Virus record (IMG/VR): IMGVR_UViG_3300014202_000313
Location: 1 to 38,058 of that record
DNA length: 38,058 nucleotides
Origin: a virus
Strand: one strand, 5' to 3'
A program made the position numbers and the translations under genes. Below, piece by piece: positions 1 through 38,058 of the stretch (position 1 is the stretch's first letter; the number at the start of each line of letters is the position of its first letter). The notes beneath the pieces were generated by a model that was not told where the DNA came from, made no database searches, and saw only the letters and a program-made list of their open reading frames with translations.

Positions 1-91
1 ACCAAGAGCATCACAAAAACAACGCTAACTTAGAGGACTAAAAACATGGCAACATACAGAAAATTCCCATACGGTAGTTTCCTTCCTTACT
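1..91. repeat. Terminal direct repeat. Bases 1-91 are identical to 37968-38058, as expected for a circular-assembly overlap or terminal redundancy. Unique unit is 37967 bp.
   Basis: Read directly: both copies run accaagagcatcacaaaaacaacgc...ggtagtttccttccttact. The repeat spans the 3' end of the HNH gene and the 5' end of the 252-aa gene. Confidence 0.95.
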
Positions 92-804
92 ACGCGAATG
101 GATTAGCAATTAGCAACAATGCTACCACCCCAAATACAATGCTAGATGTTGGTGTTGGCACAATCATGGATTCAACTGGCACATTCCAAATTGGACTTGA
201 TGTTCCTGTTGTAATTAATGCAGCCAATATTGGTTTAAATGGTATTGATACAGGCGCTTTGGAAGCTAGCAAAGTTTATGCTGTTTATATCGTATGTGAT
301 CCAGTTTCATTGCAACCATCTGGCGCAATGATTTCATTATCATTAACACAGCCTTATCTTCCTGAAGGATATGGATTCTTCGCATTAGTTGGATATGTTA
401 CAACTGATTCAAGCTCACATTTCCTAAAAGGTTATTGGACAGCTGGAAATTCAACAACACGTACATTCACATATGACGCACCAATCATTGCATTGACTGC
501 GGGAGCCGCTACTTCATATACAGGTGTTGCTTTAACCGCTTTTGTTCCTGCTGTTAATAATACTCCGGTTTCAGCTTACATGTTGTTTGCTGCTGCTGCC
601 GCTGGAAATATTGCTAATCTGCAATCCTATGACGGAGTAGGCGACCAAGTTTCGTTGATTGCTCCTGTTGCAACAGGGACTGCGAATACGACTGAAATTG
701 TTACTGTTCTTGCTCAGTTGAATGTTGCTGCTCCATCAATCAAATACAAAGTAGCAGCTGGCGCATTATCTCTGTATGTTTGTGGATATACATTCGGACT
801 ATAA
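46..804 (+). CDS. Virion structural protein of unassigned function (252 aa), first non-HNH gene after the capsid gene
   Basis: ATG preceded by AGAGGA. The protein is Ala/Thr/Gly/Val-rich, sits in the late operon and is followed by a GC-rich hairpin at 811-834. Confidence 0.7.
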   Translation: MATYRKFPYGSFLPYYANGLAISNNATTPNTMLDVGVGTIMDSTGTFQIGLDVPVVINAANIGLNGIDTGALEASKVYAVYIVCDPVSLQPSGAMISLSLTQPYLPEGYGFFALVGYVTTDSSSHFLKGYWTAGNSTTRTFTYDAPIIALTAGAATSYTGVALTAFVPAVNNTPVSAYMLFAAAAAGNIANLQSYDGVGDQVSLIAPVATGTANTTEIVTVLAQLNVAAPSIKYKVAAGALSLYVCGYTFGL

Positions 805-810
805 GTCAAC

Positions 811-834
811 CGCGCACATTCCAAAGTGTGCGCG
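811..834 (+). terminator. GC-rich hairpin (cgcgcaca / ttccaaag / tgtgcgcg) after the 252-aa gene. It may be an attenuator or mRNA stabiliser.
   Basis: An 8-bp perfect stem read from the sequence. There is no clear T-tract afterwards (ccctattcc), so it is not a classic intrinsic terminator. Confidence 0.4.
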
Positions 835-855
835 CCCTATTCCTGGAGGTGATAC

Positions 856-1560
856 ATGGCCGTTACAGCATTAGACTTAATTACTCGTGCTTATTACCTC
901 TCACAAATCGTATCACGTGAATTACAGACTGTTTCTGGCAGCCAGATTGCGGATGGCCTTTATCTGTTGAATGCGTTGCTAGATTTTAAGAGCACGGATA
1001 CTAGGCTGATTCCTTATTACAACCGCACAACCTTTAATGCTGTTGCTGGCCAAGAGGTTTATTTCAGACCTGGTCTATTAATGGTCGACACGCTCACTTT
1101 TAATATAGGGGATGTGCGATATAGTATGAGCGAGTTTACGCGATCACAATATTTTGCCATTAGCCGTGTTGACAACATTCAGTCTCTTCCTTTTTGCTAT
1201 CGCGTGGAACGGGTTAAAGGGGGCGCTAATATATATTTATATTTTGTTCCTGCATCAAATTATGTAATGAACCTATCCGCAAAGTACGCATTAACAGAAG
1301 TGGATTTATTTACCGATATTAGCGAAGTTTACGATAAATACTACATAGAATACCTCAGGCACGAGCTGTCCAACATGATTTGTAGCGATTACGGCGACAC
1401 ATTGCCAGATGCCACTATGGCCACCCTTGAACAATATCGTAAGAAATTGCTTGCGGTTAGCCCTCCAGACCTGTCAATCCAGGGCGAGAACTACTTCGAC
1501 AAGGGATTCGGGATGGATTGGCAAGTAGCCAACCTCACGACTGGATATTGGCCTTTCTAA
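856..1560 (+). CDS. Putative head-tail adaptor (architecture like T7 gp11 / P22 gp4)
   Basis: GGAGGT RBS. The N-terminus ALDLITRAYYLSQIV...ADGLYLLNALLD and the C-terminal helical segment resemble the adaptor / tail tubular A pattern. It lies between the capsid gene and the gp10-like gene. Confidence 0.55.
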   Translation: MAVTALDLITRAYYLSQIVSRELQTVSGSQIADGLYLLNALLDFKSTDTRLIPYYNRTTFNAVAGQEVYFRPGLLMVDTLTFNIGDVRYSMSEFTRSQYFAISRVDNIQSLPFCYRVERVKGGANIYLYFVPASNYVMNLSAKYALTEVDLFTDISEVYDKYYIEYLRHELSNMICSDYGDTLPDATMATLEQYRKKLLAVSPPDLSIQGENYFDKGFGMDWQVANLTTGYWPF

Positions 1561-1589
1561 TGGCGATGGATATTTGCCATTAATTATTG

Positions 1590-1619
1590 TATAATACTCC
1601 TTTAAAATTGAAGGGGTAT
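1590..1619 (+). promoter_or_regulatory. TATAAT (1590-1595) overlapping the 5' arm of a 10-bp hairpin (1594-1603 / 1610-1619). The 3' arm is the GGGG Shine-Dalgarno of the EndoVII gene.
   Basis: atactccttt pairs with gaaggggtat (two G-U pairs), loop aaaatt. The ATG is at 1623. Confidence 0.5.
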
Positions 1620-1622
1620 GTC

Positions 1623-2306
1623 ATGAGCGACGTAGTAAAGAAGTGTAAAGTTCACGGTGATTTGACCATTGAACAAGTGTATAAGAACAATGATAAGAAC
1701 TTAAAAAAAGGGTTCTGTTACAAATGCAAAGAATGTGTTTATGAAAGAACAAGGAATAGACCTTGTCCAAAACATGGCGAGTTAACAGAAAACGAAAGAG
1801 TTCCCTCCGGCGCGTGCCGTTATTGTTCTTTTGAGAATTTGAAAAATGCTAATGTAAAGAGGAACAGCAATCGTGAATGGTTCAATGAAAAGCAAAGATT
1901 AAAGAGAGAAGCTGATCCTGAAAAAGCAAAAAAAGAATACAAAGAAAGATATAAAAAGAATATTGAGATTTACGGGAAAGATTTTCTTAACGAACAGAAA
2001 AAAGCACAAAGATTTGGGTTAAAGCCATGCGATATTCAAAAAATGGCGGAAGAACAACAAAACAAATGCGCGATTTGCTTCAGGCCAGAAACTAGAATAT
2101 TTACACAGAGAACACCCGGAAGAGAAATGAAAATAGCCAAACTATGTATTGATCACTGTCATGAAACAGGAAAAGTTAGAGGCCTTTTATGTCACGATTG
2201 CAATACAAGTTTAGGAAAATTCAAAGATGATATACAAATCCTACAATCAGCAATAGAATACTTAAAAAAGCACAAGGATAATCCAGATGGCGCGTCCAGC
2301 TCCTAG
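1623..2306 (+). CDS. Endonuclease VII-type (HNH superfamily) homing endonuclease with N-terminal zinc-ribbon repeats
   Basis: C-terminal CIDHCHETGKVRGLLCHDCNTSLGKF is the Endonuclease_7 signature. The N-terminus has repeated C-x-x-HG(D/E)L ... CxxC modules. The ATG at 1623 follows GAAGGGG; the track start at 1587 is a TTG extension. Confidence 0.85.
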   Translation: MSDVVKKCKVHGDLTIEQVYKNNDKNLKKGFCYKCKECVYERTRNRPCPKHGELTENERVPSGACRYCSFENLKNANVKRNSNREWFNEKQRLKREADPEKAKKEYKERYKKNIEIYGKDFLNEQKKAQRFGLKPCDIQKMAEEQQNKCAICFRPETRIFTQRTPGREMKIAKLCIDHCHETGKVRGLLCHDCNTSLGKFKDDIQILQSAIEYLKKHKDNPDGASSS

Positions 2307-3930
2307 AGCGAATCAAGAGATAATCGAAGTCCCAGTAGTCATGGCTGGAGGGAACAAATTCGGTCGCTACAGCAAAATCAATGACTCAGAGACCTGGAAC
2401 ATGATAGTGTCGGAGGGCGCTCTTGTTGATTATTCCGGCTACAAGAATCTATTGAACTTGTTGCCGGAATCTCCAGGTCGCGGCACATATTCGAGTGCCC
2501 GTGGAAATTTTATGACTGTTGTTATTGGTGCAAATGTTTATCGTATTAACTATATCGATCAAGATAATCTTGAGGCAGTTCCAGTAGGGATATTGACTAC
2601 TAATGCTGGGGACGTATTCATATCAGAGAACAATAACGCACAGATATGTATAACCGATCAAAGCCATCTTTATGTTTACAAATATGCTGCGCCTAACTCA
2701 GGATCCTTTCGGCGTTCTGGTTTGGATTTCACCCCTTTTCCTATTCTTACGCCAGGCTATATATCATTCCAAAATGGTAGAATGATCATTGCGGATTTAG
2801 AAACTAATCTATGGTATTTATCGGGAATAAATGATGCTGAAATGTGGAACACTTCTAGCGCAGTGAAGAATCATGCTTATGTTGGCTCATTACAAACTAA
2901 ACCTGATACTATGCAAGCAGTTGTACCATTACCGGGGGGCGGTAATAATATAATGGTGTTTGGAAAAACAGTCATTGAACAATGGCAAGATGTGGGGGCA
3001 GCATTGTTTCCATATCAGCGTTCAAGTTCATTGAATATTGATTACGGCTGTTTAAACGCCTCCAGTATTGCTGCTTTAGATAATTATATCGTATGGCTAT
3101 CAGCAAACGAGCAAGGTGGACCAACTGTTATGGTCACAAATGGGGGCCGAGAAGAGCCTATATCTACGGATGGCATTGATTTCAAGTTGGCTAATATCAC
3201 CGATCCTACTAATTGCACAGGATTCTTATTCCGCCAGGACGGTCATTTGATTTATCAATTTACTTTTCCAACTGATAACATTAGTTATATTTACGATTTC
3301 ACCACGAAATTATTTTTCACGGTTTCTGATGAGAATGAAAACTATCATATCGCTAGAAACGTCGTGTTCTTTCACAATGATTATTATTTCGTATCCCTAA
3401 AAGGCGGCAATATATACCGTATGGGAACTCAATATACGACTTACGATTATGGCTCTGATAATGTCCAACAAATTCCTAGAATTCGCATCACAGAGCCATT
3501 CCGATTGCCAACTCAGCGTATGTTTATCATCAAAAGCTTTGGCTTCACAATAGAAAATGGCCAACAAAACTATTATCAAACCTATACCACTGAAAGACAC
3601 GAATCAGATTCGGCTGTAAAAGCTATTTCCACGGAATCTAATATTATTATTTGCACTGAAAACGGAGAAGCCATTGCAACAGAAGGAAGTGGATTTGATG
3701 AAACATTTACTTATGTATTGTCTCCATCAAACGTAGATTTATCTGTTTCTCGTGATGGAGCAGCATCTTTTGGCAATAGTTGGCGACTTAATATGAATCA
3801 AACTGGATTAAGGAAAAGTAGACTTATATGGCAGAGGCTTGGGCAAGCAAATGATATAACGCTTCAGATTCGATTTAATGGCCCTATTAGATTCATTGCC
3901 TTTGATGGCCTGATGGAGGTGTATCAATAA
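2287..3930 (+). CDS. Putative tail hub / packaged-DNA stabilisation protein (P22 gp10-like)
   Basis: 547 aa. Synteny after the adaptor, and the C-terminal pattern LSVSRDGAASFGN...LIWQRLGQANDITLQIRF resembles my recollection of the P22 gp10 C-terminus. Not verified by alignment. Confidence 0.5.
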   Translation: MARPAPRANQEIIEVPVVMAGGNKFGRYSKINDSETWNMIVSEGALVDYSGYKNLLNLLPESPGRGTYSSARGNFMTVVIGANVYRINYIDQDNLEAVPVGILTTNAGDVFISENNNAQICITDQSHLYVYKYAAPNSGSFRRSGLDFTPFPILTPGYISFQNGRMIIADLETNLWYLSGINDAEMWNTSSAVKNHAYVGSLQTKPDTMQAVVPLPGGGNNIMVFGKTVIEQWQDVGAALFPYQRSSSLNIDYGCLNASSIAALDNYIVWLSANEQGGPTVMVTNGGREEPISTDGIDFKLANITDPTNCTGFLFRQDGHLIYQFTFPTDNISYIYDFTTKLFFTVSDENENYHIARNVVFFHNDYYFVSLKGGNIYRMGTQYTTYDYGSDNVQQIPRIRITEPFRLPTQRMFIIKSFGFTIENGQQNYYQTYTTERHESDSAVKAISTESNIIICTENGEAIATEGSGFDETFTYVLSPSNVDLSVSRDGAASFGNSWRLNMNQTGLRKSRLIWQRLGQANDITLQIRFNGPIRFIAFDGLMEVYQ

Positions 3931-4280
3931 TGGAAGATATACGCATTCCAAACCTTCCCACAGGACCGATTGTCGACGCAAACGGAGTTGCTACCGACGG
4001 AGAGTCAACGTTTCGAAGAATATTGATTACGTCTTTGCAAAAGAACTTTGGAAGTGAAGGGTTAGTGGCACCTACGCAGCCTAATGATGCAATGACGACA
4101 CCTCCCACTGATTACATTGACCAAATACAAAATAATACAGTATTTAATCCAGCGACAGGTAATGATGAATATACATGTCAATTTGGTACTATACTTTACA
4201 ATTCGACAGCTAATTCTATAATGATAGCTATTGACGACGGGACAGGCGCTCCAGTGTTTCGGACTGTTACATTAGTTTGA
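3930..4280 (+). CDS. Small virion-associated protein (116 aa), function unknown
   Basis: The start overlaps the upstream stop (TAATG). It lies in the late operon between the hub and ejection-protein genes. Confidence 0.6.
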   Translation: MEDIRIPNLPTGPIVDANGVATDGESTFRRILITSLQKNFGSEGLVAPTQPNDAMTTPPTDYIDQIQNNTVFNPATGNDEYTCQFGTILYNSTANSIMIAIDDGTGAPVFRTVTLV

Positions 4281-4312
4281 TATAATCACCTTTCTTAAAG
4301 GATGGTGATTAT
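4281..4312 (+). promoter_or_regulatory. TATAAT (4281-4286) overlapping the 5' arm of a 9-bp hairpin (4282-4290 / 4304-4312) that covers the start-codon region of the second EndoVII gene
   Basis: ataatcacc pairs perfectly with ggtgattat. The candidate ATGs at 4302 and 4311 lie at the edge of or within the 3' arm. Confidence 0.5.
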
Positions 4313-4979
4313 GAAAATACAGAAGACGTGCAAAATACATGGTGAATTAGGGTTCCATGAAATTCTTGCTTCGGCTAGAACTGATACAGGAAGAGCTTTA
4401 GTTAGATTGAAATGCAAAATTTGTATGCGAGAAAAAAAGGATGCATTACTTTCTAAAAATAAAAAATGTAAATATGAAGATTGTAGTAATTATGTCATAG
4501 ACTTAAATACTTCGGTATGTAATGCATGCAGATATTCAAGAAGAAAAAATAAACCGATTATAAATGCTAATAAATTTTGTGTAGTTCATGGTGAATTGAA
4601 AAGTGAAGATACATTTATTTATGATGGCATATACAAATGTAAAATATGTAAAAATATAAATAGAAGTAAAGTTAGATCGCGAGATAGTGAAGATACGCGG
4701 AAAAGAAATTTAAAAGTAAAATTTAATATTACAATTGAACAATATGAAAAAATGGCATTAGAGCAAAACAATTTATGTAAAATTTGTAATAAACCAGAAA
4801 GTGCTTTAGATTGTAAAAACAAAGGGGAAGAGGCGAAGATTCGAAGATTGGCAGTTGATCATTGTGCGACAACCAATAAAATTCGAGGCCTTTTATGTAT
4901 AAAATGTAATAGTATGATTGGCTCTTCAAAAGATAATCCAGATATATTGCGAGCTGGGGCCAAGTACTTGGAATCATAA
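4302..4979 (+). CDS. Endonuclease VII-type homing endonuclease, paralog of 1623-2306
   Basis: VDHCATTNKIRGLLCIKCNSMIGSSKD is the EndoVII motif. The N-terminus has CKIHGEL and CVVHGEL plus CxxC zinc-ribbon repeats. The alternative start is the ATG at 4311. Confidence 0.85.
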   Translation: MVIMKIQKTCKIHGELGFHEILASARTDTGRALVRLKCKICMREKKDALLSKNKKCKYEDCSNYVIDLNTSVCNACRYSRRKNKPIINANKFCVVHGELKSEDTFIYDGIYKCKICKNINRSKVRSRDSEDTRKRNLKVKFNITIEQYEKMALEQNNLCKICNKPESALDCKNKGEEAKIRRLAVDHCATTNKIRGLLCIKCNSMIGSSKDNPDILRAGAKYLES

Positions 4980-4989
4980 GGAGAGCATA

Positions 4990-5592
4990 ATGTCTTGGTT
5001 TAGTCACGGTATAAATAGTCTATTTGGGGGGGGCGGCAAAAATCCAGCTAAAGTGGCAATGCCATATATTGATCAAATACCAGGCCAAACTCAACCATAT
5101 TATAAACCCTATCAAGAGTCGGGGAATGATGCACTGAAGGATTTGACAGATAGATACTCATCCATGCTTAACAACCCTAATGAGTTATATGATCAAATAA
5201 GCAAGGGATACAAAGAATCCCCAGGATACAAGTTAAAGCTGCAAAAAGGAATGGACGCAGCCAACAACGCCATGGCGATGGGTGGCCAATTAGGAACACC
5301 TCAGCATCAGCAACTTGATTCAGAAGTTCAGGAAGGAATTGCCAGCAAAGACTTTCAAGACTACATGGACAGAGTAATGGGAGTTTACAACAAAGGAATG
5401 GAGGGAGAAGAAGGTATTAACAAAATGGGCTATGATGCCAATAAAGGATATGCTGAATTGATAGCGCAAGTTCTTGGAACGAAAGGCCAATACGCATTTG
5501 GAGGTCAAGCTGGCCAGAATCAGATGAAGAGTCAATCCCGGACAAATCAGATTCAGCTTCTTACACAATTACTCCCATTTTTATTTGGATAA
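4990..5592 (+). CDS. Putative internal virion / ejection protein (Gly/Gln-rich, 200 aa)
   Basis: AAGGAG RBS before the ATG at 4990; the track start at 4918 overlaps the HNH gene and lacks an RBS. Low-complexity G/Q/N composition. Its position matches P22 gp7/gp20/gp16. Confidence 0.5.
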   Translation: MSWFSHGINSLFGGGGKNPAKVAMPYIDQIPGQTQPYYKPYQESGNDALKDLTDRYSSMLNNPNELYDQISKGYKESPGYKLKLQKGMDAANNAMAMGGQLGTPQHQQLDSEVQEGIASKDFQDYMDRVMGVYNKGMEGEEGINKMGYDANKGYAELIAQVLGTKGQYAFGGQAGQNQMKSQSRTNQIQLLTQLLPFLFG

Positions 5593-5601
5593 GGAGTCAT
5601 C

Positions 5602-6561
5602 ATGGCAGTAAATATTCCTGGAATGCCTTTTAAATTGACTGCTCAAGATATGGGTGGTTTTGATTTAGGCAAAGCTATAAGTGGTGGATTGCAGAATTAT
5701 CAACAAGGTATCAAATCAAAATACGCGCCTCAAATGATGGAAGCGCAAGTCAATAAGCTTAAGGCTGATGCACAGAAGAACATGATGTTGAGTCAGTTGT
5801 TTGGTTCTATTATGGGCGCCGAAGGTGGTCCTTCTTTAGGGGGTGGCCAGGAAGGTGTTGGCTCTGGGGGTAATCTTAAAGCTGCTGTATTGAAGGCGTT
5901 TACTGGAATTGATCCTTATTTAATGTCTCCTCAGCAGGAACAAGACTTGAAGATAGCAGGAGCAACTCGTCAACTAGCCAACAAGAAAAATATTGAGACC
6001 GGTGGGGCAAATGTTGTCAGAGAAAATCTTCAAGATAAAGTTTCGCTTCCAAAAGAATATGTTGATATTGGCGGACATTACAATATGCTTAAGGATATTG
6101 CGCTCTCTAAAATGGGCGACAAAGAAGCCAAAGAAAGATTAATCCAAGCAGCAACTGCGAATAAATTAGTTCCTGAATATGCTGCTGCACAATTGGCCGC
6201 TATTGGTCAGCAGCGCCCAGGCGTAGCGACTACACAGCATCAAATATCTGCTATCACTCAAGGATGGCCCAAGTTTTCTCAAAAGATAATTGGCAATCTT
6301 CCGGGAGACATTCAGAAAGAAGCTGAAAGTAGGCACAATAAAGCAGTGAAAGATATAAGCCAAACTCGCTCTCAGTTCTATTCAGGAGGGGGTAAATCAT
6401 CCCCTAAATTATCTTCTGGAAAGAAATTCAAGTGGTCAGATATAACTCATACTGCAAAGCAGAGAAATATTAGTGAAAACGAAGTTATCGACAAGCTAGC
6501 TAAACAAATGGGATTAGGTTTAGATGATTTTATGGATTTAGTTGAGTCACCGGAGGGTTAA
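5602..6561 (+). CDS. Putative internal virion / ejection protein (319 aa)
   Basis: Tightly packed after the previous gene, with Gly-rich stretches (GGPSLGGGQEGVGSGG) and coiled segments. The call rests on synteny only. Confidence 0.45.
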   Translation: MAVNIPGMPFKLTAQDMGGFDLGKAISGGLQNYQQGIKSKYAPQMMEAQVNKLKADAQKNMMLSQLFGSIMGAEGGPSLGGGQEGVGSGGNLKAAVLKAFTGIDPYLMSPQQEQDLKIAGATRQLANKKNIETGGANVVRENLQDKVSLPKEYVDIGGHYNMLKDIALSKMGDKEAKERLIQAATANKLVPEYAAAQLAAIGQQRPGVATTQHQISAITQGWPKFSQKIIGNLPGDIQKEAESRHNKAVKDISQTRSQFYSGGGKSSPKLSSGKKFKWSDITHTAKQRNISENEVIDKLAKQMGLGLDDFMDLVESPEG

Positions 6562-6563
6562 AA

Positions 6564-7577
6564 ATGCCTATCGATTTGTTAGCGCAATATGATGAGCCAA
6601 AAGATTTGCTTGCTGAATATGAAGAACCCAAGAGCCCTTCATCCAAAGGATTTTTAGGTAATTATGCGGATTACGCAAAAGGTGCCGGGTTAGGGATAGG
6701 CCAAGGGTTAGGCGATGCATTGGCCTCGATGGCAAATTTCCCTGGCGATATTTATTCGCATTTTTCCGGGAAAGAATCACCTTATCATGTTCCGCATCCT
6801 GCATTGCAGCAATATTATCCTGAAGGCACTTGGGGGAATATTGGCTCTACACTTGGCAATTTTGAAGGTCAAGTTATAGCGCCAGGCGGCGTTGCATTCA
6901 AGGCGTTGAAAGCGGTTAATAATCCTCTAGCTAAGGCTTTAATGGGCGCTTCCGCAGGAGGTTTAGTAGGTTCTGCTACGAATGAAGGTGATAGACTTGG
7001 CTCAGGTATTGCTGGTGCTGCGTTAGGAACTGGAGGCGCATTGGCCAATAGCATTCTAAAGGGATTTGCTAATATTGCGCCGCTTACTAAAAAGATCGCT
7101 TCGTCTCCTTATGCCAAGAAAGCAGCTTATTTAGAAAAGCACGGAATTGGTAATGATTTGAAGGTTACTCCTGAATACCTAGATGATGCAGAGAGAATAT
7201 TGCGCAACCATCCTTCTGATATTCCTGCGGAAGCCGTAGATGATATTATCCCATTGGCTAGGGCAGGTGAGCATGATGCCATTCATGCTGTGCAATCCAG
7301 CATTAAATCTCTTGGCAGGGATTTATCAAAACAAGGTGGAGTAGCTGGCCGACTTGGAGAGAAATATCATTCATTAGCCGAAAAGATTATGGGCGATGTT
7401 AATAATCAACTCAAAGAATCAGGTCACAAAGAAGCGGTAAGGCTTGAAGAAATCGGTAAGAAGAGAACCGCCAGGTACTATAAACAGCAGCCAATGAGGA
7501 AAATGGCCGCAAAAGGAGCTGCTCATGCGGCAGGATTAGGGGGAGGATATGAATTCTTGAAGTATCTTCTCAAATAG
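6564..7577 (+). CDS. Putative internal virion / ejection protein (337 aa)
   Basis: Gly/Ala-rich central region (GASAGGLVGSATNEGDRLGSGIAGAALGTGGALA). It is the last gene before the accessory island. The call rests on synteny only. Confidence 0.45.
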   Translation: MPIDLLAQYDEPKDLLAEYEEPKSPSSKGFLGNYADYAKGAGLGIGQGLGDALASMANFPGDIYSHFSGKESPYHVPHPALQQYYPEGTWGNIGSTLGNFEGQVIAPGGVAFKALKAVNNPLAKALMGASAGGLVGSATNEGDRLGSGIAGAALGTGGALANSILKGFANIAPLTKKIASSPYAKKAAYLEKHGIGNDLKVTPEYLDDAERILRNHPSDIPAEAVDDIIPLARAGEHDAIHAVQSSIKSLGRDLSKQGGVAGRLGEKYHSLAEKIMGDVNNQLKESGHKEAVRLEEIGKKRTARYYKQQPMRKMAAKGAAHAAGLGGGYEFLKYLLK

Positions 7578-7644
7578 ACTCCGATATCTGCCAAAATATG
7601 CTAGCAATGAATATTAAAAACATGCCTAATACCATGATTGTCTC

Positions 7645-7857
7645 CTATGATTGTTTGCCAAAAATAAAGCCTTTCATTAAATTGAATTCTTCTCTCATTG
7701 TTTGTTGGCGAATATCAATTCGTTCCACCCTGACAAGAAGTTCATTCAATATTTTTTTATGAAGATCGAACTCAGCTTTAAATTTTGCAAAAACATACAA
7801 GAAACCTATGATTGTTATCACAACACCAAGATAAGATTGAAAGTCATTAATTGTCAT
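7645..7857 (-). CDS. Small membrane protein (N-terminal TM helix plus coiled coil); holin- or spanin-like architecture but unassigned
   Basis: The hydrophobic segment LGVVITIIGFLYVFA is followed by a charged helical tail. The architecture, and the motif L..RVE.I, resemble the 57-aa ORF at 21398-21571. Confidence 0.6.
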   Translation of the reverse strand: MTINDFQSYLGVVITIIGFLYVFAKFKAEFDLHKKILNELLVRVERIDIRQQTMREEFNLMKGFIFGKQS

Positions 7858-7914
7858 ATCGCCACCTCTGGAATATGATCAAATAATAACTCAGTGTTAT
7901 TTATTTGTCAAATA

Positions 7915-8115
7915 TTAATCTTCAATTGGAATTGGATCAGGAATACAGAAGTGGGTTACATTACTACAATTGTAATAACATGAATCCTCGGTATACCACC
8001 AAGAATCTCCATCCCATTTTGCTACATCAAATCCATAATCGTAGTTGCTTGGAGTATTTACTAAACATGAAATATTTAATGGAGGAGTATTGTCTCTCAT
8101 TGATAGCCACTTCAT
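7915..8115 (-). CDS. DUF551-like small phage protein
   Basis: The N-terminus MKWLSMRDNTPP and the Trp-rich body (KWDGDSWWY) fit the MKWISV..LP pattern of DUF551-type proteins. The start overlaps the upstream stop (ATGA). Confidence 0.55.
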   Translation of the reverse strand: MKWLSMRDNTPPLNISCLVNTPSNYDYGFDVAKWDGDSWWYTEDSCYYNCSNVTHFCIPDPIPIED

Positions 8116-8333
8116 TCTTCACTACCTCGATGCTTAATAAGCGCCTCAGCTAATCCAATTATATTTCTATATGCCAATATTTGTCCTTTGGATTGACCAA
8201 TAATTAAGTCGTCTTTTTCACTTAATGTCCTCAATAGAGCATCAACAGAATCCTTTTCTTGGTCTTTGCAATAGTCAATTACATCTTTAATATTGGTCAT
8301 TCTTTTTTCCTGCGCAATCCGTACATGTCCCAA
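8112..8333 (-). CDS. Hypothetical protein (likely true start at the ATG at 8300, MTNIKDV...)
   Basis: The ORF ends in ...RGSEE*, overlapping the next start. AGGAAAAAAGA precedes the internal ATG. Confidence 0.55.
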   Translation of the reverse strand: MGHVRIAQEKRMTNIKDVIDYCKDQEKDSVDALLRTLSEKDDLIIGQSKGQILAYRNIIGLAEALIKHRGSEE

Positions 8334-8385
8334 AACATGTCCTTCGATAATAAGGCTTATATTCTTTAACTGAATACCACTTCAT
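8287..8385 (-). pseudogene. Truncated DUF551-like fragment (32 codons, MKWYSVKEYKPYY...)
   Basis: It starts at a second copy of the 18-nt junction ccacttcattcttcacta (8377-8394, identical to 8107-8124). It shares the MKW-S N-terminus with 7915-8115 but stops after 32 codons. Confidence 0.35.
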
Positions 8386-8586
8386 TCTTCACTATCTGCT
8401 TTAACCAAACTTCTATTAATGCATTCTTTTAACCTATCTTTCTCACCATCAAAAAATTTTGTGCCATAAGTAGGGATGAAATCTGATGGTGGATTTACGT
8501 GCAACACAGTCCAATCACGATTGCCTTTTTCAATACGTATAGTATTGCGTCATGTCCAACATATTTGTCATCGCAAATAATTTCAT
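8382..8586 (-). pseudogene. Frameshifted small-gene remnant
   Basis: The ATG at 8586 opens MKLFAMTNMLDMTQYYTY*. A second frame continues RNTIRIEKGNRDW...SLVKADSEE* with no ATG and ends in the conserved junction. Confidence 0.3.
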
Positions 8587-8637
8587 TCTTCACCACGCAA
8601 TAGAGTTTCAATAAAGGAGTTGTTACAATCAGGGACT

Positions 8638-8669
8638 GCGACACAGCCTTGCCGGGCTTTATGTGTCGC
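8638..8669. other. GC-rich two-tier hairpin (gcgacaca ... tgtgtcgc; inner gcc/ggc; loop ttgccg)
   Basis: The complementarity was read directly. It lies in the 521-bp non-coding spacer. Confidence 0.5.
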
Positions 8670-8686
8670 TTAACTTAGACAGGATA

Positions 8687-8715
8687 ATTCTACATGCATA
8701 GCCAAATGGTTTCAA
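8687..8715 (-). promoter_or_regulatory. Sigma70-like promoter TTGAAA-17-TAGAAT pointing leftward into the accessory island
   Basis: On the minus strand: ttgaaa ccatttggctatgcatg tagaat (-35 = 8710-8715, -10 = 8687-8692). Confidence 0.45.
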
Positions 8716-8789
8716 CCAATAAAAAAGCACACATTGAAAAATTTAAAGGCAAGTTTTGGTATCATTGGCGTAATTAGATTAAAAATATA

Positions 8790-8823
8790 AAGCCGGGTCA
8801 AAGGGTTGGCGCCCTACCGGCTT
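8790..8823. other. GC-rich two-tier hairpin (aagccgg ... ccggctt; inner aggg/ccct; loop ttggcg) flanked by A/T runs
   Basis: Read directly. The architecture and the 6-nt loop resemble the hairpin at 8638-8669. A/T tracts lie on both sides, so it could be a bidirectional terminator. Confidence 0.45.
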
Positions 8824-8854
8824 AAAAATAATTTTTACAAGGAAAGTTTAACAA

Positions 8855-9427
8855 ATGAGCATTCAATTAACAAGACAAGTTCTTAAAGTTCAAGGTCTAT
8901 CTCAATCGGCAAAACACATATTAACGGTTTTATGTTTTGCATCTAATGAAAAATACGAAGCTTATTCCTCTATTAAGAAATTAACGCAAGACTGTTCGTG
9001 CAGTATAAAAACTGTTGAGCGATCTTTGAAAGAACTTAGAGATAAAAATTATTTAATTTATACAGGAAAACTTGCCCCTAATTCAAAATCCATACCTATC
9101 TATCGGATAAATTTAACGGACCCCCAAAATGGGGGTGGTTCAAATTTACGCACGGACAATTTGTCTTTTACGCACCCCCAAAATGGGTATACGGATAGAC
9201 AATATATAATAGACAATAAGATATATATAAAGGACGAAAATTTTTTATCAGAAAATGCGCGTCCTTCCAACGAAGATGGACTGTTGTTTTATTACTATAA
9301 AAATCATCCTGAATTGGAAATTCCAAAAGAACTCGAAGAAACTATGGAATATGTTAAAAGATGGCTGATAAAGACTGGATGGTTGTCGCAGGATGGAATG
9401 ACAGAACTAGTTCCTAATGGCCAATGA
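8855..9427 (+). CDS. HTH_36-type DNA-binding protein, initiator-like paralog of 26579-27529
   Basis: LSQSAKHILTVLCFASNEKYEAYSSIKKLTQDCSCSIKTVERSLKELRDKNYLIY matches the HTH_36 pattern (L...AK..L..L...AN.....PS...L......S..TV.R.L.EL). It carries intragenic PQNG/iteron repeats. Confidence 0.7.
   Translation: MSIQLTRQVLKVQGLSQSAKHILTVLCFASNEKYEAYSSIKKLTQDCSCSIKTVERSLKELRDKNYLIYTGKLAPNSKSIPIYRINLTDPQNGGGSNLRTDNLSFTHPQNGYTDRQYIIDNKIYIKDENFLSENARPSNEDGLLFYYYKNHPELEIPKELEETMEYVKRWLIKTGWLSQDGMTELVPNGQ
9120..9188. repeat. Two iteron-like repeats, ACCCCCAAAATGGG (9120-9136 and 9174-9188), each preceded by TTTACGCAC
   Basis: acggacccccaaaatgggggt and acgcacccccaaaatgggtat. The core is the same as the iterons in the other initiator gene. 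Confidence 0.6.
9195..9232. repeat. AT-rich tract with the direct repeat ATAGACAAT x2 (9195-9203, 9209-9217) next to the iterons; candidate DNA-unwinding element
   Basis: atagacaatatataatagacaataagatatatataaagg, read directly. Confidence 0.4.
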
Positions 9428-9521
9428 ATAAATGATCATTAGATGAGCAAAACAAATAGTAGAATTCCCCATCAAAAAGGCGTAATATTTATAAAATTGT
9501 TACGCAATGGATGAACCGTAG

Positions 9522-11747
9522 ATGCCTATTCAGAATCCCTATATAGTCGAATCACCCTCGATTCAAAATTTGTTCAGGGACAAAGATACTGCATTGCCAT
9601 TAGCTAATGGCGTGGTAACGTGGTATCACGATAACAATAGAACGGTTCTTAAAGATATTTACCAGCAAGTTCGTCAACCTGATGGCACTTATACGTATGT
9701 AACGCTTCCTAACCCACTTACATTAGGTTCTACGGGAACTTATGTAGATAATAGTGGGAATGACATAAACGTTTATCTATGGCCTTATATAGGGCTTCCA
9801 ACGGATGCTACGCCAGGACCTGAAGATAAGTATTATGTTACAGTTTATTCGGCTGCTCCTCCTATAGGTAATTCTTCTTTACAAGAAGTGCGCGAGAACT
9901 GGCCTCCTAATTCAGCGGGAAGTAATCTATCTGATTCTATAGAAGGTACAGAGAATCAATTAGCTAATCCTCAGTTTGTTGAAGTGTTGTTTGAGCCCGA
10001 TGTAGGTGCGGCTGATTATACGATTTCTTTGAGCGGCCCCATATCTGTCTTAGTAGCTCCGGATTGGTATATTGACGCAAATACAAATTCTAGTGGTACG
10101 GTTAGATTGGAGTGGATAAACGATATTTCGGGAACAGCCGTAAGTGACCCTCCTTATGCATTATCGATTCAAGGTGCTGGTTTAAGTTCCTTGCGATTAC
10201 GCCAGAGATTGGTTCGTAGTCCTCGATTATTTTATAACAAGTTTGTATGTGCAAGTTTGCAGGCTTCTTCTCAAGATTTTTCTCCAATGACACTTAACAT
10301 GTCTTGGATTAATTCCGATCCTTCCACGCCAATTGAATTTTTCAGTGGCAGTGTCCCGGCAAGTGGAGAGTTTGCCACATTGATAGGAACTAAACAGATT
10401 ACTGTATTGAATGTCGATAACGCAGACGATGGTTACGTAGATGTTACTATTGATGCTGGCGATCCTAATCGACATTTCCAAATAACCAGTCTTCAAGTGG
10501 TTGAAGTTCAGAGTTTGCAGTCTTCTACGCAGTTCATGCAGGAATCTACTGCTAGACAGATTGATCATTTATTCCATTACTACAAACCCGAATTGGAATA
10601 TAAACCTATTCCAAGTTATCTTGTCGGGTGGGATTTTCCGTTGAATCCAGCACAACCACTCACCTCAACAGTTAGTGCATTTGCTACGGGCGCCAACAAA
10701 TCAAACTATGTTTGGGACCAGACGATTGTTTTTCAATCCACTAACAGCGGCTTGACTTATTCCAGAAGTACAACAACGAATGGACTCAGTATTACAGGCG
10801 CTATTGCTAGTCAATTTGCAGTTGTTCAATATCTAGAGGGCGCCCAAGCACGTGAATTACTCAGTCAGCATAACGCTATTGGTATCAAAGGGGCTATTTC
10901 CACTGGAACGATTCAAGGTTACGTCAATCTTTATTGGACAACCGATACTAATCTTCCCGATATGAAAACACCTAACTTTAATTCATTGGTTTCTGGGTTA
11001 AGCGGTGGTGTTCCTGCGGTAGCTAATGGCAACTGGCAAAAAGTTACTAGAGATACATTAGGTGATGCAAATTTCTTATTAACAACAGCAGATACTGAAT
11101 TTAAATTTAGTGGATGGGATGCAACAGCAACTACAGGCGCAACTACAGCTACTTATATTGCCATTGTTGTTTCGTTTGCATCATTGCCCGTATCTTCGGT
11201 AGTGACATTGGATTATGTATCTTTAGTAGGTGGGGACATTGCTACTCGTCCTGCCCCTCAATCTCCCGATCAAGTTCTGAAACAATGTCAATATTATTAT
11301 GAAAAAAGTTGGGCACCATCAACAGCTGTAGCCTCTGTAACCACAACGAACGCCATGACTTTTTCACAGGATACGCTACTCACAGGAAGAACTCCTGTAA
11401 ATTTATATCAAACTGGCTTTGGATTTAATTTTAAAAATACAAAAAGAGCAGCCCCTGTCATGGTCTTATACTCCACCATTAGCGCAACCGCAAATGTAGT
11501 AACCGCATACATTACATATCATGGCACAGTTGGTCCCATTGATACAACTGGCTCTGGAAATGTTAACCATGCAACATACTGGACAACTTCTGCATTAAGT
11601 AGTGAAGCTGTTTCATTTTCTCCTGTTACAGCCCAAATAAACAACACTCCATTTAGTCTTAACAATGGAGGAAGCACTTTTACGGCTGCAGCAGCATGGC
11701 TATCATTTCAATACACGTTAGATTCTAGATTAGGAATTGTTCTATAG
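9522..11747 (+). CDS. Large tail fiber / tailspike-like receptor-binding protein (741 aa)
   Basis: First large gene after the ejection proteins and the island (the P22 gp9 position). The composition is Ser/Thr/Asn/Gly-rich. No catalytic motif was recognised. Confidence 0.5.
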   Translation: MPIQNPYIVESPSIQNLFRDKDTALPLANGVVTWYHDNNRTVLKDIYQQVRQPDGTYTYVTLPNPLTLGSTGTYVDNSGNDINVYLWPYIGLPTDATPGPEDKYYVTVYSAAPPIGNSSLQEVRENWPPNSAGSNLSDSIEGTENQLANPQFVEVLFEPDVGAADYTISLSGPISVLVAPDWYIDANTNSSGTVRLEWINDISGTAVSDPPYALSIQGAGLSSLRLRQRLVRSPRLFYNKFVCASLQASSQDFSPMTLNMSWINSDPSTPIEFFSGSVPASGEFATLIGTKQITVLNVDNADDGYVDVTIDAGDPNRHFQITSLQVVEVQSLQSSTQFMQESTARQIDHLFHYYKPELEYKPIPSYLVGWDFPLNPAQPLTSTVSAFATGANKSNYVWDQTIVFQSTNSGLTYSRSTTTNGLSITGAIASQFAVVQYLEGAQARELLSQHNAIGIKGAISTGTIQGYVNLYWTTDTNLPDMKTPNFNSLVSGLSGGVPAVANGNWQKVTRDTLGDANFLLTTADTEFKFSGWDATATTGATTATYIAIVVSFASLPVSSVVTLDYVSLVGGDIATRPAPQSPDQVLKQCQYYYEKSWAPSTAVASVTTTNAMTFSQDTLLTGRTPVNLYQTGFGFNFKNTKRAAPVMVLYSTISATANVVTAYITYHGTVGPIDTTGSGNVNHATYWTTSALSSEAVSFSPVTAQINNTPFSLNNGGSTFTAAAAWLSFQYTLDSRLGIVL

Positions 11748-11755
11748 GGGATGTT

Positions 11756-12685
11756 ATGGCACAAGTTATTATAAGTAAATTACCTCCTCTTCCTGATGGT
11801 ACTGGAACAGGCATTCCTAAAGGAACTGATTTAACGCCTGCAACTGATACTACAGATTTGACCGAAGCTGCTACTGGAACTACTAAGAAATACACACGGT
11901 CTAGAGAATTCAATTATTATTTAACTGCTCAAGGATATACATGTGTTGAAGAGGCCTGTCGAGTAGCTACACCTACCGCATTGATAGCAACTTATCTGAA
12001 TGGGTCTGCTGGAGTTGGAGCTACTTTGACTAATGCAGGTGCCTTAACAGCATTAGTAGTTGATGGAGTTGTTCTGTCGATTGGCGATAGAGTTTTAGTA
12101 AAGAATCAGGCTTCAAGTTTCGAAAACGGTATTTATGCAGTTACAGCGATTGGTTCTGATTTGGCTAATTGGATATTAACGCGAGCGACTGATTATGATC
12201 AAGCTCCTGATATTATTGAAGACCAAGTTATTTTAGTTAATCAAGGTGCAACATATACGGGAAAAGCTTTTCAAGAGACCTCCCCTAGCCCATCTATAAT
12301 AGGGACAAGCCCTATAACTTTTGCGTTGATGGGAACAACATCCAATACTAATTTTACATGGATTACAGTTTCTGATACTTCGGAACAAATGACTGCTAAT
12401 AATGGCTATATTCCGAATAATGCTGGATTGGTAACATTAGTATTGCCGACTACATCCGAAGTGGGCGCGGAGATTAAGATTGCTGGCCAAGGTGCTGGTG
12501 GCTGGGTAATTATTCAAGGAGCTGCGCAGCAAATTCACATTGGAAGCACTGCTTCAACTTTGGGTGCGTCAGGAAGTGTTGCATCTAGTGGTCAATATGA
12601 TTCGTTATATTTGGTTTGTATTGTTGCTTCTACTATTTGGACAACGGTTGGCGGTCCTCAGTCTATTGGTTTAACGATTTTATAA
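11756..12685 (+). CDS. Tail fiber protein with a C-terminal knob domain shared with 13251-14348 and 14394-15608
   Basis: The central segment DRVLVKNQASSFENGIYAVT...W.LTRATDYD is fiber-like. The C-terminus is LVLPTTSEVGAEIKIAGQGAGGWVI...DSLYLVCIVASTIW. Confidence 0.6.
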   Translation: MAQVIISKLPPLPDGTGTGIPKGTDLTPATDTTDLTEAATGTTKKYTRSREFNYYLTAQGYTCVEEACRVATPTALIATYLNGSAGVGATLTNAGALTALVVDGVVLSIGDRVLVKNQASSFENGIYAVTAIGSDLANWILTRATDYDQAPDIIEDQVILVNQGATYTGKAFQETSPSPSIIGTSPITFALMGTTSNTNFTWITVSDTSEQMTANNGYIPNNAGLVTLVLPTTSEVGAEIKIAGQGAGGWVIIQGAAQQIHIGSTASTLGASGSVASSGQYDSLYLVCIVASTIWTTVGGPQSIGLTIL

Positions 12686-12692
12686 GGAACAT

Positions 12693-13058
12693 ATGATGTC
12701 TACTAAATTTCAAATGACGCGTGATATCAACGGATATAATGGTTTTGGGATTATGCCATCTGACGATATTCAGACAGGCATACTGGCGACAAGTACTGCG
12801 CAAAGCATTGTAGTTCCAGATAATTTTGAAAACTGGATTGCTATTTTCAGTTATACCCCAGGAGCTTCTGTTTGGGTTAGTTTTAAAACAACAGCGGTCG
12901 TGCCAAGTGGCGCATTTTCTGCTTCTGCCTCTACTTTAAATCCTGCTGCTCGTCAAGTTAAGGCTGGACAAACCATTAGCTTAATAACTGATGATTCAAC
13001 GAATCCAGAGGTTTCGGTGGAATTTCAGGCAATATTGCCTTACACGAGAACAAACTAA
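12693..13058 (+). CDS. Hypothetical tail-module protein (121 aa)
   Basis: A compact ORF inside the fiber cluster with no recognisable motif. Confidence 0.55.
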   Translation: MMSTKFQMTRDINGYNGFGIMPSDDIQTGILATSTAQSIVVPDNFENWIAIFSYTPGASVWVSFKTTAVVPSGAFSASASTLNPAARQVKAGQTISLITDDSTNPEVSVEFQAILPYTRTN

Positions 13059-13060
13059 TT

Positions 13061-13246
13061 ATGGGAATACTTCAGAATCCATTAGGTATTAATCTTACAA
13101 ATCACGATCCGATTAAAGATTCGCCTTTTAATGATGTATTCGGAGAAGGTGAAGCTCATCCCCCTCCTGGAACTAGTCGCATGATTACGGAGACAGGAAT
13201 ATTTATGATTACTGAAGTTACATTAGACCACATGATAACGGAGTAG
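13061..13246 (+). CDS. Hypothetical microprotein (61 aa) with three MITE tetrapeptides at its C-terminus
   Basis: RMITETGIFMITEVTLDHMITE. It is tightly packed between neighbouring genes. Confidence 0.45.
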   Translation: MGILQNPLGINLTNHDPIKDSPFNDVFGEGEAHPPPGTSRMITETGIFMITEVTLDHMITE

Positions 13247-13250
13247 CTAT

Positions 13251-14348
13251 ATGGCAGATATAAAGTGGAGTGCATTTCCTTCAGTTGGAAATTTAGCTAC
13301 TGGAGACATACTAGTAGGTCTTAGAGCGGGCGCAAATGCTCAATTTAGCGCTTTAACTATTCCTTGGACAGTCCCTAATGGTGGAACAGGAAATACTACT
13401 TTTACAGCTTATTCTCTAATATGCGCAGGGACGACTGCTACAGGAACTTTTCAGAATGTATCCGGAGTTGGGACGGCAAATCAGGTATTGACTTCAAATG
13501 GAGCTGGACAACTTCCTAGTTGGCAAAACGTGCCTGGAATAACAGGACAAGCTTTAACTAGAACCGACGACACCAATGTCACATTAACACTGGGAGGAAC
13601 TCCTGCCACTGCATTACTTGAAAGTACAAGTTTGACGCTTGGATGGACAGGAACATTGTCACTAGCTAGGGGTGGTACAGGTGCAAGTTTAACGGCATCT
13701 GATGGTGGAATTTTTTATAGCACTGCCTCTTCTGGGGCCATCTTATCAGGGACTTCCACAGCACAGCAATTATTGATGTCTGGTGCATCTGCGGCTCCTT
13801 CTTGGTCTACTTCTACTTATCCAACGACGAATGCCATTAACACACTCCTGTACGCTTCTAGCGCTAATGTTATGGCAGCCCTAGCAACTGCTGTTAATGG
13901 CGTATTGATTACTAGCAATACGGGAACTCCTTCTTGGCTAGCCAATAGCGGCACGGCAGGATTTGTATTGACGGCGAATAGTGGAGCGCCTCCATCTTGG
14001 CAGCCAAATTCCTCAGGCGGTCTTGAATGGATAGAAGCCCCTTCAGCAAGTTTTACGGCTACTGTAAACACTGGTTACTATACCAAGGGAGGGACACCTA
14101 TTGAAATGCTATTGCCGGAAATAGCCGCTGCTGGAACTGTAATAGGAATTGTGGGAGGAGGAATTGGTTGGAGCATTAAGCCTAATGCGGCACAACTAAT
14201 TTATGTATTAGATGCAGTGTCTGCCACATACCCAACAGGAGCCGTTAATTCTACTTCTTCTTTTGATGCCGTTGAATTGTTATGTGTGACAGCCAATACG
14301 GATTGGGTTGCTCGCTCTATTGTTTCTTCTGGATTAGACGTTCAATAA
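13251..14348 (+). CDS. Tail fiber protein with internal ...G.(L/P)PSW... repeats and the shared knob domain
   Basis: Repeats QVLTSNGAGQLPSWQNV, QLLMSGASAAPSWSTS, VLITSNTGTPSWLAN and VLTANSGAPPSWQPN. The C-terminus is MLLPEIAAAGTVIGIVGGGIGWSI...DAVELLCVTANTDW. Confidence 0.65.
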   Translation: MADIKWSAFPSVGNLATGDILVGLRAGANAQFSALTIPWTVPNGGTGNTTFTAYSLICAGTTATGTFQNVSGVGTANQVLTSNGAGQLPSWQNVPGITGQALTRTDDTNVTLTLGGTPATALLESTSLTLGWTGTLSLARGGTGASLTASDGGIFYSTASSGAILSGTSTAQQLLMSGASAAPSWSTSTYPTTNAINTLLYASSANVMAALATAVNGVLITSNTGTPSWLANSGTAGFVLTANSGAPPSWQPNSSGGLEWIEAPSASFTATVNTGYYTKGGTPIEMLLPEIAAAGTVIGIVGGGIGWSIKPNAAQLIYVLDAVSATYPTGAVNSTSSFDAVELLCVTANTDWVARSIVSSGLDVQ

Positions 14349-14393
14349 TGGTGAAAACAGTAATTATAATTAATAGATTGTAAGGGGAATTAA

Positions 14394-15608
14394 ATGGCTA
14401 TACAAAGTGCTGTATCAAATCAAGTTTTAACAACATCATCTACCCCTGCTTTTGTGAACGTACTTGAAGGATTCACTTCTACGGCTACGGCTGGAGGAAC
14501 TACTGTATTAACGGCAACTAGCACTCATACGCAGGAGTTTACTGGTAGTACTACTCAGACAGTTACTATGCCCGTGACATCCACATTGCAAGCAGGTCAG
14601 CAGTTTTACATTGTAAATAATTCTAGTGGCACAGTAACTGTTCAATCTTCTGGTGCCAATACTATCCAAGCAATGGGCGCGGATACATCTTTATTGTTAA
14701 CTTGTGTTTTAACAAGTGGGACTACTGCATCCAGTTGGAATAGTACTTATTTTTCTGATACAGGATATGTGCAATCTGTTTTGGGAACTTCTAATCGGAT
14801 AACTTCAAGTGGCGGAAGTAACCCTGTTATTGATATCGCGAGTACATATGTTGGCCAAACATCCATTACCACGTTAGGTACCATAACTTCCGGAACATGG
14901 AATGCTACACCGATTGATTTAGCCACTTATGTTAGTGGAAATCTTTCAGTTAGTCATTTGAATTCTGGTACCAGTGCGTCTTCATCTACATTTTGGCGTG
15001 GTGATGGGACATGGGCCGCTCCATCTGGATCTGGAACTGTTAATTCTGGACTAATTAATCAATTGGCCTGGTATGCCGGCAATGGAACTGCGGTATCTGG
15101 TTTGACTACTGCTAATAATGGAATTCTTGTAACAAGCGCAGCAGGAGTTCCTAGTATAGGCAATACAGTAGGTGCTGGGTTGACCATGCCAAGTATAACT
15201 TTCAATAGCACAACGGAAATTGTTGGCACCACTACGAATAATAATGCTGCTACTGGGAGTGTTGGTGAATTTGTTTCTAGCACTATTTTGGCTGGATCGG
15301 CTGTTGGTGTGAGTAATGCCACAGCAGCTAATGTCACTTCTATTAGTCTATCCGCTGGTGATTGGGATTTATATGGCAATGTAGGCGCTGGAGGCACGAC
15401 AGTTTCACAGTCACTCGCATGGATTAGTTTAGTGAGCTCTACTGTCCCCGATTTGTCTTTAGTTGGGGGAGCCCCATATAACTTTGTATATGCCCCATAT
15501 ACCCGAATCTCTTTAAGTGGAACTACAACTGTGTATTTGAGTACGAGGGTGACCGGAACAGGATCTCTGACAGCTTATGGAAATATCTACGCCAGAAGAG
15601 CTCGTTAA
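14394..15608 (+). CDS. Tail fiber protein (knob-like domain at the N-terminus, fiber motif in the middle)
   Basis: TMPVTSTLQAGQQFYIVNNSSGTVTVQ...SLLLTCVLTSGTTASSW, plus SASSSTFWRGDGTWAAPSG, which is typical of phage fibers. Confidence 0.65.
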   Translation: MAIQSAVSNQVLTTSSTPAFVNVLEGFTSTATAGGTTVLTATSTHTQEFTGSTTQTVTMPVTSTLQAGQQFYIVNNSSGTVTVQSSGANTIQAMGADTSLLLTCVLTSGTTASSWNSTYFSDTGYVQSVLGTSNRITSSGGSNPVIDIASTYVGQTSITTLGTITSGTWNATPIDLATYVSGNLSVSHLNSGTSASSSTFWRGDGTWAAPSGSGTVNSGLINQLAWYAGNGTAVSGLTTANNGILVTSAAGVPSIGNTVGAGLTMPSITFNSTTEIVGTTTNNNAATGSVGEFVSSTILAGSAVGVSNATAANVTSISLSAGDWDLYGNVGAGGTTVSQSLAWISLVSSTVPDLSLVGGAPYNFVYAPYTRISLSGTTTVYLSTRVTGTGSLTAYGNIYARRAR

Positions 15609-15678
15609 TTTCAATAAGACATAAATGTATTTTATAGATAATGCATATAAAATTTAAATAACATAACAAGGAAATATT

Positions 15679-16962
15679 ATGCCAATATTAAACATACAAA
15701 CGAGCCAAGTAGGTCAAGTTGGCGTAATGCCAAATATAGCTTACATTGCAACTAACGACACATTAGCTCAAGTTACCGCTACTGGATACCTGAACCAAGC
15801 AGTGCAAAATGGAGCTTCATTCTATGATAGCACCATGTGTCTTGTTACAACAAAAGCTTCTCCTTCTGCAACTTCTGTGGAAGTAGCATGGCTTGAAATA
15901 TCGCATGTAGGAACGAACTGGTCTTTAGTTCCATCGGGCGCTCCTGGTTCAGTTGATTTGCCAACCATCGCTAATCATATCGCTACTTATACAAATACAA
16001 CTGGTAATTTAAGTGAAGATGCACCTACTGCAATTAACAACGGGAATATTCAAGCCGGCATTTCAGGAAGCGCAGGATATTTTGCAAGTTTCCCAAGCGC
16101 TGCTAGTAAGGGCTCATTAAGATTGGCCGCTGTTGCTAATACAAATGACACAGTCACCACTTTAAGCAACGCCGCAATGGGTCAAGCATCTGTGGTTTCT
16201 ATACCTGATCCAGCTAATGCGGTAGGTCGTTTATTGATTGGCGCGAGCGCTACTCCATTTGTTAGCGGAAACTTCCCAATGAATTCAGGCACAGGTGGCT
16301 TGATGGTTGATTCTGGAGTGGCCGTATCTTCATTAGCAACTACTGCAAACGTGGTTCTATTAACACCTGTGGGCAGTCAAACTATTACTGTTGGGAATCT
16401 AATTATAAGTGCGGGCTCTCTTCAAAGTGGCGTTTCGACTGGTGGATTTGTTGGGAATATTGTTGCTTACCCAACTACTGCTACTTCTGGAAATATACAA
16501 TTGCTTGCTGCAGTTAACGGCTCTGGAAACTTTGGAACAGCTATATCCAATGCAACTACTCAAGCGCAAGCTCAAGTAATTACTGTTCCAAGTGCCGGTG
16601 CGGCCACAGGTCAATTTTTGATTGGTGCTGGTGCTACGCCATTTGTTTCTGGTAACTTCCCCGTTGCTAGCGGAACTGGTGGGTTGATGATTGATTCTGG
16701 TATGGCAGCTACCGCTATTCAGAATAAGAATAATATTCTAGCCGTTCGGAGCGCAGATGTGGGTGGAGCGGGTGCTACCGTAGTCGTTACGCAAGTTGGC
16801 GTAGTTGCTACGAGCGTTGTTGTGGTTAATATTGTTAGCTCGACTAACCCTGTTGAAGTGCAAACAGTTTCTCCTGGAACAGGGGATTTTACAGTGGTGT
16901 TTACTGGCGATCCAGGAGCAAGTTGCATACTTAATTATGTTGCTTTCCCTAACCAACAATAA
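15679..16962 (+). CDS. Tail fiber protein with an internal duplication
   Basis: LLIGASATPFVSGNFPMNSGTGGLMVDSG and FLIGAGATPFVSGNFPVASGTGGLMIDSG. It is the last fiber gene and is followed by a terminator. Confidence 0.6.
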   Translation: MPILNIQTSQVGQVGVMPNIAYIATNDTLAQVTATGYLNQAVQNGASFYDSTMCLVTTKASPSATSVEVAWLEISHVGTNWSLVPSGAPGSVDLPTIANHIATYTNTTGNLSEDAPTAINNGNIQAGISGSAGYFASFPSAASKGSLRLAAVANTNDTVTTLSNAAMGQASVVSIPDPANAVGRLLIGASATPFVSGNFPMNSGTGGLMVDSGVAVSSLATTANVVLLTPVGSQTITVGNLIISAGSLQSGVSTGGFVGNIVAYPTTATSGNIQLLAAVNGSGNFGTAISNATTQAQAQVITVPSAGAATGQFLIGAGATPFVSGNFPVASGTGGLMIDSGMAATAIQNKNNILAVRSADVGGAGATVVVTQVGVVATSVVVVNIVSSTNPVEVQTVSPGTGDFTVVFTGDPGASCILNYVAFPNQQ

Positions 16963-16975
16963 GTCTATATAATAT

Positions 16976-17007
16976 AATACGCATCATACGTAAGAATGGT
17001 GCGTATT
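16976..17007 (+). terminator. Hairpin terminator after the fiber cluster
   Basis: aatacgcatcat / acgtaaga / atggtgcgtatt gives a 12-bp stem with one G-U pair, followed by ataatt. Confidence 0.55.
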
Positions 17008-17029
17008 ATAATTAACCATGGAGAAGTAA

Positions 17030-17203
17030 ATGTTAGATAAAATCACTGCACGAATTCAAGAATTAGAAAGAGCATTGGAGCAAAGTGCTGCTCAGCACAA
17101 TGCATTGCTTGGATCCATGCAAGAAGCCAAAAATATGTTGCAACTTGCTATGACTGCCGAAAAAGAAGTAGAAGACGTTGCAGAATTAGTAGAAGCATTG
17201 TAA
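17030..17203 (+). CDS. Small coiled-coil protein (57 aa); not in the ORF track
   Basis: GGAGAAG RBS 6 nt before the ATG. The protein is MLDKITARIQELERALEQSAAQHNALLGSMQEAKNMLQLAMTAEKEVEDVAELVEAL and has no TM segment. Confidence 0.55.
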   Translation: MLDKITARIQELERALEQSAAQHNALLGSMQEAKNMLQLAMTAEKEVEDVAELVEAL

Positions 17204-17210
17204 TATCAGT

Positions 17211-17266
17211 TAGCGGGTCAGTTTTGTGCTTCCGTACTCACATCCACTCCTTTTTCTGGCCCGCTA
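17211..17266 (+). other. 11-bp long-range stem (tagcgggtcag / ctggcccgcta) enclosing 34 nt, just upstream of the endolysin gene
   Basis: Read directly; it contains one G-U pair. Its function is unknown. Confidence 0.35.
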
Positions 17267-17284
17267 AAACCAAATGGATATCAA

Positions 17285-17947
17285 ATGACGCATTTACGTA
17301 AGTCGTTAATCATTTTATCTTTAGCCATTACATTGATTGCCTGCAGTCTCTTTGTATCTAAGTCATCAAAACAAGAAAGCAATAAGGCCACCGCTGTATA
17401 TTCGATAAATAATGATGCACAACAAAGATTTGAATATGCATTAAATGTCGTCTTAGCCCATGAAGGAGGATATACAGATGATAAAGACGATCCAGGAGGC
17501 GCCACTCGATGGGGAATAAGTCTTAAATTCTTAAAGCAATTAAATTATGACGTAGACGGTGACGGGGATGTTGATAAAGATGACATATTTAAACTCACTC
17601 GCACGGATGCAGATAAAATATACCTGAAACACTTCTGGGATAAATATAATTTTGATGACATAGAAGATTTGGAAATAGCAACCAAATTATTCGATACATG
17701 TGTGAATATTGGCCCAACCCCAACTAACCGATTAGTTCGCCAAACATTCAATGCTATTTTAGTTGAAAAAGTTCCAGTTAATGGACCTATTGATGAAGAC
17801 ATTCTGGAAATGCTCAGCATGGTTTACACTGATGTGTTTTTAGAGGAATTTAGGAAGCAACAAGCAGATTATTATCTTGCATTAATTAAGAAAAATCCAA
17901 AATTAGCTAAATATGAGAATGGATGGCTTAATCGAGCCGCTTCTTGA
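17285..17947 (+). CDS. GH108-family endolysin (N-acetylmuramidase) with a lipoprotein-type signal and an EF-hand-like insertion
   Basis: VLAHEGGYTDDKDDPGGATRWGIS is the GH108 signature. The N-terminus SLIILSLAITLIAC contains the lipobox L-I-A-C. The insert is DVDGDGDVDKDD. Confidence 0.85.
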   Translation: MTHLRKSLIILSLAITLIACSLFVSKSSKQESNKATAVYSINNDAQQRFEYALNVVLAHEGGYTDDKDDPGGATRWGISLKFLKQLNYDVDGDGDVDKDDIFKLTRTDADKIYLKHFWDKYNFDDIEDLEIATKLFDTCVNIGPTPTNRLVRQTFNAILVEKVPVNGPIDEDILEMLSMVYTDVFLEEFRKQQADYYLALIKKNPKLAKYENGWLNRAAS

Positions 17948-18300
17948 AGCTTGGGCCTGAGGATGTTCAGTCCATCATTCTTTATGATTGGATTATATAC
18001 AATAAATTAGACAGTATCACTTTCCATGTGGCCAATGAGAGGAAGGCGCTTCCTCAGTCTGCAAAAATCCTTGAGCGAAAAGGAGTAAAGGCTGGCGTTT
18101 CAGATTACTTTGTAATGAGGCCAATGAACCCTTATGCTGGCCTCATTATCGAATTAAAAATAAAGCCTAACAAACCCACCAAAGAACAATTAAAGTTTCT
18201 AGAAACCATGAATAAAGAAGGGTATTTGGCAGTAGTTCGTTGGTCAGCACAAGAAGCTATAGAAACTATTAAAGATTATCTCATGATTTCATCAACATAG
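17944..18300 (+). CDS. VRR-NUC domain nuclease
   Basis: GVSDYFVMRP...GLIIELKIKPNKPTKEQLKFLETMNKEGYLAVV matches the VRR-NUC D...E.K core. The TTG start overlaps the endolysin stop. Confidence 0.75.
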   Translation: MKLGPEDVQSIILYDWIIYNKLDSITFHVANERKALPQSAKILERKGVKAGVSDYFVMRPMNPYAGLIIELKIKPNKPTKEQLKFLETMNKEGYLAVVRWSAQEAIETIKDYLMISST

Positions 18301-18440
18301 AGATGTGTATGAACAACGGTGTTGGTTTTATTATCCATTATATCTGAAACATGTGGATGTTGATGGATAACGATGATATTTTCTTCTTCCATCATGCATC
18401 CTGATAATAGTAAAAGGCTAGCTAGTAATAAGTTCTTCAT
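18276..18440 (-). CDS. Small His-rich lipoprotein (54 aa from the ATG at 18440)
   Basis: MKNLLLASLLLLSGC contains the lipobox L-S-G-C. The mature part is MMEEENIIVIHQHPHVSDIMDNKTNTVVHTHLYVDEIMR. The 5' end overlaps the helicase 3' end. Confidence 0.55.
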   Translation of the reverse strand: MKNLLLASLLLLSGCMMEEENIIVIHQHPHVSDIMDNKTNTVVHTHLYVDEIMR

Positions 18441-20121
18441 TATAAATCCTCTTATGTATTTTATATTGATTGGTATCAAATGAGCATTCCAGTTTGCTCG
18501 GAGTTTGGATAAAATTCAACATTCTTCTTAATGCTGCTACAGAATGTAGTTGAGGATAATATTGACTTGGTTTATCGAAAGCGGTTCTTACATACTGACC
18601 ATAGAATATGTTTTTTGTTCGCGAATCTCGAATCACGAATGATTCATAAATTTGAATGCCTTCAATAGTTAAGTACATGGCGTGGAATATTGGGTATCCA
18701 TTGTCTCCAATCCAATACCTGGCACTATTAACAGTAAATGATTCTTTTTGTTTGGTTGCTGCTTTTGGGGTTAATTTGGCATTGGGGTCAATAAGTTCTG
18801 CGTTACAGGAGCGACACAATCTGCTTGTTTTGTCATTTCTTTCGCCGCAGGATTCGCAATCTTTCCATTCAAAAAAATGGTCACAGCGATTATTATCATG
18901 AAGCCCAATGCAGCGCCTAGAATGGACGGTATTTTTTGTGCCGCACTTGAGACACGGAATGCAGTAATCTTTTTCATTTTCTTCCTGTGGTTGAAGGGCT
19001 GCATTGATAATAGGCTCATCGATATCGCCGTGCCGATCTAGGTTTGCTGCGTAATCCAGGATTAGGGCGCTAGTTTTGTTAGGATGTAGTCTCAAAACCC
19101 TACCAATTCCTTGAGTATACAATACGAGGCTTTCCGTCGGTCTGAGCCATGCGCACACGTCGTAGGATGGAATATCAACGCCCACATTAAGAACATTGAC
19201 GTTAATAAGATAGCGGAGAGTGCCGTTACGCGCTCTTTCAATGATTGATTTCCTTTCTTCATGTGGTGTCTCTCCTGTGACAATAGCCCATTCGCCATCT
19301 GGCAATGATTTTGCGCATTCTTCGCAATGTTTTCTGGTTGCTGCAAATATGAATGCTCCCGTTCTATTTTTCATGACTAATTGCAATTCTTGCATTATCT
19401 TTGCAGTTAATCTGGAGTTTTTATCGATGACTTTTTGTAATTCTGCTGTATTAAACTTTCCCATATTGTTAATACGAATATTTGAGAAATCATAGGATTC
19501 CGTTTTTGTTATGCCGAATTTAGGAGGTGTTAAATAGCCTTCTTTGATTAGCCATGAAGTTGATATGTTGCAGATTTCTTCTTTGAAAAATTGGTCGTCG
19601 CCTATTATTGTATGGCCTTTTCCTCGGTATGGTGTTCCTGTTAATCCTACAACTCTATAGCTATAGCCTTTTGTTTGTGCCATTCTTCCGTAATGATTAA
19701 TTATTCGGTGAAACATTGTATCCGTATCATTCGGATCTACATTATGCGCTTCATCAATTACTATGAGCCTAAATGGCTCGTTCTCGATAGCATCATGGTT
19801 CTTTATACTCTGGGCTATAGAATGGGGGCTGGCGAATATGACACATGGCTTGGTGTCTTTAGCATTCAATCCAGCGCAATAGATACCTGGGTTTCCGCCT
19901 TGATTTTTGTACGCGTCATGGTTTTGTTGTATTAGGGTGCTATTGAGGGTTAGGCATAAGCATTTGTAGTTTGATTTTTCCATTGATAACAACAATTCAG
20001 CGATTATGAGAGATTTTCCGGCTCCTACCGACGCTGTTACTAGCAATGGATGCGTTGTTTCTTTTAGTCGTTTTTTTAGCTTGGTTAATGCGTCAATCTG
20101 ATAAGGACGGAGGATTTTCAT
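18418..20121 (-). CDS. SF2 (DEAD/DEAH-box) DNA helicase with C-terminal zinc ribbons
   Basis: Walker A is SVGAGKS and the DEAH box is VIDEAHN. The helicase C-domain motifs are TQGIGRVLR. The C-terminus is CIPCLKCG...CESCGERND...CRSCN. Confidence 0.85.
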   Translation of the reverse strand: MKILRPYQIDALTKLKKRLKETTHPLLVTASVGAGKSLIIAELLLSMEKSNYKCLCLTLNSTLIQQNHDAYKNQGGNPGIYCAGLNAKDTKPCVIFASPHSIAQSIKNHDAIENEPFRLIVIDEAHNVDPNDTDTMFHRIINHYGRMAQTKGYSYRVVGLTGTPYRGKGHTIIGDDQFFKEEICNISTSWLIKEGYLTPPKFGITKTESYDFSNIRINNMGKFNTAELQKVIDKNSRLTAKIMQELQLVMKNRTGAFIFAATRKHCEECAKSLPDGEWAIVTGETPHEERKSIIERARNGTLRYLINVNVLNVGVDIPSYDVCAWLRPTESLVLYTQGIGRVLRLHPNKTSALILDYAANLDRHGDIDEPIINAALQPQEENEKDYCIPCLKCGTKNTVHSRRCIGLHDNNRCDHFFEWKDCESCGERNDKTSRLCRSCNAELIDPNAKLTPKAATKQKESFTVNSARYWIGDNGYPIFHAMYLTIEGIQIYESFVIRDSRTKNIFYGQYVRTAFDKPSQYYPQLHSVAALRRMLNFIQTPSKLECSFDTNQYKIHKRIYNEELITS

Positions 20122-20127
20122 ATGTTT

Positions 20128-20628
20128 TTATAAATCTTTAAGCCATTTATCCAATAGATCAAAATCATGATTTATTTGTTCGATCATCTTTATTCTTTTT
20201 TTTGACATTCTGTCCGCAATAAGATTAATTTTTTCATTATAAATTTTCTCTGGGAGCTTATCTTCATTTATATTATCAAGCATATTAGGAGACGGAGAAA
20301 TATTTTCTAGAGATTTCATGCAATGATAGAAATTCTCAATTAGCATAATTCCTTTTTCGCATTTAAATTGTGATTGATACAATTCCGCCATTTCCACATC
20401 TTTAAAACATCCTTCGAATTTTGTGATTAATTGCCAATAAATATTGCGACATACTTTTTGATAAGAATTCCTTAAAGATGTTGTAGAGCATCCCTGTTCG
20501 TGTGAAATCTCCAATAAAGATTTTTTCTTTTTTGCAACCAAGAGCGCTCTTTCTGAATGTTGAATTCTTAACTTACTACTCCAGGTGAAATCAAATTTAT
20601 AGACATTTTCAATTACTTGCATTTGCAT
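20128..20628 (-). CDS. Hypothetical protein with a possible sigma region-4 / LuxR-like HTH segment
   Basis: SERALLVAKKKKSLLEISHEQGCSTTSLRNSYQKVCRNI looks like an HTH. This is a weak call made by eye. Confidence 0.4.
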   Translation of the reverse strand: MQMQVIENVYKFDFTWSSKLRIQHSERALLVAKKKKSLLEISHEQGCSTTSLRNSYQKVCRNIYWQLITKFEGCFKDVEMAELYQSQFKCEKGIMLIENFYHCMKSLENISPSPNMLDNINEDKLPEKIYNEKINLIADRMSKKRIKMIEQINHDFDLLDKWLKDL

Positions 20629-21322
20629 ATTCCTCTTTCGCTTTTAAATAGGCTGCGTGGGCTTCTTCGGGGGTGTCAAATCCACCTAATGTTGATTCCT
20701 CAGTCTTCCATCTCAATCTGGCGTAATATTTATTTCTAGATTTCATAACACCAGGAAATCCATGTTTATTCGTTACATTTATTTTTATTCTTGGGTTTAA
20801 TTCCTTAATGATTTCTTTAATTTCAACTTCTTCAGAAAATCCGTTATCAATCAATTCTAAACATTTATCATATATTTTTTGAGCTTCCTCTTGTGTTTTA
20901 TAACCACCCATAGAAACAGCTTTTCTATTTAAAAAGAATCTCACTTTCCATCTTCCTTGATGAAAATAACAAGAATTTTTCGATCTCAAAGAATTATTGA
21001 ATTCAGACTTACTAATAGAAATCATATTTTCTATTTTTGTATTGGTTATATTTTCATCTTTAAATTTTATAACTTTGGGCTTTAATTTATGATGATAAAG
21101 ATATATTAAATGTGATAAAGCAAAATAATAATTTTTACCATTTACCTTAAGGTTTGTATGTATTACGGGACGTCTATTGTCATAGTAGTTTGCGAAACAT
21201 CCCAGAATAGATCCTGCTTTTTTTGCATTCGATAAATCTTTTAGCGCTATCAATTCCCCATCTTCATACCGATAATGTTCATGCAAATAATCATAGATTT
21301 GTTGTACTTCTTCTTCAGTCAT
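20609..21322 (-). CDS. AP2-domain protein derived from an HNH-AP2 homing endonuclease; the HNH core looks degenerate
   Basis: It has two AP2-like modules (YFHQGRWKVRFF...GGYKTQEEAQKIYD and GVMKSRNKYYARLRW...LGGFDTPEEAHAAYLKA). The HNH_3-like stretch reads IKFKDENITNTKIENM where I expect (D/N)H..GN...N..(E/S)NL. Confidence 0.6.
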   Translation of the reverse strand: MTEEEVQQIYDYLHEHYRYEDGELIALKDLSNAKKAGSILGCFANYYDNRRPVIHTNLKVNGKNYYFALSHLIYLYHHKLKPKVIKFKDENITNTKIENMISISKSEFNNSLRSKNSCYFHQGRWKVRFFLNRKAVSMGGYKTQEEAQKIYDKCLELIDNGFSEEVEIKEIIKELNPRIKINVTNKHGFPGVMKSRNKYYARLRWKTEESTLGGFDTPEEAHAAYLKAKEEYANASN

Positions 21323-21359
21323 GTAAAATCCTAAAATCTGACCATTATATTTGTCTACA

Positions 21360-21396
21360 AGTTTGTATCTATCTTTCCAATCGATAGATACAAACT
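21360..21396 (-). terminator. Perfect 14-bp inverted repeat (agtttgtatctatc / gatagatacaaact, 9-nt loop) closing the GX cassette
   Basis: Read directly. It starts 2 nt after the stop of the 57-aa ORF. There is no strong U-tract, so it could be a terminator, an RNase III site or a stabiliser. Confidence 0.45.
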
Positions 21397-21397
21397 C

Positions 21398-21571
21398 TTA
21401 CTTTTCATACCCCGAATTAATCTCAACCCTCAAAGCAGTCAATTGAAACTGCAATGTTCTAATCCTTTCTTCAAACACCATCTTCACATGGGAATAAAAT
21501 ACAATTCCCATAATGCTAGCAGCTACAGCACCACCGACAAATCCAGCTATTAATACATCAATTTCACTCAT
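21398..21571 (-). CDS. Small membrane protein (57 aa; one TM plus an amphipathic helix); not in the ORF track
   Basis: MSEIDVLIAGFVGGAVAASIMGIVFYSHVKMVFEERIRTLQFQLTALRVEINSGYEK. Its ATG overlaps the upstream TGA (ATGA). Confidence 0.55.
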   Translation of the reverse strand: MSEIDVLIAGFVGGAVAASIMGIVFYSHVKMVFEERIRTLQFQLTALRVEINSGYEK

Positions 21572-21696
21572 CTCGCTCTCATCAAATCCACTATATCTGC
21601 CAACAATTGCTCGGTTATCGCTTCAATCTGTTCTGGCATCAGCCCGGAAGACACCAGGTTGCTTTTTATTGTTTGTTTTAGCTTTTCAATGTCCAT
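21568..21696 (-). CDS. Small helical protein (42 aa); not in the ORF track
   Basis: MDIEKLKQTIKSNLVSSGLMPEQIEAITEQLLADIVDLMRAR. AGGAAC lies upstream of the ATG at 21696. Confidence 0.5.
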   Translation of the reverse strand: MDIEKLKQTIKSNLVSSGLMPEQIEAITEQLLADIVDLMRAR

Positions 21697-21717
21697 ATTG
21701 GTTCCTATATTTGGTGA

Positions 21718-21953
<236 letters not shown>

Positions 21954-21966
<13 letters not shown>

Positions 21967-22301
21967 ATTGCGACGCTCTCAATTGATTTTTTTGCTTTTT
22001 CAGAAACATTTAATATTTCGATAGCATTTAATAATTCAACACGACTAACAGCACATGGAAATTTACAGTTTTCTGGTTTCGATGTTCCCTCCATGGCAAG
22101 CTGAGATAAAGATGCCGCACCATCCCAATACCACAATCTTCTAGCATTTTTCATTACGATTGATTCAGCACTCCTGGAATCAATATACCCAGCAAAAACG
22201 CCAGCAGAATAAGTCCGAACAATCACATAATCAGAAATTTTTGATTCATCAATATCTGATTTCTTAATATAAGTTTCGCCATTTATTTCTATTTCATTCA
22301 T
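21954..22301 (-). CDS. Conserved-looking phage early protein of unknown function (115 aa), translationally coupled to the GX gene
   Basis: VIVRTYSAGVFAGYI...ARRLWYWDGAASLSQLAMEG is a motif I recognise from early regions of other phages, but I do not recall a family name. Its last 13 nt overlap the GX start. Confidence 0.65.
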
Positions 22302-22509
22302 TTTTATTTTCCTATATTAGGGACCTATTTCACCACTTTTGCATTTATTTAAATGCCCATCTTTCTCTCTAAATTAAGTTGACAATAGGCGTGAATTGCA
22401 CACGCTATCATGATTATGAGGTGTCATGATTGGTTTTTGATGCCACTAGAAAGCATCCTCACATCGTTTCCCCAGAATGCCACTGTCCATTCAGCTATTG
22501 TCATATTAT

Positions 22510-23052
22510 TTAAAATGGAATATCCCCAATTAAATCCTCGCTTGCAACCCTAGAATTCCTAGACAACGCACTATCAGGAAAACCAGTTGTAACTGGTGTA
22601 TGGCCAGTTTTAACTTCAAGTTTATCCATTGCGTGGACCTCTCTAATCCACGTCTTCTCTTTGCCTTCTATAATGCTATTTCCGGCCTTTACAGAGCATT
22701 TTAGTCCAAGAAAAGGAACTAGGTCGTTTTCGGATGGCGCGTTTGAATGAGTGGGCTTTAATTCAGCTAGATTGTAGAGTCTCATGAACATATTCTTCGA
22801 TCGATTTGCCTTCTTTTCGTCTTGAGAAAACGGATTGATGGATTGTTTAACCATTGTATTAGCAAAATCCCCATCGATTAGTTTCCATGTAACCTGATAT
22901 AGCTTTTCGCCACCAAAGTCAGTTGGAAGAAAGTTTGTTATTACAGCATTCGCCTGCGTCCCGTCTGGAACATGTCCAAAGTTAGATGCAAATGATGCGC
23001 TGTCCGAACCAGTCGGTTTAGATCCATCAGATAAATCCCAGAATCCACTCAT
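22510..23052 (-). CDS. SSB-like protein (DUF669-type) ending in the SSB C-terminal tip motif DIPF
   Basis: It sits next to the AAA_24 ATPase, as in Sak4 modules. The C-terminus is ...SEDLIGDIPF; E. coli SSB ends ...DDDIPF. Confidence 0.6.
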   Translation of the reverse strand: MSGFWDLSDGSKPTGSDSASFASNFGHVPDGTQANAVITNFLPTDFGGEKLYQVTWKLIDGDFANTMVKQSINPFSQDEKKANRSKNMFMRLYNLAELKPTHSNAPSENDLVPFLGLKCSVKAGNSIIEGKEKTWIREVHAMDKLEVKTGHTPVTTGFPDSALSRNSRVASEDLIGDIPF

Positions 23053-23083
23053 TGTTCTATCTCCTCGTTGAAGTATTCATGCA

Positions 23084-23620
23084 TTAAATGTTTTTCCAAA
23101 TTAATCTTAATTTTATATAACGTATATTTTGAGTCGTTACGCCAAATCTATTTGCTATATTTTTTATGCTATACCCCATATCTAGCTGTTTTCTTATTTC
23201 GATAACATCTTTAGCCTTTAATTTGGATAAATTATTTTCTTCGCCGTATCGGGCTGGGATTAAGTAATTTCTTTTTTTCCTTTTGCAATCATTCATATTT
23301 TCTTTATGTGTTCCAAGCCTAAGATGATCTGGCGCTACACAAGATGGATTATCACACAAATGCATCACTTCTAAGCCCTTTGGAATTTCTCCTACATGTC
23401 TTTCATAGGAAAATCTATGGGCTCTTTTTTGTCCTGATCTATCATAGAATATGCCATATCCATAATGCCCTTTACCGCCTATATATTTCATGCACCCATT
23501 TTCATCTGGTAATAAAACATTCGAATAGAATATATTCATAATCGTATTTATGATTCCCGGATGATATCTAACATAGTTTGGCGAACTTTTAATTCTTTTA
23601 GTCTCCACAATCCACCTCAT
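23084..23620 (-). CDS. HNH homing endonuclease (HNH_3-type) with a C-terminal HTH
   Basis: GYGIFYDRSGQKRAHRFSYERHVGEIPKGLEVMHLCDNPSCVAPDHLRLGTHKENMND. The C-terminus IKNIANRFGVTTQNIRYI looks like an HTH. It is inserted between the ATPase and the SSB-like gene. Confidence 0.85.
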   Translation of the reverse strand: MRWIVETKRIKSSPNYVRYHPGIINTIMNIFYSNVLLPDENGCMKYIGGKGHYGYGIFYDRSGQKRAHRFSYERHVGEIPKGLEVMHLCDNPSCVAPDHLRLGTHKENMNDCKRKKRNYLIPARYGEENNLSKLKAKDVIEIRKQLDMGYSIKNIANRFGVTTQNIRYIKLRLIWKNI

Positions 23621-24272
23621 TCTCGTATTGATTTATTCTATTTACAATAGCCATCAAATCATTATCTATTAACATCTCTTCATGCATACCCATCGAAGAA
23701 CGAGCCATATGAACGCCATCATTATTAGTTAAAAACTTGTGTTTGCCTTCAATTATTAAAGCGTGATAAACGCAAGTAAATTTGCCCTCAATAACAACAT
23801 ATTGATCAATCATTTTTCCTATTGTTCTTGGTTTGTATTTGCCGTTCTGATCAATTTCGGTATGCATTATAACAAAGCAAAATAAGTCATCCCGAAGAGA
23901 GGTTATTGAATCAAAAACTTTAAAAGCTGCGACCCCTATATCAGTAAATTTTTTATAACCGACTTCAGACGCTCTTCTCATGAATGAATTAGTCAATGTA
24001 TAGCCAAAATCATCGATTACTAAATATTTTATATCTAATCTTGTTTCATTTATTAATTTTATAACGCGAAGAATAGAAGAAGGGTCATCATTAATATAAT
24101 AATTCCCCTCCAGGCCATCAGGACTTAATTTTTTATATTTATTTTTGAATCCTCGGAAAGGCAGAGATTTTCCAATAACATTCACGATCATAGTTTCTTC
24201 TGGAGGAAGGGTTTTTACGGAGGTACTTTTCCCACATCCACTTTCCCCAATGATAAGTATCGAGCTGGACAT
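23598..24272 (-). CDS. AAA_24 / Sak4-like recombination ATPase
   Basis: The N-terminal Walker A is LIIGESGCGKST and Walker B is YLVIDDFG. Size and synteny match the Sak4 family. Confidence 0.75.
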   Translation of the reverse strand: MSSSILIIGESGCGKSTSVKTLPPEETMIVNVIGKSLPFRGFKNKYKKLSPDGLEGNYYINDDPSSILRVIKLINETRLDIKYLVIDDFGYTLTNSFMRRASEVGYKKFTDIGVAAFKVFDSITSLRDDLFCFVIMHTEIDQNGKYKPRTIGKMIDQYVVIEGKFTCVYHALIIEGKHKFLTNNDGVHMARSSMGMHEEMLIDNDLMAIVNRINQYENEVDCGD

Positions 24273-24273
24273 T

Positions 24274-24672
24274 TTATACCCCCGAAGTTATCGTAATGTT
24301 TAATTTTGCAGGTTTCTTAGAAATTATCTCATTAATTATTTCTAGTTCTTTTTCAGACGCATGAACATATGAATCCCTAAGTGTTTTTTTATTTATTTCA
24401 TATTTTGTAACCCTGGTTATTGGATCTATTGAGCTATTAAGATGACGCCCCAACATCTCATATTTTTCCTTATCCAGCGTGTAATTAAATCCAGTGCGAA
24501 CCGTAATTTTCCAGCGTCCTTCAATATAAGTTTTTTGTCCATCCTCTCCATGCTCAAGAGTCGCAGACAATCTTTGCTCAAGCTCCTCTTTCATACGGGT
24601 CAATTCCGCAAGCTGATAGTTAATCTGATTTAACGTTTTAGCTGTATCTTGAATATAATCTTCACGTAACAT
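24274..24672 (-). CDS. Hypothetical protein (132 aa), first gene of the leftward replication/recombination operon
   Basis: It has a coiled N-terminus. It occupies the slot upstream of AAA_24 that often holds Gp157-type proteins. The family was not verified. Confidence 0.6.
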   Translation of the reverse strand: MLREDYIQDTAKTLNQINYQLAELTRMKEELEQRLSATLEHGEDGQKTYIEGRWKITVRTGFNYTLDKEKYEMLGRHLNSSIDPITRVTKYEINKKTLRDSYVHASEKELEIINEIISKKPAKLNITITSGV

Positions 24673-24709
24673 CTTATTCTCCGTTTAGCATCACAATTGA
24701 TGAAACTTA

Positions 24710-24738
24710 ATTATAGATGAAATAATTTGCGCGCGCAA
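24710..24738 (-). promoter_or_regulatory. Leftward early promoter TTGCGC-17-TATAAT
   Basis: On the minus strand: ttgcgc gcgcaaattatttcatc tataat (-35 = 24733-24738, -10 = 24710-24715). Confidence 0.65.
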
Positions 24739-24755
24739 CATGTTTCATATAAAAT
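24727..24755 (+). promoter_or_regulatory. Rightward early promoter TTGCGC-17-TAAAAT. Its -35 overlaps the leftward -35 within the palindrome TTGCGCGCGCAA.
   Basis: ttgcgc gcgcaacatgtttcata taaaat (-35 = 24727-24732, -10 = 24750-24755). Confidence 0.65.
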
Positions 24756-24774
24756 ATATCTGGAGGTAATTATT

Positions 24775-24969
24775 ATGAAAATAGAAGAATTAAAGGCTCA
24801 TTTTACAAATGCATATCGTTTTGAGATGAAGACTGGAATGGCTGCTAATAGCTTTCGCAATTGGGTTAAATGGGGATTTATTCCTATGACATCGCAATGT
24901 CGTATAGAGCGTTTTACAAAGGGCAAATTGAAGGCTGACTTTGATCATGCGAGGAAGCATGTCGATTGA
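24775..24969 (+). CDS. Cro/YdaS-like HTH regulator
   Basis: GGAGG RBS. The protein MKIEELKAHFTNAYRFEMKTGMAANSFRNWVKWGFIPMTSQCRIERFTKGKL fits the YdaS/Cro pattern (..W...g.iP.....iE..T.G.l). It is the first rightward early gene. Confidence 0.65.
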   Translation: MKIEELKAHFTNAYRFEMKTGMAANSFRNWVKWGFIPMTSQCRIERFTKGKLKADFDHARKHVD

Positions 24970-25150
24970 AGATGAGCTCGAGGAGTTTCGAGTATGGCGA
25001 AAGGAAAGATTAAAGCGTAGTCCGCTTGAAGAAGCTTTTGATTCTTTGGAGCGCATTATCGACAATCCTTTTTATCGGGGATATGACAGTGCTTTTCGGT
25101 TGATGATGAAGTGTTTGGTGTTGCTTAGAGAGGAGATGGAGAAAAAATGA
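24959..25150 (+). CDS. Hypothetical early protein (63 aa; alternative starts at 24941 and 24947)
   Basis: GAGG lies 4 nt before the ATG at 24959, and the gene overlaps the Cro-like stop. Confidence 0.55.
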   Translation: MSIEDELEEFRVWRKERLKRSPLEEAFDSLERIIDNPFYRGYDSAFRLMMKCLVLLREEMEKK

Positions 25151-25281
25151 TGGATAGGATACTAGTAAAAATAGGAAATTTTTTATTAATCAGTTCTATA
25201 ATTATGGGTGGTTTTTTTGCATTAACATGGCCATTTTTTGTTACGTGGGTAATACTACATTTTATTATTAAGTGGTGGTAG
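25147..25281 (+). CDS. Small membrane protein (44 aa, two hydrophobic segments); not in the ORF track
   Basis: MMDRILVKIGNFLLISSIIMGGFFALTWPFFVTWVILHFIIKWW. Its ATG overlaps the upstream TGA. Confidence 0.5.
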   Translation: MMDRILVKIGNFLLISSIIMGGFFALTWPFFVTWVILHFIIKWW

Positions 25282-25284
25282 ATA

Positions 25285-25530
25285 ATGAATAACAAAGAGT
25301 TGAACGACTTAATGGTTTGCTCTTTTCGTTATGCGATGGGTAGAAGAACGTATATTGCAAGTACCATATCGGATATTCTGATTAAGCATAAAGAAGAATT
25401 ATCAACGCAAAGCAAAGAAAGTATTTTGCGGGATATTCAACGTGCTCTAAATGCGAATAATTACGGAATGGATATGGATAAAGAAGTCTGGGTTAAATTA
25501 CAAGAGGAGTTGCTAAATGACAAAGTTTGA
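25285..25530 (+). CDS. Hypothetical early protein with the CSFRYAMGRRTY motif
   Basis: The motif resembles a recurrent prophage early-protein motif (A.RYA.GR.TY). The family name is not recalled. Confidence 0.6.
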   Translation: MNNKELNDLMVCSFRYAMGRRTYIASTISDILIKHKEELSTQSKESILRDIQRALNANNYGMDMDKEVWVKLQEELLNDKV

Positions 25531-25759
25531 AACAATAATTAGATTGGTTGAGTTAAAGTCGGCATTAAATCCTATCTTATTACAAGAAGTGTTGGCTGTT
25601 AAGAAAGGCATTGCGGAACTGATTAATGATTTATCGAAAGAGTTTATAGAACCTGAATCTCATGAAGAATGCTGTGAGCATGAATGCCCGGCATACGAGG
25701 GCGAAACACATCTTTATGCCAGAAATGTTTGTGTAGGCTGCGGACATAGTCATGAGTGA
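25517..25759 (+). CDS. Hypothetical early protein (80 aa, Cys/His-rich C-terminus)
   Basis: HEECCEHECPAYEGETHLYARNVCVGCGHSHE. The gene overlaps its neighbours. Confidence 0.55.
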   Translation: MTKFETIIRLVELKSALNPILLQEVLAVKKGIAELINDLSKEFIEPESHEECCEHECPAYEGETHLYARNVCVGCGHSHE

Positions 25760-25955
25760 AGCCATCGATAAAACAGCTAAAAAGCTTATGGAAATCATGG
25801 AAGGATGCAGGGCATTAGCCGATACATTAGCATCTGAAGACCGATCAAAGCAGATGAATGCAATTGCTCTTGTGGAACTTATGCATCACTTTACGTTCGA
25901 AATTGCTCCAGTGAAAGCTGAGTCAATGGTTAATAAAAAGGAGTATCCTTACTAG
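25752..25955 (+). CDS. Hypothetical early protein (67 aa)
   Basis: Overlaps the upstream gene and has no recognisable motif. Confidence 0.5.
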   Translation: MSEAIDKTAKKLMEIMEGCRALADTLASEDRSKQMNAIALVELMHHFTFEIAPVKAESMVNKKEYPY

Positions 25956-26060
25956 CAATATGTATTATTTTTATATAATATGACGGCAGGTTGATACATC
26001 ACTATCTTCCTGCCGCCGTGCATTAGCACTTCGGCAATATAACCTACATAAGAGGTCATA

Positions 26061-26468
26061 ATGTCCAGAAGAATACCACATAAAACTTATAATTGTGCTC
26101 CTTTATTCACGAAAATAGATATCAAAAAAGCAACAGCTAAAAGGATTCATCATCTTCAGTCTAGTTTTGAAAGATTCACAGAGAGCATGCTATCTAAATC
26201 CCCCGACAATCCCGAGAGACAGCAAGCAATTTATCGAATGCAAGAAGCGTGTGTATGGTTTTGTCGCTCTATAGCAGCTAAAGATTTTAAGCTAGACATG
26301 ATCGATGAAGAAAAAATAGAAATAAGAGAACCAACGCCTCAGGAAATCCAAGAAAAGGAAGAAGACAGATTGGCAAGCTTGCTAGCAAACTCAATGGACT
26401 CCAAAGAAAATACTACAAAAATTTTTGTAAAAAAAAGTAAATTTACATTGAACAAGAAGAATAAATGA
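26061..26468 (+). CDS. Hypothetical early protein (135 aa)
   Basis: AGAGG RBS; followed by a hairpin terminator. Confidence 0.6.
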   Translation: MSRRIPHKTYNCAPLFTKIDIKKATAKRIHHLQSSFERFTESMLSKSPDNPERQQAIYRMQEACVWFCRSIAAKDFKLDMIDEEKIEIREPTPQEIQEKEEDRLASLLANSMDSKENTTKIFVKKSKFTLNKKNK

Positions 26469-26487
26469 TTTACATAGAAAATAAATA

Positions 26488-26505
26488 ACGCCTCAAAAGA
26501 GGCGT
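26488..26505 (+). terminator. Hairpin acgcctc-aaaa-gaggcgt followed by attta
   Basis: A 7-bp stem with a 4-nt loop, read directly. The T-tract is weak. Confidence 0.5.
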
Positions 26506-26518
26506 ATTTAAATCGGTT

Positions 26519-26573
26519 GAGCATCCATAACAAACCGCCTTTGATCGGGTTCGGATATGTTATACAGATGCTC
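26519..26573 (+). promoter_or_regulatory. Interrupted 13-bp stem (gagcatc.ataaca / tgttat...gatgctc) ending 5 nt before the initiator gene start
   Basis: Read directly: 26519-26525 pairs with 26567-26573, and 26527-26532 pairs with 26558-26563. Confidence 0.35.
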
Positions 26574-26578
26574 ATTTA

Positions 26579-27529
26579 ATGTCAAGGAAAAAGGACAAAA
26601 AAATGAGTGTAGAAGCAACAATTTGGGCATGGTCATTAACAAAACAACAAGTATCTTCTCTAGAAAAATTGATCTTACTTTCATTAGCTGATAGAGCTAA
26701 TGAAAAAATGGAATGCTTCCCTTCCGCCGCAAGACTCGAAAAAGACTGCAATACCAACATAAAAACAATTTACAAATCCCTTGAAAACCTATGCAAAAAA
26801 AACATCATCCAAAAAACGGGACAAATGAAAGGAAGAACCAAAAGCGTTCCTGTTTACAGATTATTAAATATACGGGTCAGAGAAGATTTAAGCACACCCA
26901 AAAATGGGTTATCTAAAAATAAAGCACACCCAAAAATGGGTACGCTAAGCTTACCCAAAAACGGGTTACAGAACCTATCATTAGAACCTAACAAAACTAC
27001 TACTACAGAACATGATTCTGAATGCCCTGAAAAAGACATGCCAAAATCCGTAGTAGTAGTAAATAATTATTCATCTTCCCCTTCAGATACTCAGGATGAG
27101 GCGGATAAATTTTTAGTGGCTTCTTCTCAAGCTGTTACTAAGAAATTATCTGAGGCTTTTAGGCTCAATCCTGTTGAAACAAAAAATATAAAATCCGAAT
27201 ATGATTTTCTTCGTGCTTGCCAATACTCAATTGACCACAGAAATGACGGCAATATCCGTGAACTAAGAACGGCTGAAGAAAGAGTTAGAGGAATTATTAA
27301 GCTTGTTAATTCCGGGATGTTTGATGAACCAAAGGGTTGGTCAAAAGAAAGTATATGCCATAAAAAAGAAATTGAGGAACGCGCACGGAAGCAAGCAGAA
27401 ATTTCTCTGAAGAAATGGCAGGAAGAAGAAGCGCAACGAATTAAGATTTTAAAAAATAATCCGATTAAGCAAAACCCTCTGAGTAATCTTCTGCAGGGAA
27501 TTATGGGGAAATCCATAAAGCCATCATGA
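26579..27529 (+). CDS. Replication initiator-like protein (HTH_36 N-terminus) containing the putative origin
   Basis: VSSLEKLILLSLADRANEKMECFPSAARLEKDCNTNIKTIYKSLENLCKKNII is HTH_36-like. The alternative start is the ATG at 26603 behind AAGGAAAAAGGA. It carries intragenic iterons and an inverted repeat. Confidence 0.7.
   Translation: MSRKKDKKMSVEATIWAWSLTKQQVSSLEKLILLSLADRANEKMECFPSAARLEKDCNTNIKTIYKSLENLCKKNIIQKTGQMKGRTKSVPVYRLLNIRVREDLSTPKNGLSKNKAHPKMGTLSLPKNGLQNLSLEPNKTTTTEHDSECPEKDMPKSVVVVNNYSSSPSDTQDEADKFLVASSQAVTKKLSEAFRLNPVETKNIKSEYDFLRACQYSIDHRNDGNIRELRTAEERVRGIIKLVNSGMFDEPKGWSKESICHKKEIEERARKQAEISLKKWQEEEAQRIKILKNNPIKQNPLSNLLQGIMGKSIKPS
26891..26966. repeat. Three iterons with core ACCCAAAAA(T/C)GGGT (26896-26909, 26928-26941, 26953-26966). 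The first two are identical over 19 nt.
   Basis: agcacacccaaaaatgggt occurs at 26891 and 26923, and ttacccaaaaacgggtta occurs at 26951. Confidence 0.7.
26996..27060. repeat. 11-bp inverted repeat actactactac / gtagtagtagt separated by 43 bp, next to the iterons and followed by an AT-rich stretch
   Basis: Read directly: 26996-27006 and 27050-27060. Confidence 0.6.
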
Positions 27530-27765
27530 AATCGAACTCCTTCCAAGAATTCGCAAAACATAAAGGCATCCACTTGCTAAAAGATGATATTGAATTCATC
27601 AAGCAATGTTTGAATAAAATCCCGTATAACGCACGCAGAAGCATTTTGGAGCGATATTCGTTTGAGTGGTTGAAAGGTATAGGGTCAAGTGATATCGTCT
27701 ATCAGCGTCAAAATTTAGGGCGTCGTAGGGCTAATAACTTCTTAAGGGAGAAAGTGAAATGCTAG
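27526..27765 (+). CDS. Hypothetical protein (79 aa) downstream of the initiator
   Basis: The start overlaps the initiator stop (ATGA). No motif was recognised. Confidence 0.6.
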   Translation: MKSNSFQEFAKHKGIHLLKDDIEFIKQCLNKIPYNARRSILERYSFEWLKGIGSSDIVYQRQNLGRRRANNFLREKVKC

Positions 27766-27962
27766 GAGTGGTAAAGTTTTTTGATAATAGACGCGGGTTT
27801 GGGTTTATAACTGCGGATGGACAAGATTACTTTGTACACTATTCAGAAATAAAAGGACCTGGATTCAAAACATTAGGAGAAGCGGTAAAAGTTGATTTTA
27901 AGGCCATAAGTGGCCCTAAAGGATTTCAAGCCACCGAGGTATCAGTTGTTAGAGATAATTGA
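27759..27962 (+). CDS. Cold-shock domain protein (CspA family)
   Basis: GVVKFFDNRRGFGFITADGQDYFVHYSEI carries the RNP1/RNP2-like motifs (KGFGFI, VFVH). Confidence 0.85.
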   Translation: MLGVVKFFDNRRGFGFITADGQDYFVHYSEIKGPGFKTLGEAVKVDFKAISGPKGFQATEVSVVRDN

Positions 27963-28145
27963 AATTTGGTATGTTTAAATCGTTTTTAGAGGGATAAGAG
28001 TTGAAGACTCACGGGGAAGATGTAGCCAATCATCAAAAGAGCATCCAAATGACCAGGAAACCTGGATGACGCTCCCTCTAATTTAGCTTATCTTCCATGA
28101 TGAAGATGTAGTAACGGAAACGTTAAGGCGTTTCTAGGTAGATTT

Positions 28146-28217
28146 CATCCAGTAGCTCAATTGATAGAGCGCCCCATGTTAGGCGGTAGGTTGTAGGCTA
28201 TAATGTTACCTGGCTGA
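28146..28217 (+). pseudogene. Degenerate tRNA-Asn-like cloverleaf (tRNA-like element or pseudo-tRNA)
   Basis: The acceptor catccag/ctggctg has 6 of 7 pairs and the D arm gctc-aattgata-gagc is perfect. The anticodon arm gcccc-atGTTag-gcggt has one C-C mismatch. The T arm gtagg-ctataat-gttac lacks the TTC loop. A T-run follows. Confidence 0.4.
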
Positions 28218-28220
28218 CTT

Positions 28221-28457
28221 TTATTTTTCAGTGACGGTTGTGAATAATTGATTGAGTTGACGAATAACAATATGCCAATCTGGATCACAAAATTTGTATA
28301 TTTTTTTGTTATGGCATATTGTTATGATTGGTTCTTTACTACTACAGTTTTGGTAAACTTCGAAAGAGCATACACATCCTAAACACTGAAATAAAACCAG
28401 TTTCTGTTTTACTTCTTCAATCTGCTGATGAGTTGGGCCTGTAATATCGAATCGCAC
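28221..28457 (-). CDS. Hypothetical Cys-rich protein (78 aa; GTG start uncertain)
   Basis: Last ORF of the early-left operon. It has no in-frame ATG near the 5' end. The protein contains QCLGCVC...C...C...C. Confidence 0.45.
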   Translation of the reverse strand: MRFDITGPTHQQIEEVKQKLVLFQCLGCVCSFEVYQNCSSKEPIITICHNKKIYKFCDPDWHIVIRQLNQLFTTVTEK

Positions 28458-28635
28458 GAGAAATGTTTTCGCAGTTTTGTTTCAATAATTCTAACTGCTC
28501 AGTACTAATATTGCACGTTGATTCGAAATCATTAACCTTGAATGTAAGAATATGCCAGTTTTCTTCTAATGGGTGTATTCTTATTTCAAATGTGTTTCTT
28601 ATTAGGTCTAGGATGTCAATCATTTTATTTTCCAT
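28417..28635 (-). CDS. Hypothetical early protein (72 aa)
   Basis: Overlaps its neighbours in an operon arrangement. Confidence 0.55.
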   Translation of the reverse strand: MENKMIDILDLIRNTFEIRIHPLEENWHILTFKVNDFESTCNISTEQLELLKQNCENISRAIRYYRPNSSAD

Positions 28636-28954
28636 TTAGTTTGTTGTCGCATATATATTTCCCAACTTCACATACTATTTCCCGGCATAAGTAAGTTATG
28701 CTTGCGGGATGGGATTTATAAAATGTTATGGTTGGGTGGTAGGGATCGTCGTAGTAATTAAACACTATAGGGTGTTTTTCAATTTCTGGAAAAGAGTCTT
28801 TTTTTGAAATCAAGAAAGATAATATTACGTCTTCATAAGGCTTATATTCCTCATTAAGGCATACCTCAAATGTTATGTCATTCCCCTCAGTAATTTGGCT
28901 TTCCTGTTTAGCAAAATCTTCTTTTGACATCTCACCTAGTTCAAAAATTATCAT
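28625..28954 (-). CDS. Hypothetical acidic early protein (109 aa)
   Basis: An operon member with a Glu/Asp-rich N-terminal half. Confidence 0.6.
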   Translation of the reverse strand: MIIFELGEMSKEDFAKQESQITEGNDITFEVCLNEEYKPYEDVILSFLISKKDSFPEIEKHPIVFNYYDDPYHPTITFYKSHPASITYLCREIVCEVGKYICDNKLNGK

Positions 28955-29007
28955 TACTCAATGACCATTTTCAATATCTTCAAGCTCTTCTTTCGTGAAG
29001 TCATTCA

Positions 29008-29244
29008 TCATACCCATCCTTTAAATGCATTACATTTCGAACAACTTAAAACATAATCCACATCGCTATTTGATGTAGTTCCATCTTGATGTTCACAATA
29101 GTTATCAATCATGGATTTTGAAACATCAATAGCTCTTCGATGCATGTCACGCAAAAATGGATTTTCAAATGGGTCATTTGCCCTTAATGAATCCCTGACT
29201 AACCGGTTAATTAATATTAGTTCTTCTTTCGTGAAGTCATTCAT
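29008..29244 (-). CDS. Hypothetical early protein (78 aa; C-terminal CxxC...CxxC)
   Basis: MNDFTKEEL...; the protein also contains CEHQDG...CSKCNAFKGW. Confidence 0.6.
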   Translation of the reverse strand: MNDFTKEELILINRLVRDSLRANDPFENPFLRDMHRRAIDVSKSMIDNYCEHQDGTTSNSDVDYVLSCSKCNAFKGWV

Positions 29245-29458
29245 GATTCAAATCTTCCTGAATTTTCTCGTCTTCTCGAATAACCATCCTGGCAAATGAC
29301 ACCAATGAATCCCATGCAAAACGATGAGACAATTCTTCGAAAACCACTTCATCATTCTCATCTATCACGCATGTTCTGATTTGACCATCTTCTCTATCGG
29401 CTACAATGTAATGGCCTTCGCCCATAATGTCGTACAAAGTTAGTTCTTTCATTAGCAT
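29237..29458 (-). CDS. Strongly acidic first gene of the early-left operon (73 aa)
   Basis: I count 19 Asp+Glu against 7 Lys+Arg. AAGGAG RBS. It lies directly downstream of the TTGCGC-17-TATAAT promoter. Confidence 0.65.
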   Translation of the reverse strand: MLMKELTLYDIMGEGHYIVADREDGQIRTCVIDENDEVVFEELSHRFAWDSLVSFARMVIREDEKIQEDLNHE

Positions 29459-29479
29459 CTCCTTGGTTCAATAAAACGA

Positions 29480-29508
29480 ATTATACTCATGTTATTTCAC
29501 TAGCGCAA
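29480..29508 (-). promoter_or_regulatory. Early-left promoter TTGCGC-17-TATAAT
   Basis: On the minus strand: ttgcgc tagtgaaataacatgag tataat (-35 = 29503-29508, -10 = 29480-29485). Confidence 0.65.
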
Positions 29509-29545
29509 TAATTTTAATGTAATATTTTATGGTAGGATAGGTTAA

Positions 29546-29573
29546 TTGACATGCACTATAGTTTGTGTATGAT
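29546..29573 (+). promoter_or_regulatory. Rightward promoter TTGACA-16-TATGAT upstream of the terminase block
   Basis: ttgaca tgcactatagtttgtg tatgat, read directly. Confidence 0.55.
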
Positions 29574-29708
29574 ATTATTAGTTTTTTAAATTATATAAAC
29601 AGCTTTATACACAGATTTGGTTGATAAATATGGAAGAAAAAGTGTTTCATCTACTAGAGTGCCAAGAAATAATTGCTGAGATACAATTGTTCATTGACGA
29701 GGTGAAGC

Positions 29709-29876
29709 GTGCCTATCAGATGTGAATTTTGTGGTGGTAAAAAGCAAGTTATGGGAATGGGTGGAATGATGAAAAGTTGTAAGGAGTGCGAAGGCACTGG
29801 ATGGAAGAAGGAAATTGCTGAAATGGATAAGCGTAGTAAAGAATATCGTGAACTTAAGAAAAACAAAGAGGGTTGA
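29709..29876 (+). CDS. DnaJ-type zinc-finger microprotein (55 aa, GTG start); not in the ORF track
   Basis: GAGG lies 6 nt before the GTG. The protein is VPIRCEFCGGKKQVMGMGGMMKSCKECEGTGWKKE..., with two CxxCxGxG-like motifs. A minus-strand ORF in the track covers the same DNA but is antisense to the operon. Confidence 0.5.
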   Translation: MPIRCEFCGGKKQVMGMGGMMKSCKECEGTGWKKEIAEMDKRSKEYRELKKNKEG

Positions 29877-29878
29877 TT

Positions 29879-30343
29879 ATGCCCGCCGGAAGACCTACTA
29901 CTTACACTCCTGAATTAGCTAAATTTGTATGTGATACGATTGCTTCTCATCCTAATGGTTTAAGAAAATTAACTGCTATGTATGAGGAATTCCCTCATCA
30001 ATCTACTATTTATGCTTGGCTAGCATCTCACGAAGAATTCTCGAAGCAATATTTGGACGCAAGACGCAAGCAAGCCACTGTTTTAGCGGATTCTATGCTA
30101 GAAATTACAGATGATTTGCCGGTTTATGAAGACAAGGAAGGTAATGAAAGAATAGATGCAGGGATGTTAGGCAAAGCGAAACTTGAATTTGAGGTAAAAA
30201 AATGGCATGCATCAAAGATGGAGCCAAAGATATTTGGTGACAAGCAACAAGTGGAGCAAGTCACTACCGAAAATGACCAGCTCAAGCAAGAGCTTGCTGA
30301 CTTGCGTGCTAAGTTAGCTGATAAATCTAAGGCGGAATATTGA
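29879..30343 (+). CDS. terS: Terminase small subunit
   Basis: The N-terminus is MPAGRPTTYTPELAKFVCDTIA (a GRPT.YTPE HTH-type terS) and the C-terminus is coiled. It lies directly upstream of terL. AGAGGG RBS. Confidence 0.75.
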   Translation: MPAGRPTTYTPELAKFVCDTIASHPNGLRKLTAMYEEFPHQSTIYAWLASHEEFSKQYLDARRKQATVLADSMLEITDDLPVYEDKEGNERIDAGMLGKAKLEFEVKKWHASKMEPKIFGDKQQVEQVTTENDQLKQELADLRAKLADKSKAEY

Positions 30344-31884
30344 TTGATGTTGAGAAAGAAACATTAGCGGCAGAGCTTAAAGGAAGTCTTCTCTACTTCA
30401 CTCGTTTTTTTTATCAGCATTTGACTTCAAGAGACTTTATTGTTTCCTCTCCTCCAGGGAGGGAATCCCATCACATTACCGTATGCAAAGCTTTTACTAG
30501 ACTATTCCGGGAGCAGCAGCAGGCTTATGGTTTAATTATAAATCTTCCTCCTGGCTATGGTAAATCCGTGATGACCTCGATGTGGGTTGCTTGGTGTTAT
30601 GCACACTATCCTGATTGCAATTTCCTTTACATATCCTATTCGCATGAGCTTGCGGCGGCTCATACTTCATTTATCAAGCAAATAATGACTTCTAAGATGT
30701 ATCGATATTTATTCGATGTTGAGATTAGTAGTGATACAAGGGCAAAAGACCATTTTATGACAACAGCGGGTGGTTCGGTTGCGGCATTTGGCAGTTCGGG
30801 TGCGGTTACTGGACGTAATGCTGGAAGCCCGGGATTAGATCGATTCTCTGGTTGCGTGGTTATTGATGATGCGCATAAACCTAATGAGGTTCATTCTGAT
30901 TCTGTGCGCGAGTCGGTAATTAGAAATTACAATGAAACCATTATGCAGCGGCCTCGGGACGTGAATGTTCCTATAGTATTTATTGGTCAACGTCTTCATG
31001 AACAGGATTTGGCGGCCTACTTGATGAGCGGCAAAGATGTCCGAACGTGGGATAGAGTTATTCTAAAAGGTATCGATGATGCCGGGAATGCCTTGTATCC
31101 TGAGGTTCAATCGCTATCTTATCTTCGAGAATTACAGGATAAACAGCCTTTTGTATTTTATTCTCAAATACAGCAAGAACCCATTCCTAGCGGTGGCTCT
31201 GTATTTAAGCCGGACTGGTTCGTTACATTGGATTTTGAGCCAAAGATAGTGAAGACATTCATTACCGCCGATACAGCTGAGACTGATAAATCTTACAACG
31301 ATGCGACTGTATTTAGTTTTTGGGGACTTTACGAAATAGAAGTCTTTGAAAGAAAGACGGGAATTTGGGGGCTTCATTGGATTGATTGTGTTGAAATGCG
31401 GGTAGATCCAAAAGATTTAAAAGATGCCTTCTTAGACTTTTGGGCTGACTGCGCTCGTCATAAGCTTCCCCCCTTAATTGCGGCAATCGAGAAGAAATCA
31501 ACAGGAGTAACCCTTGTATCAGTTTTAAAGAATGAGGTTCGGGGCTTACAGATAAGAGACATAGAAAGGACGAAAGCTTCTGGTAGCAAAACACAACGAT
31601 TCTTAGAAATTCAACCTTATATTGCAGAGAAGAGAATTTCATTTACAAAAGGGGCTAGACACATTGATACTTGCGTCAATCACATGTCTAAGATTACAGC
31701 GAATGACGCCCATCGTCACGACGATATCGCGGACACATGTGCTGATGCTATAAAGATTGCACTTATTGATAAATTGTTACAAACTAATACGGATACACAA
31801 CCCAAGATTTCACGATCTCTGTTAAACCATGAACAGGGTCTGCTTGATGCTCAAAGGGACGCATATTATGGCAATGGTTTTTGA
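30340..31884 (+). CDS. terL: Terminase large subunit
   Basis: The Walker A-like motif is LPPGYGKS and the Walker B-like motif is VVIDDAHK. The C-terminal nuclease-like part includes FITADTAETDK. The TTG start overlaps the terS stop. Confidence 0.8.
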   Translation: MIDVEKETLAAELKGSLLYFTRFFYQHLTSRDFIVSSPPGRESHHITVCKAFTRLFREQQQAYGLIINLPPGYGKSVMTSMWVAWCYAHYPDCNFLYISYSHELAAAHTSFIKQIMTSKMYRYLFDVEISSDTRAKDHFMTTAGGSVAAFGSSGAVTGRNAGSPGLDRFSGCVVIDDAHKPNEVHSDSVRESVIRNYNETIMQRPRDVNVPIVFIGQRLHEQDLAAYLMSGKDVRTWDRVILKGIDDAGNALYPEVQSLSYLRELQDKQPFVFYSQIQQEPIPSGGSVFKPDWFVTLDFEPKIVKTFITADTAETDKSYNDATVFSFWGLYEIEVFERKTGIWGLHWIDCVEMRVDPKDLKDAFLDFWADCARHKLPPLIAAIEKKSTGVTLVSVLKNEVRGLQIRDIERTKASGSKTQRFLEIQPYIAEKRISFTKGARHIDTCVNHMSKITANDAHRHDDIADTCADAIKIALIDKLLQTNTDTQPKISRSLLNHEQGLLDAQRDAYYGNGF

Positions 31885-34063
31885 TGACACAGCATCCAAT
31901 GACACAGAAACATTGGCTCGCTTAAAAGAAAATGTAGCAACTTCTTATTTATATTTCCAAGATAACTATGAAAGATTCCGAAACTTTAGGACTTATGTAT
32001 TCAAAGAATCAGTTAATGATCAACAGCGCGCCTTTCTGCGAAAACTTGTTCGACCCATCGTGGAGTTTAACATCCTGGAGGCGCCAATTTCTTCATTAAT
32101 GGGAGAATTTGCCGCACATGAGCCGAGCATATCCGTAACTCCTAGCGACGGCATACCTGTGAACCAGCAAGTTATTGATGCTGTTGAAGGAAGCTTTCGC
32201 CAAGGGTTATATGAAGCGAATAAGAACTCCTTTAGTTATGAAGTATATCGAGATTTGCTCTCAGGTGGATTCTCAGTAGGAAAAGTAAGAACCGGCTATA
32301 CAAACCCAATGAGCTTTAAGCAAAATATATATATCGAGAAAGCATTTGATTCCACGTTGTGTGGGTTTGATCCAATTGCAAGAGCATCTCATAAAGGCGA
32401 TGGTCAATATTGTTTTGAAATATATCCCATGACAGATAAAGATTTCGAAAGAACTTTTGTCGGCAAGAGCATCGAGAATATTAAGTACAATACTGTTAAG
32501 AACAATAAAGACATCGAAGGCTTCAGTTGGTCATATAAAGACATCAAAGACAATAAGATTGTATTGGTAGCCGAGTATTGGGAAAAGAAGAAACAACGCA
32601 CCAGGATTGTTGAGCTTGCTGATGGCACTGTCATGACGCAGGCGAAATATAAGAAGATGCAGAAGCTTTGGGTGGAAGAGAATATCGTTGAGCAGATTCC
32701 TATTATTAAAGGCAAGCCTCGATGGACTATCTTAGAGACGATTTGTCGCTATGTATTCTGTGATAATCAGATTCTGGAATATGAAGAGACCGATTATAGT
32801 TATTTGCCATTGGTGTTCATTGATGGTAATTCAATTGTATTGACGAGTGGCAAAGTTAATTCTACTTATCAAATGACGCGTCCCATGATTTATCATGCAA
32901 AAGGCACGCAGGATTTGAAGAACTTTGCTGGACAAGCATTGGCCAACTATCTTCAGAATATGGTTCAACATAAGTTCATTATTAAGAAAGAGGCTATTGT
33001 TCAAGACCAGGATTCGCTAGAAGCAATTAAGAATATTCAGCGCATGAATAATATTGTTATCAATGCATATAGCGAAAATAATCCTGATAAGCCTATTCCA
33101 GAACCTATTCGTGAAGTTGTTCCTGTTCCAGCTCCAGCTGAGATTATGGGAGCCTTCCAGGTTAGCGACCCTACTACTCAAACTATACTAGCTGGGTTCG
33201 CTTCCAACCTGGCGAAGAATGATAATGATTTGTCTGGAAAGGCTGTTGTCGAAACATTGAGTGCGGGCCAAACTGCTGCGATGCCTTATGTGGTTGGATA
33301 TTTGAATGGATTGACTCAGATAGCTAACATTTGGGTTGATTTAATGCCTAAGTATTTGCTTGGCAAACGTACTATTCCTGTTAGAGACAAAGCTGGTCAG
33401 CATAATTACGTTGCGATTAATGATGATAAAGGTCTAAAGTTGGATTATGAAGAGCGCGCTCTTAAGGTCAATATTGAGCCTGGTGTTAACTTCAGGATAC
33501 AGAAGAATCGTGCAGTAGAGCAGATTATTGCTTTGATGAATGCGAGTGAAGAATTGAGTGCATTCTTTAATTCTCCGGGCGGCATGAAGATATTGGCGAA
33601 GAATCTTGAGATACATGGAGCCGATAATCTGGAAGAAGCGATTGACGAATTCATGCAGCATCAGCAAGAACAACAGCAACAGCAAATGCAGATGCAACAG
33701 CAAATGCAACAGAGCGATCCTGCATTTATTCGTGCACAGGCTGAATTGCAAAAAGTTGCGCTTGAGAAAGACAAAATGGCCTTGCAGGCTCAATTGGATA
33801 TTGCCAAACAAGCAACAGAAGATAAGATCGCAGATAGCAAAATACTAGAGGCAGAAGCTAAGATATCTCAGGCTCAAGTGGATAGTGCAGTGCGCCTTGA
33901 GGAGTCAAATATGTCTATTGAAAGACATGCTCTGGATGCTGCAGCTAAGATTGCGGAAGTTAAGGGTCGTGAGCACGATCAAATGCTGAAGACGCATGAA
34001 GCCATGTTAAAAGAGACGCATATGCATCATGAGATGAAGAAAGGAGATAAAGAAGATGAGTAG
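31868..34063 (+). CDS. Portal protein (P22-like size, with a Gln-rich C-terminal helical extension)
   Basis: The gene follows terL. About 730 aa from the ATG at 31868 (AAGGGA RBS; the track start at 31829 is an extension). The C-terminus contains HQQEQQQQQMQMQQQMQQ and a long coiled coil. Confidence 0.8.
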   Translation: MAMVFDDTASNDTETLARLKENVATSYLYFQDNYERFRNFRTYVFKESVNDQQRAFLRKLVRPIVEFNILEAPISSLMGEFAAHEPSISVTPSDGIPVNQQVIDAVEGSFRQGLYEANKNSFSYEVYRDLLSGGFSVGKVRTGYTNPMSFKQNIYIEKAFDSTLCGFDPIARASHKGDGQYCFEIYPMTDKDFERTFVGKSIENIKYNTVKNNKDIEGFSWSYKDIKDNKIVLVAEYWEKKKQRTRIVELADGTVMTQAKYKKMQKLWVEENIVEQIPIIKGKPRWTILETICRYVFCDNQILEYEETDYSYLPLVFIDGNSIVLTSGKVNSTYQMTRPMIYHAKGTQDLKNFAGQALANYLQNMVQHKFIIKKEAIVQDQDSLEAIKNIQRMNNIVINAYSENNPDKPIPEPIREVVPVPAPAEIMGAFQVSDPTTQTILAGFASNLAKNDNDLSGKAVVETLSAGQTAAMPYVVGYLNGLTQIANIWVDLMPKYLLGKRTIPVRDKAGQHNYVAINDDKGLKLDYEERALKVNIEPGVNFRIQKNRAVEQIIALMNASEELSAFFNSPGGMKILAKNLEIHGADNLEEAIDEFMQHQQEQQQQQMQMQQQMQQSDPAFIRAQAELQKVALEKDKMALQAQLDIAKQATEDKIADSKILEAEAKISQAQVDSAVRLEESNMSIERHALDAAAKIAEVKGREHDQMLKTHEAMLKETHMHHEMKKGDKEDE

Positions 34064-34244
34064 TCCAAAATACAAAATAACTGAACAACACTTAGACACA
34101 AAGGCTGGCATTGCTCGTCTTGAGCGTGATGGATTCAAGCGTGAGCAGATATCGAAAGCGATGTATTCTCATGCCGGAAAGATGAGTGCAGCGGAAGCTC
34201 GCAATCTTACAAAGAAGCTTTATGACAGAAGCGGGGAGTGCTAG
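34056..34244 (+). CDS. Hypothetical head-module protein (62 aa)
   Basis: Overlaps the portal stop; basic and helical. Confidence 0.55.
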   Translation: MSSPKYKITEQHLDTKAGIARLERDGFKREQISKAMYSHAGKMSAAEARNLTKKLYDRSGEC

Positions 34245-34246
34245 TC

Positions 34247-34429
34247 ATGAGCAAAGAGAAATGGATCCAAAAAATGCATATGAAAAAAGGCGCCCTGCAT
34301 GAAAAACTTCATGTGCCTGAAGGAAAGAAAATTCCTGAAAAGAAATTAGATAAGGCAGCTAAATCTTCCAATCCAACTACGCGAAAACAAGTGGCGTTGG
34401 CCAGAACTCTTTCGAAACTTAAAAAATAG
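34247..34429 (+). CDS. Hypothetical small basic protein (60 aa)
   Basis: GGGGAG lies 7 nt before the ATG at 34247. The protein contains KKGALHEKLHVPEGKKIPEKKL. Confidence 0.55.
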   Translation: MSKEKWIQKMHMKKGALHEKLHVPEGKKIPEKKLDKAAKSSNPTTRKQVALARTLSKLKK

Positions 34430-34437
34430 GAGATGTC

Positions 34438-34551
34438 ATGAAAGACATGAAAAAGAAAGAAGTCAAGAAAGAAAAGAAAATGGTTCATAAAGATGCTAAA
34501 CAAGATATGGCTATGATAAAGTCGAAGGTAAAGGGTAAATGCTTGAAATAA
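34438..34551 (+). CDS. Lys-rich microprotein (37 aa); not in the ORF track
   Basis: AGGAG RBS. The protein begins MKDMKKKEVKKEKKMVHKDAKQDMAMIKSKVKGKCLK. Confidence 0.4.
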   Translation: MKDMKKKEVKKEKKMVHKDAKQDMAMIKSKVKGKCLK

Positions 34552-34563
34552 AGGGACGAGACT

Positions 34564-34707
34564 ATGCCATTGAAACCTGGAAAGAAAAATATCGGCACTA
34601 ATATTAAGGAACTTGAGTCCACTGGACGAAAACCTAAACAGGCGATAGCTATTGCGTTAGATGTTACGCGAAAATCTGGCGTTAAGATTCCCAAAAAGAA
34701 GAAATAA
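34564..34707 (+). CDS. Small basic protein (47 aa); not in the ORF track
   Basis: The protein is MPLKPGKKNIGTNIKELESTGRKPKQAIAIALDVTRKSGVKIPKKKK. The KQAIAIAL..ARKSG pattern recurs in small phage head-module proteins. Confidence 0.5.
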   Translation: MPLKPGKKNIGTNIKELESTGRKPKQAIAIALDVTRKSGVKIPKKKK

Positions 34708-34712
34708 GTTAT

Positions 34713-34788
34713 TCCCGGTTAGCTCAGTTGGTAGATTAGCGTGCGACTGTTAATCGCAAGGTCGGAGGTTCGAGCCCTTCACCGGGAG
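34713..34788 (+). tRNA. tRNA-Asn: tRNA-Asn (anticodon GTT)
   Basis: The acceptor tcccggt/accggga is perfect. The anticodon arm is tgcga-ctGTTaa-tcgca and the T arm is ggagg-ttcgagc-ccttc. The D region is 3 nt longer than minimal (gctcagttggtagattagc). No encoded CCA. Confidence 0.85.
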
Positions 34789-34804
34789 CACCCAAAGGAT
34801 TAAA

Positions 34805-35026
34805 ATGATCATTCAATTAAATCCTCCTATTCCGCTGAACACACCCAAAGGTTCTGCTCAAGCGATGTTCTTAATCGATTATTCACCAGAACATAATCTA
34901 ATATGGGTATGTTTCTTGGATAGCAACGGGGAATGCTGGAGCTTTGAAAACCCTGAAATAAGGGCGTGCAAAAATATAACTTTGGGTAGAACACTTGACA
35001 CGGTTGTTACAAAGTCTAATAATTAG
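34805..35026 (+). CDS. Hypothetical protein (73 aa)
   Basis: AAAGGA RBS. It lies between the tRNA and the scaffold gene. Confidence 0.55.
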   Translation: MIIQLNPPIPLNTPKGSAQAMFLIDYSPEHNLIWVCFLDSNGECWSFENPEIRACKNITLGRTLDTVVTKSNN

Positions 35027-35120
35027 TTTAATTACGTTGCCACACGATAAAATGGCCGAATCTTTGCGCGACATGCATTGTTATTAACGGTGACACCGAG
35101 AAAAGTCGAGAAGGTGATAG

Positions 35121-35879
35121 ATGACTGAAGAATTAGAGATTGTTGAGCAGGCAAGTAATCCTGAGCAAATAACTAAAGGTGAACCCGATAATGACATGTT
35201 GTCAAAAGCAACCGTGTCAAAGATTATTGAAAGGGAGCGCCAAAAGGCGTTTGAAAAAGGAAAACAAGAGGCTCTCATGGAACAACAGCAAAATCAGCAA
35301 CCAATGCAGCCAGAGGCTGCTGCTTCCGAACAACCACCAATTGCTCAGCCGATACAAAGGCAGAATCAAGGATTGGGAGGAATGGCTCCGCAGATGAGTC
35401 AAGAGCAAATTGAACAGTTGATTATGCAGAAAGCTCCAGAGGCTTTGATGCATCAAGTGAATGAACTGAAACAAAAAAGTATGGTAGAAAGCTTCGTTCA
35501 GAAAATGCAGACAGCTGAGCAACAATATCCTGGGTTAGAAGAGAAACTTAATAAGTTAAATTTTCAAGATCCTGCAATGCATTCGTTAATCGAGATGACC
35601 AATAATCTTGAGAATACGGGTGACGTAATGAATGAATTGATTAGCAATCCGCAAAAGATGATTCAAGTCTTATCCGGAATACGCGACCAACCATTTCTGG
35701 GTCAAGAAACATTGCGCTCATTGAGTAACTCAATAAAACAGAATCAACAGGCTGCGGCAGAAAACGCGCAGGCTCGAGAACCTTCAGAACAACTTAAACC
35801 TTCTGTAAGTGCAGGAATGGCGGATAGAGATGCCTTGTCTGTACGTGACTTGCAGAAGATGTTAAGCAAACGCAGATAA
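35121..35879 (+). CDS. Scaffolding protein
   Basis: It sits immediately upstream of the capsid gene. The protein is helical and Gln/Glu-rich (MEQQQNQQPMQPE...). Confidence 0.7.
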   Translation: MTEELEIVEQASNPEQITKGEPDNDMLSKATVSKIIERERQKAFEKGKQEALMEQQQNQQPMQPEAAASEQPPIAQPIQRQNQGLGGMAPQMSQEQIEQLIMQKAPEALMHQVNELKQKSMVESFVQKMQTAEQQYPGLEEKLNKLNFQDPAMHSLIEMTNNLENTGDVMNELISNPQKMIQVLSGIRDQPFLGQETLRSLSNSIKQNQQAAAENAQAREPSEQLKPSVSAGMADRDALSVRDLQKMLSKRR

Positions 35880-35934
35880 CGTACTAGTCATTGCATAGCT
35901 ATCTCGATTTATACTACTCTCGAGGATTAATGCA

Positions 35935-37263
35935 ATGGCAACTCCAAATAATACCCTACAAACCGTACAACTATACATCAAAACTGAAATAGCATATTTG
36001 TACAACGAGTTTTGGGGAATCGCAAATGCTAATAAATCATTAGAAGAATTCAACGACCGTCCAGGAAACTTAGGTGACAGTATCACATTTGATACATCAC
36101 CACGATTCAAAAGCTTCGCTGGTCTTGTTATTACTCAACAACCTTCTGTTCAGCGCGTACAAACATTGATTTGCTCGCAAGCAACCAACGTATCCATGGG
36201 TTACACAGATGAGCAATATATATTTAACGTTCGCGATTATATGCGTGAATTTGGTAATTCAGCTGCGGCTCAGTTAGGCTCTACTACTGAATCAGACATT
36301 CTGTTAAACATTGTATCTGGCGTTGTTGGTAACAATCCTAATAGCACTCAATTCGGATTGCCTCAAGTTAACTCTGGCCCTTATCGCTTCTATGGAGATG
36401 GCGTTACGCCAATTAACTCTTACGGACAATTGGCACAAGGATGGGCAAACTTTGTCGCTTACGGTGCCGCTAAACATAAGCGTCGTGCGGTTGTTCCAAC
36501 TAACCTGGTGCCACCAATTATCAATAGCGGTTTAAACCAATTCTCTCCTGCACGAAACGATGAAATTGCCGTTTCTTGGGAATTAGGACGTTTCGCTGGT
36601 ATGGATGTTGATTGGTCTGTTTCTAACTTATTACCTGTTCATGTGTCTGGAACAATTGGTGATACAGCCGCTCCGAACAATGTGATGACTGTTGTTTCTA
36701 CGAACGATCCAACAGGCAATAACGTTACTCAAATCACTTTCACTGAGCCAACAGGTGGTACTGATGCGAATGCGATTAAAGCTGGTGACTTATTCCAGTT
36801 TAATGATGGCGTAAGTGGCAAGCCTAATATGCGCTTCCTGACTTTCATTGGACAGCACGTTACAAGCCTTCCTGTTCAGTTCAGAGCAATCGCCGATGCT
36901 GCAACTGTAGCTGGCACAGTGACTGTTAGTATTCAAACGATTAACAGCGTGGGCCTTGTATCTGCTGCAAATCAAAATCAAAATATTAACCATGCTATTC
37001 AAGCTGGGATGCAAGTTACTCCACTACCTTCTCACCAAGCAGGTTGGATGGATGCGGGTGATGCGTTCTATCTTGCTATGCCAAAACTGCCAAACCAATC
37101 TCCATTCGAAACTGTTTACTACCGTGATGCAGAGTCAGGTGCTGGTATTAGACATTATTGGGGAACTCAATTCGGGCAGGATAATCGCGCGTACGTCCGT
37201 GATATTGTGTGGGGAAGCACATTAGTTGCAGAAGACAGTATGCGACTAATTTTCCCATTGTAA
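35935..37263 (+). CDS. Major capsid protein
   Basis: 442 aa, following the scaffold gene as in the P22 order (P22 gp5 is of similar size). A strong hairpin lies downstream. Confidence 0.8.
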   Translation: MATPNNTLQTVQLYIKTEIAYLYNEFWGIANANKSLEEFNDRPGNLGDSITFDTSPRFKSFAGLVITQQPSVQRVQTLICSQATNVSMGYTDEQYIFNVRDYMREFGNSAAAQLGSTTESDILLNIVSGVVGNNPNSTQFGLPQVNSGPYRFYGDGVTPINSYGQLAQGWANFVAYGAAKHKRRAVVPTNLVPPIINSGLNQFSPARNDEIAVSWELGRFAGMDVDWSVSNLLPVHVSGTIGDTAAPNNVMTVVSTNDPTGNNVTQITFTEPTGGTDANAIKAGDLFQFNDGVSGKPNMRFLTFIGQHVTSLPVQFRAIADAATVAGTVTVSIQTINSVGLVSAANQNQNINHAIQAGMQVTPLPSHQAGWMDAGDAFYLAMPKLPNQSPFETVYYRDAESGAGIRHYWGTQFGQDNRAYVRDIVWGSTLVAEDSMRLIFPL

Positions 37264-37279
37264 GGTACAAAATTAGATG

Positions 37280-37317
37280 ATATAACCTTCTTGGTTTTAT
37301 TAACAAGGGGGTTATAT
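37280..37317 (+). promoter_or_regulatory. 14-bp hairpin (atataaccttcttg / caagggggttatat) whose 5' arm contains TATAAC and whose 3' arm contains the SD and the first 2 nt of the HNH start codon
   Basis: Read directly: 37280-37293 pairs with 37304-37317 (two G-U pairs), with a 10-nt loop. The ATG is at 37316. Confidence 0.55.
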
Positions 37318-38008
37318 GTCGAGTTTGATTTGTGGTTGCGGTAAAGAAAAAATTTCTACTCAGAAAAAGATTTGTGAGGATTGTCGGAAAGAAAAGAAGA
37401 AAGAAAAAAGCCGACTTGATCAACAAAAATTTAGAGAGAAGCATGGATCTAAAGTCAAAAGAGGGATTTATTGTAGTCGTTGTAAAGGCATAAAAGAACA
37501 TCAGGAAAGAGGTTATTGCTTGGCTTGTGAACGAGAAAGGTATCTGGAAAAGTCAAAACCAGATTGCGCTACTTGTGGCAAACCTAAAGAAAATGTCCGA
37601 GATGCTTATTGTCACAACTGCAAGAATGAACGAAATAGACTGAAGAGCATTGCCGAAGGGAGAAGATACAAAAACCCTGATGGAAGGAAAAAGACTTGCT
37701 CTAACTGTGGAAGGCAAAAGGAGGAGGCTTTTATAAATGAAAGCTACTGCGCTGGATGTAAATATCTTAAAAGGAAAGTGCATAGACCTCTAAAAAATGA
37801 TGAACAGAAATTTAAAGAAGCCGTACGCAAATTAACTTGGAAAAAAATTAATGAAGGTGTTTTAGTAAGGTTGCCTTGTGAGGTGTGCAAGACGACAGAA
37901 AATGTAGAAGCTCACCATGATGACTATTACCAGCCATTGGAAGTAAGATGGTTATGTCGTAAGCATCACCAAGAGCATCACAAAAACAACGCTAACTTAG
38001 AGGACTAA
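37316..38008 (+). CDS. HNH endonuclease with four N-terminal CxxC...CxxC zinc ribbons
   Basis: The C-terminus CEVCKTTENVEAHHDDYYQPLEVRWLCRKHHQEHH is an HNH motif. There are four repeats of the C-x2-C-x(10-13)-C-x2-C type. Confidence 0.85.
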   Translation: MSSLICGCGKEKISTQKKICEDCRKEKKKEKSRLDQQKFREKHGSKVKRGIYCSRCKGIKEHQERGYCLACERERYLEKSKPDCATCGKPKENVRDAYCHNCKNERNRLKSIAEGRRYKNPDGRKKTCSNCGRQKEEAFINESYCAGCKYLKRKVHRPLKNDEQKFKEAVRKLTWKKINEGVLVRLPCEVCKTTENVEAHHDDYYQPLEVRWLCRKHHQEHHKNNANLED

Positions 38009-38058
38009 AAACATGGCAACATACAGAAAATTCCCATACGGTAGTTTCCTTCCTTACT
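37968..38058. repeat. Second copy of the 91-bp terminal repeat (identical to 1-91)
   Basis: Identical sequence, read directly. Confidence 0.95.

Follow-up and report, generated by a model that had tools for sequence, protein, structure and literature searches.

In phage lambda, the replication origin is embedded in the middle of the initiator gene O, where four iterons (ATCCCTCAAAACGAGGGA and its variants) share a design of CCC, an A-tract and GGG. Within O these iterons fall on codon positions 1, 3, 3 and 2, with the translations IPQNEG, SPKTRD, SLKLGD and YPSKQGD; as they occupy three frames, an iteron read in more than one frame is a property of the archetype and is not unusual. That DNA sites constrain a coding sequence in several frames has been known in lambda for decades. 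An imperfect palindrome, described as part of ori, lies to the right of the AT-rich tract of lambda. Six iterons are present in the Stx phages 933W and P27 versus four in lambda (PMC7466680), and the same study used synonymous recoding of the iterons to tell their role as DNA from that of the protein. In iteron plasmids (R6K pi, RK2 TrfA, pPS10 RepA, and staphylococcal RepA), a winged-helix initiator is combined with multiple direct-repeat sites, as in the locus described below, and in the general scheme of plasmid origins short 13-mer-like repeats stand beside the iterons where the DNA opens (PMC5043065).

The window analysed here, a stretch of 38,058 nt (IMG/VR record IMGVR_UViG_3300014202_000313), is a circularly closing contig of an uncultured phage with a 91-bp terminal repeat. 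It encodes a terminase, a portal protein, an endolysin, an SF2 helicase, an SSB, and a Sak4-like annealing protein. No cultured phage has a terminase more than 31% identical to this one, and no DNA similarity of the window to known phages was detected at blastn sensitivity. One gene was assigned as the replication initiator, based on a match to the Pfam family HTH_36 (PF13730; E=6e-12, 45.6 bits versus a gathering threshold of 25) and on matches of residues 9-190 to PHROG replication initiation and O-like families (best E=1e-26). Its start codon is likely the one at 26603, in the same frame as 26579, since the homologues begin with MSVEATIWAW and AGGA is found 7 nt upstream. The features of the gene are as follows.

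26579..27529, plus strand: replication initiator gene (316 aa; Pfam HTH_36 and PHROG matches).
26603..26878, plus strand: N-terminal winged-helix DNA-binding domain (residues 9-100; AlphaFold2 pLDDT 94-98).
26879..27121, plus strand: predicted disordered interdomain linker (residues ~101-181; pLDDT 37-53, without secondary structure).
26890..26909, unstranded: iteron 1, AAGCACACCCAAAAATGGGT, with the palindromic core ACCCA-AAAA-TGGGT, read as S-T-P-K-N-G.
26922..26941, unstranded: iteron 2, the same 20-mer as iteron 1 in a shifted frame, read as A-H-P-K-M-G.
26951..26968, unstranded: iteron 3, TTACCCAAAAACGGGTTA, again in the first frame, read as L-P-K-N-G.
26970..26993, unstranded: two tandem 11-mers, AGAACCTATCA (26970) and AGAACCTAACA (26983), 13 bp apart, encoding QNLSLEPN.
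26996..27009, unstranded: left arm of an inverted repeat, core ACTACTACTACA, encoding T-T-T-T.
27047..27061, unstranded: right arm of the inverted repeat, core GTAGTAGTAGTA, encoding V-V-V-V.
27058..27077, unstranded: short AT-rich run, TAAATAATTATTCATCTT, a weak feature.
27128..27526, plus strand: C-terminal helical domain (residues 184-308; pLDDT ~80, five helices).

The domain borders were taken from an AlphaFold2 model built on an input alignment of 39 sequences. The N-terminal domain has the topology H-H-H-H-E-E in this model, and its Foldseek matches, all weak (E>=0.045), are exclusively winged-helix DNA binders, including the N-terminal domains of plasmid RepA proteins (4pql, 4pt7, and 5kbj). 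The C-terminal domain, presumed to be a replisome-recruitment domain, is 47-54% identical to those of initiators with unrelated N-terminal domains; it has no match in Pfam, PDB or Foldseek, and its family is uncharacterised. Sequence searches of the PDB with profiles of both domains returned nothing. The iterons, the 11-mers and the inverted repeat are all located inside the linker-coding segment.

From these and the comparative data given below, nucleotides ~26890-27061 very probably represent the core of the phage replication origin, embedded in the linker-coding part of the initiator gene. The earlier note had placed a putative origin inside this gene, and comparative tests of the location, reading frames and codons of the repeated word, together with domain swaps among relatives, support that interpretation. 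The assignment rests on the identification of the gene as a phage initiator; on the restriction of the word to this spot in the window and to a narrow codon range of the initiator in relatives; on frame independence, fixed codons, a concerted change in one relative (L007), module swaps, and the link to lambda provided by phage GF-2; and on the predicted unstructured state of the linker, to which variant iterons are also confined while silent sites drift elsewhere in the gene. The lack of a clear AT-rich unwinding element and of an enrichment of DnaA boxes speaks against it.

The first two iterons had been noted before as a repeat at 26891 and 26923, 32 bp apart, and the 20-mer was read directly at both sites. 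The sequence at 26891 starts at codon position 1 (S-T-P-K-N-G), and that at 26923 starts at codon position 3 (K-A-H-P-K-M-G), so that two reading frames are used as described. The third, diverged copy is also present, with 25 bp from the start of the second core to the start of its own; it returns to the first frame because 32 and 25 add up to 57 bp, or 19 codons. The ACCCA and TGGGT halves of the core are exact reverse complements and form the inverted repeat already recognised, and the palindrome of iteron 2 reaches further, to AGCACACCCA/TGGGTACGCT. A repeat search returned one family of three 23-nt copies with identities of 100, 87 and 87%. Exact matches to the 14-mer ACCCAAAAAYGGGT occur in the whole 38 kb only at 26896, 26928 and 26953; when up to two mismatches were allowed, 6 matches were found versus 0.57 expected, a number reached in 0 of 100 shuffles. 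Two further candidates were rejected. A possible fourth iteron (ATCCAAAAAACGGGA, 26806-26822) falls within the part of the gene that encodes the winged-helix domain and is not kept at the nucleotide level in L005, L006 or L007, while a perfect 11-nt palindrome at 26679-26705 (LSLADRA codons) was attributed to chance, close relatives using other synonymous codons there.

Relatives were collected from IMG/VR and GTDB genomes, giving 160 loci with 89 non-redundant genes; a scan of IMG/VR with the single protein found no relatives, and an alignment query was needed. Within the initiator ORFs of the 160 loci, the word CCC[AG]AA[AT][ACT][CT]GG is present in 225 copies on the coding strand, all of them at codons 88-178, versus 21 copies on both strands of the other 671 kb. 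Iteron 1 is kept in L005, L006, L007 and L012. The off-frame class of iteron 2 is kept in relatives as AHPKTG, with two such copies there, and the core of iteron 3 is the best conserved of the three, 13 of its 14 columns being invariant among close relatives. The window is without one 24-bp copy that is present in L005-L007, which corresponds to the gain or loss of an in-frame unit. Iteron variants in the family include CCCAAAAAC, CCCGAAAAC, CCCAAATTT and ACCAAAAAC.

A repeat array was also recognised in the distant homologues of Edwardsiella phage GF-2, Acinetobacter phage AP22, E. coli phage phiV10 and Vibrio phage H20, which share ~40% identity with the N-terminal domain of the window initiator. 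Their arrays sit at the same place, with the readings NDPKIGIL, NDPKNGML and NRPENGTL, and each closes with G-x-QN(Q/L)SLEP. The C-terminal domain of the GF-2 protein is 62% identical to that of lambda O (E=2e-67) and a lambda-P homologue is encoded next to it, so the module occupies the position where the N-terminal domain of lambda O and ori are located. P-type loaders are also present in phiV10 and L007. The likeness to lambda ori within gene O, drawn in the earlier note, is therefore apt at the level of architecture, with GF-2 as the bridge.

An AT-rich stretch had been reported after the inverted repeat: the 40-mers at 27050-27060 do have 30-33% GC versus 39% for the window, but they fall only in the 18th-27th percentile, and the tract of lambda has 23% GC versus 48% for gene O. 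Matches to the DnaA box TTATNCACA with at most one mismatch numbered 51 versus 53 expected, and none were clustered at the array. GC skew was rejected as an origin signal, since it follows the direction of transcription and mirrors the leftward operon at 18-24 kb. A role of the words as initiator-binding sites for autoregulation or replication control (titration or handcuffing), with the origin elsewhere, would be consistent with the absence of a marked AT-rich tract beside the array and with the resemblance of iteron 2 on the minus strand to an intrinsic terminator, and plasmid iterons serve both in replication and in control or autoregulation. However, the 38-kb genome has no second cluster of the word, the region contains no more promoter-like and terminator-like matches than chance would give, the architecture follows the lambda origin element for element, and in GF-2 the module is placed where the lambda ori module sits. 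Control sites apart from an origin are accordingly considered improbable.

The combinations of domains among relatives indicate which protein goes with the repeats. In L008, L009, L172, L173, L175 and L187, the C-terminal domain is the same as in the window, the N-terminal regions are dissimilar, and different repeats are found at the same position (AGTCCCTSAGGGACT in L008). In L007 and GF-2, the N-terminal domain is the same, the C-terminal domain is another one, and the CCC-A-tract-GGG word is retained. By this comparison the repeats go with the N-terminal DNA-binding domain, the signature expected of cognate initiator sites. That a host factor or another phage protein recognises the words is very unlikely; phages of different hosts have similar cores (CCC, A-tract, GGG), which would fit such a protein, but a new N-terminal domain comes with new repeats, and they stay when only the C-terminal domain changes, and this tracking in both directions of the swap argues against a host-factor site.

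The comparison of relatives also bears on whether the nucleotide word or the encoded peptide is under selection. The 225 copies of the word are distributed over the three frames as 161, 42 and 22, and 28 of the 52 word-bearing genes among the 89 non-redundant ones carry it in two or three frames. L005 and L006 have four copies each, in frames A, B, B and A (STPKNG, AHPKTG, AHPKTG, and STPKNG). In L007, all four copies have the form CCCGAAAAC / CACCCGAAAACGGGT, a concerted change that replaces K by E in frame A and is silent (CCA to CCG) in frame B. L010 and L011 contain 9-11 copies each, with TQKRD, TPKNG/TPENG and HPKTG within one protein. The codons at the linker motif P-[KE]-N-G are nearly fixed, with Pro encoded by CCC in 96/96 cases versus a background of 61/518 (12%), Lys by AAA in 66/66 and Glu by GAA in 30/30 (backgrounds of 66 and 62%), Asn by AAC in 88/96, and Gly never by GGC. 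Of the 37 genes in which the exact word is missing, 34 carry repeated 10-mers of their own that occur solely in the linker, 16 of these 34 in more than one frame. The column identity at third codon positions among close relatives was 0.74 in the winged-helix domain versus 0.84, 0.96 and 1.00 in the iteron cores. The word is thus conserved in relatives irrespective of frame (160 loci, 89 non-redundant genes), as had been anticipated for a protein-binding site; the reverse pattern, a PKNG peptide kept over changing nucleotides, is the opposite of what the Pro, Lys and Glu codons record. As judged from sequence comparison, it is the nucleotide word, not the peptide, that is preserved by selection, and the array encodes a low-confidence, unstructured linker, which would fit a weak constraint on the peptide. 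Part of the identity among the copies of a single genome could be due to gene conversion instead of selection acting on every copy.

A functional PKNG-type peptide repeat, with nucleotide identity as a by-product of recent duplication or gene conversion, would account for the recurrence of the PxxG repeat and of the closing QN(L/Q)SLEP motif in many relatives. Yet one DNA word is translated as PKNG, HPKTG/HPKMG and TQKRD, the choice of codons is fixed, against background usage, across the 89 non-redundant genes, which come from different genera, and the segment is predicted to be disordered; in lambda, the mutations that inactivate ori are small deletions that keep the frame and do not impair O function. 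This explanation is extremely unlikely and is effectively refuted. Palindromes acting at the RNA level, as mRNA hairpins for translational pausing, attenuation or programmed frameshifting, are the least credible alternative, for although the iteron cores and the TTTT/VVVV arms can form hairpins, no Rfam match was found and a single long ORF is intact in every relative. A candidate frameshift site, CCCAAAAAT, was rejected, as it does not fit the canonical X XXY YYZ slippery heptamer.

Directly after the last iteron, the two 11-mers (AGAACCTAWCA) belong to a repeat, CAGAAYCWRTCA across the family, that occurs two or three times with a 12-13-bp period in nearly all lineages, its copies co-varying within a genome. 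The codons of this repeat are fixed: Ser is encoded by TCA in 32/32 cases (background 23%), Gln by CAG in 36/36 (40%), and Leu by CTA in 24/27 (11%). The position and periodicity of the 11-mer pair suggest repeats of an unwinding element or a second binding site.

The 11-bp inverted repeat described earlier is real and slightly longer than reported, comprising 14 nt with 93% complementarity (26996-27009 / 27047-27060). The stretch that can be aligned with the C-terminal domain of relatives (from 27122) follows 60 bp downstream of its right arm. Several perfect 11-nt inverted repeats occur within the window (6 distinct ones versus ~1 expected, mostly terminator-like), so the significance of this one derives from conservation in relatives and not from window statistics. 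In each of the nine lineages with a C-terminal domain of this family, which carry about seven mutually dissimilar N-terminal regions, the repeat stands ahead of that domain; it is absent in L007, where the C-terminal domain is another one. Eight of the nine lineages have an unchanged left arm core ACTACTACTACA, with only ACTACA in L173. The arm codons in these lineages were ACT 9/9 and ACA 9/9 in the two columns where Thr is common to all nine, and GTA 9/9, GTA 5/9 and GTA 9/9. For residues of the neighbouring folded domain that do not vary, the nine lineages use 2-4 different codons. The arms are separated by spacers of 6, 12, 15, 18 or 42 nt with unrelated sequences. As single-stranded DNA, the window arms fold with -8.3 kcal/mol (z=-4.6); the z value was -5.3 in L175 and marginal in other lineages (-0.8 to -1.4). 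No compensatory changes were found in the arms of the nine lineages: the left arm is invariant, and GTT/GTC variants of the right arm add mismatches, which makes the stability of the putative hairpin uneven among lineages.

A related arrangement was observed in a further winged-helix-like ORF, L184, adjoining an integrase-like gene. Here the arms are flanked by two copies of GGTCGGAAACTTTCCGACAAA, which are in turn flanked by perfect DnaA boxes (TGTGGATAA), giving a symmetric layout of DnaA box, palindromic repeat, arms, palindromic repeat and DnaA boxes; the arms enclose an AT-rich spacer, and the right one encodes Ser. This layout, a single example, supports the arms as an element of the origin core. 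It is tentatively proposed, as a possibility we consider rather doubtful, that ACTACTACTACA...GTAGTAGTAGTA is a portable origin-core element tied functionally to the C-terminal domain and that the origins are bipartite and modular. The arms could then be a hairpin-forming, strand-opening, or loading/priming site, and a specificity module (DNA-binding domain and iterons) would recombine independently of a loading module (inverted repeat and C-terminal domain). Alternatively, the arms could only mark a junction at which modules are exchanged through microhomology, or they could act as a hairpin in the mRNA.

For the origin as assigned here, we infer that the initiator binds and that replication fires from the site, and likewise what the 11-mers and the inverted repeat do; the mechanism proposed follows the analogy with lambda. 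The N-terminal winged-helix domain would bind each of the three palindromic iterons (ACCCA-AAAA-TGGGT with a central A-tract), probably as a dimer, and the resulting multi-protein complex would bend and stress the DNA. The adjacent DNA, made up of the AGAACCTAWCA pair and of the segment enclosed by ACTACTACTACA...GTAGTAGTAGTA, might then open. The host replicative helicase may be recruited by the C-terminal domain; no DnaB-type helicase or lambda-P-type loader was found in the 38-kb phage genome. This last step is a guess, because the next ORF encodes 79 aa without a function assigned by Pfam or PHROG and is not a P-type loader, and the N-terminal domain has no significant sequence similarity to lambda O.

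A lambda-style origin in an initiator gene is a known design; it is well supported here and is not novel. In the literature searched, which yielded work on lambda and Stx phages, no description of iterons in HTH_36 phage initiators was found. The analysis provides a testable origin assignment for an uncultured 38-kb phage and predicts lambda-style origins in the linker across the large HTH_36 family, including phages and prophages of Acinetobacter, Vibrio, Edwardsiella, E. coli, Pseudoalteromonas and others, so that the sequence by itself may suffice to annotate origins in this initiator family. The peptide motifs PKNG and QNLSLEP, which are conserved, would be explained as by-products of DNA sites, and the family offers many natural pairs of iterons and DNA-binding domains for the study of specificity. 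Potentially new is the inverted repeat, which is conserved with invariant codons and moves together with the C-terminal domain.

Compared with the iterons of the window, those of plasmids usually stand apart from the rep gene, and the single copies lack palindromic symmetry; the DnaA boxes typical of plasmid origins are not enriched in the window. The closest counterparts are the initiators of GF-2 and phiV10, annotated as O-like, with a homologous HTH_36 domain and CCCAAAA(A/T)YGGG repeated at the same position, followed by CAGAAYCAGTCA repeats. They differ from the window in their lambda-O-type C-terminal domains, followed by lambda-P homologues, and in being without the (ACT)3ACA/(GTA)4 inverted repeat; no experimental study of either initiator was found in the literature searched. 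Unlike lambda O, the window initiator has an HTH_36 N-terminal domain (BLASTP versus lambda O gave E=0.087, not significant) and a C-terminal domain from an uncharacterised family, and unlike lambda, the window is without a strong AT-rich tract and without a P-type loader gene. The pair of 11-mers and the (ACT)3ACA/(GTA)4 inverted repeat are additional to the elements of lambda. Common to both systems are iterons of the same CCC, A-tract and GGG design, placed between the N-terminal DNA-binding and C-terminal recruitment domains, an irregular spacing of 20-32 bp that puts the copies in different frames, and a copy number that varies among relatives, between lambda and Stx phages on one side and between the window and L005-L007 on the other. 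By analogy, the origin of the window would work like that of lambda without belonging to the O/P protein families.

The iteron array was found to be closed, throughout the initiator family, by two or three copies of a second conserved DNA repeat, CAGAAYCWRTCA, spaced with a period of 12-13 bp. The codons within these repeats are fixed, and serine is always encoded by TCA; the peptide motif "QNLSLEP" results from the DNA repeats. They may belong to a DNA unwinding element or form a second class of binding site. The features considered here, in the window unless another locus is named, are as follows.

1-91 and 37968-38058: exact terminal direct repeat of 91 bp
20609-21322 and 23084-23620, both minus strand: two HNH endonuclease genes
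26061-26468, plus strand: 135-aa ORF directly upstream of the initiator gene, matching the Acb2/Tad1 hairpin domain below threshold
26488-26505: GC-rich hairpin ACGCCTC-TTTT-GAGGCGT, with a T-run on the minus strand
26679-26705: perfect 11-nt palindrome, TTTCATTAGCT / AGCTAATGAAA, within the conserved LSLADRANEK codons
26923-26946, minus strand: iteron 2 and its flanks, a palindrome with a 10-bp stem followed by a T-run, scored as terminator-like in the scan
26970-26993: CAGAAYCWRTCA repeats, also present in related loci L001-L004 and many others
27526-27962: small ORF and cold-shock-domain protein gene downstream of the initiator gene, also in the related loci L005, L006, L007, and L008
2975-3165 of L184 (IMGVR_UViG_3300030397_000595): symmetric origin-like layout inside an unannotated winged-helix-like ORF

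The layout in L184 runs from a DnaA box (TGTGGATAA) through a palindromic repeat (TCGGAAACTTTCCGA), the (ACT)n...(GTA)n arms enclosing an AT-rich spacer, and a second copy of TCGGAAACTTTCCGA to two further DnaA boxes. The ORF that holds it adjoins an integrase-like gene.

The GC-rich hairpin separates the upstream ORF from the initiator gene and resembles a terminator that would act on leftward transcription, or in both directions. In the scan, matches of the terminator type around iteron 2 were no commoner than expected by chance. The palindrome within the LSLADRANEK codons is probably fortuitous, since its nucleotides differ in the closest relatives.

The upstream ORF matched PF24729 with an E-value of 7.7e-5 and 23.2 bits, below the cut-off of 27, and its predicted product could be an anti-defence nucleotide sponge. 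In the examined relatives, the small ORF (71-83 aa, PHROG 852) and the cold-shock-domain protein gene come after the initiator gene. This also applies to L007, in which the initiator has a different C-terminal domain; in L008, one extra ORF separates the small ORF from the cold-shock-domain protein gene. The HNH endonucleases, which may be homing endonucleases, are encoded at scattered positions in the leftward early operon together with an SF2 helicase, SSB, and a Sak4-like annealing protein. The contig, which has the terminal direct repeat, closes into a circle; it probably represents a complete genome, ~37.97 kb in length.

Initiators with a different N-terminal domain have palindromic iterons of their own, CAGTCCCTGAGGGACTG and CCAGTCCCTGTGGGACCG (L008, 3340-3440; L172, 2330-2390), and these resemble the TCCCTC...GAGGGA design of lambda even more closely.
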